From: a virus
Reading direction: 5' to 3' (one strand)
Length of the DNA: 64,000 bases
IMG/VR virus record: IMGVR_UViG_3300029349_000001
Location: 97,087-161,086 of that record
Shown here piece after piece: positions 1 to 64,000 of this stretch. Position numbers and translations under genes: made by a program. How positions within the stretch are numbered: the stretch's first letter is position 1; each line of letters opens with the position of its first letter. The notes below the pieces were generated by a model that ran no database searches, had not been told where the DNA came from, and was given only the letters and a program-made list of their open reading frames with translations.

Positions 1-544
1 ATCCTCTTTCTAGAAAATATTCAGAAGGTACAGATATCTTGGATAAGAGATAGTCTTTAGAAATCTTAAGTTTATCTTTATCTGAAGATTCTGTAATATA
101 TCTAACAGTATTTACAAAATCATTCTTGTCTTTAACTTTGGCGTCTATGACCGATAGACTATTGATATCTATCTTATTCCCTAGGAACTGCTGTATAAAC
201 TGGATAGCTTCATTAAAAGAGCAAGTCTTGTCTCCGTTGTTTTGCCAATTATATTTTCTATGAGATAAACATCCTCTAACAAAACCTATAATAGAAGACT
301 TAAATACGTCTTGACAGTTGTGTGTACGACATTTCCAATTCCCCCTATAGGAATCTCCAATATGATACACATTACACGCACCGCCATTATCTCCGCCGTG
401 TATGGGACAAGACATGGTGGCCATTTTATCATATAGCTTATAATCTATATGTAATACGTCCAACAGTTCTTCTATCCTGTCACAAACAGCATCACTAATA
501 GCCTTAAGATGCTGCTGATTATACGAAGGGGATTTCGGTTTCAT
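1..544 (-). CDS. dnaG: DNA primase, N-terminal zinc-binding part (runs off window)
   Basis: Manual translation from ATG at 544: MKPKSPSYNQQHLKAISDAVCDRIEELLD...MSCPIHGGDN...WKCRTHNC (CHC2-like Zn finger); directly downstream of DnaB. Confidence 0.8.
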   Translation of the reverse strand, partial: MKPKSPSYNQQHLKAISDAVCDRIEELLDVLHIDYKLYDKMATMSCPIHGGDNGGACNVYHIGDSYRGNWKCRTHNCQDVFKSSIIGFVRGCLSHRKYNWQNNGDKTCSFNEAIQFIQQFLGNKIDINSLSVIDAKVKDKNDFVNTVRYITESSDKDKLKISKDYLLSKISVPSEYFLERG

Positions 545-1991
545 GAGAGCCGTCTGATTCGTCATCTACTACAAATCCTTCTTTCTTGGTAGAAACATTG
601 TTCATAATCTCTAGTCTGGTTTTGCCCTCTACTATCTTGGCACACCAGCCTTTCATATAGCAGTTGATATAGTCATTGTCATCTAGTCCCCCGCCGTGTC
701 TGCTAATTAGTGGTACTAGTTTTCTGTTCCCGTTAGCCGCACCATCTTCTGCTATTTCCTCATCGGACTTACGCTTAAAAATAGTAAAATTACTACATAG
801 CCAAATAATTCTATCTGAACCGCTAGCAGAGTCGGTACTTTCTTTGGTTATGCCGTCTCGATTTAACTGTATAAATGCCACAATTGGAACTTTATATCTA
901 ACCGCAAAGTTGTGTAAACTAGTCATCATAAAGCCTAGAACCTGATACTCTTTGAGATCCTGACTAATACCAGCACTATCCATAAGCTTTAAATAATCAT
1001 AGAATATAACACATTCTTTAGCCGTTCCGTCTTCATTTAGTCCTACGTCCTTAACTAACCATCTTCTCATAATGGCCAACTGATCTTCAAACGGCTTGCC
1101 TGCGATACTCTTATGATAAATCTTCATGCTCTTTAGTTTTTCAACCGCTGTCATGATTTTATTCTTTTTATCTGCTGATTCGGCAAATTTTCCTGTTTCA
1201 ATAGAGTTCATATCTACTTCGCTCATCATAGCTAGAAGTCTATGGATATGATCTTCTCTATTCATTTCGGTATCCATATTTAAAATAGGTATACCTAGAG
1301 CAGCTATGTTTTTACCCATATTATCAGACATTAGGGTTTTACCAACCTTTGGTCTGGCACCGATAACATTAATGGTCCCCCTTCTTAGGCCACCACCAAT
1401 AGCTTGATCATATATGGGAAACCCTGTAGGAATACCAACTTGGTCTACCTTGTTTTCTTCCAGAAGTTTAATATAGTCATCAATAGATGAAGAAATCTGT
1501 TCGGGTCCGCTCTCTGCATCATTCAGCAATGAGCTAAAATTAAAAATACTATCTTCGGCTATACCAACAATAGATGATATAGATTCATTGCCTGTAACTT
1601 CTAATATTTTATTTTGCGTAGTTTCTAACTGCTTACGCAAAAGTCGGGCTATTTCTAATTTGCGTATCTTTGCTGCAAATTTTCTAACATTGTCTACATT
1701 TACTGGAAAATCTATAATAGCCTTAAGATGCTGCGCTTCTTCTTTCTTGTTTAGAATATGACTGATATCTAATTCTTGAGCAGCAGAATAGATTGATGCA
1801 ACGTCCAGCGATTGTTTGTTATCTTTTTCGCAGATATGCTTTATACATTTATATAAGATAGCATTACTATCAACAGTAAAAGACGACTCTTGGATAATAT
1901 CTACAACATCCAAAAACGCATCTTCACCATATCTACATATACCAGCTAAAACTGCCCTTTCGGCAGAAGGATCACATAAAATATTTGGCAT
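519..1991 (-). CDS. dnaB: Replicative DNA helicase DnaB-like
   Basis: N-terminal AERAVLAG, Walker A GARPKVGKT, DYLKLM, QLNR motifs. Confidence 0.95.
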   Translation of the reverse strand: MPNILCDPSAERAVLAGICRYGEDAFLDVVDIIQESSFTVDSNAILYKCIKHICEKDNKQSLDVASIYSAAQELDISHILNKKEEAQHLKAIIDFPVNVDNVRKFAAKIRKLEIARLLRKQLETTQNKILEVTGNESISSIVGIAEDSIFNFSSLLNDAESGPEQISSSIDDYIKLLEENKVDQVGIPTGFPIYDQAIGGGLRRGTINVIGARPKVGKTLMSDNMGKNIAALGIPILNMDTEMNREDHIHRLLAMMSEVDMNSIETGKFAESADKKNKIMTAVEKLKSMKIYHKSIAGKPFEDQLAIMRRWLVKDVGLNEDGTAKECVIFYDYLKLMDSAGISQDLKEYQVLGFMMTSLHNFAVRYKVPIVAFIQLNRDGITKESTDSASGSDRIIWLCSNFTIFKRKSDEEIAEDGAANGNRKLVPLISRHGGGLDDNDYINCYMKGWCAKIVEGKTRLEIMNNVSTKKEGFVVDDESDGSHETEIPFV

Positions 1992-1993
1992 TC

Positions 1994-2386
1994 TTACCCC
2001 TGAGTAGATGAGCAGTTATTGCATTTGTATCGTGACGGATCGTAGACGAGTCCAGGATTAACCTGTTCAGACCTACCGCAGACTCTACATTTTACTGTGA
2101 TCGGGTCAAAATGTCTAGTCCTCGGTATTGGCGGATTCTTAGACAGTTTCTTATCTATCGCAGCATCGTCCTTAAACATATACATTTCTTGCATAGCCAA
2201 AAACTTATTGGTACTTTGTGGCTGTTCTGGCTCTTTTTTCTTTTTGGTTTTTTTAGCTTTTGTGGTCTTTTTAGGCTTTTCTGTAACACTATCGTCGCCG
2301 CTCTCGTCTTTGGGCAAAAGCGCTTGAAGTACAGATATGATGTCTTTGATTTTTTGTGGGTCGTTTAATAGTTCTTTAGGATCCAT
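1994..2386 (-). CDS. Hypothetical protein with C-terminal zinc ribbon
   Basis: CRVC...CNNC; tight operon spacing. Confidence 0.7.
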   Translation of the reverse strand: MDPKELLNDPQKIKDIISVLQALLPKDESGDDSVTEKPKKTTKAKKTKKKKEPEQPQSTNKFLAMQEMYMFKDDAAIDKKLSKNPPIPRTRHFDPITVKCRVCGRSEQVNPGLVYDPSRYKCNNCSSTQG

Positions 2387-2861
2387 GTTTCACCTTTGTT
2401 TTATGAACAGACACTAATATATCCGATAGATTTTTTATTCCATTAGCTATATATGATAATCTATCCATGCGCTGTTTTGCATATTTCTTTATAGAGTTTA
2501 GATTACTTGCTCTTTCATTATGCTTAATAGCTTGCATTGATTTTTCTATATAGCCATATCCTTTATAGTTATTAATTTCATCAGCTATTACTTCTTTGAT
2601 TGTTTCTTCTGCCCAGTTATGTCTAGCAGTTTCTCTATTGGATGTTCTTTGTACATGCAAAGAGAATTGTGCTAATCTTAGAGAAATTTGAATACAGTCT
2701 TCTGGTGATAGTTTTTCTATCTGTGATCTATCCATATTTAGATAACCATTCAATTCATCAGAAGATAACGACCCATTATATTTGGGAAGTCCGATAGACT
2801 GTTCATATTCGTCTAGAATCGAATCCCACTTTTCTAATTCTTCTTTGGCTGTTTTATGCAT
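2376..2861 (-). CDS. Helical protein, possibly a UvsY-like recombination mediator
   Basis: Coiled-coil character; lies in recA-dnaB cluster; start taken at MHKTAKEE; function is a guess. Confidence 0.45.
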   Translation of the reverse strand: MHKTAKEELEKWDSILDEYEQSIGLPKYNGSLSSDELNGYLNMDRSQIEKLSPEDCIQISLRLAQFSLHVQRTSNRETARHNWAEETIKEVIADEINNYKGYGYIEKSMQAIKHNERASNLNSIKKYAKQRMDRLSYIANGIKNLSDILVSVHKTKVKHGS

Positions 2862-3258
2862 TGCTAATAAGTTCCTTCCACTCGTTTGTTGTATCAAAAG
2901 GTAGTGCTATATAAGATATTCCATTATTGACACACCAATTTTGCTTATCTTCGTCTCTTTTTTTGCTCTTAACGAAACCCATTACATTCTGATGATAAAA
3001 TTGTACAAACTTATAATGCTGTTCGCCATGAACCTCAATACATTTTTTAATCAGTGGTAGATAAAAATCTAGGTATAAAGTTTCGCTACGTCTAACAGGA
3101 ATTGGAACTTCTTCTAATACCTGTAGAGTTGGATATATTTCATGTATTAAGGATCTAGCTAGTAAATGTAAATCTGACTTATTTTGTAGTCTGCTATTAG
3201 AGATACAACCAGTAATAGACCAAGAAACTTTATTATTGTCTAGGTCTTTAATAATCAT
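2854..3258 (-). CDS. Vsr/DUF559-like endonuclease
   Basis: YLDFYLP...IEVHGEQHY...RDEDK motif. Confidence 0.75.
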   Translation of the reverse strand: MIIKDLDNNKVSWSITGCISNSRLQNKSDLHLLARSLIHEIYPTLQVLEEVPIPVRRSETLYLDFYLPLIKKCIEVHGEQHYKFVQFYHQNVMGFVKSKKRDEDKQNWCVNNGISYIALPFDTTNEWKELISNA

Positions 3259-4274
3259 GTTTTAATGCCCATAGTATCTTTAACAGATTTGACCAAATTA
3301 TCATACGCAGCAGAATTCTCTAATAGATACGCTCTTACTTTTTCTACTCCCTGGAATTTAGGGCTATCTTTTTCGGACGTTAGTGTATACCAAGCACCAC
3401 CCTTATTGATAATACCTATATCTGATGCTATATTGATAATTTCTGTATATTTATCTATGCCTTGGCCATATCTAATATAACTGGTAGTTGTAGCGCCCGG
3501 AGGCCCCAATGCAGAACACACCACTTGCCACTCTACTTCCTGTCCTATTTGCGTACCATCTGCTCCAGTTGTCCACGGTTTAAAAGTTTTGGCTCGGAGC
3601 TTGATGTCAGTTTGATAGGCGATTGCCTGACCACTCTTTTCCTTAAACTCTGCACCATAACCAGTTGGATTGCCCATTAAGTGAGTAATACCAATAACAA
3701 TATTCTTATTAACCGGAATAACGTTGGCAACTTTACGACAAAACTTAGCTAATAACTTAGCCCCGTCTGCTCTTTGCATCTTATCCATATCACTTGTAAT
3801 TTCTGCTTCTGTACATAGTGCAGAATATGAGTCTATGATTAGTACGCATCCCGGTTCTTGATTAATAATTTTTTCAGCTATCTGTAGATATTCTTCTGCG
3901 TGTAATATTTTACCTTGTTGACTACCTATTACATGAAATCTATCTAGGTCTAATCCCTTGATACCTTCTAGGTCACGCTTTTTAATTCTACCTTCAATAT
4001 TTAGGTAATACACTTCTCTAGGTGCCTTAAGATTACCTTTATATTCTGGTCTTTGTGCTGTTGCCGCAAAGTCTAATGATGTAACAGTTTTACCACACTT
4101 GGGTTGTCCAGTTAATACCACAAAACTTCCCTCTGGCACACCACCGCTCAAGATCATATCAAGAGATGGACTTACCGGTATAACCACCACTTTTCTATCA
4201 ACGATAGAATTACCGGACAAAATTATGTCGTCGCCAAAATCTTTCTTTACTTCTGTTTTTATACTACTACTCAT
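3255..4274 (-). CDS. recA: RecA/UvsX-like recombinase
   Basis: SLDMILSGGVPEG, GQPKCGKT, LIIDSYSAL, C-terminal KGGAWY...FQG. Confidence 0.93.
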   Translation of the reverse strand: MSSSIKTEVKKDFGDDIILSGNSIVDRKVVVIPVSPSLDMILSGGVPEGSFVVLTGQPKCGKTVTSLDFAATAQRPEYKGNLKAPREVYYLNIEGRIKKRDLEGIKGLDLDRFHVIGSQQGKILHAEEYLQIAEKIINQEPGCVLIIDSYSALCTEAEITSDMDKMQRADGAKLLAKFCRKVANVIPVNKNIVIGITHLMGNPTGYGAEFKEKSGQAIAYQTDIKLRAKTFKPWTTGADGTQIGQEVEWQVVCSALGPPGATTTSYIRYGQGIDKYTEIINIASDIGIINKGGAWYTLTSEKDSPKFQGVEKVRAYLLENSAAYDNLVKSVKDTMGIKT

Positions 4275-4689
4275 TATCTAATTCCTTGAGCTTTGAGATG
4301 ATGCCTTTTTTATTTGGTATTGTAGTTTTATATTTTACATTATCAGATCGATTTAATTGTATAGATAATGTCTTGTTTTCTGCATCTACAATCTTTTGAT
4401 ATCTGTCTATGATAGGTAGAAGGTGCGGCGCTCGCAAGGAATATATTTTGGCTGCGTCCTTATCTTTTAATGCCAACACAATAGCTTTCGATGAATATTT
4501 TTTAAGTAGTTTATGTGCTGATGATATTTGATTTCTAAAATATACAGCCCACTCATCAGATACCCAGAACCTAAAATGTAAATCTTTTTTATTCCTTATG
4601 GCCTGATGTTCACAGATAATTTCAGTTATATATTGAGCCGCAGATACTTCCTTGTCATTGGAGTACTTTGATATATAGGTATCAGCCAT
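4267..4689 (-). CDS. Hypothetical phage protein
   Basis: ORF overlapping the recA start. Confidence 0.7.
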   Translation of the reverse strand: MADTYISKYSNDKEVSAAQYITEIICEHQAIRNKKDLHFRFWVSDEWAVYFRNQISSAHKLLKKYSSKAIVLALKDKDAAKIYSLRAPHLLPIIDRYQKIVDAENKTLSIQLNRSDNVKYKTTIPNKKGIISKLKELDNE

Positions 4690-4703
4690 AATTAATTGAG
4701 TAG

Positions 4704-5006
4704 TCAGCCTCTGGGTCTAAAGATATTGGTATTGTTATTTTGCTTATTAGTTTTCTTGGCTACTTCATCAGACAAAAAGGATGCTTCTTTAGTCATTATT
4801 GCAACACCCTTATTTCTTTTGCCTGCTGTTTCAGAAATCATCAGCTTACTAATTCTACTAGCCTTTTCTTCTGTGGTTTCTGCCAAAGCCGCACTGACAG
4901 ACTCTTCTGATATATTAAGTTCTTTGGCTATGTCGGCCACTGGAACATTTTTGTGATTAAGCCACTGTATAGCATAAGATGTGGTGTTTGATATTTTTTT
5001 TGACAT
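4704..5006 (-). CDS. HTH-containing protein
   Basis: VADIAKELNISEESV helix-turn-helix. Confidence 0.65.
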   Translation of the reverse strand: MSKKISNTTSYAIQWLNHKNVPVADIAKELNISEESVSAALAETTEEKASRISKLMISETAGKRNKGVAIMTKEASFLSDEVAKKTNKQNNNTNIFRPRG

Positions 5007-5395
5007 TAAACCATCTCCCGATTGATGTTATTATAGATAGACATATTTTGTGTTTGTAAAAATGTTAAATACATTTCAAATAAATTATGGCTAGTTTCTT
5101 TAAATTTGACTTGAGGTTCGTTGGACTTATTCACAAGATTCTTTTTAGAATTAACATTGCCATATATGTTATATGGATTATACAACATATTATTCTCATC
5201 TATTCTTACAAAGAATTTCCATCTATTCTGAAGATGTAGCTTCTTTGCATATACATACTCAGAATCGTTATCTAGTGTGCTATTACCAGCACTATCTAGA
5301 CGTGACGAGTTTTTCTTAATAGTATAGAAAATGTTCTTTTCAGTTTTGGCTTTACTATTTATGGCAAAAATTGCGTTAGATAGGTCTTCATGCAT
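5006..5395 (-). CDS. Hypothetical protein, paralog of 6115..6522
   Basis: Shared YAKK..FFVR..(N/D)P(Y/F)..FxxYxTFLxTxN..RE pattern. Confidence 0.7.
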   Translation of the reverse strand: MHEDLSNAIFAINSKAKTEKNIFYTIKKNSSRLDSAGNSTLDNDSEYVYAKKLHLQNRWKFFVRIDENNMLYNPYNIYGNVNSKKNLVNKSNEPQVKFKETSHNLFEMYLTFLQTQNMSIYNNINREMV

Positions 5396-5783
5396 TGGGG
5401 TTGTCCTTTGTGTCTTGAGTCTTATCGTCTGTTTTATTGATTGTATCTATAATAGCTTCTTTTATAAAAGCAAAAAATGAATCTACATAATCACCGTATA
5501 GTACTCCTGTTGGCACAGGAATGTGATAGTTTTGTTCGAACATACCTTTTGACCCAACATACTCACCCTTCTCATTCTGCTCTAACACATTAGCATTAAC
5601 TTTGATTAATATTTCGTGAGGGGCTGTTGTAAGCTTGGATTGATCCTCAAAAATTTCTCCATATTGAGAAGAGGCCATTTTCAGTACATCCTTAATGTCG
5701 TCAGGATGTAGATTTTTCATATTCTCAACAAGCTGTATATATTCTTCGCTTAGTTCTTCGTTTGGTTCTGTCATTTTGGCCAC
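5388..5783 (-). CDS. Hypothetical acidic protein
   Basis: ORF with overlapping start/stop codons. Confidence 0.65.
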   Translation of the reverse strand: MAKMTEPNEELSEEYIQLVENMKNLHPDDIKDVLKMASSQYGEIFEDQSKLTTAPHEILIKVNANVLEQNEKGEYVGSKGMFEQNYHIPVPTGVLYGDYVDSFFAFIKEAIIDTINKTDDKTQDTKDNPNA

Positions 5784-6115
5784 TGTATTTTTGGTTGTTT
5801 TTTAAGTCTACTCATACCCTTGGGTAGTTGCTTTGCTAAGTCTTGGTCTTTATAAGCGTTGTGCTTGTGATGTAGATGGTCTTTTTCGTCTTGACTTAGC
5901 CTGTCTCTATTTCTATTAGCTAAGTCTCCCAACTTAAGTTCTCCGTCAGACTTAATCACAGAACCAGATATGTTAGTTAGGTCATCAGCATAGGAACGAT
6001 GTGTGTGTTTGTTTCCACAAGATACACAAACCTGAGTATCAGAGTATTGGGCAAAGGTTAGAAACAGTTCAAATTTATGACTACATTTGTCGCAAATAAA
6101 CGTATAACTCGGCAT
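5771..6115 (-). CDS. FmdB-family zinc ribbon protein
   Basis: MPSYTFICDKCSHKFE...CVSCG. Confidence 0.85.
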   Translation of the reverse strand: MPSYTFICDKCSHKFELFLTFAQYSDTQVCVSCGNKHTHRSYADDLTNISGSVIKSDGELKLGDLANRNRDRLSQDEKDHLHHKHNAYKDQDLAKQLPKGMSRLKKQPKIQWPK

Positions 6116-6522
6116 CAGCCAACCTCTCGCTGTGTTTTAGTAAAGAGTTTTCTATTATTGGTTTTTAGAAATGTCACATACTGATTGAATATGGTTTCCG
6201 GTACTTGCATAAAAACATCTGTGGTTTTACATACTTTATTGACTGCACTATATGGCTGCTTATCCTTAACAGATGAATGAAGTTCAAAAGGGTCATGAAG
6301 CTTTTTATTTGGGGCGCTTCTAACAAAAAATGCAAAATTATCTGGATCGGACATATTACGAGCTAGCTTATTCTTTATTTTTTTTGCATAGGTCTGATCT
6401 GTTTCTTTTAAGGTTTGAAAGTTATCTTCTTCGTCCTTAAATTCGGCATGATCCGAGGTAGTAAAATAATAAGCATCAGCAGATTTATGCTTTATGCTAA
6501 AGTCATTAATGTCTATTTTCAT
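6115..6522 (-). CDS. Hypothetical protein, paralog of 5006..5395
   Basis: See paralog. Confidence 0.7.
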   Translation of the reverse strand: MKIDINDFSIKHKSADAYYFTTSDHAEFKDEEDNFQTLKETDQTYAKKIKNKLARNMSDPDNFAFFVRSAPNKKLHDPFELHSSVKDKQPYSAVNKVCKTTDVFMQVPETIFNQYVTFLKTNNRKLFTKTQREVG

Positions 6523-7111
6523 TTCTAAGGTGTCCTATAAATGGCTCCCATTCCACATAGGAAGCGTGAGATATACCTATAGTAATCAAGTCCTTGTGCC
6601 AAGGCAAGTACAAAGTAGAATACTTGGGCTGTACTGGCTCTTTTAATAACGCCATATTAGCTTCTTCTGGCGTCTTATTGGCCTTCTTTGCGTTGCATTT
6701 AACGCAAGCTGTTACTATATTTGTCCAGTTTGTAGATAGTTTCTTATTTCCTATGTGTCTAGATTTAGGTACCACATGATCGTATGTTAATTGATTTTGT
6801 GCATATTGCACTCCACAATATTGACAAGTGAAATTATCTCTAATAAATAAATTTTTTCTAGAGAAATTAATATTTCTTTTATATACATCAAAATAATGAC
6901 TTGTTTTTGCTACGGCGGGAATTGGATACTGTTGCCCACCAGAGCATTTAATAAAGTCATCTTTATAATGTGCTAAAATTTCAATAGAGTACTCAGTATC
7001 TGTCTCATACTTTAAAGACCATACAATAGCCCTCTGCCATGAGATGATACGAAGCGGTGAAAAATCAGCATTTAATAATAAACATCTACGATGATTCGTT
7101 TTGTCTTTCAT
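6506..7111 (-). CDS. HNH endonuclease (McrA-like)
   Basis: LLLNAD..PL; RDNFTCQYCG..TYDHVVP..NIVTACVKCNAKK. Confidence 0.92.
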   Translation of the reverse strand: MKDKTNHRRCLLLNADFSPLRIISWQRAIVWSLKYETDTEYSIEILAHYKDDFIKCSGGQQYPIPAVAKTSHYFDVYKRNINFSRKNLFIRDNFTCQYCGVQYAQNQLTYDHVVPKSRHIGNKKLSTNWTNIVTACVKCNAKKANKTPEEANMALLKEPVQPKYSTLYLPWHKDLITIGISHASYVEWEPFIGHLRNENRH

Positions 7112-7823
7112 AAGATTCTAGTCTAGAAATAATTGCTGCTATAATCGGATTTCTGACTATATCAACAGATTCTAGAACAGAAAATCCTATGTTGTCAATG
7201 CCATCTAGATATTGTATCATACTGAGGAAGCCCCCACGTAAATGTCTAGATAGATCCGATTGTCCTATATCGCCAGTCAATACCATTTTACTTTCTCTGC
7301 CAAGTCTGGTCAATAACATTTTAAGTTGATCATACGAAGCATTCTGACATTCATCCGCTACAATAAAACTATCATGAAAATTTCGACCTCTCATTAGTCC
7401 AAGTGGTACTACTTCAATTCTATTATTGAGTTTTAAACTAGCATATAAAGCAGGAGAAATAAAATGATTAATTTCATCAAGAATAGGTAGAAGATAAGGA
7501 TGTAGTTTTTCTTCTGCTGTTCCTGGCAAATATCCAATTTTTTCACCCGCTTCCAATACCGGTCTCGTTATAATAATTTTCTTGACTTTTTCTTCAAGAA
7601 GATATTCTAAAGCCATACCTATAGCAATATGTGTTTTACCACTACCAGCTAAACCCTGACAAAATGTAATACCATTTTCAGCAATAGTTCTAATATAGTT
7701 TTTTTGGTTTTCTGTTCTAGGTTTTAGCCTATTTCTAAAACCACTATATGGAGTAGCTGCTTCAAGATTATTGGTAACGTCTATAACGGATCTATTTTTC
7801 TTTTTTGATTGTTTTTTTCTCAA
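7086..7823 (-). CDS. phoH: PhoH family ATPase
   Basis: GLAGSGKT, TRP, GYLPG, MRGRNF, DECQN, GDIGQSDL. Confidence 0.96.
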   Translation of the reverse strand: MRKKQSKKKNRSVIDVTNNLEAATPYSGFRNRLKPRTENQKNYIRTIAENGITFCQGLAGSGKTHIAIGMALEYLLEEKVKKIIITRPVLEAGEKIGYLPGTAEEKLHPYLLPILDEINHFISPALYASLKLNNRIEVVPLGLMRGRNFHDSFIVADECQNASYDQLKMLLTRLGRESKMVLTGDIGQSDLSRHLRGGFLSMIQYLDGIDNIGFSVLESVDIVRNPIIAAIISRLESYERQNESS

Positions 7824-7852
7824 TTGTGGACCCTTTACTAGTAGAGTTTAAA

Positions 7853-10048
7853 TTAGATCAGACAAGCGCCGCCCGCACAACTAATTTCCTCTATACCAGT
7901 CGTATTGTCCTCTGTTTCCGATAGTTGCGTATAATCAACCTTCTTAAAACTATTGAATAAATCACAATAAATTTTCCAATTATATACATCTTTCATACAA
8001 TATGTAAGTCTTTTAACGTCACCATCAAAATACTTACCAGCAAAATTTTTCATCTTGGTTACAAACAATAGCTTATCTTGGCTATCGTTTTCTTTGGCTT
8101 GATTCAAAGATACATAGTCACATGCCGCCCATAGATTATTATTAAAGGCATTTAATCCTAATTCAATTAATCCAGAACACCATAAGGCAGCATCGCCATA
8201 TTCTTTTACAATTTCTCTGCTTGTATAAACAGTTGTAAATGGAGCCTGTGGATAGTCTTTGTCTCCACTTTGAGGAATAAGACTAATACCAGCAAAATAT
8301 TTTCTATTATCATAGATATACTTTGTAACTTCATCCCATTCATCTGGTTTTACAGTAACGGTGTTGCTCACATTATGACTAAGATAGTCTTGTGTGCATA
8401 ATGATCTATTCTTACCAGAGTTGACCCAATTCTTCTGTGTTTCTTTTACCACAGCAAGCATCTCTACGGCTGGTAATTGGTTCTTTAATTTAGCTCCATC
8501 TGGTACTTCGATTGGAAACTTAATAACTTCGTCAGTATTGTTGGCAGACCACGAGGATAACTCACAAGCCTGCGGATTTAACTTTTTGAAGTGTTGGTAT
8601 GGTGCCTCTAAAATATTGGCTTGTACATGGCGAATATAGCGTTTGGCGTGGTGAGGATGGATACCAGAACTTGTACCAAGCATACTACTACTAGTACCTT
8701 CTGGCTTTAGGCATGTAACTCTAGCAGCTTGATTAATATTGATCTTTTTAGCTAGTTGCTTATTAGTATCAACAGCGATTTTGGCTCCCTTAGTTAAGAC
8801 CTTTTCTGTTAATACAAGATCATGTTTTTCCATGGTTCCCGTAAGAGACACTCCTAATAGGGCTTCTCTATCAAAAATCTTTTCACTAATATCTCCGAGA
8901 TATGCAAGCTTAGTAAAACCAGCTTGTAAAGTACCAATAATAGATGCAGCCTTGCATCTTTCATAAAAATCATCTTCATCTGTAACGCTAGAGCAATTAA
9001 TGGTTGATAGATTACATCCTTGCCATCCGCTCTTACCGCTTTCTTCGTCAACTGGCCACATACCAATTTCCACACATGGATTAAAAATCATTTCTGTGGA
9101 TTCGCTCCAGATAAATCCTGGTTCTCCAAACTCCTTGACGCTTTCCATAAGAACTTTAAATTCTTCGAATGTAGTTTCATTCTTGAGAAGAAGCGCCGAG
9201 TTATTACTTCTGGCTCTTTGTGGATTCTCAATATACCAGTTGCCAGTTTTAGCCTTCGCCATTTCTTCATCATCTGGACTAAAAAGTGCTAGACTAGCCG
9301 AACGACGAACGCCACCACTTAATACAGCATCACTGCTATGCATAACAATATCATATGCATCGATTGGGCGTAGTCTTTTTTGTCCATTGGCTACGCAACG
9401 ATCTAATAAGGCTCGAATTTTTTCTAAACCCTTTTGCAGTGGCTCGAAGCCTGGGGCCTTTCCGACACCACTAGCAAGAGAGGAACCCTTGGCTCTAATA
9501 TTGGAATAATCAAAAATTACATATGTATTTTTATACGCTTTGAATTCTTCCATCGGCTTGCTAAAATAAGAACTTAATAGTACACCCAAAGCATTAGCCC
9601 ATCCTTCAATGCTATCTTCTATAACATACTTGGATGCTTGGTCGTTATTCTCTACGTTATGTTCTAGGGTTGGCAACTTAGCAACATGGTGCTTTTGTAC
9701 ACTGAATCCAGTGCCGCTACCACACAATAGTAACCAGAAACACTCTTGGAAAAATCGTAATCTATCACAATAAGAACTTGTGCAGTTGTAGATCTTGGCG
9801 TGTCTCTTTAGAATTGGATCTCCGCCGAATTGTAATGCTCTCTGAGAACCTAATACCTTTTTCTTGTACATCATATCGTATGCCCACTCGATCTCTTCGG
9901 AGATTCCCTTATCGGCATACATGGTATGCATCATGTTTTTTACTCTTTCTACCGCTTCTTTCCAAGTCTCTCTACGATTTTTATCTTCTAACCAACGAGC
10001 ATACTTACTAACGAAAGTATAATTTTGCAATTCTTGTAGAGCCGACAT
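7853..10048 (-). CDS. nrdJ: Class II (B12-dependent) ribonucleotide reductase
   Basis: YNCT, GGVRRSA, NPCVEI, CNLS, KPEGT, C-terminal CAGGAC. Confidence 0.93.
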   Translation of the reverse strand: MSALQELQNYTFVSKYARWLEDKNRRETWKEAVERVKNMMHTMYADKGISEEIEWAYDMMYKKKVLGSQRALQFGGDPILKRHAKIYNCTSSYCDRLRFFQECFWLLLCGSGTGFSVQKHHVAKLPTLEHNVENNDQASKYVIEDSIEGWANALGVLLSSYFSKPMEEFKAYKNTYVIFDYSNIRAKGSSLASGVGKAPGFEPLQKGLEKIRALLDRCVANGQKRLRPIDAYDIVMHSSDAVLSGGVRRSASLALFSPDDEEMAKAKTGNWYIENPQRARSNNSALLLKNETTFEEFKVLMESVKEFGEPGFIWSESTEMIFNPCVEIGMWPVDEESGKSGWQGCNLSTINCSSVTDEDDFYERCKAASIIGTLQAGFTKLAYLGDISEKIFDREALLGVSLTGTMEKHDLVLTEKVLTKGAKIAVDTNKQLAKKININQAARVTCLKPEGTSSSMLGTSSGIHPHHAKRYIRHVQANILEAPYQHFKKLNPQACELSSWSANNTDEVIKFPIEVPDGAKLKNQLPAVEMLAVVKETQKNWVNSGKNRSLCTQDYLSHNVSNTVTVKPDEWDEVTKYIYDNRKYFAGISLIPQSGDKDYPQAPFTTVYTSREIVKEYGDAALWCSGLIELGLNAFNNNLWAACDYVSLNQAKENDSQDKLLFVTKMKNFAGKYFDGDVKRLTYCMKDVYNWKIYCDLFNSFKKVDYTQLSETEDNTTGIEEISCAGGACLI

Positions 10049-10167
10049 ATTTTCTCCTTGTACTTAATTAATTGATCTTGAAAGAATGGTGACTAATATT
10101 AGAGAGAGATTCGATCATTTTTGTGATGTCACCGACAATAAGAGTAATAAAACGTCATCATTGTATA

Positions 10168-10635
10168 CTACAATACACCACACAAATTTTTAACCCAAGA
10201 AAGATCCGGTGTCACCCTAATGATTTTGATACCACTATTTTGTGTAAATGTATCAAATATTTTTTGCTCCGCTTCATCAAATAGGACTGTGCCATGATTA
10301 TTGGACATTATTACCGTATCAATACCCTCTTGCCACAAAGCCATAATACAATCGTTACAGCATTGACCAGAAACATATGCTGTTCCGCTATCTGGCCTAA
10401 CCACACAGTTACTCAAGGCGTTTCTTTCTGCATGAATCATCCATCTATACTTATCTGGTCTGTGTGTAGGCAGAGCATCATCCTGCATATTTCTGGGAAA
10501 TCCATTATATCCTACGCCTAGTATCCTATGTTTCTTATCTGTAATCACACATCCATGTTGAGTATGAATATCATGACTACGCTGAGAAACAACTTTAGCA
10601 AGTCCTAAGAAATAATCCGTCCACGCTGGTCTCAT
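10168..10635 (-). CDS. dCMP deaminase
   Basis: RPAWTDYFL, GYNGFP, HAERNA, CNDC. Confidence 0.92.
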   Translation of the reverse strand: MRPAWTDYFLGLAKVVSQRSHDIHTQHGCVITDKKHRILGVGYNGFPRNMQDDALPTHRPDKYRWMIHAERNALSNCVVRPDSGTAYVSGQCCNDCIMALWQEGIDTVIMSNNHGTVLFDEAEQKIFDTFTQNSGIKIIRVTPDLSWVKNLCGVL

Positions 10636-10658
10636 TTTTTCCTCTTGAGTGATAGACT

Positions 10659-10687
10659 ATTCTAACACTCTGACAGAAATAAGTCAA
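10659..10687 (-). promoter_or_regulatory. Sigma70-type promoter
   Basis: TTGACT-N17-TAGAAT upstream of dCMP deaminase. Confidence 0.75.
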
Positions 10688-10695
10688 GCGTTGGA

Positions 10696-10947
10696 TTACT
10701 TGTTCGCTGTGATTTTATTATAGACTATCAAGGCTATAACAGAACCGACTATGCCCATTAAAATACCCGCTGGAGAAACAGCAGAATATTGTCCTAGTAG
10801 GTATAGAATGGCTCCACCGGTATATGAACCGGCTACACCTAAAGCTATAGTTTGAAGAAAACCAAATCTTTCTTCTCCGGGGACTATAGACTTAGCAATA
10901 GACCCTACTAGAACGCCATATACACACCATATTAATATACTAAACAT
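10696..10947 (-). CDS. GlsB/YeaQ/YmgE (transglycosylase-associated) membrane protein
   Basis: Three TM helices; IAKSIVPG..TIALGVAGSYTGG. Confidence 0.85.
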   Translation of the reverse strand: MFSILIWCVYGVLVGSIAKSIVPGEERFGFLQTIALGVAGSYTGGAILYLLGQYSAVSPAGILMGIVGSVIALIVYNKITANK

Positions 10948-11353
10948 TTGAGGACTCCTCTACTAAGGTAATGATTTCTTCCTCCGTGAGTTCTGGTCCG
11001 GTCTCCATAATAGAACGCTTAAGTTCTGCACCATAAGTTTTGTAATCTTCTGGAGATAGTTTATTTTTGATAATTTTATTTAATCTCCACATGGTCAATA
11101 GATTCTTCTTGATGCATACTTCGCTAACGGCCTGTTTCATCATTTCTCCCTGTCTGTTTTTACTTAATCCTAGGAGTTTTTTCTTATTGCATTCTTGTAT
11201 GATGCGAATTAGAGATAAAACAATACCAATAATCATAAGAATCAAAATAATACTTTGAGAATTTTGACGCTGTAACGATCTCTTGTCTTCGTCAAGATTC
11301 ATTTTATTCATTACTTTGACGGCGATTTGTTCTAGTTTTTCATTATTAGACAT
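10940..11353 (-). CDS. Single-TM membrane protein
   Basis: IILILMIIGIVLSLIRII. Confidence 0.7.
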   Translation of the reverse strand: MSNNEKLEQIAVKVMNKMNLDEDKRSLQRQNSQSIILILMIIGIVLSLIRIIQECNKKKLLGLSKNRQGEMMKQAVSEVCIKKNLLTMWRLNKIIKNKLSPEDYKTYGAELKRSIMETGPELTEEEIITLVEESSNV

Positions 11354-11371
11354 AGTATTAGCCTTTTATGT

Positions 11372-11608
11372 TTATGGTTCGCAATAGCCACAATCTACTT
11401 CTTTAATGCCATCACCACTCAAATATTTACCTGTGCCTTTACAAACTGGGCAATCTTTTCTTTTGTGTTTGGTGACAATAGGAACGTCTCTAGCCTTGAT
11501 ATGCGCTCCTACTATAGTTACTACACCCGTACTGTCTCCGCTATAGTTTTTATTAACACAACCACCGATCAAACAAATAAGCATTAGTGCTATAATATAT
11601 TTATACAT
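11372..11608 (-). CDS. Putative lipoprotein with DnaJ-like CxxCxGxG motif
   Basis: Signal peptide ending LIGGC; CPVCKGTG..CGYC. Confidence 0.65.
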   Translation of the reverse strand: MYKYIIALMLICLIGGCVNKNYSGDSTGVVTIVGAHIKARDVPIVTKHKRKDCPVCKGTGKYLSGDGIKEVDCGYCEP

Positions 11609-11610
11609 AA

Positions 11611-11796
11611 TTACTTTTTCTTCAAAACAGAGTCTAGTTTTTTACGAACCCAAGGAAACTTGGGCTTTGGAGAAACAGGAGAAGGAATATCGTCTATATT
11701 TTTAACGTGTGGTTGCATCATTTTTAATATAGCCAAAATAAAGCTAGTAATAATTTTAATTAGTCTATTTAAAGCAATTTTATCTATAATATTCAT
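11611..11796 (-). CDS. Small amphipathic protein
   Basis: ORF in operon. Confidence 0.6.
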   Translation of the reverse strand: MNIIDKIALNRLIKIITSFILAILKMMQPHVKNIDDIPSPVSPKPKFPWVRKKLDSVLKKK

Positions 11797-12716
11797 AGGT
11801 AATCAAATCCGTAGTCTGGTAATTTTTGTAAAGGAAAACCATCGAATGCACTAAAAGTAAAAGCGCCCCCACCACTCAACATACCCTCTGCCACATCTGC
11901 TGTAATCAAGAATGAACCATCAGGAATCTTACCCCAAGCAGGATGTCCACCACTATTCCATTTGCCCCAACTATTTTGTACTAAAAATAAAGGCTCACTT
12001 CCGGTATCATCACAAGCGATCCATGCCATCGAATGACCCCAACTACCACTGGGTCTAGCGATACCATTAGATTCTCTTACTCTAGAAAATCCATAACCAG
12101 AACATACATTAACACCATATCCATTAGCTAATGCATCTCTAGCTTCTTCTACGGTACGAATATTGCTAATGGTTTTAATCTTATGTTTGTGGGCTAATTT
12201 TCTAACGTCCTCTGGTACGCCACCACTACCCCACCTATCTCCTATAGAGCTATTATATTTACTTAAATCTATAATGCCGTCATAATTTTGTCTAACTAAT
12301 ACACCGCCTATTTTGCTAACAAATTCGGCGGCTCTAGAGCAACTCATGCCCTGTCCACTATGACCTCTGCTACCATAGATAGCTTCAGTTGCTCCTCTGG
12401 CTATCCATGCTTCTCTTTCATGGTTAACATGTATTTCTATAGCTCTGGTAATATCTACAGCGTTTCTTGTTCCATGGCTTACGCAATCTCCTGTAGTTTG
12501 TCTTTCTTCATAAGCCAACTTATCAAATCTTAATACTGATTTAAAAGGTGTACTTAACTTACCTTTTCCAGTATTTTTAATCTGAGGACTAGCCTCACCA
12601 AAATACGGATATTTCAGTTTGCTCATTAGTCTTTCTAGATGCTCTGGTTCATCTATGCATCCAGCAAAACCATTAGAATACATATCATATAATGTTTTTG
12701 GAGTATATCTAGGCAT
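11793..12716 (-). CDS. Papain-like (C1) cysteine peptidase
   Basis: QTTGDCVSHG, GHSM, QNSWG catalytic Cys/His/Asn. Confidence 0.88.
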   Translation of the reverse strand: MPRYTPKTLYDMYSNGFAGCIDEPEHLERLMSKLKYPYFGEASPQIKNTGKGKLSTPFKSVLRFDKLAYEERQTTGDCVSHGTRNAVDITRAIEIHVNHEREAWIARGATEAIYGSRGHSGQGMSCSRAAEFVSKIGGVLVRQNYDGIIDLSKYNSSIGDRWGSGGVPEDVRKLAHKHKIKTISNIRTVEEARDALANGYGVNVCSGYGFSRVRESNGIARPSGSWGHSMAWIACDDTGSEPLFLVQNSWGKWNSGGHPAWGKIPDGSFLITADVAEGMLSGGGAFTFSAFDGFPLQKLPDYGFDYL

Positions 12717-12719
12717 TTA

Positions 12720-13202
12720 TTATAGACCTTTAGTTAGCGCCCAAGCAATGGCTTTGAACACATCAACACTACGTTGACGTAATTCGGGTGATAACGCAAT
12801 GTTATCGTCTCCTATATAAGACTTAACAACACCATTGAGTTCTTCTCCTAGATCATCATATTTATCTTTAATATTAAGTTCTAGCATCTTACCGCTTAAT
12901 TTATTAGCTTCTCTAATTTCTTCAGTGTTTTTAATCACAGTATCGTCATCATTAATAGATATTAGTTTAGCAAGATCGAGGTACAGTCCGGACAGTTTTC
13001 TCATGTCTTCGGCCTTATCACTATAATCGGACGACTTAACTATCTGAATAATTTTCTCACATTTAGATTGTAGTTCGTCAGATGGTAGAGATACTGATAC
13101 CGCCTGACTACTACTATTAAAATGAGACAATGATGGCTGGAATACACCAACCACCAATAGCAATGCTGCTACTAGCCAGAGCAAACTATTATTTTTATTC
13201 AT
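12720..13202 (-). CDS. Exported or membrane-anchored helical protein
   Basis: N-terminal hydrophobic segment. Confidence 0.7.
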   Translation of the reverse strand: MNKNNSLLWLVAALLLVVGVFQPSLSHFNSSSQAVSVSLPSDELQSKCEKIIQIVKSSDYSDKAEDMRKLSGLYLDLAKLISINDDDTVIKNTEEIREANKLSGKMLELNIKDKYDDLGEELNGVVKSYIGDDNIALSPELRQRSVDVFKAIAWALTKGL

Positions 13203-13588
13203 TTAACTTCCTCTTTTTTGCCACAAACTGTTGGACTTAAGTATGGAAACATTTGATCTGCAACCTTAATAGCTTCGACACAGCCGCTCTTTTCGGCCAA
13301 GTCTCTTGTCTGCTTCCAAGAAACAATTAGCTTAAAAAAGGTTTCGTCTTTTTCTGCTGTGGCCACAACTTTTGGTACAACTACCGGATCTACTTTTGGT
13401 ACGCTAACACCACCCGTTCTTTTGTTAACTAAATCCTTTAGTCCCGAGACCACAGGAGATAGAACGGAAGTTAGGTTGTCCTTGAATAGAATCCATACAA
13501 CAAGAGCAACACCAGCATAAAGGGCCAAGTCCATTGGTCCTGTTTTAGCAGCAAATTCTTCAAAACTTTGTGTAAAATTAATATTCAT
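13199..13588 (-). CDS. Single-TM membrane protein
   Basis: LALYAGVALVVWILF. Confidence 0.7.
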   Translation of the reverse strand: MNINFTQSFEEFAAKTGPMDLALYAGVALVVWILFKDNLTSVLSPVVSGLKDLVNKRTGGVSVPKVDPVVVPKVVATAEKDETFFKLIVSWKQTRDLAEKSGCVEAIKVADQMFPYLSPTVCGKKEEVK

Positions 13589-13604
13589 ATTATTATCCTC
13601 TTTC

Positions 13605-14015
13605 TTATACCTGTGGGGTTGTTTCTATTTGTGATGTTTTTTTCTTTAAAAATACTCCAGTATTTCTGAATGTTGTTACTAGAGCATCTATAGAAGCACC
13701 GACTAGCACCATTAAAAATGCCTTAACATATTTATGAATCACTGGTTCTAGAATATTTGGCACAACCGGAATGTCAATAACAACAAACACATTATCATAA
13801 AATTTATTGAGCAAATCCATAGCTAGTGCTTTTTTATCTGGTCCGCTTAGGTCGTTACCTATAGCTTCTATAATTTGAATAATAGATGCTGTGGCGAGCT
13901 GTAATACTTTCCATGCTTCTGCCATAGCGATACTTTTAACACTATTTAAACTACTCTTAGTACTAAGAATTAGTTTTTCTACTTCTGCTCTTATTAGATC
14001 TTGGCTTGTTAACAT
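13605..14015 (-). CDS. Hypothetical membrane-associated protein
   Basis: GPDKKALA..DIPVVP..IDALV; start taken at MLTSQDL. Confidence 0.65.
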   Translation of the reverse strand: MLTSQDLIRAEVEKLILSTKSSLNSVKSIAMAEAWKVLQLATASIIQIIEAIGNDLSGPDKKALAMDLLNKFYDNVFVVIDIPVVPNILEPVIHKYVKAFLMVLVGASIDALVTTFRNTGVFLKKKTSQIETTPQV

Positions 14016-14286
14016 TTTTAGTTTCTCTCTTTTTGGGTTTTGTAGCAACGGGTTCTTCTGTTTCTTTCCAAGTTTTCTTGATTTCTTTTCTACTATTGAT
14101 ATATTTATATAGAATAGCTAACTGACCTCCAATTAAAATCATACTTTCTACGCCATGACTAACATCTCGTATAAGATCTTCTTTTTGGCTATTGTCTCCT
14201 ATTAAGCCTAATAAGTATAGGCCACTAAAAACAAAACTGACTAAAGTAAACCAAAATTCACTAGTACGATATCCGGGTTTAATCAT
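13963..14286 (-). CDS. Holin-like two-TM protein
   Basis: KPGYRTSEFW N-terminus, 2 TMs, YINSR, basic tail. Confidence 0.6.
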   Translation of the reverse strand: MIKPGYRTSEFWFTLVSFVFSGLYLLGLIGDNSQKEDLIRDVSHGVESMILIGGQLAILYKYINSRKEIKKTWKETEEPVATKPKKRETKNVNKPRSNKSRSRKTNS

Positions 14287-14366
14287 TAATTATATCTCCA
14301 AAAGAATGACTACCACAGTATTATAGTATATACACCAAATCAAATATGGTAAAATATACAGTGGTT

Positions 14367-16481
14367 TTAATATGAAGGAAAAGAACTAAGATCGGCGGTA
14401 GTTATTTGGTAACCCCCACCCAGTGATGTCATTAGACTGTTGATAATGGACGCATTAGCCCACATAGAGGTTCCTGATCCAGACAGTCCGTAGGTCCATA
14501 CTGTTAAAAGTACCGGATTATTAGATCCTGGTATAATCATAAAACATGGATGTCCAGAATCACCAGATACTATTGTTGAAAAGAATGGCGATCTAGTAGA
14601 GTTTTGAGGTGCTCTACATCTAACAGAATTTAAATCAGTAACTAATTCGTTAACCAAACTTTCTTCGTTTTGATTAGTATACAATACTGGAAGTACTGCT
14701 AGTTGATTGTATAAAGATGGTAATTTAGCTCCCCAAGACGCTGGTAGTATACGAGCAAAATTAATGGTGTTAGGAATGTCAGAATCTAATAATCCTATTT
14801 CAAAATCTGGATAGTAATTTTTGTAACCCGTAGCAGTTAATTTCGATGTAATTTGTCTAGTCACTACAGCATTGTCCGGAGTCACAAATCTGATTGACGA
14901 TCCAGTAGAAAGAGGATAATGTGCCGCATATAATATGTGTCTAGGAGAAATTAGTGTACCGCATCTAGCAGCACCATGAACAGAATTCCATACTGATACA
15001 CAAGATAAATCAACTATATTATGACTCCAGCAGTTAGTATTTCTGACATATGTGGCTGTGTCATGATTTTTAACAGAAAATATTGCCTTATTTTTTGTTG
15101 GAGATAATGCATTATCTATTGTATTGGATATGTTTAATGCTAGAGATCCATTAATATAGGATACAAATTCATCTACTGTTGGTTCTGTAGTATTATTTGT
15201 TCTTATAGATCTAACTATAGACGTTCCTTGAGAAGACGTACCACTTACTGAAACTAAACCATTAGCAACATAAGAAGCAATACCAGAAACATTGGGCGTT
15301 GATAAAATATTAGTATTAGAAATAGATATATTAACTGGACTTATTTTATTGACTAGACTCGTTGGTTGTATAATATAGTCAGATACTCTAGTAGATCCTG
15401 TTCTTCTTGTAATATTGGCGTCTTTAGAAACAATAGACTGCGTTGTTCCGGATTGTGTTAATCTGGGCTGTTCTGTTATATCAATATAAAAATCTTTAGC
15501 GTCTACTTTTCCAGCACTAATGGCGAAAGCCATGTCTGTTCCGAAAGCTCCTGTAGATAACGCGGCAACAAAAGTATTATTTCCATATGCCACACCATTA
15601 ATCGGGAGAGAAGGAGATATGATAATATTATCCCAATTAATACCATCTTGAGATACTGTACCGCCAGAACACACAAAAGATCCATCTCCAGCACTTATAG
15701 TGGTACCTCCACTACTATTATTTCTTAGTGTCCAATTAATCCCGTCTGTTGATGTCATTACTCTATTAGTACCACTGGATGAACATGCGACAAACATTCC
15801 ATTATGGAATACTACAGAATACCATGCATTAGCTTGTGGCGCTAATCTAGCTGTCCATGTTGTTCCATTAGTCGATGTGGCTATTCTATTAGTACCACTA
15901 CTACCTACCGCAACATATATGCCATTACCATATGTTATAGATCTTAATACTCCAACTCCAGTTATAGTAGTTGGTGCTCCCCAAGTAATACCATCAGATG
16001 ATACAGACGCGCCGGAGGATCCAATAGCCACAAATACATTATTGCCATAGCACACGGATCTCCATGTCGCCGTCGTGTTTATGTTGGATGGTCTCCAAAC
16101 CTTACCATCAAAAGAGTACATTGATCTTGGTAAGCCAGTGGTGGAAGCACTACTAGCAGTAGCCACATAAACGCCATTTCCGTATGCGATAGCGTCCCAT
16201 GATGATGATGACGGAGCACTATACAATGACCATATTTGTCCATCTGGTGATACTGCCACTCTTTCGATTGGTAGTTCGTTGTTTTGACTTTCTCTGACAG
16301 CTACAAACTGACCACCTCCATATACTATCGCTTTAAACCCAGGAGTTCCCACTCCTATATTAAATGTTTTCCATGCAAAGCCGGGTCTGGACCATAAAGC
16401 GGTATTATTAGTTATAATAGCTTTAACTGGAGATGTGCCGTAGCGTAAATCGGAATTTTGATTTGCAAGTTTTAATAACAT
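14367..16481 (-). CDS. Probable virion protein: BNR/beta-propeller repeats plus C-terminal trypsin-like serine peptidase
   Basis: Repeats W.SV.YGNG.FVAV..S.DG..W; GTLISPRHILYAAHY, PDFEIG, SGDSGHP. Confidence 0.78.
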   Translation of the reverse strand: MLLKLANQNSDLRYGTSPVKAIITNNTALWSRPGFAWKTFNIGVGTPGFKAIVYGGGQFVAVRESQNNELPIERVAVSPDGQIWSLYSAPSSSSWDAIAYGNGVYVATASSASTTGLPRSMYSFDGKVWRPSNINTTATWRSVCYGNNVFVAIGSSGASVSSDGITWGAPTTITGVGVLRSITYGNGIYVAVGSSGTNRIATSTNGTTWTARLAPQANAWYSVVFHNGMFVACSSSGTNRVMTSTDGINWTLRNNSSGGTTISAGDGSFVCSGGTVSQDGINWDNIIISPSLPINGVAYGNNTFVAALSTGAFGTDMAFAISAGKVDAKDFYIDITEQPRLTQSGTTQSIVSKDANITRRTGSTRVSDYIIQPTSLVNKISPVNISISNTNILSTPNVSGIASYVANGLVSVSGTSSQGTSIVRSIRTNNTTEPTVDEFVSYINGSLALNISNTIDNALSPTKNKAIFSVKNHDTATYVRNTNCWSHNIVDLSCVSVWNSVHGAARCGTLISPRHILYAAHYPLSTGSSIRFVTPDNAVVTRQITSKLTATGYKNYYPDFEIGLLDSDIPNTINFARILPASWGAKLPSLYNQLAVLPVLYTNQNEESLVNELVTDLNSVRCRAPQNSTRSPFFSTIVSGDSGHPCFMIIPGSNNPVLLTVWTYGLSGSGTSMWANASIINSLMTSLGGGYQITTADLSSFPSY

Positions 16482-16483
16482 AA

Positions 16484-16720
16484 TTATGTAATAACATATA
16501 ATGTTTGAGAATCTTTTACAGATAAGGCGTCGTATTGTGCCTGTGTTAAAGAAACGATATATTTGATACTGGAGCTTGTTACCACACTACCCAAAAGATC
16601 AGATACGGACACTTTTTTAGTTGTAGCGCCACCAGCGGGGTCATCCATCAATACTAATATATCATCTGAACTAAGTGTGCCACTACCTTCTGGTAGTTCA
16701 TTAATTCTTTTAATAGTCAT
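16484..16720 (-). CDS. Small tail-fibre-associated protein
   Basis: KRINELP..TKKVSVSDL..LTQAQYDAL..KDSQTLYVI, typical of phage fibre modules. Confidence 0.65.
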   Translation of the reverse strand: MTIKRINELPEGSGTLSSDDILVLMDDPAGGATTKKVSVSDLLGSVVTSSSIKYIVSLTQAQYDALSVKDSQTLYVIT

Positions 16721-16721
16721 A

Positions 16722-16943
16722 TTATCCCCCTATAAGTGTTTGACCACTAGAAATTTGTACTAATATTCCATTATAATATCTATTTCCGTATTTGGATTGA
16801 ATATCAGAGATAGTGGGAGTATTTTTAACAAAAAGATTATTTGTAGAAAACGATCCTGTTGCAGTTGTAGAAAGCACAGAGGAACCATTTTTGAGTGGTT
16901 CGCTAGATTTGGCGGTTGTTATGTCTGTAAAGGGTCTGGGCAT
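16722..16943 (-). CDS. Small probable structural protein
   Basis: Resembles the N-terminus of 17200..19443 (PLKNGSSV..KYGNRY). Confidence 0.6.
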   Translation of the reverse strand: MPRPFTDITTAKSSEPLKNGSSVLSTTATGSFSTNNLFVKNTPTISDIQSKYGNRYYNGILVQISSGQTLIGG

Positions 16944-16957
16944 ATTTATCTCCAATA

Positions 16958-17197
16958 TTATGGAAGGTATTTTTCACTATTTAATAAAAGATTATTGTCT
17001 AGGTCTAGAATACGTATTTTATATACACCGGTTATATTTGTTAGCACATTAACAATATCATTGGGCATACTAGTATCATTTAGTCCTAATAAAACAGTAG
17101 ACAGACTGGAACTATCTATAGCAATATTATCTATAGAATAAAGCTCTACTATATAATCATATATGTTTAAGGTTTGCTGTAGAGTAAAATTTATCAT
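16958..17197 (-). CDS. Hypothetical protein
   Basis: Start taken at MINFTLQ. Confidence 0.55.
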   Translation of the reverse strand: MINFTLQQTLNIYDYIVELYSIDNIAIDSSSLSTVLLGLNDTSMPNDIVNVLTNITGVYKIRILDLDNNLLLNSEKYLP

Positions 17198-17199
17198 AT

Positions 17200-19443
17200 T
17201 TATACCGGCATACCGTCTCCTGTAGGCGTTAGTTGTACGCAGGTCGGGGCTGTGTTGCTCTGTGTAGCATACAACCAATATCCAGCATTTAAGCCACCAC
17301 CCTTATAATAGGCAGCTTTATACCATTCATTTTCAGATAACATAAAAAATGTAGCATTATTTTGTCTAATGATAGTAGTTTGAGTCATATCGTAAGCACC
17401 ATTCTCTGTTGATCCGACAGCGGCTCCTCCGGTGGGCTTACCATTATGCAACCAATTGCAGTATCTGGCGCAGCTCATCCAACTAACAAAATTGACTGGC
17501 TTTCTACTCTTATTAGTCTTGATACTGTATACGTAGCTGCCAGCTGAACCACTACGACTAATGCCTCCTAGCGTATCTAGCGACATATTATTAACATATA
17601 AAGAATATGTGTCTGTTTGAGCTACGGCATTCAAAAATTCTACATATTCATCATTAGTAACTTCGTATGTTCCGACATAGTAAGAATATGGTACACTACC
17701 GAATCCATTGTTATTAGCTATGTTATTAAGATCTAGCACCAAAACCATATTAGGATATAGTGCAGAAGGAGAGTACGCTCCTATTCTAAATCCAGTGAAA
17801 CCACTACGAGAATTTACGTCTGCATATGTTTGAAAAGTAGAAGATAAATATGCTGCATTATATGCTAGATTACCGCCTCTTAATACTTTGTTTGTAGAAG
17901 CAATCGTGGTATCTGTCCATTCCCATACGTTGCCACTCATATCATACGCACCATAATAGCTACTAATACCATTCGTTCCAACAGTACTTACATTACCAGC
18001 ACAATTATCGTAATTAGCACTATTCGTTGTAAAAACCACCTGAGTAGAAGATGTACTTGGTGTTGGAGTTAAAGTTCTAGTAGGTGTGGGAGTCGAAGTT
18101 CTTGTACTAGTAATTGTGGGTGTTGGTGTGTTGGTTGTGGCGGGAGTATTCGTAGGTGTACTAGCGATAGTGCTGGTAACCGATGGCGTAGGTGTCCCTG
18201 TTGGGGTTTGGGTATTGGTACTGGTTAGTGTTGGAGTTAATGTTTGGGTTGGTGTTGGAGTTGCTGTATTTGTTGGTGTTTGTGTGGGAGTAGGAGTAGG
18301 AGGAGCTACTTGTTTTATAATAACGCCACTTATTGCACCGAATAAGGGATATGCACCATCTTCGGTTGTGGATGATGTTTGAGATCCTCTAGGTTTTCCG
18401 TTATGTAGCCAATTGCAGTATCTAGCAGCATTAAACCAAGTCATAAAATTTACTGGTTTATTTTGCATATTTGCTTTAGAGGAATAGACATAAAATCCAT
18501 TTACTCCATTTCGAAGTATGCCGCCTCTTATGTCCTCACCCATTTCTGCAACATATATTCCGTATGTATCGGACATTCCAACGGCATTTAGAAATTCTAC
18601 ATATTGACTATTAGTAATTTCGTAACTACTAATTCTATAGTCGTATGAAACAGATCCTAGATTATTATCGTCTGCGGTGTTATTGGCATCATCGACTAGA
18701 ACAAATCCAGGTAGATTCAATGGATTAGAAAAAGTTGCAACTCTAAATCCGATTTTTGAACTTAAAGATGCTGGATTTCCGTGATAAGTGACAATACTTT
18801 GTCTTACACTACCATCAGGATTTAATGTTGTTGTCCCATCTGTAGATAGTCTAAATTCACTACAAAACCAATCTCCTCCAGCAATACCTCTTAAATTATC
18901 AGATATAGAATCGTTCCACTCCCAAACATTACCATTTTGATCATATGTACCATAAAAACTCGGGCCTCCGTTAGTCCCTACTGTAGTTACATTACCACTA
19001 CCAGAAGGAACATTCCAGCTAGCACCACCAGCATAGTTCGCATAATTACCAGAACCGTTTGCTAGACCATCTCCAGTTAATGATGCTTGTACTGGAATAG
19101 GAGCAGTATCACTTTGGGTAGCATATATCCAATAGCCAGCATTAGTACTATCTCCTTTATAGAAGGCAGCTTTGTACCATTCATTTAAAGAAGGAATCCA
19201 ATATTGAGGACTATAACTAGCTGTAGTACCAGTAGATGGTTGACTATCCGATTCTAGAAATTCATAGATAACTTCATTATCAAATCTATTAGCATACTTA
19301 ATGTTAATAGTATTAATATTTAAAGATATATTATTTTGACGAACTTGAGATTGCTTGTCTTTTCCGCCGTAATTAACGACTATTGATGATCCATTTTGTA
19401 TAGGAAGCCCGCTTCTCGCATAAAATAATATTTCTAAAGACAT
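17200..19443 (-). CDS. Tandem permuted FGE-sulfatase (SUMF1/CLec-fold) domain protein with Thr/Pro linker
   Basis: Two copies each of EWYKAA, GNVWEW, GFR, YE(I/V)TN, KPVNF, NWLHNG. Confidence 0.88.
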   Translation of the reverse strand: MSLEILFYARSGLPIQNGSSIVVNYGGKDKQSQVRQNNISLNINTINIKYANRFDNEVIYEFLESDSQPSTGTTASYSPQYWIPSLNEWYKAAFYKGDSTNAGYWIYATQSDTAPIPVQASLTGDGLANGSGNYANYAGGASWNVPSGSGNVTTVGTNGGPSFYGTYDQNGNVWEWNDSISDNLRGIAGGDWFCSEFRLSTDGTTTLNPDGSVRQSIVTYHGNPASLSSKIGFRVATFSNPLNLPGFVLVDDANNTADDNNLGSVSYDYRISSYEITNSQYVEFLNAVGMSDTYGIYVAEMGEDIRGGILRNGVNGFYVYSSKANMQNKPVNFMTWFNAARYCNWLHNGKPRGSQTSSTTEDGAYPLFGAISGVIIKQVAPPTPTPTQTPTNTATPTPTQTLTPTLTSTNTQTPTGTPTPSVTSTIASTPTNTPATTNTPTPTITSTRTSTPTPTRTLTPTPSTSSTQVVFTTNSANYDNCAGNVSTVGTNGISSYYGAYDMSGNVWEWTDTTIASTNKVLRGGNLAYNAAYLSSTFQTYADVNSRSGFTGFRIGAYSPSALYPNMVLVLDLNNIANNNGFGSVPYSYYVGTYEVTNDEYVEFLNAVAQTDTYSLYVNNMSLDTLGGISRSGSAGSYVYSIKTNKSRKPVNFVSWMSCARYCNWLHNGKPTGGAAVGSTENGAYDMTQTTIIRQNNATFFMLSENEWYKAAYYKGGGLNAGYWLYATQSNTAPTCVQLTPTGDGMPV
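18040..18305 (-). repeat. Thr/Pro-rich low-complexity (mucin-like) linker
   Basis: PTPTPTQTPTNTATPTPTQTLTPT... Confidence 0.9.
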
Positions 19444-19446
19444 ACA

Positions 19447-19764
19447 TTATTTTTCTATTCTATCTTCTAGGGCTTCGAGGGTTTTGCCCAACATAGCAAT
19501 TTGAACTTTAAGTTCATTCATGACTTCTGTGTTTCTTTGTAAGGCAGAAGCAAATGCTGCTTGTGTTTCTTTATTACTATTTAATCTTTCCATGATAAAC
19601 TGTCTATCATGAACATAAGGGCTTTGGGTTTCTATCATATGGAGCACCTCTGCTTTGGTGGCCATATTTCTTCCGATAGTTACCCAAAACCCTAGCATTG
19701 TGACTATAATGCCAATAGCAGTTGTGGCAAGATTTTCCCAGAAATGAATAATAGTATCAGTCAT
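19447..19764 (-). CDS. TM plus coiled-coil protein
   Basis: N-terminal TM; C-terminal heptads. Confidence 0.65.
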   Translation of the reverse strand: MTDTIIHFWENLATTAIGIIVTMLGFWVTIGRNMATKAEVLHMIETQSPYVHDRQFIMERLNSNKETQAAFASALQRNTEVMNELKVQIAMLGKTLEALEDRIEK

Positions 19765-19822
19765 AACCTATGTCTCCTTTATGACATGACCGCACTAACA
19801 TCAACTGAAAACCCGACTAGGT

Positions 19823-20317
19823 TCAGTTGGCGGTAGTACCCTTGTAATTATCATTAACTGGCTTCTTGGCTCCGGTTCTATATGTTAGTTCGCCTGGAAC
19901 TTGTGCTGTTGGAGTAGCAGCATCGTCCTGACCGAAACTATCTGTAGCAACCGTTGGAGCAACAGAGAACTGACCGTTGTAGATGTTGTAGTTACCAGCT
20001 CTAATAGCTGTAGCAACTCTACGAGTAGATAAGGCTTCAATCTTATGTACGGCTCTACGAGCAGCAGAAGAAGCTTTATTGAGAGGAGCATCTAGTCTTA
20101 GAGCTAATGGCTTAGATGTATTCTTAGCAAAAGCGTTAGCACTAACAGCCTTGTCTGTATCTGTGCCGTCAACAACAACAGAACCCACAACCCCCACGGA
20201 TGTGGCAGCGTCACTTAGACTTTTGCCAACTAAAAGATTGGAGGCGGATCCTACATTGATTGCTGATCCACTATTGTTTTTAACTGGTTGGCCATTAATA
20301 GCAGAGTGTGTTGACAT
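19823..20317 (-). CDS. Probable virion structural protein
   Basis: Ala/Ser/Thr-rich; VPGELTY; GGTGTAT motif upstream. Confidence 0.6.
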   Translation of the reverse strand: MSTHSAINGQPVKNNSGSAINVGSASNLLVGKSLSDAATSVGVVGSVVVDGTDTDKAVSANAFAKNTSKPLALRLDAPLNKASSAARRAVHKIEALSTRRVATAIRAGNYNIYNGQFSVAPTVATDSFGQDDAATPTAQVPGELTYRTGAKKPVNDNYKGTTAN

Positions 20318-20390
20318 TGTTATCTCCAGATTATTTTATGAGTGGTTGAAGAAATATTTCATTCAGTATATGGATACACCAAAATATTGA

Positions 20391-21038
20391 TTAAATATAC
20401 TTATTGTACAGGTCTAGGGAAAATTTGTTATTAAATCTAATTCCATGCACTCCGCTTTTAACCACACTAGACATTTGATCACTTTTCCATAAATTACCAG
20501 TACAAATACAGGATATACCCGACTTTTTATTTAGATACTCACAAGCAATCAAATTATCAGCAATATCATCAATCATCATGCCGCTAGACGGAGCAATTAC
20601 GCCGATATCCATAGTTTTAAGTATTTGACAAATCTTAGCTAGGATTTCATGGTTAAATACCCTATATTCTAAACAATATCTTAGTTCGATATTAGAATCA
20701 TCACATATTTGTTTATTAGTTTTAATATCTTCTCTAATTTTGTCATATCTTCTGTTAACAACGAATCGAGACTGTATAGGTAAATATATAATCGAAACAC
20801 CACTCTTCACAGTGTTGCCGACTAAACAATTGCGACTTTTGGTGTCGGATGCACCATAGGGAAAATCTAAAACTGTAGAAAATTTAGTATTGTTAACATT
20901 TTCTATAGTCTTAACAATAGGTATATGATTGCCGAATACAGAAATTTCACTAATGCCGTGTTTTATTAAAGAATCAATTTCGCTCTTGATTTCTTCATCG
21001 GATAGTGATTGATTATATATAGCATATTGAGTGTACAT
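20391..21038 (-). CDS. DeoC (deoxyribose-phosphate aldolase)-like TIM barrel, degenerate
   Basis: VLDFPYGA..; catalytic Lys motifs appear replaced. Confidence 0.7.
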   Translation of the reverse strand: MYTQYAIYNQSLSDEEIKSEIDSLIKHGISEISVFGNHIPIVKTIENVNNTKFSTVLDFPYGASDTKSRNCLVGNTVKSGVSIIYLPIQSRFVVNRRYDKIREDIKTNKQICDDSNIELRYCLEYRVFNHEILAKICQILKTMDIGVIAPSSGMMIDDIADNLIACEYLNKKSGISCICTGNLWKSDQMSSVVKSGVHGIRFNNKFSLDLYNKYI

Positions 21039-21727
21039 TATTTCCTTTTGATATAAGTTTTGAGAAAATCTATGTTAGGAAATTTTTTAGTACCAAGTAT
21101 ACCATCAGCAAAACCATAATCAACAGCTTCTTGGGCTGTTAATATCCAATCGCATTTATTTGATAGCTGAGACACAATGTGCTTTTTGGCCATCATTTTT
21201 TTCCAATTTTTTTCTTGACATATACTACTATTCATACACCTATCAGTGAATATATCCACCATCTTATCGCATTCTCTTTCATTCCATTGTATGCTACTAG
21301 CAGCCGCCTTGCTGTGTTCACCATCTAATGTGAACGAACCATAATGTATCATAACATTTGTATTGGGCATGAGAATTCTCAAATCCGCCGACTGCAATAC
21401 AACACTACTAGAGGACTCCGCTTTTGCATAGGCCAATATAATAGTTTTGGCCTTAGATGCTTTGATAGAGTCATACATACCTAAACAATCTTGCCAATCC
21501 CCTCCAGGCAAATGCATATGAATAATAATCGGCTCTAGAGACAAAAGATTGAGATATCTCAAATTTTTTTCTAACATGATACCAGATCTATAATCTACGC
21601 CGCCTTCTTCTGGACCATCAATATATGAATGTAAATAAATTTCTCTATTTAGTGGATCCACATCATAGTTATGTATACTATATAATAGTTCGTTTTCGGG
21701 ATTTACTTGTTTAGTCATGTGAGCCAC
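21038..21727 (-). CDS. clpP: ClpP-family serine protease
   Basis: PGGD, AESSSS, MIHYGS, DWILTAQEAVDYGFAD. Confidence 0.9.
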   Translation of the reverse strand: MAHMTKQVNPENELLYSIHNYDVDPLNREIYLHSYIDGPEEGGVDYRSGIMLEKNLRYLNLLSLEPIIIHMHLPGGDWQDCLGMYDSIKASKAKTIILAYAKAESSSSVVLQSADLRILMPNTNVMIHYGSFTLDGEHSKAAASSIQWNERECDKMVDIFTDRCMNSSICQEKNWKKMMAKKHIVSQLSNKCDWILTAQEAVDYGFADGILGTKKFPNIDFLKTYIKRK

Positions 21728-22142
21728 TCTTTGATAAATATTTATATACTTTGTTTGTAATATTACGCATTACTACAGAATCACTAAAAGCCTTGCCAAC
21801 ACTGATTCTAAAACGATATCTGGTAAACACATCTAAAGATTCCACTCCGTCAATTTTTTCAATGATTGTAGCAATTTTTTCTGTGATATCAAAATTTGTA
21901 TGTCCTGTCCAAAAATTAAAAATTTTACCACTAGCAGTATATTCTGTAACAGGTATAATGCCCATTGGTGTTGCCATTACTCGTATGTTCTGTTGTGTAC
22001 TTGGTGGAGGCAGATCTGCTTCATCTATATAATCGCCGTCGCTTTCTTCATCATCTAATAAATTTTGCACAGCCTCTTCGTCTACGCCAAAAGGATCTCT
22101 CCATTTTTCCCACATGACTAAATTTTCGGCTTGGTTGTTCAT
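21711..22142 (-). CDS. Hypothetical protein
   Basis: Start taken at MNNQAE; DGVESLDVFTRYRF. Confidence 0.65.
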   Translation of the reverse strand: MNNQAENLVMWEKWRDPFGVDEEAVQNLLDDEESDGDYIDEADLPPPSTQQNIRVMATPMGIIPVTEYTASGKIFNFWTGHTNFDITEKIATIIEKIDGVESLDVFTRYRFRISVGKAFSDSVVMRNITNKVYKYLSKSGSHD

Positions 22143-22233
22143 AGTGTTTCCATTCGTAAACAGGTGTCTGTATATAGGAATACCCCGTTGCACACACATA
22201 TTATAGGTCGGAAAGGGCTAGAAATAAAGATAA

Positions 22234-22680
22234 CTATCTCTTTGTAGAAAATACGGCCATTGGTCTAATCAATGGCATCTTAGATAGTTGTTTTAGAGAC
22301 TGCTTTTTTTCGGCTTTGTGATGAGTATATAATATAGACCAAAAATTTAGCACATTTTCGATTAATAGTTTTTGATGAGGATTAGTCTCGTTTTCATACT
22401 GATTTTTTAAAATATTGATGATTTCTTTTTTAAGTAGGCCATCATTAATACATAATAGCATTTCAGCAAATCTTTCTGCTTCAATTGCTATGTCGTCAAT
22501 ATTTGAGTCATCAACATCTACTTTAGGTAACAAACAATGAATTAGGATACCGTCATCTTTGTTTAAAGTAAAACTCAAAAATCCAGCACTAAGATCTATA
22601 GCATTGGTTTCATTATCTTTAGTTATCTGTACAGGCTTTTTGAAAAGACGTTTCCAGATATTGCGAATATAATTAAACAT
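22234..22680 (-). CDS. Hypothetical protein
   Basis: ORF. Confidence 0.6.
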   Translation of the reverse strand: MFNYIRNIWKRLFKKPVQITKDNETNAIDLSAGFLSFTLNKDDGILIHCLLPKVDVDDSNIDDIAIEAERFAEMLLCINDGLLKKEIINILKNQYENETNPHQKLLIENVLNFWSILYTHHKAEKKQSLKQLSKMPLIRPMAVFSTKR

Positions 22681-22684
22681 GATG

Positions 22685-23029
22685 TTACAAAAGATTAATA
22701 ATTTTTTGAAGATGTGGGAAAGCAGATATATCTAAATCTATCATATCTACAAAACTTAGTAGTGGATTGGAATATCCAAATGGCAAGATATAATAATAAC
22801 AAACATTAATGCTGTCATTATATATTTGACAATCTGCTATTTTAAATAGATCCTCCTGATACGCAATACCAACATCATCACAAATCTTTTTAATAGATTG
22901 AGAGACAGGTTGTTCTGGCCCTATTTCTCCTGATGGTATGTCTTTGGTGCTGTTGGCTATCAATACCTTTGGTCTAGGATCATTTTTTCTAAAAAGCAGA
23001 ATATATAATCGAATATTAGACTGTATCAT
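22685..23029 (-). CDS. Hypothetical protein, possibly a degenerate Nudix fold
   Basis: KVLI..IPSGEI..E weakly resembles a Nudix box. Confidence 0.45.
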   Translation of the reverse strand: MIQSNIRLYILLFRKNDPRPKVLIANSTKDIPSGEIGPEQPVSQSIKKICDDVGIAYQEDLFKIADCQIYNDSINVCYYYILPFGYSNPLLSFVDMIDLDISAFPHLQKIINLL

Positions 23030-23606
23030 AGGTTTGAATAATAGAAATTCCTCTTTTAATATTCTGTCGAACAGCCTCTCTAGATATATTAAACTGTTTG
23101 CCTATTTCAGAAAGTGTCATATCATCATAATAATACATCTTAATTTGTTCTTTTTGCTTTTCTGACAAAAGTTCATTATTAAGCATTTCTTCAAGGTTGT
23201 TTTGAAGAATGGTTTTATATTCGTTGTCCATTAAAATATCTATAGGTTGCTGCTGCTTAGAGTCTTCAACATCTAAAGATATTTCTTCGTCATCCTTCAT
23301 AGCAAAAATAGATTGTACTTTTGTACTAGACTTATATTTATTGGTGATATATGTTTTGATCGCCCATATAGCACACTGATTTCGATAAGAGTACTTAGTT
23401 TTTTTCATTCCTGTCTTACCCACTCTAGTTTCATCATATCTCCAATCAGCATACATAATGGCAGTAGCCACATCTGAAATGGCCTCTTCGTTCATAAGCA
23501 TTTCTTTAGATAGTCCATTATAGAACTTTGGAGCAAACTTAGAAATGGTCTTTTTGGCTAGGGAGATATATGAGTCTAGAGAATCAAACTGTTTTGTTGT
23601 TGTCAT
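23016..23606 (-). CDS. RNA polymerase sigma70-family factor
   Basis: Region 2-like YDE..KYSY..AIWAIK; region 4 MTLSEIGKQFNISREAVRQ. Confidence 0.88.
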   Translation of the reverse strand: MTTTKQFDSLDSYISLAKKTISKFAPKFYNGLSKEMLMNEEAISDVATAIMYADWRYDETRVGKTGMKKTKYSYRNQCAIWAIKTYITNKYKSSTKVQSIFAMKDDEEISLDVEDSKQQQPIDILMDNEYKTILQNNLEEMLNNELLSEKQKEQIKMYYYDDMTLSEIGKQFNISREAVRQNIKRGISIIQTYDTV

Positions 23607-23648
23607 TATCCTTGGTCCTTTATGTCCTTAAAAATTATAGAATCGAAA

Positions 23649-24311
23649 CTATTTTGTCAACTTTTTCCATTGCTTGGGATCTGGTCTATCTTCATCTCCA
23701 CGCTTTGCGGGCTTATAGTCCTTGCCTTCTCTTTCTTTTTTCTTTCTGATGTTTTCCCATAGGCCGGGTTTAGATCCGGCATCACTGGTATCGTCATTTT
23801 CGTCTGCGTACATGACAAAATCGTGGATAGACCGCAATTGATCGTCAACAACGGCGATTTTACCCTGTAGCCACGTTTCTGTCAAATTTTTTCTAACTGT
23901 TTCGTTAGATTCTACTTGAGATAGTATCGCATCAACATGAGTCTTAATAGCCTTCAATGAACTCAAACTCATACCCATTAGATCGTTCTTATATTCATCA
24001 AACTCTTCCATTACTTCTTCGGTTTCGGTTTCAGCATCGTCGTCCTTTTCTTCCATATGATCTAATGCAAGCGCTAGTTGATCTTTTGTCTTTTTGAGAA
24101 TCTCATCGGCTTTCCATGTTGGGCCAGAATTAGTAGTTCTATAAGATACAATATAGCCCATATCATAAGGTAGTTGCTGTATATCCTCTATAACTCCTTC
24201 ACTACCATAATGAGTACATTCTGTATTAATATTTTTGATTCTATCTCCTACCTTCATCATAGATGAAATAGCAAACTGTATACCATTTAATATTGAAAAA
24301 ATTCTATCCAT
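23649..24311 (-). CDS. Hypothetical phage protein
   Basis: C-terminal PGLWENIRKKKER motif common in phage hypothetical proteins. Confidence 0.65.
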   Translation of the reverse strand: MDRIFSILNGIQFAISSMMKVGDRIKNINTECTHYGSEGVIEDIQQLPYDMGYIVSYRTTNSGPTWKADEILKKTKDQLALALDHMEEKDDDAETETEEVMEEFDEYKNDLMGMSLSSLKAIKTHVDAILSQVESNETVRKNLTETWLQGKIAVVDDQLRSIHDFVMYADENDDTSDAGSKPGLWENIRKKKEREGKDYKPAKRGDEDRPDPKQWKKLTK

Positions 24312-24948
24312 GATATTGCTTTTCTAATTTAGAGTATAAAGAGTTATATAAAATATTGGCTAGTTTTATAGATCCTTGATTATCAGACTCGTAGTGAACA
24401 CCCTGCATCATTCTACAACGAGCAGTAATATTGACTATATTATCTAATGCGGTACTAATTTCTAGATTATTAGGATATTGCTTGCGAATAATTTCACAGG
24501 CTAAAGATGTATACACCGTATGGCCAGATGGGTAGGCTGGAGTATGATGAGTTTCTGTTGATATTATATTAATTGGAATATTATAATACGGAGCCAAATC
24601 ATAGGGCCTTGGTCTATTATAAAAGTATTTAATATTTAATAAAATTGGCCTAATTATTCTATATACAGATCTAAAATAGTCTATAGAGAAACTAATATTT
24701 TGTTCTCTTATATATTTATATAATAGTGCATTAGCGTCATCGTCTATTTGATATACCAGTAGTTTATCTGCATATGATAGTTTTTTTGTTAGCGAAGAAA
24801 TTTTTAAGATTTCTCCCTTGGTAATATCACTATCATTTTCTGGTGGTTTGCCGAGTATGTTTTTCCAGTCGATATCTTTAGCAATATCGGGAATGGGATA
24901 CTCTAGCTGATAATTAACATATACGATATCATTAAGTTTTTTAGACAT
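24304..24948 (-). CDS. PAP2/vanadium-haloperoxidase-family phosphatase
   Basis: KYFYNRPRP, YPSGH, R...GVHY..D. Confidence 0.88.
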   Translation of the reverse strand: MSKKLNDIVYVNYQLEYPIPDIAKDIDWKNILGKPPENDSDITKGEILKISSLTKKLSYADKLLVYQIDDDANALLYKYIREQNISFSIDYFRSVYRIIRPILLNIKYFYNRPRPYDLAPYYNIPINIISTETHHTPAYPSGHTVYTSLACEIIRKQYPNNLEISTALDNIVNITARCRMMQGVHYESDNQGSIKLANILYNSLYSKLEKQYHG

Positions 24949-25540
24949 AAAGACCGAGGAAGTTGTCTAGGCCCATTTGTGATATTTGCTTTAGATAACT
25001 TTCGTATGTTTCTATGCCATTTTCACTACCCTGTAATAATGGAATCATAGAATTTGCTGTTAATTCATCACCCACAGCTCTTGCTGCTACAATCGTGGCT
25101 TTTTCTACAGATGCAGCTTCTCTTACAGACTGTAAATTATATTGGATCATAGCAACCATATCGTGTCTGGTCCAAGATTGAGGACTAACTATTAATGGCT
25201 GATAGTCCACGTCAAAAAATTCTAATCTTTTAAGATTAATCATTGCGTGTTCGTGTTCTTCTTCCGCATCCTTCTTAATGATAGCGGCGAGTTTCTTATA
25301 TCCCCATCTATCAAGATGTACGGCCTGTGCAGATAATGATGTGGTTTGCTGCCAGTGAACATTCAAGGACTGCTTGAGCAAAGAGACTACTTCTTCGGAT
25401 GAATAGTTAACAACCTCTTGTGATTCAGCAGGTTCCTCTGTGGTGATTTCCTCTGAGATCGCTACTGGTTCAATAACTGTTTCATTTGTATTGTCTAGTG
25501 GTTGTTCTTGCTCTTTAATTAAATCTTCGATAGGCTTCAT
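24941..25540 (-). CDS. Bacterioferritin/ferritin-like protein
   Basis: HLDRWGYKKLA..EEEHEHA..RLEF; C-terminal MGLDNFL. Confidence 0.8.
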   Translation of the reverse strand: MKPIEDLIKEQEQPLDNTNETVIEPVAISEEITTEEPAESQEVVNYSSEEVVSLLKQSLNVHWQQTTSLSAQAVHLDRWGYKKLAAIIKKDAEEEHEHAMINLKRLEFFDVDYQPLIVSPQSWTRHDMVAMIQYNLQSVREAASVEKATIVAARAVGDELTANSMIPLLQGSENGIETYESYLKQISQMGLDNFLGLYV

Positions 25541-25576
25541 GATTAACAAGTCTTTCCTTTTAAGAATACTAATACC

Positions 25577-26089
25577 TTACCACGCTTTACAAGACCAATA
25601 TCTTGCTTTCCATTTTGGTCCAGGATTATCACAGTTATGTCTGGCCCTAAAGCTTTTTCTGCGTTCTGGAATATTTTTTTTGATTTTCATGTTAGGATCG
25701 CCAAAGCGTACAATCACCACTTTGCCTTTATCGTTTTTGACATAAACAGCAAATTTTTTGGGACCATCTGAAGTTCTAAACGGCTTATTAAGGGTAACCT
25801 TTCGGCCTTTGTGTTCAGCCGCTATGGTCTTCTCATCTTCTTCATAAACTACATCTGCTTCTACTTCCCATACAAACTCGTTCCACTCATCGTCCCAAGA
25901 GCAGTTAGAAGCTAATAAATTATCATGGACTTCTTGTAGGAGAGAACCTGATTTTGTTTTTGTTTGTCCTAAACACACAGCCACTCTTTGTTTAGAATCT
26001 GGATAGTCCTTTTTCATGATCTCGCTACCCATGCAGCGAGCAACAAAATCAGTACTTTTTTCATCGTCTTTAGGTGAGGGTATCGGCAT
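25577..26089 (-). CDS. Conserved phage protein
   Basis: MPIPSP..FVARCM; KKFAVYV..VRFGDPNM..RRKSFRARHNC..YWSC. Confidence 0.7.
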   Translation of the reverse strand: MPIPSPKDDEKSTDFVARCMGSEIMKKDYPDSKQRVAVCLGQTKTKSGSLLQEVHDNLLASNCSWDDEWNEFVWEVEADVVYEEDEKTIAAEHKGRKVTLNKPFRTSDGPKKFAVYVKNDKGKVVIVRFGDPNMKIKKNIPERRKSFRARHNCDNPGPKWKARYWSCKAW

Positions 26090-26111
26090 ATAGTATCTCC
26101 TAGTAAAATAG

Positions 26112-27176
26112 CTAATTAAGTATACACCCAGAGATAATTTGTGCTGTATTTTGCCACGACAGTAGTTTCGCAGCATCTAAACCAGCACTATTGGTGTTAA
26201 TCTTATTTTTATAAACATGTCTCATATAATCTATAGTTTGATCTATTTGTGATTGGCCTATTTTGGCCCAATTACCTTGGCCAGTAAATGCTTTACCATC
26301 ATACGCTTTTTCTGTCTCTGAAATATCTACTAAGTAAGCATTTTGGGGATTGCAAAATTCTGTATGTGCAGAATAAAAGGTTGCAATAGCTGGCTTATTC
26401 ATGGACATGGTTTCCAATAATTCCATATTCCATCCTTCGGCTCTGGAAATATAAATACCACAATCGCTTTGTTGAATAAGTCTAGCTAGTTCTTCCTGAG
26501 TTTCTGTACCAGGAATAACTTTAAGTCTAGGATCTTCACCATATAATTCCTTCCATTTCTGTATTTCTTCCTTCGACGAATATGAGGATTGTTCTGAGGC
26601 TACTATCCATAATTCAACATCTTGTTCTGTGGGAAAAGCTAGCTTAAAAATTTTTGGTAAAATATCGTGTGCTTTTCTAACTTCCCATTTACCTATAGTA
26701 ATAAAAACATATTTATCTTTGGACGGCACATTTGATACTTCAATCTTGTCATCAAAGATGCGTCTATCCACCCCCAAAGGAGCAATATGAATCGGCTGTC
26801 TAACTCCATTAGATACTAAGATAGTTTTAGCCCATTCACTAGAGACAAACAACTCATCTGGTACAGACAGGTGCTTTTGTTCCAGTGTGTTTAGGGTATC
26901 TAATTCAAAAAATGGATACGCATAATATCTGCCGTTTCCTATGCGTGATGCTAGGTCAAATTGATGCCATATCTTAAGACATGGTGCTGCTGGATCAAAT
27001 TCTATGCTCTCATTTAATAAAGTTAATACAATATCATAATCTTCTTTGTTTGTGACCATTGGATTATGTATCGGAAAATAGTCCACATGAACATATGGTA
27101 GTAATGCCTTAAGAATATTTAAAGAGGCAATGCCATAGCCAGTAGTATTGATAGGAGCATATAAATTAATAGACAT
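26112..27176 (-). CDS. GT4 (GT-B) glycosyltransferase
   Basis: TGYG, GKWEVRK, SRAEGWNMELLE. Confidence 0.9.
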   Translation of the reverse strand: MSINLYAPINTTGYGIASLNILKALLPYVHVDYFPIHNPMVTNKEDYDIVLTLLNESIEFDPAAPCLKIWHQFDLASRIGNGRYYAYPFFELDTLNTLEQKHLSVPDELFVSSEWAKTILVSNGVRQPIHIAPLGVDRRIFDDKIEVSNVPSKDKYVFITIGKWEVRKAHDILPKIFKLAFPTEQDVELWIVASEQSSYSSKEEIQKWKELYGEDPRLKVIPGTETQEELARLIQQSDCGIYISRAEGWNMELLETMSMNKPAIATFYSAHTEFCNPQNAYLVDISETEKAYDGKAFTGQGNWAKIGQSQIDQTIDYMRHVYKNKINTNSAGLDAAKLLSWQNTAQIISGCILN

Positions 27177-27177
27177 A

Positions 27178-28326
27178 TTAAACACCTAAGATTGGATTTT
27201 TATTTGAATGAACGGAACTAACTCTGCAAAACTGACCACACTTTGGCATGTGTTTAATAGACCCTGCACCTATATAACAACAGCATGACCGAATACCACC
27301 CAAAAGCTCTTGTATCACACACTCAACAGGTCCCTTATAATCAACGACTATTTTGGTGCCTTCTGAAGCTCTATAAGTTTTTATATGGTCTTCATACATC
27401 TCTTGAGCATGATGTGTACTCATACCATAATATGTGAATTTAGTTTTTCTGCTATTTACTAGATTAGACTGATCGCATAGAGAAACTAGATTATCTTTGT
27501 ATTTATCAATATTAGCAACAATCTTGTCTACAGACTTATCATGCTCCCATTCTCCATCGCACTCTTCTGACCCGGCAAAATAACCGCCTAGCATCACAAA
27601 GTCTGATCCAGCACATAGTGCTTTGCATACATCCCCTACGGTTTTATGTCCTCCATCGGAGCAAATTCTGCCGAGTTTTTTCTCTCCGTTTTGAAGTCCG
27701 TGGGCAACATATCCATTTTCTAAACAACACGACAATTGCGGCACACCACAGCCTGTTAGGAACCTAGTTGTACACGCGGAGCCTCCACCTATTCCTGCCT
27801 TGATGATGTCTACTCCACCGTATATTAGTAGTTCTTGTGTAGATGATGTATTGGTTACATTGCCAGCCATAATAATCGATTCTGGAAAATGTTCTCTAAC
27901 CTTCTTACAATATTTCACAAATACATCCATATGTCCATTTGGTACGTCTATGCATATATTAGGTTGTATGTTGGTTTTGTTTTTAAACTCTATTAAATTA
28001 TTGATATCTGCTTTTTTATATCCTATAGATATCCATACATAGTCATGATTATGACTAGAATAGAAGTAATTAATGAGTTCTTCTGTTGTATGGTACTTGT
28101 GGAGACAGGTTATCATTCTGTGGCGACTAAGAGCATCTGCCATTCTAAAAGAACTAAAACTCATATTGGCACAAATAATCGGTATGCCTGTCCACTCTCT
28201 CGGAGAATGATAGAACTTAAATGTTCTATCTACATGAATATCAGATCGACTAGTAAGAGTAGATCTTTGTGGCACGATCAATACGTCATTGAAATCTAGT
28301 TTTTCTTCGTTTACTATTTTTTGCAT
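27178..28326 (-). CDS. guaC: GMP reductase
   Basis: KLDFNDVLIVPQRSTLTSRS, GIGGGSACTTR, DGG, FVMLGG, YGMS, YRASEG. Confidence 0.93.
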   Translation of the reverse strand: MQKIVNEEKLDFNDVLIVPQRSTLTSRSDIHVDRTFKFYHSPREWTGIPIICANMSFSSFRMADALSRHRMITCLHKYHTTEELINYFYSSHNHDYVWISIGYKKADINNLIEFKNKTNIQPNICIDVPNGHMDVFVKYCKKVREHFPESIIMAGNVTNTSSTQELLIYGGVDIIKAGIGGGSACTTRFLTGCGVPQLSCCLENGYVAHGLQNGEKKLGRICSDGGHKTVGDVCKALCAGSDFVMLGGYFAGSEECDGEWEHDKSVDKIVANIDKYKDNLVSLCDQSNLVNSRKTKFTYYGMSTHHAQEMYEDHIKTYRASEGTKIVVDYKGPVECVIQELLGGIRSCCCYIGAGSIKHMPKCGQFCRVSSVHSNKNPILGV

Positions 28327-28332
28327 ATCAGA

Positions 28333-28539
28333 TTATTTAATTCCTTTCAAGAACTCATCAGTATCATAACATTTCCAGTTTTTAAAATCATCAAACCCCG
28401 TCTCACTGACACAAATTTTTGGTCCTGTCATAACACCCCTCCCTTTATATCTCTGTAGTGCTGCGAAAATTGCAGCCAGATGATCGGCGGCATCTATAAT
28501 AAATTTAATTTGACCAGACTTAACATAATATTTAGGCAT
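28333..28539 (-). CDS. Small hypothetical protein
   Basis: ORF in operon. Confidence 0.6.
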   Translation of the reverse strand: MPKYYVKSGQIKFIIDAADHLAAIFAALQRYKGRGVMTGPKICVSETGFDDFKNWKCYDTDEFLKGIK

Positions 28540-28540
28540 T

Positions 28541-29074
28541 TTATACCGAGAAAAAATACCATCTTTTATAGGTATCTATATTTTCTGAAGAGTTGATATG
28601 TGTTAAATATTCTTTAATGTCGTCCCATGACGAGAAAATGGTTTGATGAGGAATAGTGCCAAACAACCAATCTGGAGCACTATTTTTTCCTTGTTCCATA
28701 TGAACAATTATGGGTTTTTTCTGACGATTAGCCCAAAAAATTTCTTCATATGTGCCACACGGATGAATATCTAAATTGAGATTAACAATAAGAAAATCGC
28801 TTATATCAACCAACCTTAGATCAACTCTCCTGATAACCTTCATCATTTCTGATAGTTCGTCGTATCTCTCTTTTTGTTTTAGCTTGGTTTTAATTACATG
28901 AGAGTCGTGATCTTCCATTCCTGTTGTTGTCGGCTTGGTAATTGGATTAAACACTATAACGCCCATATCTTCTAAAAAGGGCGTAATATTATCTCTCCAA
29001 GTAGCTCCTCTGTCGGCTACCCTATCCATAGCGCCAGCAAGATAAACTCTTTGTTTATTGAGACGATTCAGCAT
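28541..29074 (-). CDS. Nucleoside 2-deoxyribosyltransferase-like hydrolase
   Basis: VYLAGAM..WR..FNP..DLRLVDISD..GTYEE. Confidence 0.8.
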   Translation of the reverse strand: MLNRLNKQRVYLAGAMDRVADRGATWRDNITPFLEDMGVIVFNPITKPTTTGMEDHDSHVIKTKLKQKERYDELSEMMKVIRRVDLRLVDISDFLIVNLNLDIHPCGTYEEIFWANRQKKPIIVHMEQGKNSAPDWLFGTIPHQTIFSSWDDIKEYLTHINSSENIDTYKRWYFFSV

Positions 29075-29218
29075 TTATAAAACTCCTTAATCAATACCTA
29101 TCCTTAAACATAAAAGTAAACATATTATCAGAATGTGGTATATGCTCACCTTTATCTGTAATATCTTTAATCAGTCCAATAATTACGCCAATAATCAAAA
29201 ATAACAATATAGTGTAGT

Positions 29219-29953
29219 TCATACATCTCCAATCATATGAGTATACTTACGTCTCATATCCATAACTTCTTGAACCATTTGGTTTAATGTATCTGGATTG
29301 GATGACCTGCCCGTTGGGTTGTGATAGTACAGACCGACCGGATGGTTCACCATCTTTATTTTAGCGCCGCCGTCTGCAATACGCAACCACATATCTCCAT
29401 CAGCCGCACTTAAGTATTTAGTATCAAACAACCCGAATCGCTCGTGTATGCTCTTTTTCCACAAAGGCATACAGTGAGGAGAATTGTGCATTAACAAGTT
29501 ACGATTAGTGTGTGGTAATGCAGCGTATATTTCTGAATAATCATTATCTTCATATTTTTCATTAGCTTTATATGACATATATGTAATACCGTAGACTAAA
29601 TCTAAGTCCGGATCTCTGTCAAAAGCCTTTAATAATAATTCAAAACTAAGAGCATTTTTCCTGTCGTCTATATTCCAGTTCCCTATGATCGAAGACCCAC
29701 ACAAACCAATAGCATGATTCCAGCCAGCATATAAGCCTGGATCCTCGTCTAATTTATAGTATTTGATATTTGGATATTTTTCGGTTAATGGGATGATATG
29801 ATCTTTTTCATTTTCTGGTGAGTTGCAATCCAGAAATACAAACTCTATCTGATCGAATATTGTTTGACGCAACATATCTTCTATGTAGCCTTGAACAAAT
29901 TTTTCACCTTTATAATAAGAACAAAATGATGAACATTTATAGTTTTGTGTCAT
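29219..29953 (-). CDS. GT2 glycosyltransferase
   Basis: DCNSP, GLYAGWN, NIDD, DGDMWLR. Confidence 0.88.
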   Translation of the reverse strand: MTQNYKCSSFCSYYKGEKFVQGYIEDMLRQTIFDQIEFVFLDCNSPENEKDHIIPLTEKYPNIKYYKLDEDPGLYAGWNHAIGLCGSSIIGNWNIDDRKNALSFELLLKAFDRDPDLDLVYGITYMSYKANEKYEDNDYSEIYAALPHTNRNLLMHNSPHCMPLWKKSIHERFGLFDTKYLSAADGDMWLRIADGGAKIKMVNHPVGLYYHNPTGRSSNPDTLNQMVQEVMDMRRKYTHMIGDV

Positions 29954-30510
29954 GATAGTATACCTATAGAGTTATATTCTTCGTGTGTTATATGATACTT
30001 GTGTTTTTCTAATAGTGCAATAGCTTTTGAAATCTCTTCGTTGTCAGACAGTATATTGTTTTCAAAAATAATTTTTGTGGGAAGGACTGGGGGATTATCG
30101 AAATAATCTAAAATGATGACGGCATCGTGTCCTTCTGTGTCTATTTTTAGTAGATCTAATTTTGATATTTGATATTTGGAGACTATCTCTGTTAGTCTTT
30201 TAACTTCTATATTCTGTTCTTTGATCAAAGACATAGGGAGGCCATACTCCATAAGAGTTTTTACCACGGTTGGGTGTTGACTATTAATAGAATTACATCC
30301 TCTAATCCAATCTGGTAGACCATATTGTACTATATCTGAATACTCTACATAGTATGCTGTCGCAGAACCATTGTAGTTGCTAATAGCAATATTCTCTTTT
30401 GTGCAATGAGCCGGTAGTTTGTCATAGTAGAATTTGATTGGTTCAATAAAAATTCCAGGTGTTATTCCTGCTAAGGTATCAAAATCGGATGTTCCTATTT
30501 CTATAATCAT
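29950..30510 (-). CDS. FkbM-family methyltransferase
   Basis: IEIGTSDFDT, IEP, LKIDTEGHD. Confidence 0.88.
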   Translation of the reverse strand: MIIEIGTSDFDTLAGITPGIFIEPIKFYYDKLPAHCTKENIAISNYNGSATAYYVEYSDIVQYGLPDWIRGCNSINSQHPTVVKTLMEYGLPMSLIKEQNIEVKRLTEIVSKYQISKLDLLKIDTEGHDAVIILDYFDNPPVLPTKIIFENNILSDNEEISKAIALLEKHKYHITHEEYNSIGILS

Positions 30511-30518
30511 AATATGTT

Positions 30519-31196
30519 TTATCTATAATTGTATATTACTGGTTGTGGGACTGTTCTAGATACAAAGTTTCTATATTTAAAGACCAACGGCTGAAAGATT
30601 CTACCAAGGATCTCATTCCATTCTATAGGATAGTTAGACCTAACTCCATGTGGCTGAATTCCTCCATGACCATTACCTTCGGAACATTCTTGTGGATGCG
30701 TTGCTGGAAATTGTTTGAGTAATTCTGTTTTTTGCTCTATTAGATTTTTAGCAGATTGATACCATTCTGTTGTTAGTGGTGTTTTAGGCTTACTAATGAA
30801 TCCTCCACAGCCTATGAGTATATTCCAATATTTTTTGTAGTCAATGTGGGCTATTTGGTGATAGCTAAATTCTGGATATCCGCATAGAATAATATTTTCT
30901 TTTTCTGTTTCTTGAAAAGCTTTACTCCAAGAACCAGTGGTTTGTTTGATGTCTGCGTATCCGCCTCCATGATAATGCATAAAATAAGCTCTTAGAAAAT
31001 CAGACTTATGAGTATCAGATAGGTATGGATATGCTAGTGGTAAAGGATCGGACTCCACTAAAAACTCTGACAGATTGTCTTTATTTATCAATACGACAGG
31101 ATACTGGGATACTTTTTCTAGTTGTAGTAGACTAGTTTTTCTATTTGGAGACATTTCATTATCTCCTGTCCAGAAAACAAAGATATGTTTATTCAT
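30519..31196 (-). CDS. GT32/capsular polysaccharide synthesis-like glycosyltransferase
   Basis: FWTG, HKSDFLR..HGGGYADIK. Confidence 0.82.
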   Translation of the reverse strand: MNKHIFVFWTGDNEMSPNRKTSLLQLEKVSQYPVVLINKDNLSEFLVESDPLPLAYPYLSDTHKSDFLRAYFMHYHGGGYADIKQTTGSWSKAFQETEKENIILCGYPEFSYHQIAHIDYKKYWNILIGCGGFISKPKTPLTTEWYQSAKNLIEQKTELLKQFPATHPQECSEGNGHGGIQPHGVRSNYPIEWNEILGRIFQPLVFKYRNFVSRTVPQPVIYNYR

Positions 31197-31200
31197 AAAA

Positions 31201-32049
31201 TTACTTTAAAAAAGATTGTCCAAATGTTACTAATTTCGGATTATAATGTTTATTGATGTAATCCCTATATCCTTTATGATCAATCAATTTATCAAATATG
31301 CTATAATCAAATGTAATATTGTCTATTATTTCTTTTGGTGTTTGAAAATATTCAAAGTTTAAAAAGTTAATATTGTTATCATATCTATTATTGATTTGTT
31401 CTTCATCAAAACCATACTTTATATGCTCATAATGCTTGTACCATAATTGTTTATGAACATAATAATTTGTATTTATCATTTGTAGATGTACTATGCCAAA
31501 ATTTTTAGTAGCCTGACTATTATTTAGATGTATACTTGGCGTTCTCCAAAAACTATGATGTTCCTTAGATGTTGTTAAAAAATTACCGCTAAATTTACAA
31601 GGAATGATAAATGGATGATAACATTGATTATAGTAGCCGTCACATCTAGTTTGTTCAAATGAATAGTTGATATGATTAAACCAATACATATATAAGTTAG
31701 TATTAGTGTTAGTCATATAATTTGTGATATCGTAAATATTGCTGTTTAAATTAGTAGATAGTAATTCATCAGCATCTAGACAAAAAACAAAATCAGCGCC
31801 CTCTTCTCTACTTAGGTCTAACATCATCTGACGACCCACACAGTGAGAATCATCATATTCTAAATCTGATTTATTTAAAACAACAGCCCTATCTCTGCCT
31901 AGTATTTTGTAGATAACGTCGCGTCCATTATCTGTGGAATGATCATCAAAAAAAATAAATTTATCAATATTGTATTGTGACCATATCGGCAACGTATGCT
32001 CAAACAACGGTGCTTCGTTTTGAAAGCTTGTATTAAAGTATATCTTCAT
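31201..32049 (-). CDS. GT2-like glycosyltransferase
   Basis: QNEA, DDHSTD, LDADE. Confidence 0.82.
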   Translation of the reverse strand: MKIYFNTSFQNEAPLFEHTLPIWSQYNIDKFIFFDDHSTDNGRDVIYKILGRDRAVVLNKSDLEYDDSHCVGRQMMLDLSREEGADFVFCLDADELLSTNLNSNIYDITNYMTNTNTNLYMYWFNHINYSFEQTRCDGYYNQCYHPFIIPCKFSGNFLTTSKEHHSFWRTPSIHLNNSQATKNFGIVHLQMINTNYYVHKQLWYKHYEHIKYGFDEEQINNRYDNNINFLNFEYFQTPKEIIDNITFDYSIFDKLIDHKGYRDYINKHYNPKLVTFGQSFLK

Positions 32050-32740
32050 ATAAATTGATGTTGTCTTTTTCTAATATAAAGTTTGTATAAGACATAGGTC
32101 CGTACTCTTCAACTCCTAGCACAACACCTTTTTCATCATAGGCTTGACCAATATGAAAGCAAGGAATTCTTTCTCCGCATTCTATTGGAAACGGGCGATT
32201 TTCATAAAAAGGATCATGTACGCAAGCACTATTGGCCACTCTAGGATAAATTACTTTGCCTAAAAAGTCTTGATCAATTTCATACCTATCTGTCTTATGA
32301 AAATTATTAATTAGTTCCATTATGTTAGACAGAATACCGTTTCGACATCCCCACATACCTCCCATAATTGGTCTAGCATGATATGGGTGGTCTCTCATAA
32401 TATGAAAAGACTGATCTGTAGATAGCCAGCTATTAACGGCACAAGCTTCTCTACTAGAAATTCTGGCATCAGCATCTCTACTCAGCATTATGTCCGCATC
32501 CGCAGCAGCATAAAATCTCCAGAACATACCTGTCCAATTAGGTTCTTGTCCTGTAATAATAATTTCATTAGATTCATATCTAGATAATTGATCAATAATA
32601 TCAACAGGCACATTATTAGCACAGTAAAATCTACTAATCCATCCGGGATAATAATACTTAGCCAAAATACTATTGTGTATAGCCCCAATAGTATATCTTG
32701 TATCATCTCCCCAAAGACTGTATGATATAACTTTTTTCAT
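32033..32740 (-). CDS. Putative glycosyltransferase
   Basis: ISYSLWG, MFWRF, SRDADAR, MRDHPYH, GGMWG, DQDFL. Confidence 0.7.
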   Translation of the reverse strand: MKKVISYSLWGDDTRYTIGAIHNSILAKYYYPGWISRFYCANNVPVDIIDQLSRYESNEIIITGQEPNWTGMFWRFYAAADADIMLSRDADARISSREACAVNSWLSTDQSFHIMRDHPYHARPIMGGMWGCRNGILSNIMELINNFHKTDRYEIDQDFLGKVIYPRVANSACVHDPFYENRPFPIECGERIPCFHIGQAYDEKGVVLGVEEYGPMSYTNFILEKDNINLYEDIL

Positions 32741-33030
32741 TGCTTAATAGAGGCTTCTTCACCACTCAATAGTGTTTTATTCAGTATGTCTATGGCAAAG
32801 TTCCTAATTTTAGATCGTTCCTCTTCGGTAAAACCCATATTTAGATCTGGCACCTTCTCTAAATCAAAATCAATAAAATGCTCCTTGCAAATTTTGTCAA
32901 TAAAAGCAATAGGAATATTTTTCTTGATCAGTCTAGTCTCTGTCAATATCTTTTCATATTGAAGCAATATATCTGCTTCTTCTTTATATTTAAATTTAAG
33001 TCGTAAATATAGCCAATGTAAAAATGTCAT
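32737..33030 (-). CDS. Hypothetical protein
   Basis: ORF. Confidence 0.55.
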   Translation of the reverse strand: MTFLHWLYLRLKFKYKEEADILLQYEKILTETRLIKKNIPIAFIDKICKEHFIDFDLEKVPDLNMGFTEEERSKIRNFAIDILNKTLLSGEEASIKQ

Positions 33031-33035
33031 AATAG

Positions 33036-33596
33036 TTATTTCTGATAAGTGTAAATATATATCTGATATGGAGACCAGATATCTTCAATAAGATTAGATA
33101 TAAATCCCCAATTACCTCCGGCCAGTCCGCTCCCGAATTTTGGAGCATGAATCTCCACGTTCTCGTTTTTCTGCAAAAAATCTGTTTGCTCTGCTATGTA
33201 CTTAGCTATTGATACCATGCATTTGGCCAGCGCTAAATAATTCAAGGGTCTTGGGTTGTTGGCAGACACTATACCATTTTGGGCGATCATATTAGCAAAT
33301 ATAAGCTTGTGTCTATACTTGGGTTCTTCGTACACCTTGAGGAATTGAGTATATCCCAGATTATTCTTTAGGAAGTTTTTTCCAAGCATATGATAGTCTG
33401 CTTTTACAGAAGGGAATTGTCGGGCCACTTGTCCAGCAAAACCAGCACCAAAAGCATCTACGTTATTACATACGTGTGGTACGATAACGGTACTACCATT
33501 CTCTTTAGAGTTTACTCTGTCTTTGACTACAGAAAAAATATCATGATTCGATGTTAGGTACGGCGGGAGCCTGTGTTTCTTTGTTTCGGTTTTCAT
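33036..33596 (-). CDS. Macro domain protein
   Basis: HVCNNVDAFGAGFA, ANMIAQ, HAPKFGSGLAGGNW. Confidence 0.88.
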   Translation of the reverse strand: MKTETKKHRLPPYLTSNHDIFSVVKDRVNSKENGSTVIVPHVCNNVDAFGAGFAGQVARQFPSVKADYHMLGKNFLKNNLGYTQFLKVYEEPKYRHKLIFANMIAQNGIVSANNPRPLNYLALAKCMVSIAKYIAEQTDFLQKNENVEIHAPKFGSGLAGGNWGFISNLIEDIWSPYQIYIYTYQK

Positions 33597-33859
33597 TATA
33601 TCAAATCCTTTCTCTTGGACCATTTATTGATAGGACACTCTTGGTCTGCCCAAGCCAATTTGTTAAGAAATCTTTTTTTATTACTAATAGCACATCCACA
33701 AACACCACATTCAGACTTGTGACTTAGGTACTTTTCACAACCTAAACATATTTTGTATCTGTCATCAATCTCTTGCTGTGTGCTTTTTGGAAAACCAGAA
33801 TATATGTGCCACCACAAAGAATTAAGAAATGTTTTGAGTTTTATCAATGTTATATTCAT
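33596..33859 (-). CDS. Cys-rich small protein
   Basis: RYKICLGC..CGVCGC..CPINKW. Confidence 0.7.
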   Translation of the reverse strand: MNITLIKLKTFLNSLWWHIYSGFPKSTQQEIDDRYKICLGCEKYLSHKSECGVCGCAISNKKRFLNKLAWADQECPINKWSKRKDLI

Positions 33860-34076
33860 TTTTTCTTTCTCTCAATGGCACAAGGGTATTGTCTTTATCT
33901 AAAGTATAAATATCTATATCATCAACTATAGAAGAAGAATTTAGCCACTTAATATTTCCTGTTTGAAGATCTATGCAATTTTTATCGCCATTGCTTTTGA
34001 AATCTGTCGTCAGTATATAGTACTTGTTTTGATAACGAAAGCACTGTCCGTGTTCAAGTTCTTCTAGGTATTTCAT
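33822..34076 (-). CDS. Hypothetical protein
   Basis: Start taken at MKYLEEL. Confidence 0.6.
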   Translation of the reverse strand: MKYLEELEHGQCFRYQNKYYILTTDFKSNGDKNCIDLQTGNIKWLNSSSIVDDIDIYTLDKDNTLVPLRERKNEYNIDKTQNIS

Positions 34077-34279
34077 TTGTTGTATTCTTCCCAATCTTCC
34101 CAAATCTCATCTTCTAGCATCGATTCTCGTTTTTGCTTCATCTCTTTCTTATGAGACTTGTTGGCTTGATGATTGAAGTAAGTCTCGTCATCCTTGCCGT
34201 TTTTGTTCCAACCTTTCTTACTCTTAAACTTCTCTCTTCTAAAATCCTTTCTATCAGAATCTTGTTCTGGCCTTGACAT
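34073..34279 (-). CDS. Small charged protein
   Basis: First ORF after the leftward promoter region. Confidence 0.6.
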   Translation of the reverse strand: MSRPEQDSDRKDFRREKFKSKKGWNKNGKDDETYFNHQANKSHKKEMKQKRESMLEDEIWEDWEEYNK

Positions 34280-34395
34280 AAATTAATACTTTTAACCTCT
34301 TATCATTAGGAAAACTGAATAATTGTTTAGATCCTTCTTAATCATAGTACCTCAAAAAAACTTGATGTCAAGACTCGTTATGGGTTTTTTGCGTC

Positions 34396-34424
34396 TTGAC
34401 TGGGCTAGTCAAGCTATTTATTAT
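34396..34424 (+). promoter_or_regulatory. Sigma70-type promoter of plus-strand glycan operon
   Basis: TTGACT-N17-TATTAT; contains inverted repeat CTTGAC..GTCAAG; divergent TTGACA near 34370. Confidence 0.7.
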
Positions 34425-34510
34425 TGTACAGGTTCCGGGATTTAATACTTTCTTATACAATACAATATACCTACAGCACTCAAACAACCAAGGCTAGGCA
34501 ATTTAATTTC

Positions 34511-36160
34511 ATGAGTAAAAATACAACCATAGTCACCGGAATATGGGACTTAAACAGAGGTGAGTTATCTGAGGGTTGGGGTAGAGGATTTAATCACTAT
34601 ATATCGCATTTTAAGAATTTGCTAGCGATAGATAATATTAATCTAGCCATTTTTATAGATCCAGAGTATGAAGATCTGGTATGGCAACATAGGAGTAGGG
34701 ATAATACTGTTGTATATCACCATACTAAAGACCAATTTAGCGGTGGCTTTTTTCCATTCTTTGATAAAATACAGCAAATAAGAACCAACCCACAATGGCT
34801 AAATCAAGTCGGCTGGCTACCAGAAAGCACACAGGCAAGGCTAGAGTGGTACAATCCTGTAGTTATGAGTAAAATGTTCCTACTGCATAACACTAAAGTA
34901 TTCAATCCTTTTGATTCTGACTATTATTTTTGGCTTGATGGAGGTATCACCAATACTGTTCATCCAGGATATTTTTCTCATGATAAAATTTTAGACAAAA
35001 TAGAATCTTTTGTTAATAAAATGCTATTTGTGTGTTTCCCATATGAAACAAACACAGAAATTCATGGCTTTGATATCAATGCTATGAAACAGTATGCTAG
35101 GTCTGATTCTGTAAACAGAGTGGCTAGAGGAGGATTCTTTGGTGGACATAAAGATTATATATCACCAGCTAATGATCTATACTATAGTTTACTAAATGAT
35201 ACATTGTCTTCTGGATATATGGGAACAGAAGAAAGTATATTTACTATTATGACCTATTTAGACCCAGACACCTACCAATTTGAGTCCATAAATCAAGACG
35301 GACTATTAGCCACCTTTTTTGAGAACGTCAAGAACAACACGACCACCAAACAAATTAAATCCAAAGCTAAATTACACAAAAATAATAATACCACACTTTA
35401 TATTAACACATTTAATTCTCCTGCACAATTACAAATGGTGCTAGATTCTTTTGAATTATTTGATAATAATTTCTTGAGTAAAACAGAAAAAGTACTTATT
35501 AATAATTCCACAAACGAAGAATTATTTTCAGACTATGATAGTATTTCTAAAAAATATGACTTTAGAGAAATACGCAAAGGCAACATGGGTATCTGTAGAG
35601 CCAGACAGTATGCTGCCGAAGAGTTTGCCAAATCTGGCAATAAATATATGTTGTTTTTTGAAGATGATATGCTATTGGACTTTAATACGTTTACTTGTCC
35701 TTTTGGCTTTAATAAAAAAATACGAGATCTATATAATGTAGTTCATAAAATTATGGACTTAGAAGAATATGACTTTCTCAAATTTAGTTTTAGTGAATTC
35801 TATGGCCACAATGGAGAACAGTGGAGTTGGCATAATGTACCAATGGATAGAAAAATAGAATATTTTGGAGATATTAATAAAAAACCATATACTAAATTTT
35901 CTGCAATCAAATCAATTAACGGAACCCCCTATGCGGAAGGAGAGGTTTACTACTCTAACTGGCCACATATTATATCACAAGAGGGCAATCAAAAGTGTTT
36001 TCTAGATACAAAGTGGGGCGCTCCGTTTGAACAAACATGGATGAGCCATATATACACACTAACTAGAGAATCCCAAGTTAGACCAGCGATCTTATTAGCA
36101 AGTCCAATCACTCACAACAGGGTCCATCACTATGACGGAAATGACAGAAAAGAAAACTGA
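34511..36160 (+). CDS. HtrL/YibB (WlaTC)-like glycosyltransferase fused to a GT2-like domain
   Basis: TIVTGIWD..NPFDSDYYFWLDGG..GGFFGG..EESI; second domain FFEDDM. Confidence 0.8.
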   Translation: MSKNTTIVTGIWDLNRGELSEGWGRGFNHYISHFKNLLAIDNINLAIFIDPEYEDLVWQHRSRDNTVVYHHTKDQFSGGFFPFFDKIQQIRTNPQWLNQVGWLPESTQARLEWYNPVVMSKMFLLHNTKVFNPFDSDYYFWLDGGITNTVHPGYFSHDKILDKIESFVNKMLFVCFPYETNTEIHGFDINAMKQYARSDSVNRVARGGFFGGHKDYISPANDLYYSLLNDTLSSGYMGTEESIFTIMTYLDPDTYQFESINQDGLLATFFENVKNNTTTKQIKSKAKLHKNNNTTLYINTFNSPAQLQMVLDSFELFDNNFLSKTEKVLINNSTNEELFSDYDSISKKYDFREIRKGNMGICRARQYAAEEFAKSGNKYMLFFEDDMLLDFNTFTCPFGFNKKIRDLYNVVHKIMDLEEYDFLKFSFSEFYGHNGEQWSWHNVPMDRKIEYFGDINKKPYTKFSAIKSINGTPYAEGEVYYSNWPHIISQEGNQKCFLDTKWGAPFEQTWMSHIYTLTRESQVRPAILLASPITHNRVHHYDGNDRKEN

Positions 36161-37415
36161 TACCGAAAACACCATCTTTATTCAGATAGCGTCTTATAGG
36201 GATCCTCAGTTGTTGCCTACAATTAAGGATATGCTTAGTAAAGCTAAATATCCAGAAAATTTAAGGATAGGCATAGCTTGGCAAAGATCTAAAGACGATA
36301 AATGGGATGATATAGATATTTATCTTGATGATCCTAGATTTAGGATCTTAGATATTCCATATACAGAAAGTCAGGGGGTCTGCTGGGCTAGAAATAAAGT
36401 TCAGTCATTATATAAGTCAGAAAAATATACACTACAATTAGACTCTCATCATAGATTTGCCGAGCATTGGGATGATATCTTAATTGATATGTTACAAGAT
36501 CTACAAAAGAATGGTAGCCCCAAGCCATTGATTACAGCTTACATACCTAGTTTTGATCCAGATAATGATCCAGCAGCCAGAGTTCAAGAACCATGGAAAA
36601 TGAATTTTGATAGATTCATACCAGAAGGTGCTGTGTTTTTCTTACCAGCTAATTTTGATACATGGGATGACAAGAGCAAGCCATTGCCTGCTAGATTTTA
36701 TAGTGCTCATTTTGCCTTTACGGTTGGTGAATTCTGTTTAGAAGTCCCACACGATCCGAACTACTATTTTCATGGTGAAGAAATTAGCATCGCTGTTAGA
36801 GCGTTTACACAAGGATATGACCTATATCATCCTAATAAAGTTGTATGTTGGCACGAATATACACGCAAAGGACGAACAAAGCAATGGGATGATGATAAAG
36901 AATGGGTTAGGCGTAATAACGAGTGTCATCTCAGAAATAGAAAATTATTCGGGATGGACGGAGAAGTTAATGACATAGATTTTGGACCATATGGATTTGG
37001 TTCTGTAAGAACACTCAGAGACTATGAAAGATATGCTGGACTTAGTTTTTCTCGTAGAGCAATTCAAAAGCACGTATTAGAACACAAATCTCCACCAGAC
37101 CCTCTACAAAATGTACCAGATGAGGAATTTGATGCTGGCTTCTTAAAGATATTTAAGCACTGTATAGATATAGCATATCATCAAGTGCCAGAAAATGATT
37201 ATGATTTTTGGGCTGTGGCTTTTAAAGATAAAAATGGCAACGATATCTATAGAAAAGATGCTGATAAAGACGAAATTATAAGAATGAAGAATGATCCAGA
37301 CGGATATTGTAAGGTATGGAGGGAATTCCAGACTGACCAAAATCCTTCTAGTTGGATTGTATGGCCGCATAGCATCAGCAAGGGTTGGGCTGACCCAATA
37401 ACAGGGAACTTATAA
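36132..37415 (+). CDS. GT60 (Skp1 Gnt1-like) polypeptide GlcNAc transferase
   Basis: IFIQIASYRDP, AKYPENL, GVCWAR, QLDSHHRF, FHGEE, H-Y-R. Confidence 0.85.
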   Translation: MTEMTEKKTDTENTIFIQIASYRDPQLLPTIKDMLSKAKYPENLRIGIAWQRSKDDKWDDIDIYLDDPRFRILDIPYTESQGVCWARNKVQSLYKSEKYTLQLDSHHRFAEHWDDILIDMLQDLQKNGSPKPLITAYIPSFDPDNDPAARVQEPWKMNFDRFIPEGAVFFLPANFDTWDDKSKPLPARFYSAHFAFTVGEFCLEVPHDPNYYFHGEEISIAVRAFTQGYDLYHPNKVVCWHEYTRKGRTKQWDDDKEWVRRNNECHLRNRKLFGMDGEVNDIDFGPYGFGSVRTLRDYERYAGLSFSRRAIQKHVLEHKSPPDPLQNVPDEEFDAGFLKIFKHCIDIAYHQVPENDYDFWAVAFKDKNGNDIYRKDADKDEIIRMKNDPDGYCKVWREFQTDQNPSSWIVWPHSISKGWADPITGNL

Positions 37416-37966
37416 TGCCAGGAAATTGGGGATATCTTACTAATGATATGAGGGAATATGTTACCAATACATATCCTAAAGATTGGTCTGTTCTAGATAT
37501 AGGTTGTGGACACGGACACTATGCCAAGCTTTTAAAACATCATTTTTCTGTCAAGAATTTTGATGGTATTGAAGTATGGGAGCCGTATATCCAAGAATAT
37601 AATTTAAACAATCTTTATACTAATATTTATAATGTTAATATTTTAAATTTTAATTTTGATTATTATGATTTAATTATTATGGGAGATGTACTTGAGCATT
37701 TATCTAGGGATGACGGTGTTAATCTTATTAATAAATTAGCTAGTAAATGCACAGAACTATTAGTTATAGTCCCATACTATCTGCCTCAAGATATAGTAAA
37801 CGATAATGTATACGAGGTTCATTTGCAGCCTGATTTAGATGATAATATAATGTCTCAATATTATCCTAGCTTAGAGTTAATTAACTATAACAACAAAAAT
37901 TTTAAGATAAAGATTGATGTTGGAGACAAAACATACTATTACTGTGCCTTTAGGAAAAAGAAATGA
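37415..37966 (+). CDS. Class I SAM methyltransferase
   Basis: VLDIGCGHG, GDVLEHL. Confidence 0.9.
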   Translation: MPGNWGYLTNDMREYVTNTYPKDWSVLDIGCGHGHYAKLLKHHFSVKNFDGIEVWEPYIQEYNLNNLYTNIYNVNILNFNFDYYDLIIMGDVLEHLSRDDGVNLINKLASKCTELLVIVPYYLPQDIVNDNVYEVHLQPDLDDNIMSQYYPSLELINYNNKNFKIKIDVGDKTYYYCAFRKKK

Positions 37967-38757
37967 AACCTATATACTTTACAACATTGAGTTTGGGAGA
38001 AAATTATACCAGAGACTATACATGTAAATTAGTAGATGAGGTATTAACAAAAACCAATCATTTTTTTGCTATAACTACAGATTGTCCTAGTCTTATTATG
38101 GAGAAATATGGTACGAATAATAGGATACTTATGGATGTAATATCCAGAGATGATTTTAGGATTAGACTACCTATAGGCAGTCCAGACGGACCCGCTAGTG
38201 ATTTTAATTTTAATATGAGGTATCGATGCCTAGAACAATTAGTTAAATTGGAACATGACTTTAATGTAATTTGGACAGACTGTGACAATTCTTTAGAGTG
38301 GTGGGATGAGAATGAAATACAGGGATTTTTTAACACTGTTTTATCTCAAGGATATGATTTCCTGGCGCCTCGTAATGAATACAAATTCAAATCATTCTTA
38401 GCAGACTATCATTCAAAGAACAATCCTTTTCATGGTATTTTTTGGCATAAATTATTTAATTATGATCTTATTAATAATCCCAAACCAGAATGGGATGACG
38501 CTTCTTTACCAGCAGAATATATGTTAGTTTTTCTAAATTCTAAAAAGCTAAAACAATTTTATGTACAGTTTAAGTGGTTTCATGATTATCTATCTGCGCT
38601 TCCTTTTACACAAGGAACATGGGCCGAAGGTTTTGAAATAGGAGTATCTGCTCTGGTGGCAGGCTATGTTCCTTATGAACTTGGTTGGAATCATCATATT
38701 ATGAGCAGGGCTATTAAGGCTAATGGTCATAAGATTGGACACCCCACAGAAAGATAA
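37963..38757 (+). CDS. Putative glycosyltransferase
   Basis: ITTD, FNFNMR, WTDCD (DxD). Confidence 0.55.
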   Translation: MKPIYFTTLSLGENYTRDYTCKLVDEVLTKTNHFFAITTDCPSLIMEKYGTNNRILMDVISRDDFRIRLPIGSPDGPASDFNFNMRYRCLEQLVKLEHDFNVIWTDCDNSLEWWDENEIQGFFNTVLSQGYDFLAPRNEYKFKSFLADYHSKNNPFHGIFWHKLFNYDLINNPKPEWDDASLPAEYMLVFLNSKKLKQFYVQFKWFHDYLSALPFTQGTWAEGFEIGVSALVAGYVPYELGWNHHIMSRAIKANGHKIGHPTER

Positions 38758-38760
38758 TTT

Positions 38761-39645
38761 ATGGGAGCCAAATTACGTTTTTATTTTCAGCCGCCTTTTA
38801 GTGGATGGATGCCCACCACCATATATCAAAATCTGTTTAATCACTATTTATCTATCTATGGAGATGCTGTTGTAGCAGATAATACAAGTATTAGTTACAA
38901 TAATAATTATGGTCATAGAGATGGACCACATCATCTTATTATTGAAAATGAACAAACGAAACACTACAAAGTAGTAACTTATTGGGACAGAGCATGTGAG
39001 TTACTAAATGATAATTGTGAGTGGGATAACTCAAAATGTTTAGGCATTTATTCGGCGGTAGATGCCAAATCTTATGATGGCATTATACCATCATCATATT
39101 GTGTTTATCATCAAGAGATAGAAAAAACTATTAATAGTATTAATACAGACTTTCAAAAGAAAATATATGATAACTTAATTTTTAGAGGATTTTTATATTC
39201 TAGTAGATTTTTATTAGACAGCATTGCTAATAGTTCATCAAAAACATTAAAAATTCATAGTGACCGTCTCTCTTATGTTGACTATACGAATGAAATTAAT
39301 GCTCATAAAATCGGTTTAAGTTTGGATGGAGCAGCCGAAATATGCAATAGAGATATTGAGATTTTAGGAGTAGGATCGGTTCTTTTGAGACCAAAATTAA
39401 TTTCTACAGGCTTTCATAACCCACTCATTCCAGAGTTTCATTATGTGTCTTTTGAAACATCTAATGACCCCAAAGCACAACTAGAGATAATAACAGAAAA
39501 ACATAGGATGCTACTCAAAGACATAGACTATATGATTTATGTTGCCATGAATGGACGAGACTGGTATAATGTGAATGGTAGTTGTCGAGGTAACGTACAA
39601 GTACTATCAGAAATTTTAAATATTGAAGAATTGATGAATATATGA
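38761..39645 (+). CDS. GT-B-like glycosyltransferase
   Basis: FRG..IGLSLDGAAEICNRDIEI..NPLIPEFHYV. Confidence 0.65.
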   Translation: MGAKLRFYFQPPFSGWMPTTIYQNLFNHYLSIYGDAVVADNTSISYNNNYGHRDGPHHLIIENEQTKHYKVVTYWDRACELLNDNCEWDNSKCLGIYSAVDAKSYDGIIPSSYCVYHQEIEKTINSINTDFQKKIYDNLIFRGFLYSSRFLLDSIANSSSKTLKIHSDRLSYVDYTNEINAHKIGLSLDGAAEICNRDIEILGVGSVLLRPKLISTGFHNPLIPEFHYVSFETSNDPKAQLEIITEKHRMLLKDIDYMIYVAMNGRDWYNVNGSCRGNVQVLSEILNIEELMNI

Positions 39646-40334
39646 ATACATTTCAAAAGTTAAATAAGCTATTGCTAGATTTTAAGATCGATAAAAGATA
39701 CTGGTCATACGATAGTCTAACTGGAGAAGACTACGATATACGCAGATCCAAACCCGCTCCATTCATCAAAAAAACTATAGAGATAGCCAAATTATTGAAT
39801 TTACAAACGGTTGTAGAGATTGGGTCTACTAGATTATCATCCAGTCAAAAATGTATCGATTACTACGATAGTGTACCTATAGATCCCTACATATCACCCC
39901 CTTGTTGCTGTGATGGACACGCAACCTTTTTCTGGACTAGGGCCGGATTTACTGTACACACCGTAGATATAGACCCAAACTGCTTAAATGGCGTAAACTG
40001 GTGCTATTCAAACATTGGAGAACAGCCGCCACCAAATCTTAATGTTCATATACCACAAGACGGTATATCGTTTCTGAAAAATTTTAATTCAAATATAGAT
40101 GTTCTGTATTTAGACGGGTGGGACAAAGGGACTCCTAATTTTGCGGAAAATCATTTAGAAGCATATTTTGCAGCAAAAGATAAATTATCTAATATTCATC
40201 TCATCCTAATCGATGATACAGATTTTGTAACTCAAGACGGAGGTAAAGACAAACTATTATCTCCACTATTAGTTAACGAGGGATATACTTTGCTATTCAA
40301 TGGTAGACAAACACTTTTTTTACATAGGATATAG
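39642..40334 (+). CDS. Class I SAM methyltransferase (Methyltransf_24-like)
   Basis: VVEIGS, VDID, IDVLYLDG, ILIDD. Confidence 0.8.
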   Translation: MNTFQKLNKLLLDFKIDKRYWSYDSLTGEDYDIRRSKPAPFIKKTIEIAKLLNLQTVVEIGSTRLSSSQKCIDYYDSVPIDPYISPPCCCDGHATFFWTRAGFTVHTVDIDPNCLNGVNWCYSNIGEQPPPNLNVHIPQDGISFLKNFNSNIDVLYLDGWDKGTPNFAENHLEAYFAAKDKLSNIHLILIDDTDFVTQDGGKDKLLSPLLVNEGYTLLFNGRQTLFLHRI

Positions 40335-40337
40335 ACC

Positions 40338-41117
40338 ATGCCTCAAGTTATTGTATCTCTAACCACTATCCCCAATAGACTAATGGAGCCTAAAGAATAT
40401 ATGGGCGCCAGACTAGGATTGAAAACACTATTAGAACAAAGTAATGTTTCATATCGTGTACATTTTAATGTTCCTAATACATATAAGTTAACAGGCGAAC
40501 CACTTCATCTACCAGAATGGCTAAATCAGTATCAAATTCAATATCCTCATTTAGAAGTATATAGGACTGAAGATGTAGGATCAATTACTAAGATCTTACC
40601 AACATTAGAGAGACTAACAGATCCCGAAGATATAATAATTGTAGCTGATGATGACTTATTTTACATGGATGGCATGGTAGAAGCCCATATAAAAGCTAGA
40701 CAAAAATATCCAGATGCCGCAATCGGATTCGCCGGTATGGGAGCATTGGACGGATCGTGCCATTTTTGCACAACACTAGCAAAAGATACTAGGGTTAAAA
40801 TTCTAGAGGGATACAAAACAGTCTCGTACAAGAGAGGATTCTTTGACTTACAAGAACTAAAAGATCAATTTCTTGGCAAATCATGGAGAGATGACGAAAC
40901 ACTATCCGCCTATATGGGATATAAGCACATACCTAAAATAGTAATGTCTTACGAAGGAGATACTGATTTTACTCCAAGAGTAGAATCTTTTCCGGTAATA
41001 GGACATACTCCAACAGAGCGTGGTGGCTGTTGGGAATATAGAAATTCAGACACATGGCAACAAGAATCTGAGAAAAGTATTAACGAATTTTATAGAATAG
41101 GATACCTAGAAAGATGA
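40338..41117 (+). CDS. GT-A glycosyltransferase
   Basis: IVSLTTIPNR, DVGSITKILP, ADDD. Confidence 0.8.
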   Translation: MPQVIVSLTTIPNRLMEPKEYMGARLGLKTLLEQSNVSYRVHFNVPNTYKLTGEPLHLPEWLNQYQIQYPHLEVYRTEDVGSITKILPTLERLTDPEDIIIVADDDLFYMDGMVEAHIKARQKYPDAAIGFAGMGALDGSCHFCTTLAKDTRVKILEGYKTVSYKRGFFDLQELKDQFLGKSWRDDETLSAYMGYKHIPKIVMSYEGDTDFTPRVESFPVIGHTPTERGGCWEYRNSDTWQQESEKSINEFYRIGYLER

Positions 41118-41506
41118 AAACTATAATTGCTACAAATTTGGTTGTTTTTATGCTTTGTCAAGCCTCTATGGCACAGAATCCATTTCCTTCGCTAAGTATA
41201 GATAATTTTGTTAATTCTGCTTATGCTCCGGCCAGAGAGATAGAAGCACAGGCGAATTATGTTCTGAAATCATCAGAGGCCCGAATCAATCATGCCAAAG
41301 CACACAATATAGAAATTTTTAATGATACTGCCAGAGTTAGTTCCTATTATACAAAACAACAGATTAATAGGTATAATAAACATTTAAGATATGTTCAAGA
41401 TACCGAAATTCAAAGAGCTAAGAAAGAAGGCAGACTATCCAAGCAAGTGCTTGATGAACTGTTCGATATAAAGACAGTTCAAAATGCTGGATTAATTATG
41501 CCATAG
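41114..41506 (+). CDS. Secreted hypothetical protein
   Basis: Signal peptide; AQANY..SEARIN..N..YY pattern recalled from Planctomycete proteins. Confidence 0.6.
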   Translation: MKTIIATNLVVFMLCQASMAQNPFPSLSIDNFVNSAYAPAREIEAQANYVLKSSEARINHAKAHNIEIFNDTARVSSYYTKQQINRYNKHLRYVQDTEIQRAKKEGRLSKQVLDELFDIKTVQNAGLIMP

Positions 41507-42396
41507 CCTTCATATTTTTTGACAGAATGATATCTGCTATCTCTTAGTGGTATAGCACTCTGCTTAAAAATACTAATATAGTCATCTATGCTCTTAAGTT
41601 TATCCAATTGGCCGGATTGTTTATAATAGGACTTTAACAAGACCCCGCATCCGGTAGCAAATGGATTACTCATACTTGTGCCTGTCATAAGAGCATAATT
41701 ATTACCAGGAACACAACCTAAAATATTTTGTCCCGGCGCTAGAAAATCCAACTCCTGTCCACTACAGGAAAAAGATGTTCTATTAAAATTCTCATCTATC
41801 GCACCAATAGCCATAGAATAGTTATATTTTGCAGGATACATTATCTCTGAATCCTCTCCCTCATTTCCGGCAGCACAAAATACTATGCATCCCTTTTTAT
41901 GTGCATATTCTAATGCATTTTGTAATTGGGTGGCTGGAGATGGAGAACCAAGGCTCATGGTTATGAAGTCTACGCCACGATCAGCGGCCCATATGATGCC
42001 TTCTATAACGTGTTTTAAATCCCCTTGTCCATCGTCATTAAGAACTTTAACTGGTACGATCTTGGCTCTAGGAGCAACCCCAACCATGCCCTTCCCGTTA
42101 TCTGCTGCTGCTATTGTGGAAGATACATGGGTTCCGTGACCGGCTTTATCAACAGGATCTAATTTTTTGTTGATAATATTTATGCCTTTTAATAAATTTG
42201 GTTTTAAGTCTTCATGGTCTAAGTCACAACCAGTATCTAATACCGCTACAGTAATCCCGTCTCCTTTGGTTTTTAACCATGCGGTTGCTACATTAAGTTT
42301 TTGTATTTCCCACCCATAAGTCTGACTAAATGGACTAAGATTATTAATATCTTCTCTTATGTATGGTAATAAAGACACTTTTTTTCTACGCAGCAT
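41479..42396 (-). CDS. Subtilisin-like S8 peptidase
   Basis: VLDTG, HGTHV, AAGN, GTSMS. Confidence 0.95.
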   Translation of the reverse strand: MLRRKKVSLLPYIREDINNLSPFSQTYGWEIQKLNVATAWLKTKGDGITVAVLDTGCDLDHEDLKPNLLKGINIINKKLDPVDKAGHGTHVSSTIAAADNGKGMVGVAPRAKIVPVKVLNDDGQGDLKHVIEGIIWAADRGVDFITMSLGSPSPATQLQNALEYAHKKGCIVFCAAGNEGEDSEIMYPAKYNYSMAIGAIDENFNRTSFSCSGQELDFLAPGQNILGCVPGNNYALMTGTSMSNPFATGCGVLLKSYYKQSGQLDKLKSIDDYISIFKQSAIPLRDSRYHSVKKYEGYGIINPAF

Positions 42397-42400
42397 AATA

Positions 42401-43156
42401 TTATCTTTCTTTTTCTATAGTTTGTTTTATCCAGTCTGTAAATACACTAATTCGCGTATGACCGCTCTCGTCGCCATATGAAGAATCTGTTTTTTTATCA
42501 GCAGCATTTACACAAGAATTTATACCAGCTAATTTATTATCAATGAATAATCCACCACCGCTATCTCCATTCGCTATTAAAAATTCTAAATTTGTTTTTC
42601 TTACACTAGAGGGTGTGCAAATCAATAGATGTCTATCAATAGATTCGACAATATTAGATCCTGCTCTTTTTCGTCCATCAGAAATAAAAACTCCACGAGA
42701 AAAATTGCCCGTGTCTCCAAAACCAGAGATAGAGCATATTTTATTAGTCTCATTACTGTCACTATACAAAGTTGGGTAAAAATCTAATTTTAATTTTTTA
42801 TCTAACTTACATAATGCTATATCATAGTATCCAAAATTATTAGGGACAAAATCTTTATGCTTAATAAATTTTTTGATATGATATTTATCACTATCGCTAC
42901 CTTGAGAAATGTAGCCAGACTTTGCATTATGAACTACATGGGCTGCGGTTAATACCCATTCTGGATCTATGGCTACGGAAGAAGCATAGAAAGACGTATT
43001 TTTACTATCTTCATATATTCCAGATATTTTATATACATACTTGAATCCTTGGGCGTATTCAAGATGCTTATCATCTGAAGTATTTGGATCTATAGTGCCG
43101 CCATATACACTGAATCCAAGACAAAAAAGCATTATACAAATTACTACTTTCTTCAT
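42401..43156 (-). CDS. Secreted trypsin-like serine protease
   Basis: Signal peptide; LTAAHV, DIAL, GDSGG. Confidence 0.93.
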   Translation of the reverse strand: MKKVVICIMLFCLGFSVYGGTIDPNTSDDKHLEYAQGFKYVYKISGIYEDSKNTSFYASSVAIDPEWVLTAAHVVHNAKSGYISQGSDSDKYHIKKFIKHKDFVPNNFGYYDIALCKLDKKLKLDFYPTLYSDSNETNKICSISGFGDTGNFSRGVFISDGRKRAGSNIVESIDRHLLICTPSSVRKTNLEFLIANGDSGGGLFIDNKLAGINSCVNAADKKTDSSYGDESGHTRISVFTDWIKQTIEKER

Positions 43157-43487
43157 AATTTGTACTCCTAATTTTATAGGGTTTATTTGTTACCTTATTT
43201 AAATACACCTGTGCATCCTCTATCACATTAATATTCCAACTATTATAGTCCATTAAATGCCCAATATAAAAATGGCAATATTTTGAACACAATGTTATTA
43301 GATTTGTTGGATCTAATTCTCTATCAGGATTCACACTGACTGGTTCTATATGATGAACCTCAAGGTCTTTAACCGATCCACAGGAAGCACAAGAAGGAAA
43401 CTTTTTAAGATGGTCAGCCCTGACTTTACCCCACTTAGATGATCTTTTGGACTGTAAACTAAAAAATCTTAAACTACTGAATAACAT
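43071..43487 (-). CDS. HNH endonuclease
   Basis: CASCG..EVHHIEP..NLITLC..CH. Confidence 0.85.
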   Translation of the reverse strand: MLFSSLRFFSLQSKRSSKWGKVRADHLKKFPSCASCGSVKDLEVHHIEPVSVNPDRELDPTNLITLCSKYCHFYIGHLMDYNSWNINVIEDAQVYLNKVTNKPYKIRSTNYEESSNLYNAFLSWIQCIWRHYRSKYFR

Positions 43488-43488
43488 A

Positions 43489-44490
43489 TCATAATACTTG
43501 AGATGCTATTAAGCAACCTTTGGCAACAGAATGTAGTGGATCTTTAGCCTGTTTGATTTCTTTAACTTTCAAAGGGAACCCATTATTTTCCAGACTAGCC
43601 TTAAAATACTCTACATAACCCTTAGCCTGGGATGTTCCTCCAGCGATAACTATAGTTAGCGGCTCTTTAAATTTTGGTAATGACTTATGATTAGATAAAG
43701 CCATTGTTAAATTTTTAGTAGTATAATCAATGAGTCTTTCATAGTATGCTGATACTGCGGCTAAAATAGGATTATCGCTAGTCTCACCAATAGTAAAATC
43801 CCCACCCTCTTTCTCTACCTGAACAACACTATCTGGTTCCCCGGTGGCGACAGCACTCATACGATCAACCCAATCTCCAGATTTCGTGGTTGAAAATATA
43901 ACAGTTGGTTCTCCGTTTAACATAACACAAACATTAGTCATACCAGCACCACAACTAATACCTATACCGGTATAATCTACAGACTCTAGTTCAGCATAGC
44001 ACAATGCCTCTGCTTCATTAATAGACTTAGCAACATAACCACATTCTGCTAAGATAGACTTCACAACATCTTCGTGATAACCAACATCAAAATCATCATC
44101 TTCTTGATCTACTGGTTGTGCAGGGATACAGAATACTAGTTTTTCATCTGGTTCTGATGCTTTGCCAGCAACTTCTTTGAGAATAAAGGCTAATATTCTT
44201 TTAGCATCTTTTTCTTTGGCAGAGACTACGCCCCTATACATTGGACGTTTAGCGGTATCATTTCTTTCAATCGCTTTTTCGATAGCGTCCTTACCCAAGA
44301 GAATAAAAGAACCATCAGCATCCTTGATAAATGTTTTACCAGCCAAACCCTTTTCTATCATTTTAGAAGCAACGGGAGTGGTAGGCTTGATAATATAAAA
44401 GGCATCTCTAAAGTCTCGATACTCTACTGAGTCAGAATTGTTCTGAGCTAAAACTATATAAGACGTTCCAACGTCGAGACCTTTTGCCAT
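43489..44490 (-). CDS. Actin-fold ATPase, volactin-like
   Basis: GLDVGT, INEAEA, GISCGAGMTNV, AGGTS, DPLHSVAKG. Confidence 0.88.
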   Translation of the reverse strand: MAKGLDVGTSYIVLAQNNSDSVEYRDFRDAFYIIKPTTPVASKMIEKGLAGKTFIKDADGSFILLGKDAIEKAIERNDTAKRPMYRGVVSAKEKDAKRILAFILKEVAGKASEPDEKLVFCIPAQPVDQEDDDFDVGYHEDVVKSILAECGYVAKSINEAEALCYAELESVDYTGIGISCGAGMTNVCVMLNGEPTVIFSTTKSGDWVDRMSAVATGEPDSVVQVEKEGGDFTIGETSDNPILAAVSAYYERLIDYTTKNLTMALSNHKSLPKFKEPLTIVIAGGTSQAKGYVEYFKASLENNGFPLKVKEIKQAKDPLHSVAKGCLIASQVL

Positions 44491-44494
44491 AGTA

Positions 44495-44791
44495 TTATCC
44501 TTTCATATTTTTTAATTTATTGATAGAACTGGATATATTCTCGTCAGATACTACCTTATCCCCAAGTTCATCATATTTTTTAGTTAAGTTATCAGTATTA
44601 ATACTAGTTACAACCTTTGTTTCATCAATAGAAACAGATTGATTAGTTTTGATATCCTTAATCTGTTGTGTTCGCACACTTTTAGATACACCGTTATTAG
44701 TGCTATGGTTGGCGTTTTTGCCCAATAAATAACCTATTAGGCAGCAATTGATGCAGACTACTAAGTATATTATATCGTATTGATCTATCAT
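44495..44791 (-). CDS. Small N-terminally membrane-anchored protein
   Basis: IIYLVVCINCCLIGYLLG; C-terminal SSSINKLKNMK. Confidence 0.7.
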   Translation of the reverse strand: MIDQYDIIYLVVCINCCLIGYLLGKNANHSTNNGVSKSVRTQQIKDIKTNQSVSIDETKVVTSINTDNLTKKYDELGDKVVSDENISSSINKLKNMKG

Positions 44792-45699
44792 GGTATTTGT
44801 CCGATAATTCTACCCTTTTGAGTTCTAACTACATACCCCATACGCACTAAAAATGGCTCAATATTATTTTCGATAGTCTCAATAGCAATACCCGTCATGG
44901 CAGAGATGCTCTTTAGTCCTAGTGGGTTTCCCTTAGACTTTTTCAAGGCGTCAATATACATACGGTCATTAGCATCTAGACCTAGTTTATCAATACCTTG
45001 ATTAGCGAATACATCATCAATATTTACATTAGACTCATTCTCATAGAATGACGTATAGTTTTGATACCATTGTAGTCTAGCATTAAGAATTCTAGGAGTA
45101 CCTTTGCTTCTCCTAGCAATTTCTGTAAGTCCAGCATCATCGATCATTAGTCCGATCTTCTGTGCGTTCGACTTTGCTAGTTTAGCTAACTCATCTACAG
45201 TATAATATGATAGATGTTCTTTGATAGTAAATCTGTCATAGAACGGCTGGCTTAGACTGCCACCGCTTGTGGTAGCACCAACCATTGTAAATCTTGGAAG
45301 ATCAATAGTTTCTGGTTTGTCTTTATCTTCTGCATCTTTAACTAAAATATTGAGAACAAAATCTTCCATTACAGGATACAGAAATTCTTCTACAATTTTA
45401 GGCAGTCGATGGATTTCATCAATAAACAGAACCGACCTAGCACTCATGCCCATGAGATATGGTAGAATATTTTTAACACTACGAATATTAGCAGCATTTA
45501 ATGTATAGAGATTTACGCCTAGTTCATTAGCAATAGCACTAGCCATTGTGGTTTTTCCCAACCCAGGCGGTCCATCGATTAAGATATGGGGCATAACACT
45601 CTGAGATTTATTACATCCCGCAACTACAATCTTAAGTCGATTGATTACGGTTTGTTGTCCAATAATATCGGTAAAGGTAGAAGGTCTTGTAATGCTCAT
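44788..45699 (-). CDS. ruvB: Holliday junction branch migration ATPase RuvB
   Basis: RP..F..IGQ, GPPGLGKTT, FIDEIHRL, GATT, GTPRI, EPFL..RTQKGR. Confidence 0.95.
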   Translation of the reverse strand: MSITRPSTFTDIIGQQTVINRLKIVVAGCNKSQSVMPHILIDGPPGLGKTTMASAIANELGVNLYTLNAANIRSVKNILPYLMGMSARSVLFIDEIHRLPKIVEEFLYPVMEDFVLNILVKDAEDKDKPETIDLPRFTMVGATTSGGSLSQPFYDRFTIKEHLSYYTVDELAKLAKSNAQKIGLMIDDAGLTEIARRSKGTPRILNARLQWYQNYTSFYENESNVNIDDVFANQGIDKLGLDANDRMYIDALKKSKGNPLGLKSISAMTGIAIETIENNIEPFLVRMGYVVRTQKGRIIGQIP

Positions 45700-46133
45700 G
45701 CTGTTTTCTCCAAATTAGATAGAATTTTTGATACCAATGTTTTAACGTCTGTAAATGATTCTTTGTCAGTATATCTTGTGGCGATGTCTAGTGCTTCTTG
45801 CTTAGTAAAACCGTATGTAGATAATACAGCACAAGCCTGACTGATTATCTTATCATCTTTTTGTTTAACTACGGGTGCAGAAGCAGAAGTCTGTTTTATA
45901 TTTACTGTGGAATTTTGAAGAGTTGTGTCCTCGACGTAGACTACATTAATAGTTTGTATTTGTTTAACTTTGAGTAAAGTCTCACAGTCACAGACTATCA
46001 TAAAATTTTTTGTTTTAGCCTCTCTGAGAGAAATCCAGTGATCTAATCCACAGTTTGTGCAACGATAGCGTAAATCTGCTACACATTCTACAGGCTTAAG
46101 ATTTTTTATTTTCTTCTTCGTTGTTGTTTTCAT
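45696..46133 (-). CDS. Zinc ribbon plus RuvA C-terminal-like domain protein
   Basis: CTNC..CDC; ACAVLSTYGFTKQEA..LVSKIL resembles RuvA domain III. Confidence 0.65.
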   Translation of the reverse strand: MKTTTKKKIKNLKPVECVADLRYRCTNCGLDHWISLREAKTKNFMIVCDCETLLKVKQIQTINVVYVEDTTLQNSTVNIKQTSASAPVVKQKDDKIISQACAVLSTYGFTKQEALDIATRYTDKESFTDVKTLVSKILSNLEKTA

Positions 46134-46515
46134 TGTCTTTAATCCAAAAGATAAAGTCGTTTGATTCGTGATCAAATCCTGTTTCCAATAGTCCTTTATT
46201 TACCAAATTGTTAAGCATATTACTAATGAGTCTACTGTTCAGTGAGTCTATAAGATCTACATATCTCTTATTGCTTATAAGATAAGTATCCCCATCGTGC
46301 TTCATAAAATCTTTGCAAATAATCATCGCTTCTTCTTGAGTTAGCACTTCATTTAACTCTGTTGCTTCTTCCTCAGACAATTCAGCCAGCGTATACTTCA
46401 TATCATCTAGACTAGATGTATGTTGCTTGCCCATAGAATCAAATACTAGTACTCTTGAACACTCTACAAACTTGTTTAAATCTGTAATCTCAAATATTTG
46501 ATTTTTTTTCTTCAT
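46096..46515 (-). CDS. Hypothetical protein
   Basis: ORF. Confidence 0.65.
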   Translation of the reverse strand: MKKKNQIFEITDLNKFVECSRVLVFDSMGKQHTSSLDDMKYTLAELSEEEATELNEVLTQEEAMIICKDFMKHDGDTYLISNKRYVDLIDSLNSRLISNMLNNLVNKGLLETGFDHESNDFIFWIKDNENNNEEENKKS

Positions 46516-46516
46516 G

Positions 46517-46924
46517 TTAGTTCAATATTTCGTATAGTCCTTTGTAGTAATGTGGCTGATTTAAGAAATGATTAGCGTGAGATTGCAAATGCTTTATATA
46601 CTCTGTACTTAATGGATCTGATACAAAATATTTCTTCTTCCATATCGGCATCTTCTGATAGTTATTCCCCAAATACTGGAAGGTGTTACCCTTGCCAGTA
46701 TCGGAGAGATAACTACTCACAGGAATCGACTTGGACGGGAAGCCATAAGCATACCACACGTTTGGTGAAATCTCAACTACTTCGTTTAAGGCATCGTATA
46801 GCCATTTGCCCCAAGCGTCCCACGCTTCGGGATCAAACTTGAAATAATGCTTATATTTATTATCTAGACTACCATGATCATCATAATCGTCTGGGTCGTC
46901 ATAGTCGTTATAATCTTCGTGCAT
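46517..46924 (-). CDS. Hypothetical protein
   Basis: ORF. Confidence 0.6.
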   Translation of the reverse strand: MHEDYNDYDDPDDYDDHGSLDNKYKHYFKFDPEAWDAWGKWLYDALNEVVEISPNVWYAYGFPSKSIPVSSYLSDTGKGNTFQYLGNNYQKMPIWKKKYFVSDPLSTEYIKHLQSHANHFLNQPHYYKGLYEILN

Positions 46925-46926
46925 AA

Positions 46927-48054
46927 TTATCCTATACAGAATTGGTCACTTACTTTATTAGCCAAGTCTTTAGCCGCTCCAGACAGGAACTTATTACCAC
47001 TAAAATAGAGCGGAGTGCTGACTTGATTAAGGAACTCCACCACCGTTTTTAAAAGTTTGGTCTGTGAGCCATCCAGACTTATATGCTGGTCTGGCAACGC
47101 ATCTAATGAGTCCTCAGACGCATCCTCGTCCCCTATCGGCATCACAGGCATCGGATCACCATAAGTCTTTTGGAAAATGCCACCGCTAGCATACCCATAT
47201 ATAGGCTTGATATCATCGGTACTATTGGTATATGTCTCATGATTTAAGGTTCTCATTTGGTTCAGAATGTCTGTGGCAACATTTACCGATACCGGAACAC
47301 CTGTAATATCAGATTGATTATAAGCCTTGGCATATCCTTTATACCATTCATCACTGCATTTTTCTGGTACAATTTGCAGAGTCGCTGACTGTCCTGTTAG
47401 GGCAGACTTTAATTCCAGAACATTTATTGGCTTTCCTGTAGAGCCGGGGAGGATACTAGTGAAATATGGGGCTTTCTTTTCCCATCCCTTATTCCACCAA
47501 GTATAAGGAACACGGTATATTTGATTGGGTTTAATGGCTCTTGGGTCTCCACCAAAGTAATTAACGAGTTTCTTTTGCAGGCCATTCCAAAATGTTTTAT
47601 TGGCTCCAATCATTTTTCTAGAAGAATTATCAAAGATCCAATAGCACTGATATCCGTTACGAGTATCAATTACCCAACTAGGTTTAACTGGAAATTCATT
47701 TATCTTCTTCAAGAACTGTTTCTTCTTAGACATTACGATGCTTGGCTTAAAATACTTACCTTCTGTATCCCTGCCAGCATCCATATCGCAGAAACAAGAG
47801 GTAAACTCTTTGATGGCATAAATTTTACGTCCACCATTCACATAAAAATAAACGTCAGAACCGTTTTGGTGATTAGCCTTTAAAGCCTCATCTAAGCGAT
47901 CAGTGTGATTCATACTACTGATCTTCTTTCGAGGGTTGCCATTATACACGAATATATGCTTCTGCTTGAATGAATCCAGAAACTTTCTGCTAGAACTTTT
48001 TTGTGACTTATTGTTTTTGTCAAACGGATTAAAACCAAGATTATCGCTAAACAT
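46927..48054 (-). CDS. RepB-type (AEP superfamily) DNA primase domain protein
   Basis: FCDMD, PSWVIDTRNGYQCYW, GDP..RVP. Confidence 0.78.
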   Translation of the reverse strand: MFSDNLGFNPFDKNNKSQKSSSRKFLDSFKQKHIFVYNGNPRKKISSMNHTDRLDEALKANHQNGSDVYFYVNGGRKIYAIKEFTSCFCDMDAGRDTEGKYFKPSIVMSKKKQFLKKINEFPVKPSWVIDTRNGYQCYWIFDNSSRKMIGANKTFWNGLQKKLVNYFGGDPRAIKPNQIYRVPYTWWNKGWEKKAPYFTSILPGSTGKPINVLELKSALTGQSATLQIVPEKCSDEWYKGYAKAYNQSDITGVPVSVNVATDILNQMRTLNHETYTNSTDDIKPIYGYASGGIFQKTYGDPMPVMPIGDEDASEDSLDALPDQHISLDGSQTKLLKTVVEFLNQVSTPLYFSGNKFLSGAAKDLANKVSDQFCIG

Positions 48055-48120
48055 ATTTCTTTTCTCTTCCTCTTACTACCTATATTGGGACAGCAACCAT
48101 TACCATCATTGTCAATATAA

Positions 48121-48210
48121 AAAAGATGGGAGGGAATCGAACCCTCGTCACATAGCGTATGTTTAATACTAAACTAGAGGCTATGGTCTTAGTCACCAGA
48201 CTCCACTTTT
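48121..48210 (-). ncRNA. tRNA-like element (pseudo-tRNA, expanded anticodon loop)
   Basis: T arm GAGGG-TTCGATT-CCCTC, D arm GTCT/AGAC, stem CATAGC/GCTATG, imperfect acceptor stem. Confidence 0.5.
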
Positions 48211-48218
48211 GTCAACTA

Positions 48219-49124
48219 TTAATAGTTGTTGTAATACTCGTCCTCATCATCCTCTTCGTCAAGATCATCAGAAGTAGCATGAACATCTTCATCATCGTCC
48301 TCATAATCTTCGTCATCAAACTTATCCCAATAATTGTCATCATACTCGTCGTGAAGAGTCTCGTAGTCATCTTCATAATCATCTTCACTAAAGTCAGCCT
48401 TATACAGAGGCTTGAGAAGTTCGCCTTGATACTCTCCGACAACTTCGTATCGGCAAGTGCGAAGTTTCTCACAATTACAATCATTAGGAACACTGACAAC
48501 ATCCTTGGGATTGATTTTAACAATCACAATCTTGTCGCCAGCATCCAGACTTCCGTATCCAGCAACATAATTTAATGCACCGGCATGAAGCCCTTGTGAG
48601 CATCCAACACTACGATTATCATCGACTTTTGCTCTAGTCATTTCGCAAACGTCACCAACCTTGTTACGAAACTTTCCAGCATACTTATCCATAAAGTCAT
48701 TCCTAACTGCCTTATATGCAAGGAAATGACCATCTTCCGTAATGGGAAGATATTGATGTTCTAGAAAATCGTATAGTTCTTGTTGACTTTGCATACTGGG
48801 ATTTTCCATCAGATTATTCAAGAACTTAACGAGTGGCTCAAACGGCAGACCCTTACTCATAAACTCAAGAATACGCTTGCTAATAGCACCGTGTACTTGC
48901 TCTCCATCGTAAAGCACCTTGCCATTCTTAACTTCTACTCGACCATCACTAAAACTAGCAACAGCGGTTTCAATATCAACCAACTTTACCAGTTCTTCTT
49001 CGCTTGCATTATGAAGATTCTCCATAATCAGGCGATAGTTAATATGATCCGGCAAAACCTGATGAGCCTTATTATTAAGAATAAGAGTCAGATTGCCATC
49101 AACCCACATAAACGGAACACTCAT
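48219..49124 (-). CDS. rIIB: rIIB-like protein
   Basis: LMENPS..LYDFL..ITEDGHFLAYKAV..CSQGLH..NPKDVVSVP.D..KLRTCRYEVV; acidic tail. Confidence 0.9.
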   Translation of the reverse strand: MSVPFMWVDGNLTLILNNKAHQVLPDHINYRLIMENLHNASEEELVKLVDIETAVASFSDGRVEVKNGKVLYDGEQVHGAISKRILEFMSKGLPFEPLVKFLNNLMENPSMQSQQELYDFLEHQYLPITEDGHFLAYKAVRNDFMDKYAGKFRNKVGDVCEMTRAKVDDNRSVGCSQGLHAGALNYVAGYGSLDAGDKIVIVKINPKDVVSVPNDCNCEKLRTCRYEVVGEYQGELLKPLYKADFSEDDYEDDYETLHDEYDDNYWDKFDDEDYEDDDEDVHATSDDLDEEDDEDEYYNNY

Positions 49125-49149
49125 GATATTCTCCTATATTCCTGTGAAA

Positions 49150-51807
49150 TTAAACTATTGTACTACCAATTGAAACTCTTAGTTGTTCGATACTCTGTTC
49201 ATCTAACTTAGAACCCCAAGTACTCCTTCGACCGTAATATCCGCGAGACATTATAGCGTTTAAAGGATTGTCATTGGTCAGTTCACGCAGATTGCCTGAC
49301 GTATCGACACTACAGACAATATACTTCAACATCGGCTGTTTGTCAAGAGTCTCTTTAATCTGCTTTCGCAAGTTATCGATACTGGATACCTTATCCTTTA
49401 GCGAATAATCATTCTCGATAACTTTTAGCATTTGCTTATTTTCTGGATACAGTCTTGCAACCCAATACGACAGTGTTTGGTACTGGAGATTAGCATTGCG
49501 GATATCCTTGCTGTTAATACCGTTGATCCCTATCTTATGTAGGATTTTAGTCATATGGGCAAAGTAGTCAACTGTCTTAAACTTCTTAATGTCAAATTGG
49601 CTACTATAAATCGTATGACCAAAGAACTCCATAATCATACAAGAGTCGGCCAGAGATACAATTGTTTCATTCTTGATATAATCAGCATAATTCAGACCAA
49701 ACAAATTCAAGATATTGAACAAAAACTGCTTATCTGTAGACACATGATTGTAGTATGTCTCACCACTCTCATTCTTAGAGTATTCAGACTTAGCATAAGT
49801 AATTAGACCATTATAAGTCGCCAAGTCCTTGAATTTTGTATCATAGAACTTTGTGAGTCGATCCTTGAAAAAGTCATTAAATGTTACAAGGTTATAGCCC
49901 TGCTTAATGAGTTGTTCAGCATAACTCTGCTTGATGGCAAAGATATTTGTATCTCCAAACAATTCTTTGGCGAGTTCCTTAGTGTCATCAGACTTAGCCA
50001 GACTGCTAATATCCTTGATTGATGGATAGCCAGCAGTAGCAGCGTATCTAATGATTGGAATATAGACGATATCTTCTTCATCAAGAATACCATCGCGTTC
50101 TTCTTGGTCGCTAATTTCCTTGAGATATGCAGCATCATTCATTAGGTTATCACTAACGATAGACTTTGCACTACTGATATTTCCATGAATCAGAAACAGA
50201 CTATCGCTACTAACAGAACCAACAGAATCTCTGTTACTGTTTTTACGATTAGTACTAGCGATCAGACTCTTATACTTGGAGACAAGTTCAATATTTGATT
50301 CTCCGCCAATATCTGCGATCAGTTTATCAAAACCGTCCGCAGAATCTTCTGGAGTATCACTATCAATCATAAGATACGCAAAACAATCGTGTTGATTGCA
50401 ATAGCGAGTTACGATCTTTTTAGCGGTTTCAGCACCCTTGATATCGCAACGGAAAAATACAATCTTGGCACTCTTGCGAGAGTTATTCCAATAGTATGAA
50501 CCCTTGCCGTTCAAAGTTTCGTGATGAATCTTGTCGGTAAGATATACCATTCTACGACTACGATAACCGGCAGTTCGATAGTTGAAAGCATACAACTGCT
50601 TACTCTTTTTAAAGGTATATTCCAAGTCCTTACCAGACTCTAGTTCATGTGCCTTACCATTAGAATCAGTCCATGATGCTCCTGCTGTCCAACCACCAGC
50701 AAGATCACTAAGATTATAGTATGTCTGATATGCGTCTACCAGACTAGTAGACTTAGCAATCTTTGTGGTCATATCTTCCTTCAATTGAAGGTAAATATCT
50801 TGAGTCTTTTCACGCAAGGCTTTAATGACTTGCTTAGTGTACTGGAGTCCTTCTCGACTAACATCCATTTCCAGTTCACCAATACCGAATTGTATTTCAA
50901 GATACAAGCCTGAATCAAGAATCTCTCTAACAAGACTCTTCCAATTATCAACGTCTGCCTTTCCAAAAGCACGATTCCATGCTTGGATATGATCGGGTTG
51001 ATCGGGCCTATCTTCGCCAATAATCTTACTAGTATCAACAGGATACGCAATATTACCCATAATAGCGATCACGCCGCTGCCGGGACTATTATGTTGACTA
51101 GGATACTTAGTATGTTCGTGCGTAACTCGACCGATCTTCCATCCCTTGCCATCGATCACAACATTATGATGAGAGTATGATCCGTCATTGATAGTAGGAC
51201 ACACACCACCTTCGATGATTGGCTTAAGTCTAAAGTAATGAAACACTCTCTTAGACTTAGATGTAAATTCATGAAAGTCATGCTGCTTTACGGCAAAACT
51301 AATCTCTAGACCATTCGGCTCATTGGTCTGTGTGATAGACACAAGATTAAGACTAGGAACACCGCTTTCATCCATAGCGGCAATATAAGACAACTTCTTA
51401 CCATTAAAGTAAGAGATGGTACTAAAACTCTTGGTGTAAGCAAAGGGACTCTTTGAGCCTAGACCCAAACAGCCGACGAAATCATTACTGTCATTTTTAT
51501 TGCTAGCACCGTATGTGGTATAAAGTTCCTCCATATCTGCCTGACTAAGACCCGTGCCGTAGTCCCTAACCATAAAAGTAGGGCTTGCCTGAGTAGGTAG
51601 AGAAACCTTAAAAGGATTCTTGTTATTGGCAGCAATATGAGCATCATATGCGTTTGTGCTAAGTTCACGAATAACTGCCATGACCTTATCGGAATAGAGA
51701 GAATCCGACAAGATTTTAAACATTTTGCTGGTCTGTGCGATACTAAACTGATTAGCCGACTGAATACCAACGGAATGAATCTCAACTGTGCGATCTGCCA
51801 ACTTCAT
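49150..51807 (-). CDS. rIIA: rIIA-like protein (GHKL ATPase N-terminus)
   Basis: FKILSDSLYSDK..RELSTNAYDAH, DYGTG, GLGSKSPFAY; start at MKLADRT with GGAG RBS. Confidence 0.9.
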   Translation of the reverse strand: MKLADRTVEIHSVGIQSANQFSIAQTSKMFKILSDSLYSDKVMAVIRELSTNAYDAHIAANNKNPFKVSLPTQASPTFMVRDYGTGLSQADMEELYTTYGASNKNDSNDFVGCLGLGSKSPFAYTKSFSTISYFNGKKLSYIAAMDESGVPSLNLVSITQTNEPNGLEISFAVKQHDFHEFTSKSKRVFHYFRLKPIIEGGVCPTINDGSYSHHNVVIDGKGWKIGRVTHEHTKYPSQHNSPGSGVIAIMGNIAYPVDTSKIIGEDRPDQPDHIQAWNRAFGKADVDNWKSLVREILDSGLYLEIQFGIGELEMDVSREGLQYTKQVIKALREKTQDIYLQLKEDMTTKIAKSTSLVDAYQTYYNLSDLAGGWTAGASWTDSNGKAHELESGKDLEYTFKKSKQLYAFNYRTAGYRSRRMVYLTDKIHHETLNGKGSYYWNNSRKSAKIVFFRCDIKGAETAKKIVTRYCNQHDCFAYLMIDSDTPEDSADGFDKLIADIGGESNIELVSKYKSLIASTNRKNSNRDSVGSVSSDSLFLIHGNISSAKSIVSDNLMNDAAYLKEISDQEERDGILDEEDIVYIPIIRYAATAGYPSIKDISSLAKSDDTKELAKELFGDTNIFAIKQSYAEQLIKQGYNLVTFNDFFKDRLTKFYDTKFKDLATYNGLITYAKSEYSKNESGETYYNHVSTDKQFLFNILNLFGLNYADYIKNETIVSLADSCMIMEFFGHTIYSSQFDIKKFKTVDYFAHMTKILHKIGINGINSKDIRNANLQYQTLSYWVARLYPENKQMLKVIENDYSLKDKVSSIDNLRKQIKETLDKQPMLKYIVCSVDTSGNLRELTNDNPLNAIMSRGYYGRRSTWGSKLDEQSIEQLRVSIGSTIV

Positions 51808-51850
51808 CTGTAATTCTCCAAAAAAGTTCTGATTCCTGTGTGATGCTATG

Positions 51851-51879
51851 AGTATAACATCGGCAATCGGTCTTGTCAA
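51851..51879 (-). promoter_or_regulatory. Sigma70-type promoter for rIIA/rIIB
   Basis: TTGACA-N17-TATACT. Confidence 0.8.
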
Positions 51880-52121
51880 CCTTGAGTTTCTTTTTTGTTC
51901 GCTCTAAGGATACTAATGTAGCCAAAATATATTGGAATTAGACCCAAATACCATATTGGTATTGCGAGGGAACAGAATAATATTCCATTAAGAATAGATA
52001 TAATACTTAATATATAAGTGATAAAAGTAGGAAGATTTAATTTAGCAGATAGGTAGGCCAATGGCCCGATAAAAATAGTAACCAAAACCATTAAAGAAAC
52101 TATCAATGCTAAACTAGCCAC
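51876..52121 (-). CDS. Small multi-TM membrane protein
   Basis: Hydrophobic throughout. Confidence 0.65.
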   Translation of the reverse strand: MASLALIVSLMVLVTIFIGPLAYLSAKLNLPTFITYILSIISILNGILFCSLAIPIWYLGLIPIYFGYISILRANKKETQG

Positions 52122-52438
52122 TAATTATCCTCATCGTCATCATCATATTCATTTTCCCATTCTGCTATTTCTGGCAACCAACCTTCATTAGATTGATATT
52201 TTTCATCGTCATCATCGTCAGATATTATATTTTCAGCATCCTCAATAAAAATAGATAAAGTATTTAGGATATCAAAAATATTATCAATCTTATTAGATAT
52301 TTGTTTAATATCTTTTTTGATTGTAAGTATTTCTTTCTCTAATCCGCTAATGTCTTTAGAAATTTTATCGTCTATTTTGTTAATTTCTTTATTATTTTTT
52401 AGTACTTCTTTTATTAGATCGTTAAAATCACGAGACAT
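52121..52438 (-). CDS. Coiled-coil protein with acidic tail
   Basis: ORF. Confidence 0.6.
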   Translation of the reverse strand: MSRDFNDLIKEVLKNNKEINKIDDKISKDISGLEKEILTIKKDIKQISNKIDNIFDILNTLSIFIEDAENIISDDDDDEKYQSNEGWLPEIAEWENEYDDDDEDN

Positions 52439-52455
52439 TGTTTATCTTTCTTTTA

Positions 52456-52800
52456 TTAGAGTAATTTGTATTCTCTTATGTCGCCATTTTCTGCTATTTT
52501 CTTATTTTCATAGGTTGTTGCAACTCTACGATAAAACTCTTGCTTTATATTCTCTAATACACCAGTAATGACAGCAATCTTAGGATAAGAAACGTCCCCC
52601 ATAGTGCCAGATAATATGCGAGAAAAAGCATAATTAATATCTCCGCATATACTTAAAAATTCTTCGTTACTAATTTTTGTTTTATACGGATTAGCGTATG
52701 GGTTGTCAGGATTTGCAGGAATATTCTCACGCAAACACTGCATCATATGTTCTATACATATGTCTAAATTTGCTCTATTTGATTCTTTGATATAAGGCAT
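52456..52800 (-). CDS. Conserved phage hypothetical protein
   Basis: MPYIK..GDINY..GVLE..EFYRR..YENKK..NGD. Confidence 0.75.
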   Translation of the reverse strand: MPYIKESNRANLDICIEHMMQCLRENIPANPDNPYANPYKTKISNEEFLSICGDINYAFSRILSGTMGDVSYPKIAVITGVLENIKQEFYRRVATTYENKKIAENGDIREYKLL

Positions 52801-52803
52801 AAG

Positions 52804-53334
52804 TTATTCCTCGCTACATTTACATTGATATCTATTACAATAATTACATTTTGGGCCAGGAGCAGAAAACCCCCAAGCATTTGATATACCGCTAAAACTT
52901 TCTTTTCCAGTATCTATACACACAAGTTTGCGTGATCTACCCCTAGATACTAAACCTACATTATACCAATGACAATCCCAAAATTTTAAGCCTGTTTTGT
53001 CCTCAATATCTTCTACTAAATACTGAATATCTTTCATGGTTTTGTCATTATGATTGACTGGATATGCTCGCTCAGTGATATATCCCCAATCACTAGGTTC
53101 ATTAGGTTTCCATCCATCTTCTTCACAAAATTCTATTCGACACACATTAGTATAAATTTGTGGAGCAAGGTCATGCTTGGCTAGTTTATTTTGTAGCCTA
53201 CGAGATTCTGTGGCTTTACTTTTGCTTCGAAATTCTTTGAATACGAAGAGAGGATTTTCTTTAATAGGGTATACTTGACAATAACCCCCTTCATCAAACC
53301 ATCCACTATAATCAATCAGATATGTATTATCCAT
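52804..53334 (-). CDS. Minimal protein-kinase-like protein
   Basis: EGGYCQVY, VFK, YITE, DCHWYNVG, CIDTG. Confidence 0.7.
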   Translation of the reverse strand: MDNTYLIDYSGWFDEGGYCQVYPIKENPLFVFKEFRSKSKATESRRLQNKLAKHDLAPQIYTNVCRIEFCEEDGWKPNEPSDWGYITERAYPVNHNDKTMKDIQYLVEDIEDKTGLKFWDCHWYNVGLVSRGRSRKLVCIDTGKESFSGISNAWGFSAPGPKCNYCNRYQCKCSEE

Positions 53335-53339
53335 ATTAA

Positions 53340-53657
53340 TTAATATGAAATAACTTGTGGGACTTCCCCGGTTAAATAGTACAAAAATTGTTTAGCGTCA
53401 TCTATTGATGTAAATTCGCCCAAAAATATTGGAGTACTAATTACATCATCAAGATATCTAGTACCATATATGCGATAAAAGGGTTCGTCTATAGCACCCC
53501 AATCATCAGATAAAAATTGTTCAGTACTTGTTACTTTTTCAATAATAGTACCACCCTCATAGTCATTATATTCCCTCACAGTAATGAGTTCGAAATAATC
53601 TATGGGCGATTTAGGATTGTTGTTTTTTACGAGTCCGTTACACAATCTATTGCTCAT
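53340..53657 (-). CDS. Hypothetical protein
   Basis: ORF. Confidence 0.6.
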   Translation of the reverse strand: MSNRLCNGLVKNNNPKSPIDYFELITVREYNDYEGGTIIEKVTSTEQFLSDDWGAIDEPFYRIYGTRYLDDVISTPIFLGEFTSIDDAKQFLYYLTGEVPQVISY

Positions 53658-54012
53658 TATTAATCCTATATAAAGGCACTACACAGTTTTGATTGTCATA
53701 AGGATTATTGGTCAACCTTAAATCGTACAAATCACCTTTATCATTTGTTTTAGCAAACGCGGCGGGTTTGTCAAGAGATTTTTTAAGTTGTTCCAACTCT
53801 CTCATAGCACCCAAATACAGATCGGTTTGTTCTGTAGCCAACTTATTTGCTTCGTAAACTTCTTTGGCTAAGTCTCGTTTGGTTTGTCTAAGTTTAGCCA
53901 GTTCATCTGCTGCATTTAGTATAGTAAATTTAGTTAAAGTCCAATAGCCAGTAGCAACGGCTTTGTTACAAGACTCTATCAAGTGATCTAATGGTGCAGC
54001 ATTTTCCGTCAT
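53647..54012 (-). CDS. Hypothetical protein
   Basis: ORF. Confidence 0.6.
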   Translation of the reverse strand: MTENAAPLDHLIESCNKAVATGYWTLTKFTILNAADELAKLRQTKRDLAKEVYEANKLATEQTDLYLGAMRELEQLKKSLDKPAAFAKTNDKGDLYDLRLTNNPYDNQNCVVPLYRINNEQ

Positions 54013-54227
54013 GACGAAAAGCCTATCTTTATCTTTTCAGCAACAGTAACCTCAATTTCATCTGCCGTAAAATTCTGTGTGGCATATGAACGACCGTTCC
54101 ACCAACCACACTCATAGGTTACGTTATTACTACCACGAATATTAATACTCGCTATAGTACCATATACATCATCTGCCAACTTAACTTTGCTTCCAACCCT
54201 ATAAAGTTCTAGCGAATTTTTGCTCAT
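54009..54227 (-). CDS. Small SH3-like beta protein
   Basis: VGSKVKL..YECGWWNG. Confidence 0.55.
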   Translation of the reverse strand: MSKNSLELYRVGSKVKLADDVYGTIASINIRGSNNVTYECGWWNGRSYATQNFTADEIEVTVAEKIKIGFSS

Positions 54228-54241
54228 TATTTTTCCTTTAT

Positions 54242-54439
54242 CTATAGATCGTTTTCATCTGAACAATCATAACATCCAGTATCATATCCCTGTTCATGGC
54301 CCATAGCATATGCTGCGGTCAACCATTCAATTATATTATCGGTTTTTTCTTGTTCGACAGCAACCTTTATATCATCCAACATTCGGTCTATTCTAGGGCC
54401 GAAACCCTCATCTTGATTTAGCCATTCATCAAATGTCAT
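54242..54439 (-). CDS. Small hypothetical protein
   Basis: ORF after sigma70 promoter. Confidence 0.6.
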   Translation of the reverse strand: MTFDEWLNQDEGFGPRIDRMLDDIKVAVEQEKTDNIIEWLTAAYAMGHEQGYDTGCYDCSDENDL

Positions 54440-54473
54440 AATTTATATCCTTCAAACGCTTTGGTGTATAGGT

Positions 54474-54502
54474 ATTATACCGTTTACCCCTCTAGGAGTC
54501 AA
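54474..54502 (-). promoter_or_regulatory. Sigma70-type promoter
   Basis: TTGACT-N17-TATAAT. Confidence 0.8.
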
Positions 54503-54506
54503 GAAC

Positions 54507-54959
54507 ATGACAAAAAACTATACAATTCCTTACTTAAAAGTCATAGTAAAAAAATCTAAGTCGATCAGAGAAGTATTATTTAATCTCAATATGGCTACTG
54601 CTGGAGGCAATTACCAAACTATTAAAAAGAAAATTGCTGAATACAATATTGACACTTCTCATTTTTCTGGTCAAGCATGGAATAAAGGTAAAAAACTAGG
54701 CCCAAAAAGATCTATAGAAGATTATCTTTCTAATAAGAAACCTATACAAAGTTGGAAATTAAAAAGAAGATTATTACAAGATAAATTGTTTGAACCCAAA
54801 TGTTATGAGTGCGATAATGAATTTTGGTTAGATCAACCAATACCACTAGAGTTGCATCATATAGATGGAGATAATACTAATAATAACTTGTCAAATCTAA
54901 CTATACTTTGCCCAAATTGTCATGCCCTGACTGATAATTATCGCGGAAAAAATAAATAG
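54507..54959 (+). CDS. Free-standing HNH homing-type endonuclease
   Basis: CYEC..LELHHIDGDNTNNNLSNLTILCPNCH; antisense to surrounding genes. Confidence 0.9.
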   Translation: MTKNYTIPYLKVIVKKSKSIREVLFNLNMATAGGNYQTIKKKIAEYNIDTSHFSGQAWNKGKKLGPKRSIEDYLSNKKPIQSWKLKRRLLQDKLFEPKCYECDNEFWLDQPIPLELHHIDGDNTNNNLSNLTILCPNCHALTDNYRGKNK

Positions 54960-55225
54960 GAGCGGTGGGAGTCGAACCCACACTTGAAGGATTTTCTTAC
55001 TACTATAGTTTTCACTACCCTTTCGGTTTGTAGTCTGGACTTTATCTTAACCATAACTTTCGTCTTAGGTTCCTGCCGTCAAGTCTCTACACCTTCATAT
55101 TTCTATGCTTGGCTCGGTATTAGCAGTTAAGCCTCCACCGAATTTGACAGGTTCTACTTTAAAGATTTCTCTTTAAGCACTCAAATTGTATAAGTCCTTT
55201 GTCTCTGCCTTTGGACTACGCTCCC
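54957..55225 (-). tRNA. trnL: tRNA-Leu(UAA), intron-split
   Basis: Exons 55225-55192 and 54995-54957 splice to GGGAGCGTAGTCCAAAGGCAGAGACAAAGGA-CTTAAAA-TCCTTCAAGTGTGGGTTCGACTCCCACCGCTCCTA. Confidence 0.92.
54996..55191 (-). mobile_element. Group I intron (IC3-like, 196 nt, no ORF)
   Basis: Follows exon U and ends in G; IGS GAG; P3 CCUGUC/GGCAGG; P4 UUCGGU/ACCGAG; R GUAGAGACUUGA; S AAGAUAAAGUCC. Confidence 0.92.
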
Positions 55226-55315
55226 AAATAACACCGACCACAAGATCATAGTAAGAGGTTACTCTGTTGTGTGCCTCTGTTCAGATCGTTGTAGTCAGTG
55301 TATTATGGAATTTAA

Positions 55316-55597
55316 TCAGCCGTTAGTGTGAGCCTTGATTCGACGCACAATGTCGGCCATAGCCTCAACACTGTCAACCGTCTTGGTTGGCTTTGCACGT
55401 TCCATCGCAGGAAGTTCAACACCCTTAGCCTTAAGGGCTTCCTTAGTACGAGCATAACGAGCCATTGTACTAGCAACCTTCTGACCCGTCTTACTAGCAA
55501 TCTCAGCATAAGTCTTGCTAGAAAACACAGCCTCAAGGAACTGCTCATCAGAACAACGGATACGCTTCTGCTTCTCTGTAGAAATAACGTCTGCCAT
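55316..55597 (-). CDS. Small HTH-like DNA-binding protein
   Basis: TYAEIASKTGQKVAS; GGAGGTG RBS. Confidence 0.7.
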   Translation of the reverse strand: MADVISTEKQKRIRCSDEQFLEAVFSSKTYAEIASKTGQKVASTMARYARTKEALKAKGVELPAMERAKPTKTVDSVEAMADIVRRIKAHTNG

Positions 55598-55678
55598 AAT
55601 ATCACCTCCAAAAAACTAATCTTCGCTTATGTTGTTCAGCATCAGTCGCACGACCGATTACATCCGATCAACACCATC

Positions 55679-55707
55679 ATTCTAATACAGTGTATCGGCG
55701 TTGTCAA
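55679..55707 (-). promoter_or_regulatory. Sigma70-type promoter
   Basis: TTGACA-N17-TAGAAT. Confidence 0.8.
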
Positions 55708-55795
55708 TAGGCAGTCTTGAAAAAAAATATCTTCACGCAAACGAGCGTTGGGCCTTTTTTAAAGAAGAGTGAGTGGCATCCTCATTATTTAAAAA

Positions 55796-56182
55796 TCAAT
55801 CCCTAGCGAAGCATACGCACCAATACAGTCGATTGTGTCTATCATAGGACGCAGCACAACCTATCCTGTTGTAAGAAGCACTCATAATATTAGTTCTATG
55901 ACCGGGACTCAAAAGCCAACTTTTCATCACTGCTTTTTCTGTGGGTTGTCCCCAGGCTATATTTTCCGCAGCAGCTTTAAATCCTAGGTTTAAAATATTA
56001 CGCATCTTACTATGTACCATAGCACCATTAGCCGACATGGTTTCTACCCAATCATATGCGTAAAACATTAATTTTTCATCCATTATTAACGGATCAATTT
56101 TCCAGAGCCAAGATCCACTTTTTCTAGCATCATTATGCAAATCTACCAAGATCTTCATATTTGGTAAATATAAATTTTTCAT
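55796..56182 (-). CDS. CAP/SCP domain protein
   Basis: LHNDAR, AENIAWGQ, WLLSPGHRTNIM, YWCVCF. Confidence 0.9.
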   Translation of the reverse strand: MKNLYLPNMKILVDLHNDARKSGSWLWKIDPLIMDEKLMFYAYDWVETMSANGAMVHSKMRNILNLGFKAAAENIAWGQPTEKAVMKSWLLSPGHRTNIMSASYNRIGCAASYDRHNRLYWCVCFARD

Positions 56183-56185
56183 GGT

Positions 56186-57046
56186 TTAGTCCACAAAAAT
56201 GCCATCAAATTCTTCTAATAAAAATTCTCTTAATTCTAAGGTATCCTTGTGTTCTCTGAGATTGATGAGCAAAGATTCTTGTTTGTCAGAAGGGAAGAAT
56301 CCTTTTCCTTCAAAGAAAACTTTCTCAGATTTAATGAGATAGTATTTAATAATATTTTTAAACTGTTCGTTTTCTGACCAATAATCTGGACATTTATTTT
56401 TAACGGTTAATGCTAAGGCAGCACAGTAGATACTAAATTCTAACGCTCCAGATACGCTATCACTTTTTTCTTTTAACTTAATATCTCTTGTGGCATCATC
56501 AACAGCACACTCTGCCCCAGCAATATATGCAGACCATTCATCCATAGGATAAGTTGGAGTATCATCCCAATCTCCTAACTGTTTGACAAAATATAAATTG
56601 TATCGATAGCCTCTTACAACATCTGGAATAAAAGGTACTATATCTCTCATTTTTATAGGAGGATTTTCTACAAGTAATCCTTTACCAGCACCAGCATAAA
56701 ATCCATTTAGATTTTTTTTGTATTTAATCTTAAAGAAGTTTCTAATTTTTGAATTAATACCATGTACTGTTTCATGTACATTGGTGCTTCTACCATGTTC
56801 GTCACCAAAAGGAACCTCTTCAGAATATGACAATACTTCGTTATAAACAATATCTATAGGAGATAAATGTCTGTGCTTCTGAAGATCAAATAATTTTAAT
56901 CCTACAGAGATAACTCTGGGCTTCGTTGCATAGGAATAAGTCACATAATATTGTCTATGAAAAGTCATATGATAATCGTCCGCAAGTGCAACATTAAAAA
57001 AGAAACAGAATACAAACACAAACAAAGCGATCAGTCTTTTATCCAT
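56186..57046 (-). CDS. Secreted protein with HExxH motif (putative zincin)
   Basis: Signal peptide; VHETVHG; downstream DEWSAY. Confidence 0.6.
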   Translation of the reverse strand: MDKRLIALFVFVFCFFFNVALADDYHMTFHRQYYVTYSYATKPRVISVGLKLFDLQKHRHLSPIDIVYNEVLSYSEEVPFGDEHGRSTNVHETVHGINSKIRNFFKIKYKKNLNGFYAGAGKGLLVENPPIKMRDIVPFIPDVVRGYRYNLYFVKQLGDWDDTPTYPMDEWSAYIAGAECAVDDATRDIKLKEKSDSVSGALEFSIYCAALALTVKNKCPDYWSENEQFKNIIKYYLIKSEKVFFEGKGFFPSDKQESLLINLREHKDTLELREFLLEEFDGIFVD

Positions 57047-57510
57047 GATGCTTGTACATCCGTGGTATTAGTTTTTAGCCAACTATTATAATCATTAGCT
57101 TTATATCCTGTTTTTCTAGTAAGTTCTTGTTTGGTAGTATTCAAGATAATAGATGTTGGCAATCCTTTGATTTTATATTCATTAACCAAATCAGTATTCT
57201 TGTCAGTATCTACTATACATACGATATATTGTTTGGTATCTATACTAACTATGTCTTTTTTTAGAACCTTACAATAAGGACACCAATCAGCACCAAAAAT
57301 AACTAGCACTTTTCTCTGATATTCTTTTGCCAAATCCACCGCCTTATTCAAATCATCATATACTATATTAGTTTCAAGTTCTGGCCTAGGTTCTGGCTTA
57401 ACTACTGGAACTACACTAGGAACAGGAAGAGGAATAGATATATTAGATTGCTTATATACTACGAGAGAAAGTACCAATACAACAATGAGTAGTTTGATTT
57501 GCGTGTTCAT
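57031..57510 (-). CDS. Membrane-anchored thioredoxin-family protein
   Basis: FGADWCPYC, GLPT. Confidence 0.85.
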   Translation of the reverse strand: MNTQIKLLIVVLVLSLVVYKQSNISIPLPVPSVVPVVKPEPRPELETNIVYDDLNKAVDLAKEYQRKVLVIFGADWCPYCKVLKKDIVSIDTKQYIVCIVDTDKNTDLVNEYKIKGLPTSIILNTTKQELTRKTGYKANDYNSWLKTNTTDVQASWIKD

Positions 57511-57566
57511 GAGAATTTTTTAGTGGTTGTAATGTGTATATACTTATATTAACCGGAGAAATTACT

Positions 57567-58571
57567 ATGACCATATATCAAAAATTAGGACTTGTATTGA
57601 TTTGTTTATTACTACTATTCCACCATAGTAAAAATACACCAAATATAGACCATATCCCCCAACCCATTAATAGGCCTGTTATAGTTGAGCCTAAAGTAGA
57701 ATTGTCTTTAGAAGAAGTACTAAATACTATTGACGAAAACAGCATCAAACAAAATATAGCAATATTAAGTAGTAAGGAGTTGTGCGGAAGAGGTACTGGA
57801 ACTAATGGGGCTGTTTTGGCTAGTAAATTAATACAAGAGCAATTAACTAAGTTAAAAATTCCATATTCGATACAGAACTTTAAGGCTAGAGGTCTTGATG
57901 CTCATAATGTAATAGGATATATTGAGTCCACAAAAAATAAAAATGATATTATAGTGATAGGCGCCCACTACGATCATCTTGGTGGTAATAATGAGCGATT
58001 TTTTCCCGGTGCTGATGATAATGCTAGTGGTGTTGCTGGTGTGCTAGAAATAGCCAAAGCACTATCAGCATATAAAGATAAGCTAAATAAGACTATATCT
58101 ATACAATTTTATTCAGCAGAAGAGATGGGTTTGATAGGTAGTTCTTTCTATTGTAAAAATCCTATACTTCCACTGAATGAACCAGATATTAACAAACATA
58201 TCGCAATGATTAATCTAGATATGATAGGATATTTAAAAACCAAATACGGCATCCATGACAACTGCACAACATGGAAATTAGATAAAGAGTACAGAACCTT
58301 TAATAATTATAGACTGACTCTAGACCTCAAAGAGACAGTCAAAGATCTATCTAAGAAGTATCCGTTTGCAAATAATATTAGTGGATATAGACCGGGAGGA
58401 AGTGACCATGCCCCATTTTATAACCAAGGTATTCCTGTAATTTTCTTACACACAGGATTACATCCGTATTATCATAAAACAACAGATACGCCAGACAAAC
58501 TTAATTATACTGGGATTAAGAATATTGCTAAATTAGCAACAGAAATTATTCTGCAAATAGATAAGAATTAA
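57567..58571 (+). CDS. M28 family peptidase
   Basis: GAHYDH, GADDNASG, AEEMG, NLDMIG, SDHAPF, YHKTTD. Confidence 0.93.
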   Translation: MTIYQKLGLVLICLLLLFHHSKNTPNIDHIPQPINRPVIVEPKVELSLEEVLNTIDENSIKQNIAILSSKELCGRGTGTNGAVLASKLIQEQLTKLKIPYSIQNFKARGLDAHNVIGYIESTKNKNDIIVIGAHYDHLGGNNERFFPGADDNASGVAGVLEIAKALSAYKDKLNKTISIQFYSAEEMGLIGSSFYCKNPILPLNEPDINKHIAMINLDMIGYLKTKYGIHDNCTTWKLDKEYRTFNNYRLTLDLKETVKDLSKKYPFANNISGYRPGGSDHAPFYNQGIPVIFLHTGLHPYYHKTTDTPDKLNYTGIKNIAKLATEIILQIDKN

Positions 58572-58753
58572 TCTTGGGTAGGCAATACAAGAGCAAGTAG
58601 TAGGTAAACCCAAAGCAAAATACTACCTGTAAATATTGCACCTAATACGAAAGCGATTCTGATAAGGGCCGCATCTACCCCTAGACTATCTGACAGTCCA
58701 CCACAAACACCAAACAAGACTCTTTTATTATTGGATTTATGTAGGTTACTCAT
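58568..58753 (-). CDS. PspC domain protein
   Basis: GVCGGL..DAALIRIAFV..YLLLALVLP. Confidence 0.88.
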   Translation of the reverse strand: MSNLHKSNNKRVLFGVCGGLSDSLGVDAALIRIAFVLGAIFTGSILLWVYLLLALVLPTQD

Positions 58754-58865
58754 ATTATGAAGCCTTTATAGTAGTTGTATTAATAATTTGTTCTATTTGA
58801 TAGTTAGAATATCCACAAACTAACATCATGTTATGATAATTAGAAATAAGCATCAAATCTGACAT

Positions 58866-59147
58866 TTATTTTGTCTCCGCATTTAATGTAATTTTAGTAA
58901 TGAGATAGTCGGGATTATCTGTATCTATAATCTCTATACCAACTACCCTTCCTCTACCTAAAAAATCTCGACCTATATGTACCATAGGCCCACCATCAAA
59001 ATCAACATAAGAAATAGCGTGTTCGTTTTCTCCGCCTAGTCTTGTATGATTTGCAATTCCTTCTACTAAAAATTGATTTTCATTTATTTGGGTGATTATA
59101 AATTTACTTTTAGAAGATCTAGTTATACTAGACACACACAGCCTCAC
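58866..59147 (-). CDS. Hypothetical protein
   Basis: VDFDGGP. Confidence 0.6.
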   Translation of the reverse strand: MRLCVSSITRSSKSKFIITQINENQFLVEGIANHTRLGGENEHAISYVDFDGGPMVHIGRDFLGRGRVVGIEIIDTDNPDYLITKITLNAETK

Positions 59148-59328
59148 TGTCGAGTACTAAGTCTTTGTTATTTTCTGACGCTAGACCTATAAGAACGTCT
59201 TGTAATCTTTGATTCTCTATTTCTAGTGCGGAAATAATATTCTCGGCTTCTGCTAGGGCTCTATGAAGATGCTTAACTTTATTAGCCAACTCATCTGCAA
59301 CATAACTATTTAATGACTTAACAACCAT
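59128..59328 (-). CDS. Small coiled-coil protein
   Basis: ORF with GGAG RBS. Confidence 0.6.
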   Translation of the reverse strand: MVVKSLNSYVADELANKVKHLHRALAEAENIISALEIENQRLQDVLIGLASENNKDLVLDSEAVCV

Positions 59329-59386
59329 AGCAATATCTCCTAATAAGAGAGAGAAATTATTGTGCTAATATATTTATACACCTTGT

Positions 59387-59668
59387 TTACTTTAGATCTA
59401 GACCATCCAAAAAATTTTTTAAGTCGATTAACTGCTTATTATTTAACATTATGGCATCTGCATACGGTTTCTTTTTTACTAAAACCTGCCAACAGTATCT
59501 AAGTCGCTGCCATATTGACATCTTATCTCTAATTGCGACATTGGTTTCATAGATAGCAAAGTCAGCCATTTTAATTTCATGGTCATACTCTATAAGAAGT
59601 ATTTCACTTCTACAATCGCATGGAATGAATAGGGTCTTATTTTCCTTTAGTTTTGTCACGCTGCCCAT
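59387..59668 (-). CDS. Hypothetical protein
   Basis: CDC..WQRLRY. Confidence 0.6.
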   Translation of the reverse strand: MGSVTKLKENKTLFIPCDCRSEILLIEYDHEIKMADFAIYETNVAIRDKMSIWQRLRYCWQVLVKKKPYADAIMLNNKQLIDLKNFLDGLDLK

Positions 59669-59756
59669 GTTTAAAAATCCTATCGTAATTTTTTTCCCAG
59701 GTTTTTTGATCTACACTTTTTGGTCTAGGTTTTGATCCTTTGCCATTCTGGCTCAT
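59637..59756 (-). CDS. 39-aa phage peptide (below ORF-track cutoff)
   Basis: MSQNGKGSKPRPKSVDQKTWEKNYDRIFK...; fills gap between two ORFs. Confidence 0.6.
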   Translation of the reverse strand: MSQNGKGSKPRPKSVDQKTWEKNYDRIFKHGQRDKTKGK

Positions 59757-60463
59757 GCTTGATCCTCCAGCACAAAACTCCAGTATCTACTATCTTCTTT
59801 CTTTTGCAGATCATCCCAGTAAATAGATCGGGCGATATAGGATGGAATTTTATGCTTACCACAATTCACCATCCAGTGTCGCTCCATTTTCTTATACAAG
59901 CCTGATCCAACCTTACTTTTATTATACTTGAGAGACTCAATATCGTAAAGTCTAAGTTGATGTACGTCACCACAGAGTACCCTTGCCTCATTAGGATGAA
60001 TCATTTCCAAGGCAAAACTAATTTTGGCTAGACCAATACCACTAATCTTATTAAGTATGCTATCACGCTTCTTAACATGATACTTTTTGGTAGTAAAATA
60101 AAAGTCTTTCGGACTTGCCCAAAACTTGGTGCTAAAATCCCAAATATAATTGGTACGATTATTGTGGAGTCCAACACCGCTCTTATGGAGTTTTTCCAAC
60201 AACATATCTTTACTGTCTACCCATTCATGGAAATTCTTGATAGCATTATATCCCTTGACATTTCCTTGCCAAGTGGTGTGTACGCTGCAATAGGCAAACA
60301 AATAGCGTCGAAAAATATCGTCGTTGTTCTTGGGACGAACACTCTCCCAATAGTCTTTATATGCGACTATCTTATCTTTAGGAAAGTTCTTAAAAAATTC
60401 GTCTGCCTTAGATGTATTAATTTCTACAACAGGATTGCTACTAACCGTATTCTCAATAATCAT
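59753..60463 (-). CDS. HhH-superfamily DNA glycosylase/lyase (Ogg-like)
   Basis: ISGIGLAKISF HhH followed by DVH. Confidence 0.7.
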   Translation of the reverse strand: MIIENTVSSNPVVEINTSKADEFFKNFPKDKIVAYKDYWESVRPKNNDDIFRRYLFAYCSVHTTWQGNVKGYNAIKNFHEWVDSKDMLLEKLHKSGVGLHNNRTNYIWDFSTKFWASPKDFYFTTKKYHVKKRDSILNKISGIGLAKISFALEMIHPNEARVLCGDVHQLRLYDIESLKYNKSKVGSGLYKKMERHWMVNCGKHKIPSYIARSIYWDDLQKKEDSRYWSFVLEDQA

Positions 60464-60489
60464 GTATAGTCTCCAAGTGGTATGCTGCG

Positions 60490-60518
60490 ATTGTACTCTA
60501 ATGGTATCGTCTTGTCAA
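60490..60518 (-). promoter_or_regulatory. Sigma70-type promoter
   Basis: TTGACA-N17-TACAAT. Confidence 0.8.
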
Positions 60519-60593
60519 GACCCGTTTCTTTAGGTTTTATAGCCAACTGGTGTATAAAAGTGTAAGGTTTTATGTTTTTACAGGATTTAAATT

Positions 60594-61172
60594 ATGAAAA
60601 AACAATGCACAAAATGTAAGAAAAAATTACCCGCAACTAAGAAATATTTTCATACCAATAAAACAGGCTTTAGAGCCAGATGTATAACTTGTCATAAAGA
60701 ACAGTGTAAACAATATTATCAAAAGAATATAGATAAGTTTCTAGCATACAAAGAAAATAATCATACTAAAATATTAAAAGCAAAAAAGAAATATAGACAA
60801 AAAAATAAAAAGAAAATTGCTGAATATAAGTATTGGTATCATAAAAATAGGTATAAAAATGATTTACAGTATAGATTATTGCATAACTGTGGAAATCATA
60901 TAAGAAAATATCTAAAACAAGATAAAAACGATAAACGGTCAACAGAATTGTTGGGATGTTCTATACTAGAATTGAAGGTATATCTAGAAAAACAATTTGA
61001 TAATAAAATGTCATGGAAAAATTATGGTACTTATTGGCATATCGACCATATCATTCCATGTTCTAGTTTTGACTTTACCGATCCCATACAACAACAACAG
61101 TGTTTTCATTATACAAATTTACAGCCACTAGAGGCAAAAGCAAATATTAAAAAAGGAAATAAAATACTTTAG
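60594..61172 (+). CDS. Free-standing HNH endonuclease
   Basis: CTKC..CITC; LGCS..MSWKNYG.WHIDHIIP..FHYTNLQPL..N..K; antisense to neighbours. Confidence 0.88.
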   Translation: MKKQCTKCKKKLPATKKYFHTNKTGFRARCITCHKEQCKQYYQKNIDKFLAYKENNHTKILKAKKKYRQKNKKKIAEYKYWYHKNRYKNDLQYRLLHNCGNHIRKYLKQDKNDKRSTELLGCSILELKVYLEKQFDNKMSWKNYGTYWHIDHIIPCSSFDFTDPIQQQQCFHYTNLQPLEAKANIKKGNKIL

Positions 61173-62476
61173 ATATCTCTGTTATCTCCATATATGTATG
61201 CCAGTGTGGGAAATCTTAGGGATGTTGTTCCGTCTTGGTTCTTTGTTTCTTCAAAATAGTTAACTCGAATAATTTTACCCAAAATATCTTGTGGATTTTG
61301 ATAAAAATATTGTCTTTGTTCAATATCAAACCCACTGCCTACTCTTACCTTATATCCTTTATGCTCAATAGTTACGCATGACAGCATTTCTTCTTCACAT
61401 TCTCTACCATCTTTAACGTATCGAAACGGCCCCATCTCAACTTCAATCACAGAATATTCTGCGTCTTGAAATTCCTTAAACTTTAGCAAATCTTTGCTTC
61501 TTTTACCCTTATAAGGTTCATCTGCTCGTAGCATAAGTCCTTCATACCCATAATCTTTACTCTTTTTAATCCATTCCTGAAAATGGTCATCATCTTTAAT
61601 AAGTTCTTGACCAAGCACACTAAGACAAGCACAGGTATTATTTCGCATAACTTCTCTCAGATTATTATAGCGAACAGAATATGGACGATTCTTCTCGCCT
61701 TTCTTGCTATAAAATTCATCGTGCGTAATCATATCAAAAATCTTAAAAGACGGATTAGGGATCGTATGATCCTTCTTTTTCAGTTGCTTCATCACTCCTT
61801 GAAAATCTTCATTGCCATCTTCATCTACAAGACAAAGTTCGCCGTCAAATACTACATCAGTAATCCCCAAAGCCTTAATGCCACCACTAACAACACCAAG
61901 AGTATCAAACTCTTTTCCCGTACGGGAATAAAAGGTAGTGTTCCCATCAGAATCAACAATAGCGATACATCTAGCACCGTCAATTTTTCTACTAACATAC
62001 CAACCGTCCTTCCAGTTTACAAGTTTAGGCTCGTATTTATCTGCAAGAGCAACACTAAACTCTGGAATATGGTCAGGAATTGCTTTATTGATAATTTTAT
62101 CACCGGCACGGGTTTTCAAATCCTTGTCAATAATACAATGAACCAGTTCCTCATATTCCGAATAATCATCTATAAATGTATTGACAGCCCCGATAGCATC
62201 GTGACCAGTAATATTACGACTCTTTAGATCATCCAAAAGATCAAACAGATTTTTATAATGCTTACCTCTCAAAGAATTCTTTTTCTTGAGGTTATCACTG
62301 GTGACATTATACTGCCACAAAGGATGATAGGTATAGAGCAGAATTTTCTTCGTAAAAATTGCGTTTTTGGTATTGTCTCCGCAATAATCTTCAATAATTC
62401 CTTGCTTGTCTATGGTGCTGCTAGTCGCCCTAAGATCACGAACCATACCCCAAACATAATCAAAATCGTGAGTCAT
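61169..62476 (-). CDS. ATP-dependent DNA ligase
   Basis: KIDGAR, FDGEL, FD, EGLMLR, LLKFK, VGSGF, LRFP. Confidence 0.95.
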   Translation of the reverse strand: MTHDFDYVWGMVRDLRATSSTIDKQGIIEDYCGDNTKNAIFTKKILLYTYHPLWQYNVTSDNLKKKNSLRGKHYKNLFDLLDDLKSRNITGHDAIGAVNTFIDDYSEYEELVHCIIDKDLKTRAGDKIINKAIPDHIPEFSVALADKYEPKLVNWKDGWYVSRKIDGARCIAIVDSDGNTTFYSRTGKEFDTLGVVSGGIKALGITDVVFDGELCLVDEDGNEDFQGVMKQLKKKDHTIPNPSFKIFDMITHDEFYSKKGEKNRPYSVRYNNLREVMRNNTCACLSVLGQELIKDDDHFQEWIKKSKDYGYEGLMLRADEPYKGKRSKDLLKFKEFQDAEYSVIEVEMGPFRYVKDGRECEEEMLSCVTIEHKGYKVRVGSGFDIEQRQYFYQNPQDILGKIIRVNYFEETKNQDGTTSLRFPTLAYIYGDNRDI

Positions 62477-62503
62477 CCAAAAAATCTCCTGTGTGTTCAG
62501 CGT

Positions 62504-62532
62504 ATTGTATCATACGCCAATCCTATTGTCAA
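62504..62532 (-). promoter_or_regulatory. Sigma70-type promoter
   Basis: TTGACA-N17-TACAAT upstream of ligase. Confidence 0.8.
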
Positions 62533-62741
62533 GTATCGACTGTTTTCTTCCGTTTCTTGAATACATTTGCTAACAGACCCACTAAATCGCTTCCAGTGGT
62601 TTGAAACCAACAAGGAAATATAGCATGAATCATTAAACATAATCCAGCCACTAAACACACCACACCATGCATCCAAGCAAAATGAAAATGCTGTAAATAA
62701 GTCATGTTGTTTTCTGTAAGGTGTTCTTTAATCTTGTTCAT
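62529..62741 (-). CDS. Small conserved membrane protein
   Basis: HL....TYLQHFHFA..IHAIFP. Confidence 0.7.
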   Translation of the reverse strand: MNKIKEHLTENNMTYLQHFHFAWMHGVVCLVAGLCLMIHAIFPCWFQTTGSDLVGLLANVFKKRKKTVDT

Positions 62742-63078
62742 GTTGTCGCCTCGACAAGAAATAGTTCATAGCATTAACAATGCCGCTTAAATCATCACCT
62801 AATTTACCTATGCCAGTATTACACTTATCACACAGCCATCCTCTAAAAGAATCATTCTTGTGGTCATGATCCAAACACCATTTCATCGGGACTTTTTTGC
62901 AGCACTCGCATACCTCTGGTTTTTCTGGTGCTTTCTTATGTAATTGATTTCTTATCTTAGAATGTTTCTTTACGCATTTTTTGCATCTTGTATCAAGATT
63001 ATCTTTGTACATAGTATGCTTAGAAAAACTTTTTCTGTTTTTACGTTCGCCACAATATGCACAAATTTTTCTAGACAT
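62728..63078 (-). CDS. Endonuclease VII-like protein
   Basis: CECC..LDHDH..RGWLCDKCNTGIG. Confidence 0.88.
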   Translation of the reverse strand: MSRKICAYCGERKNRKSFSKHTMYKDNLDTRCKKCVKKHSKIRNQLHKKAPEKPEVCECCKKVPMKWCLDHDHKNDSFRGWLCDKCNTGIGKLGDDLSGIVNAMNYFLSRRQHEQD

Positions 63079-63634
63079 TTTTTATATCTTTAATTAAGTC
63101 ATTCATATTTCTAAGATTAATAGCCTCTATAACATAAGCACCATGTAAAGACTGAATTGGTCCATTATATGTAGATTTAGGTAAATCTGAATCTTTGGCC
63201 CATCCTACCAAATGACATTTATAGGGACGCTCTTTAGGAACCAATCCTAAAACATATATCCAATCATCATGTCTTTCTTTTGGCCTAACTAATAGTCTAT
63301 AGTTTAGTGGATTGCTAGAATATCTCATCAAACTACCTTTAATATCGACATTAGATAATCCTATTATATCTACCCCACCATCTCCTTGTTTGGGATTTTT
63401 ATTAGCCTTTTCTCTGGCTTTAATATAACCCTCTGAAGATCCGGTCAGAATTATAGATCCACAAAATGTAGAAATTTGACCAACGAGTTGATCCTCTGAC
63501 AAATTATTATGTCTTTGTTTAGATGATCTAAATTGAGATTTGCCACCAATCTCTGCTAGTTTAGCATTGCTAATAATTAAATCGGTATACTTTATATCGA
63601 CTGTGTGAGTAATCACATCTTTGTCTGTAAGCAT
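63071..63634 (-). CDS. PD-(D/E)xK-like nuclease
   Basis: GDGGVD..VDIKG..VGWA. Confidence 0.55.
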   Translation of the reverse strand: MLTDKDVITHTVDIKYTDLIISNAKLAEIGGKSQFRSSKQRHNNLSEDQLVGQISTFCGSIILTGSSEGYIKAREKANKNPKQGDGGVDIIGLSNVDIKGSLMRYSSNPLNYRLLVRPKERHDDWIYVLGLVPKERPYKCHLVGWAKDSDLPKSTYNGPIQSLHGAYVIEAINLRNMNDLIKDIKNV

Positions 63635-63827
63635 TAGATTATTTTTTTGTATTTTTTTTATCAGATAAAGGTATATCTGTGAACTTACTAAGTTTTTTTG
63701 TTAGTTTATTAAAATACTTATCTTCTATCAGATTTTCAATATCTTTGTCTTTTTGTTTTTTAAATTTTTTAAGTGCTTTTTTCCAGAAACTCATTCATTT
63801 TTCCTTAATATTAATGATGATTTTAAA

Positions 63828-64000
63828 GTGGAGACGAGGGGAGTCGAACCCCTGTCTTGAGATATTTCTAATTACATCTTCTACAAGTTTATTTTGTTCA
63901 TAAGTTTTAAGAAAGATTAAAGTACAAACAACATTCATCTTTCCGTACCAACTAATCTCAGGCTAGAACCCGTTGGCTATTCTAGCAGCCGAAGGATTTT
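63828..64000 (-). ncRNA. ssrA: tmRNA, 3' portion (runs off window)
   Basis: ..AAACTTGTAGAAG..CAAGACAGGGGTTCGACTCCCCTCGTCTCCAC matches the tmRNA 3' domain; no anticodon arm adjacent. Confidence 0.8.

Follow-up and report, generated by a model that had tools for sequence, protein, structure and literature searches.

The window, a 64,000-nt stretch of a virus record, carries on its minus strand a tRNA(UAA) gene (55225..54957) interrupted by a 196-nt group I intron (54996-55191) that lies between U34 and A35 of the anticodon UAA. Joining the exons gives the anticodon loop CUUAAAA. The 5' exon holds the acceptor strand, a 3-bp D stem with a Leu-like GGCAGA loop, the 5' strand of the anticodon stem and C32, U33 and U34; the 3' exon continues with A35 and A36, the 3' strand of the anticodon stem, a 5-nt variable loop, the T arm, the 3' strand of the acceptor stem and A73, and does not encode CCA. 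A gene for a predicted HNH endonuclease lies on the plus strand, convergent with the tRNA gene, and its TAG stop codon (54957-54959) overlaps tRNA nucleotides 71-73, the complement of the stop codon being C71-U72-A73. Both this overlap with the last three tRNA nucleotides and the GGTGTAT motif that the HNH gene has to itself had been pointed out in a first-pass annotation of the DNA, and both can be read directly in the sequence (Table 1). GGTGTAT occurs 16 times in the window against an expected 7.1 +/- 2.7, and its only two plus-strand copies, at 54463 (HNH gene) and 60549 (ORF at 60594), each stand ahead of a plus-strand ORF.

Table 1. Features of the intron-split tRNA(UAA) locus and its flanks, in window coordinates
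Feature	Position	Strand	Remarks
Conserved 72-aa gene, downstream flank	54009..54227	-	
Larger variable segment (HNH gene + 65-aa ORF)	54240..54953		Absent in L047, L042, L052, L056, L062, L068
65-aa ORF, variably present between the HNH gene and the conserved 72-aa ORF	54242..54439	-	
Segment missing in L104 and L169	54456..54929		Both retain the last ~9 HNH codons
GGTGTAT motif, candidate phage promoter element	54463..54469	+	38 nt before the HNH ATG; putative promoter role
AGGAG ribosome-binding site of the HNH gene	54494..54498	+	Read in the sequence
Free-standing HNH endonuclease gene (predicted), 150 aa	54507..54959	+	ORF, ATG at 54507
tRNA(UAA) 3' exon, nt 35-73	54957..54995	-	First bases AAAATCC
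ORF-less 196-nt group I intron, trnL(UAA) 'Leu.3Ug' type	54996..55191	-	Rfam, RNAalifold; first bases ATAC, last bases TAAG
tRNA(UAA) 5' exon, nt 1-34	55192..55225	-	3'-terminal bases GGACTT
Conserved 93-aa gene directly upstream of the tRNA	55316..55597	-	Neutral anchor for sampling relatives

The 65-aa ORF had no Pfam or PHROG match. The window is low-GC (~35%) DNA of a large phage, with genes that include rIIA, rIIB, a clamp-loader-like ATPase, an ATP-dependent ligase and endonuclease VII, and a megablast search of 20 kb against phage records gave no match. A tmRNA fragment lies at the window end. We considered the prophage reading that this fragment raised; phage genes fill the window, and tmRNAs are encoded by huge phages (PMC7162821).

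The Rfam Intron_gpI model (RF00028) matches 55201-55014 on the minus strand with 56.0 bits (E 1.6e-11), above its cut-off of 50. ARAGORN at default settings called no tRNA in the window; its intron mode is needed here, and with introns allowed it returned tRNA(taa) with a 196-nt intron at U34/A35. In the syntenic intronless relatives L169, L129 and L230, the exons are joined exactly at 55192|54995. Together these results establish the first-pass annotation's reading of a tRNA(UAA) split at U^AA by an intron without an ORF. The Rfam alignment stops at 55014, and we tried alternative 3' splice sites; these were rejected, since no site other than the G at 54996 gives back a 7-nt loop and the intronless relatives confirm the junction. 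A suppressor tRNA with anticodon UUA was likewise ruled out by the spliced loop.

The fold of the intron was examined by RNAalifold in an alignment of 46 non-redundant homologs from viral contigs, which recovered the acceptor, D, anticodon and T stems of the tRNA together with intron helices P1-P9. Compensatory double changes occur in 44 of the 64 consensus pairs across the 46 homologs, and the window sequence satisfies all 64 (a set that excludes P7, a pseudoknot whose columns are invariant). The U.G pair of the splice-site helix P1, with U at -1, is kept in 46/46 homologs, and the last intron base is G both in the window and in all of the 20 commonest junction types. The window intron also contains the core blocks CAAATTCGG, CCGAGCCAAG, AAGGTGTAGAGACT and GTCCAGAC, which we take to be those of the Azoarcus and Anabaena IC3 introns. 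Insertion site and junction agree with the definition of the classical trnL(UAA) intron in Williams 2020, where the Nostoc junction reads CUU/a...g/AAAA (bioRxiv 10.1101/2020.01.27.920355), and the site had thus been correctly recognized in the first pass. The conservation of both folds, ribozyme and tRNA, suggests that intron and tRNA are functional, and the intron presumably removes itself from the tRNA precursor.

The spliced tRNA would be 73 nt long with a 5-nt variable loop (type I) and is missing the long arm of type II tRNA-Leu; in an alignment, a clean gap appears in the window tRNA where the tRNAs of LR756501, Atu_ph07 and LR756511 carry the long variable arm. The tRNA also has a G1.U72 pair. 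The first-pass label "tRNA-Leu" is therefore only partly borne out: it rests on the anticodon UAA, the discriminator A73 and a Leu-like D arm, whereas the long variable arm is missing. With the precedent of a natural type I tRNA-Leu in Streptomyces that is charged by LeuRS (PMC6614811), leucine identity, and with it leucine charging, is plausible. UUA is the commonest leucine codon of the phage, making up 34% of Leu codons in 21 long ORFs (UUA+UUG, 48%). Among viral contigs, the short-arm form is found at at least 18 intron-bearing loci in addition to the window and at 16/111 intronless loci, and an intronless short relative reaches 58.8 bits under the Rfam tRNA model; the form was found in 0/91 bacterial genomes with a confirmed intron-split trnL(UAA).

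The protein encoded by the convergent gene matches PHROG 10822, "HNH endonuclease", with E 3.9e-46, and its Pfam scores are under the gathering cut-offs (HNH, 18.0 bits vs 21.4; HNH_3, 18.5 bits vs 24.8). It has a CxxC...HH...N...CxxCH pattern in which C99, C102, H118, N130, C135, C138 and H139 are invariant in 23 homologs. The AlphaFold2 model (pLDDT 88) combines an N-terminal helical domain with a beta-beta-alpha HNH domain. Sequence searches of the PDB and Foldseek returned only generic, non-significant HNH matches (McrA, Gme HNH, Cap5) and tie the protein to no characterised homing enzyme.

The family is closely associated with tRNA genes. In a profile search of viral contigs, 31/33 full-length homologs lie inside or within 250 nt of a tRNA gene. 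Those of at least 40% identity are found at tRNA-Leu, either free-standing or within the same intron, and the more distant ones are at Tyr, Lys, Met, Thr, Gln or Asp tRNA genes. The best GenBank match, at 50% identity, is an ORF within the same trnL(UAA) intron of the huge phage LR756511 (L003), and homologs 42-57% identical reside in this intron in other phages and in bacteria. The first-pass claim that the nuclease is tied to trnL and its intron is well supported by these intron-resident homologs, as it is by the gain and loss of the HNH gene described below. At intron-bearing viral loci, we found the family inside the intron in at least 12 cases in sense and at least one in antisense orientation, outside it in sense orientation in at least 5 cases downstream and at least 6 upstream, and convergent with and abutting the tRNA 3' end in at least 14, the window counted. 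The position of the intron-internal ORF itself varies, from the P6 region in L003 to a site close to the 5' end in the L004 group; metagenome contigs hold many more antisense cases within the intron, and bacterial chromosomes further intron-internal cases in both orientations. In a protein tree, the convergent-abutting forms make up a single group (SH-aLRT 76, under the tool's line of 80) that neighbours an intron-resident antisense form, and at least 8 changes of HNH position are required overall. These observations suggest that the gene encodes a homing-type endonuclease, with predicted nuclease activity, from a family that probably recognises tRNA-gene DNA. One HNH family accordingly partners the trnL intron in every layout: upstream, downstream, convergent and intron-internal in either orientation.

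Among syntenic relatives of the window, all four combinations of intron and HNH gene are present, and the HNH gene behaves as a clean presence/absence indel. Six relatives (L047, L042, L052, L056, L062 and L068) keep the intron and are without the 54240-54953 segment, and remnants of the HNH gene consisting of its last ~9 codons persist in L104, which has the intron, and in L169, which does not. In L241, L473 and L474, an HNH gene 85-87% identical to that of the window sits in the same layout beside an intronless tRNA. Intron and exons of the window match those of L047 at 97-100% identity, compared with 75-81% for the flanking genes. This island of identity fits a recent exchange of the tRNA-intron segment, with purifying selection contributing, and the intron and the HNH gene, compared across hundreds of related sequences, are a loosely linked mobile pair of which all intermediate states survive within one syntenic clade.

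To see how widespread the intron is, we ran a census with a pattern spanning the intron 3' end and the 3' exon on viral contigs and on species-representative bacterial genomes. The viral contigs gave at least 119 matching loci, at least 99 of them confirmed as intron-split trnL(UAA), and the bacterial species genomes at least 120, of which at least 91 were confirmed with the same intron-exon junction; the bacterial carriers among the matches listed include Proteobacteria, Acidobacteria, Bacteroidota, Bdellovibrionota and others. The intron is also present in the GenBank phages Atu_ph07, LR756501 and LR756511, where it is unannotated. The Rfam intron model at its cut-off misses some members of the family (L244 and L067 have no match), so that censuses built on this model undercount. 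The first-pass annotation had proposed phages as a possible vehicle for tRNA introns. That at least 91 bacterial species genomes share the junction fits that idea, but the counts are silent on the direction of transfer.

According to a 2014 review of bacterial group I introns, every phage intron known at that time lay in a protein-coding gene, although phages have many tRNA genes (PMC3984707), and the survey of Williams 2020 covered bacterial and archaeal genomes only (bioRxiv 10.1101/2020.01.27.920355). Our literature search found no paper describing phage tRNA introns. The trnL(UAA) group I intron in phage tRNA genes, together with its tRNA-specialised HNH family, is apparently a large and undescribed class, and the window locus is a real and well-preserved member of it, at the free-standing convergent stage.

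The first-pass annotation had further proposed that the HNH protein cuts intronless trnL alleles and that the intron protects the resident copy. At first, the link between the two appeared absolute, with an HNH homolog at 0/111 intronless trnL(UAA) loci. This turned out to be a sampling artefact: the count was biased by a search pattern in which the canonical anticodon arm was a fixed element, and sampling by HNH protein instead found HNH genes beside intronless tRNAs. We therefore drew a neutral sample of relatives anchored on the upstream 93-aa gene, which gave 72 usable loci. The 9 HNH carriers among them comprise 8 with the intron, none with an intronless canonical arm and 1 with an intronless variant stem; the corresponding numbers for the 63 non-carriers are 20, 30 and 13. 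The uninterrupted canonical arm GGACTT|AAAATCC is thus seen in 0/9 carriers vs 30/63 non-carriers (Fisher one-sided p 0.005), although the loci are related and the counts not independent, and with identical tRNAs collapsed the contrast becomes 0/5 vs 14/35 (p 0.10). The expected co-occurrence of intron and HNH gene shows the same behavior. The intron is enriched among carriers (8/9 vs 20/63, p 0.0017), but p rises to 0.12 after collapsing, and the four combinations seen among syntenic relatives run counter to strict co-occurrence.

In the HNH-anchored samples, 7 of the 8 distinct intronless alleles abutted by the window's HNH clade have altered anticodon stems (AGGCA, CAAAA, CAGCA, AAGGT, AAAGT, ACAAG and ATCGA). 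Variant stems also occur without an HNH gene, in 13/43 intronless non-carriers, and against this base rate of ~30% the 7/8 has a p of about 0.001-0.003. There are exceptions. In L519, an intact HNH gene 60% identical to that of the window adjoins an intact intronless tRNA with the canonical arm, and in L261 and L262, HNH genes of a more distant subclade (50% identical, sense, upstream) lie beside an intact canonical intronless trnL. In L256, the 5' acceptor strand of the tRNA is degraded and the tRNA score falls under the Rfam cut-off. Taken together, the data favour a nuclease target in the anticodon arm that would be disrupted either by the intron or by stem changes. The protection claim has indirect support: no carrier in the neutral sample has an uninterrupted canonical arm, but the intron is not required for HNH carriage, since close homologs of the window's HNH gene (85-87% identity) adjoin intronless tRNAs with altered stems, and L519 departs from the pattern altogether.

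Parts of this arrangement are familiar from other systems. The intron shares with the classical trnL(UAA) intron its site (CUU/intron/AAAA), the U-1.G pair in P1 and the terminal G. It differs in that the window copy sits in a phage genome, in a tRNA without the long variable arm, and in that its partner HNH gene lies outside the intron; to our knowledge, cyanobacterial trnL introns are ORF-less. The I-HmuI-type enzymes are HNH intron nickases of Bacillus phages, and some HNH intron endonucleases, I-HmuI among them, nick intron-plus and intron-minus DNA alike, a behavior that weighs against the protection claim. Like them, the window protein is a small HNH nuclease, by prediction, with an added DNA-binding domain and a link to a phage group I intron, but there is no sequence or fold match between the two in the PDB beyond the generic HNH core.

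Free-standing nucleases are also known from phage tRNA clusters. F-TflI/II/IV of T5 are free-standing HNH nickases of such a cluster. SegB of T4/T6 is a free-standing GIY-YIG endonuclease of the phage tRNA cluster (PMC13096335; Brok-Volchanskaya 2008). As in the window, the SegB and F-Tfl genes lie among or beside phage tRNA genes; their targets are within tRNA genes and they drive preferential inheritance of the tRNA region. Unlike the window locus, they involve no intron, and SegB belongs to another nuclease family and has no preference for a single tRNA isotype. The endonuclease I-SspI is encoded in the tRNA-fMet group I intron of Synechocystis (Bonocora & Shub 2001; PMC3984707). It differs from the phage-borne window HNH in being intron-encoded and bacterial, in its nuclease family and in its tRNA target.

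Further precedents are the collaborative homing pairs, in which F-CphI goes with the psbA intron of cyanophage S-PM2 and a free-standing HNH gene stands next to the T7-like DNA-polymerase intron (Zeng 2009; Bonocora & Shub 2009; PMC3984707, PMC6083498). There, as here, an ORF-less intron adjoins a free-standing endonuclease gene, and the window data fit a target that would coincide with the intron insertion site. The differences are that the host gene of those pairs is protein-coding and that of the window is a tRNA; that members of the window HNH family also reside within the intron, at several sites and in either orientation, as well as next to intronless alleles; and that the window clade shows a possible second route to immunity through changes of the anticodon stem.

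We consider collaborative homing on a phage tRNA gene to be the best-supported mechanism, with a probability of roughly 55% on the sequence comparisons. The locus would then be a two-part selfish cassette on a working phage tRNA gene. The tRNA(UAA), which should read UUA/UUG, would be transcribed with the 196-nt intron, whose self-removal would leave the 73-nt tRNA. During co-infection, the HNH protein would nick or cut a relative's trnL at the uninterrupted anticodon arm (GGACTT|AAAATCC), and recombinational repair from the donor would copy in the intron (at most 40 bp from the HNH gene), the HNH gene or both. The resident copy would escape because the intron splits the target site; intronless carriers would escape through substitutions in the anticodon stem. 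For a further suggestion of the first-pass annotation, that the split anticodon might shield the precursor from anticodon nucleases, nothing in the analysis speaks in its favor.

The main rival, which we regard as unlikely, is that the HNH protein is a homing endonuclease that operates independently of the intron. Its recognition site would be in the 3' portion of trnL or at the junction immediately downstream. The enzyme would spread in the manner of ordinary free-standing endonucleases and be immune through its own insertion or through tolerated nicking, and the intron would be an unrelated resident that is occasionally co-carried owing to its closeness, within 40-235 bp, to the HNH gene. 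Much of the distribution among relatives agrees with this: all four intron/HNH states occur at syntenic loci, the close HNH homologs of L241, L473 and L474 abut intronless tRNAs, those of L519, L261 and L262 even stand beside intact canonical ones, more distant family members lie beside many intronless tRNA genes, and the statistics are non-significant once de-duplicated. It sits less easily with the residence of the same family inside the intron, where the target must be an intronless gene near the insertion site, or with the avoidance of the canonical arm by carriers (0/9 vs 30/63) and the enrichment of altered stems among those that are intronless.

Quite improbable, in our estimate, is the reading of the HNH gene as a helper of the kind of SegB, in which breaks in or near tRNA genes would favour the inheritance or amplification of a phage tRNA cassette, for instance against host nucleases that target tRNA; such a role would be compatible with homing. 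The free-standing, tRNA-associated SegB of T4/T6 offers a model, as it cuts within tRNA genes and amplifies them under Septu defence (PMC13096335), and the window tRNA is unusual in being without a variable arm, a form found only in the viral sets. However, the window has no tandem amplification, and the HNH gene is often lost leaving remnants, as expected of a selfish element. That the locus consists of inert relics, with a non-splicing intron, a tRNA pseudogene or an inactive HNH protein adjoining by historical accident, is hardly credible: the G1.U72 pair and the missing variable arm point that way, but every one of the 64 consensus pairs forms and there is covariation of the stems across relatives, a relative with ~78% identity in the flanking genes has an intron 98% identical to the window's, the catalytic and zinc residues of the HNH protein are intact, and the intronless short tRNA relative still reaches its 58.8 bits.

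The window locus and its relatives make clear that phages commonly carry the classical trnL(UAA) intron. A separate question, of tRNA identity and possibly of escape from tRNA-cleaving defences, is raised by the phage-only tRNA(UAA), which has no variable arm. Building on collaborative homing, we tentatively propose, as a possibility that we hold at less than even odds, that a selfish nuclease shapes the tRNA sequence itself: in a single phage clade, HNH carriers would hide the anticodon arm either with the intron or with compensatory stem substitutions, and the HNH family would have moved repeatedly between free-standing and intron-internal positions. If true, the locus would be a record of all the stages by which a mobile intron arises, in a gene common to phages and to bacteria of many phyla, and phages would be plausible carriers of the classical trnL intron. 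The natural alleles make the route from free-standing endonuclease to mobile intron directly testable, and the canonical, intron-split and stem-variant tRNA genes provide a defined substrate set for studying the co-evolution of a nuclease and its target.

Traces of the HNH gene persist at related loci that otherwise do not carry it. Just downstream of the tRNA in two relatives, one with the intron (L104) and one intronless (L169), lie about 27 nt matching the final HNH codons, and the rest of the gene is absent. These leftover codons show that HNH was lost from both loci by deletion. We also observe a palindrome, GATAATTATC, within the 3' coding end of the HNH gene in the window; it recurs ~13 nt beyond the tRNA in five HNH-less relatives (L042, L052, L056, L062, L068), where it may likewise be left over from the gene, or may serve as a site of recognition or recombination.

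Homologs of the HNH protein, and ORFs that have just its motif in common, are found in other arrangements as well. In gut-metagenome phages (L256-L260 and L535-L541), a 50%-identical HNH lies in sense orientation upstream of an intronless trnL(UAA), with a gap of 3-4 nt. The 5' acceptor strand of the L256 tRNA is degraded and its score falls under the Rfam tRNA cut-off; this tRNA may have been damaged by HNH insertion. The trnL(UAA) introns of 600-770 nt in nine further loci (L097, L058, L084, L087, L032, L070, L030, L100, L037) carry ORFs whose only likeness to the window's protein is the HNH motif, and the intron has therefore been colonised by at least two HNH lineages. HNH homologs also lie inside what ARAGORN parses as long introns of other tRNA genes, called as Leu(UAG) in L264, L270, L397 and L547, Leu(CAA) in L403 and Met(CAU) in L427. 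If these parses are right, the HNH family would also ride the introns of those genes.

Coordinates of features in the window and in related loci
Feature	Position	Strand	Locus	Detail
DUF6899 gene	52456-52800	-	window	
DUF6899 gene	4486-4770	-	LR756511 (L003)	
65-aa ORF	54439..54242		window	
GGTGTAT (example sites)	54463, 60549	+	window	
GGTGTAT (example sites)	52557, 43203	-	window	
Sigma-70-like promoter	54474-54502	-	window	near consensus (TTGACT, 17 nt, TATAAT)
Palindrome GATAATTATC	54937-54946		window	
tRNA(UAA) lacking the long variable arm	54957-55225	-	window	
tmRNA gene, 3' part	63826-64000	-	window	Rfam 58.8 bits vs cut-off 47
Upstream HNH / intronless trnL(UAA)	~2960-3046 or 1960-2046		L256-L260, L535-L541	

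The motif GGTGTAT occurs 16 times in the window, against 7.1 +/- 2.7 copies expected, and its orientation goes with the gene strand. We regard it as a candidate promoter element specific to the phage. The sigma-70-like promoter falls within the variable segment, directed toward the 65-aa ORF and divergent from the HNH gene.

Elsewhere in the window, neither ARAGORN nor Rfam at default thresholds gave a tRNA-like match at 48121-48210, after rIIB. The window end interrupts the tmRNA gene, and what is present is either part of a phage-encoded tmRNA, of a kind reported from huge phages (PMC7162821), or an attachment-site fragment. A DUF6899 gene near the trnL locus is common to the window and the 595-kb phage LR756511. 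In both it lies a few genes upstream of trnL, a tentative sign that gene order around this locus is conserved between the window and huge phages.

The tRNA(UAA) of the window lacks a long variable arm, as do those of several viral contigs (L008, L017, L047, L051, L054, L074 and L078, among others). In the viral contigs these tRNAs measure 73-77 nt, with A73, a Leu-like D arm and covarying stems; none was found in the 91 bacterial genomes among the matches listed for intron-split trnL(UAA) loci. They could represent a phage-specific type I tRNA-Leu. Since Septu cleaves tRNA-Tyr in its variable loop (PMC13096335), we speculate that loss of the arm might aid escape from Septu-like defences.

Follow-up and report, generated by a model that had tools for sequence, protein, structure and literature searches.

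Within the window analysed here, that is, the whole 64,000-nt stretch from position 97,087 to position 161,086 of the IMG/VR virus record IMGVR_UViG_3300029349_000001, a group I intron of 196 nt resides in a tRNA gene, and this locus raises the question of whether the element is an exceptionally small, perhaps minimal natural ribozyme or a common representative of a larger group. The window is phage DNA and encodes an rIIA-like protein (49150-51879). We consider it highly probable that the group I intron splits a phage tRNA(UAA), is spliced out of the pre-tRNA and has spread, most likely with help in trans by an HNH endonuclease. When the 12 kb surrounding the site were compared by megablast with 50,697 phage records, no match was obtained, and thus the phage itself is absent from that collection. 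Genes in the vicinity of the tRNA encode a CAP/cysteine-rich secretory family protein (55796-56182, minus strand; PF00188, E 2.6e-16) and an M28 peptidase (57534-58571, plus strand; PF04389, E 1.8e-41). The 3' part of a tmRNA gene, cut by the end of the window, is located at 63826-64000 on the minus strand (RF00023, 58.8 bits) and is either encoded by the phage or indicative of a phage-host junction.

The presence of a 196-nt group I intron had been proposed in a sequence-only reading of the DNA, and this was borne out by the match to RF00028 and by the junctions that ARAGORN identified. RF00028 matched 55014-55201 on the minus strand over the full model (1-253) with 56.0 bits and an E value of 1.6e-11, the match supporting our interpretation and its narrow margin of 6 bits over the gathering cut-off of 50 bits being a point against it. 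Ordinary tRNA scanning of the window found nothing. In its intron mode, ARAGORN returned a tRNA with the anticodon UAA and an intron of exactly 196 nt within the junction gactt/intron/aaaat, and when the spliced and the unspliced sequence were submitted, the cloverleaf was rebuilt only upon removal of exactly these 196 nt. The insertion is located between U34 and A35 of the tRNA(UAA) with the junction type CUU/a...g/AAAA. U55192, the -1 residue of the 5' exon, pairs with the G at intron position 10 to give the U.G wobble in P1, and the column of the terminal G is invariant across the aligned family (n = 29). The boundaries from ARAGORN, the U at -1 and the terminal G thus agree with the splice sites as they had been proposed. 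Our own covariance model, R1, matched the window intron over its full length with 226 bits. The element is a genuine, structurally complete group I intron, whose parts and neighbours are compiled in Table 1.

Table 1. Positions of the intron, its structural elements, the tRNA exons and the neighbouring endonuclease gene in the window.
Feature	Position	Strand	Details
Group I intron	54996-55191	-	196 nt, no ORF; RF00028, ARAGORN, covariance model R1, covariation
Intron ends	55191; 54996	-	first base A (55191); terminal (omega) G (54996)
tRNA(UAA) 5' exon	55192-55225	-	34 nt, G1 to U34; ARAGORN
tRNA(UAA) 3' exon	54957-54995	-	39 nt, A35 to discriminator A73; ARAGORN
P1	55179-55182 (intron bases 10-13)	-	paired with exon ACUU, the last four bases of the 5' exon
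P2	55159-55176	-	7 bp; L2 GAAA at 55166-55169
P3 with P3'	55146-55151 with 55072-55077	-	core pseudoknot together with P7
P4-P5-P6 domain	55091-55141	-	P4 6 bp; P5 3 bp with 6-nt loop; P6 3 bp; P6a 4 bp with GAAA loop
P7	55038-55085	-	GACUU 55081-55085, AAGUC 55038-55042; encloses P3' and P8
P8	55051-55069	-	canonical 11-nt tetraloop receptor: CCUAAG 55064-55069, UAUGG 55051-55055; GAAA loop
P9, branched	54999-55034	-	5-bp stem ACUAC/GUAGU
P9a		-	CC/GG; GAAA at 55021-55024
P9b		-	UAGU/ACUA; GAAA at 55010-55013
HNH endonuclease gene, free-standing	54507-54959	+	150 aa; PHROG 10822 'HNH endonuclease', E 3.9e-46; Pfam HNH match weak

The fold was evaluated on an alignment (n = 29) in which the window intron is joined by 28 non-redundant relatives taken from viral contigs and from a huge-phage record, and pairs were counted on a hand-drawn structure that includes the P3/P7 pseudoknot. 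Pairing and covariation are far above chance: standard pairs occur in 94.8% of 1,555 cells, both partners vary in 28 of the 54 pairs, pairing dropped to 26-42% when the partners were shifted by 1-3 columns as a control, and the observed covariation score was reached by none of 500 shuffles. The pairs of P1 recur across the family as U.G (27/29), U-A (26/29) and C-G (27/29); the G-G mismatch that P1 shows at exon position -5, and that both aligned jumbo-phage relatives share, has to be counted against our interpretation. All seven pairs of P2 change on both sides, and the G.AA positions of L2 are invariant. P3, in which CCUGUC can be read to pair with GACGGCAGG, is paired in 100% of the cells with both-sided changes in four of its six pairs; P7 is similarly paired throughout, its last pair being A-U in 19 and U-A in 10 sequences. 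The core of P4 is invariant, P5 and P6a covary, and P5 forms a 3-bp hairpin without any extension (no P5abc). In the branched P9, all four pairs of P9b change on both sides at 100% pairing, and the stem is 98.6% paired with two covarying pairs. The first AAA of the 3' exon is predicted to be able to pair with intron residues U7-U9, forming P10. P2, P3, P4, P5, P6a, P8 and the branched P9 are also recovered in the minimum-free-energy fold (-42.5 kcal/mol, z -2.3).

A P8 resembling the 11-nt receptor is present in all 26 introns with GAAA in L2 and in none of the three with GGAA, which possess a plain P8 hairpin instead; the closing pair of the receptor covaries as well (C-G in 15, U-A in 14). 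The motifs previously listed for this intron, i.e. the GAAA loop of L2, CCUAAG...UAUGG in P8, GACUU/AAGUC in P7, the short P5 and the branched P9 with two GAAA loops, can all be read in the sequence. Covariation and the co-occurrence of L2 and P8 thus indicate that this structural description is correct, and they support the proposed clamp between the L2 GAAA and the P8 receptor.

The tRNA into which the intron is inserted differs from canonical bacterial tRNA-Leu. Its variable loop comprises 5 nt, its D stem is limited to 3 bp with a conserved C13-A22 mismatch, the discriminator is A73, no CCA is encoded, and splicing gives CUUAAAA in the anticodon loop. The class II feature of bacterial tRNA-Leu, a long variable arm, is lacking, which is a matter of the exons and not of the intron, and a leucine identity is thus suggested by the anticodon and A73 only. 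Based on the 3-bp D stem, the C13-A22 mismatch, the short variable loop and the marginal Rfam score, the locus might be regarded as a decayed relic, an intron that no longer splices within a dead tRNA gene. However, the window intron keeps every conserved core position (76 invariant columns) and every pair of the model forms in its sequence. Furthermore, its sequence is 98% identical to that of the intron at locus L099 (IMGVR_UViG_3300023184_000029), and the short-armed tRNA(UAA) recurs in at least ten distinct phage sequences (L099, L035, L088, L116, L075, L014, L093, L111, L051 and L085) with compensatory changes in the acceptor and D stems, so that we regard decay as highly improbable. UUA is the commonest leucine codon in the long ORFs of the window (33%), at an overall GC content of 35%. 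This codon usage and the compensatory stem changes among the relatives point to selection for a working molecule, and the spliced tRNA(UAA) accordingly appears to be under selection. A scan for promoters and terminators around the tRNA yielded nothing informative.

For catalysis and tertiary docking we infer the following course of events. The pre-tRNA would be transcribed with the intron inside, and ACUU of the anticodon arm would pair with intron bases 10-13 to form P1, positioning the U.G wobble at the 5' splice site. The core would be built from P3-P8-P7 and P4-P6 and would be clamped by docking of the L2 GAAA into the 11-nt receptor in P8; in addition, a GAAA loop of P9 probably docks on P5. 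By homology, free guanosine would then attack after U34, whereupon the terminal G would take the guanosine site, P10 (AAA with U7-U9) would align the 3' exon, and the exons would be joined to a 73-nt tRNA reading UUA/UUG. It might be argued that the intron is genuine and yet requires a protein helper of host or phage origin, self-splicing being inefficient on its own. The very short P5, the small peripheral elements and the AT-rich RNA (38% GC), which may lower stability, would be in line with such a dependence, and many introns of group I are dependent on chaperones in vivo (Hausner et al. 2014, PMC3984707). On the other hand, the window intron combines a GAAA loop and a canonical 11-nt receptor with further GNRA loops. 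This is also the stabilising scheme of the Azoarcus intron. The latter self-splices at 37 °C in vitro (PMC13168695), and no maturase-like ORF is present within the window intron; such a dependence on a helper is therefore given a small chance.

The remaining issue is whether a length of 196 nt sets the intron apart. The Anabaena intron comprises 249 nt. The Azoarcus intron is 205 nt long (PMC13168695), and hence the lengths with which the window intron had been compared were fairly chosen. Scanning IMG/VR for exact matches to a core motif of 20 bases retrieved at least 120 viral contigs, and among the matches listed ARAGORN delimited 88 intron-bearing tRNA genes, including that of the window and two phage-database loci. 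The 70 distinct phage-family tRNA introns among the matches listed have a median length of 202 nt (interquartile range 196-210 nt), placing 196 nt at the 25th percentile, and under strict splice-site criteria the minimum among the matches listed is 184 nt. Depending on the strictness of the splice-site filter, at least 15-21 distinct viral introns are 196 nt or shorter, and more exist. Introns of exactly 196 nt that are 96.4-98.0% identical to that of the window occur in four IMG/VR contigs (L099, L012, L028 and L101) and in a fifth, L033, and a more divergent intron in L091 is of the same length. Three relatives are shorter and well delimited, with canonical exons, U at -1 and a terminal G: two in tRNA-Lys(UUU) genes (L042, 184 nt; L113, 185 nt) and one in a tRNA-Leu(UAA) gene (L089, 185 nt). 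All three lack the 11-nt receptor; thus, the clade of the window intron, which is common to several phages, is the shortest class with a receptor-like P8 in the sample. The exact canonical receptor motif is also found in a 209-nt intron (L043).

For bacterial tRNA introns that share this core motif, the median length is 235 nt (interquartile range 221-248 nt; n = 110 among the matches listed), and only three of these 110 do not exceed 196 nt. Overall, the family tends to be more compact in phages than in bacteria; correspondingly, among the matches listed, the tRNA introns of the viral contigs (L005-L124, median 202 nt) are shorter than those of the bacterial contigs (L125-L244, median 235 nt). 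One might still regard the window intron as exceptionally small and possibly minimal, standing apart from the known group I ribozymes, since it is 9 nt shorter than the Azoarcus intron with its 205 nt, few of the listed bacterial relatives are as short, and it belongs to the shortest sampled class that keeps an 11-nt-receptor-like P8. This is, however, extremely unlikely given the viral length distribution and the 184-185-nt relatives described above; moreover, gut jumbo ('Jug') phages possess 2,513 group I introns with an average of about 206 nt (PMC12880540). Of the earlier proposal of a minimal natural ribozyme there remains a compact, ORF-less intron with a full core and full tertiary motifs, and what falls away is the minimality, as the intron lies in the lower quartile of its phage family and has shorter relatives. 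The comparison of lengths that had been called for consequently shows 196 nt not to be unusual, and the window intron is a typical member of a populous phage family, not one of record-small size. A literature search for 'smallest group I intron' gave no match.

Several seemingly shorter candidates were rejected. In the R1 alignment, capsid-gene introns of 157-161 nt were suggested for L004 (KT997847) and for the two IMG/VR contigs L040 and L079, but with these boundaries the capsid frame fails to close, and the stretch that R1 assigned to the 3' exon forms a GAAA-capped P9 hairpin. Since closure of the frame requires 3' splice sites at more downstream positions, these introns are not counted as shorter; with the downstream sites, capsid intron 1 comprises 180-198 nt, and the 3' end of the second intron is ambiguous. 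ARAGORN calls of the type 'Ala ggc, 162 nt' were treated as mis-delimited, as were those with a base other than U at the end of the 5' exon or other than G at the end of the intron, and the calls 'Tyr(ata), 196 nt' are tRNA(UAA) genes whose intron really is 198 nt long. As a separate observation, the capsid gene of the deep-sea podovirus KT997847.1 (L004) is split by two group I introns at 1450-1660 and 2159-2400 (Rfam 78 and 77 bits); in the record, each piece is entered as a 'capsid protein' CDS of its own, and the 3' splice sites are ambiguous.

With respect to its spread, the ORF-less intron would most likely be helped in trans by the adjacent free-standing HNH endonuclease. The endonuclease gene and the tRNA gene run towards each other, and the stop codon of the former shares the final 3 nt of the latter. 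Homologues of this HNH protein are encoded 0-139 bp from an intron-bearing tRNA in 22 of the 123 other loci listed, with three arrangements represented: downstream and convergent, downstream and co-directional, and upstream. In the huge phage LR756511.1 (L003, 874-1660), a tRNA-Leu(UAA) gene contains a 700-nt intron with a 189-aa ORF (946-1515) inside; this ORF includes a region homologous to the window HNH protein (50% identical) and is an intron-encoded version of the same endonuclease. Taken together, the HNH protein of the window is likely to be the homing partner of the intron.

Across phages, an intron identity of 96-98% is accompanied by only 59-79% identity in the flanks. In L012, L028 and L101, the intron is 96.4% identical to that of the window and the flanks are 76-77% identical to window positions 54700-55500, with the same HNH neighbour in a syntenic position. 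The gene that hosts the intron in these three is a long-armed tRNA-Leu with exons only 71% identical to those of the window, and there was either an exchange of tRNA exons around an unchanged intron or a transfer of the intron between two kinds of tRNA(UAA) gene. This pattern would fit an intron whose mobility, or whose conservation, does not depend on its exons, helped by the neighbouring endonuclease. In the same relatives, amino-acid identity of the HNH protein is 62% at an intron identity of 96%, which is counted against our interpretation; as divergence is far greater for the endonuclease than for the intron, they do not have to be transferred as one. Beyond the interpretation given at the outset, it might tentatively be speculated, as a possibility we hold to be somewhat doubtful, that phage tRNA genes host a streamlined and actively homing lineage of the classical tRNA-Leu intron which is systematically shorter than its relatives in bacteria, occupies two kinds of tRNA(UAA) gene at one syntenic locus and spreads by means of the HNH endonuclease.

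The same core motif is present in at least 120 bacterial contigs from Alphaproteobacteria, Acidobacteriota, Burkholderiales and other groups, and among the matches listed, ARAGORN assigned a Leu(UAA) label with the junction CUU/...g/AAAA to 51 of 110 bacterial intron-bearing tRNAs. In bacterial tRNA genes, 5,292 such introns have been mapped, the classical type being Leu.3Ug (Williams 2020, bioRxiv 10.1101/2020.01.27.920355), and the window intron shows the corresponding insertion between positions 34 and 35 (gactt/a...g/aaaat). The trnL intron of plastids and cyanobacteria belongs to subgroup IC3 (PMC11835236). The periphery of IC3 is characterised by the lack of P5abc and by tetraloop-receptor contacts of L2 with P8 and of L9 with P5; what is observed here is a 3-bp P5 hairpin and the co-occurrence of L2 GAAA and P8 receptor in 26 of 26 introns, and the window intron may be considered a candidate for this subgroup. 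R1 aligned over its full length in phage relatives. Homologous introns with the same site and fold are present in the huge phage LR756501 (205 nt, 77.6% identical by blastn) and in Agrobacterium phage Atu_ph07 (MF403008.1), where the intron extends to 278 nt with a 49-nt insertion in P8. The stretch of the latter record that contains the tRNA-Leu(UAA) with this 278-nt group I intron (L002, 1460-1821) has no annotated feature. At E <= 0.001, Rfam missed the homologous introns in L001-L003, which were found by the family-specific model R1. No report of group I introns in phage tRNA genes was found in the literature searched, and a search for permuted intron-exon work with metagenomic introns yielded nothing specific.

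Taken on its own, the window intron adds one more sequence to a large and already sampled family and is neither the smallest nor structurally new. As a candidate scaffold for circular RNAs, a use that had been envisaged for it, it could be replaced by hundreds of similar natural sequences that would serve equally. The wider pattern may be of interest to RNA engineers and to those studying mobile elements. Phage tRNA introns among the matches listed are concentrated at lengths of 184-210 nt with a catalytic core that is still complete, and they thus provide a multitude of small natural scaffolds that can be set beside those of Azoarcus and Anabaena. In addition, the recurrent pairing of the intron with a free-standing HNH gene would represent a tractable case of cooperation at a tRNA target. 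If the streamlined homing lineage considered above proved true, the 196-nt clade would be the shortest sampled class with an 11-nt-receptor-like clamp and a practical small scaffold.

Among known systems, the closest counterparts are the introns of bacterial tRNA-Leu(UAA) genes, with which the window intron shares the site between U34 and A35, the U at -1, the terminal G, the core GGUGUAGAGACUNGACGG and the lack of both an ORF and P5abc. It differs from them in its length (196 nt compared to a median of 235 nt, n = 110 listed), in being phage-borne and in the short variable loop of its host tRNA. Like the window intron, the Azoarcus intron is a small intron in a tRNA anticodon loop, and both possess a GAAA loop on P2, a receptor in P8, GNRA loops in P9 and a short P5. 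In contrast, the window intron resides in a different tRNA at a different insertion position, is 9 nt shorter and has a branched P9, and whereas the Azoarcus intron is solved and well characterised, the structure and activity of the window intron are predicted ones. Cyanophage psbA/F-CphI is a case of collaborative homing. The general scheme of such homing in trans has been reviewed (Hausner et al. 2014, PMC3984707) and would be paralleled here by an ORF-less intron that directly adjoins a free-standing HNH gene, an arrangement which recurs in relatives and is intron-internal in one of them; however, the window HNH protein is much more diverged between relatives than the intron. The introns of the Jug phages (PMC12880540) are similarly abundant, ORF-less, about 206 nt in length and located in large phages with many stand-alone HNH genes, and in 37 of 76 cases their splicing was confirmed by metatranscriptomes. 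As far as described there, these introns interrupt protein-coding genes (terL, nrdD), whereas that of the window interrupts a tRNA.
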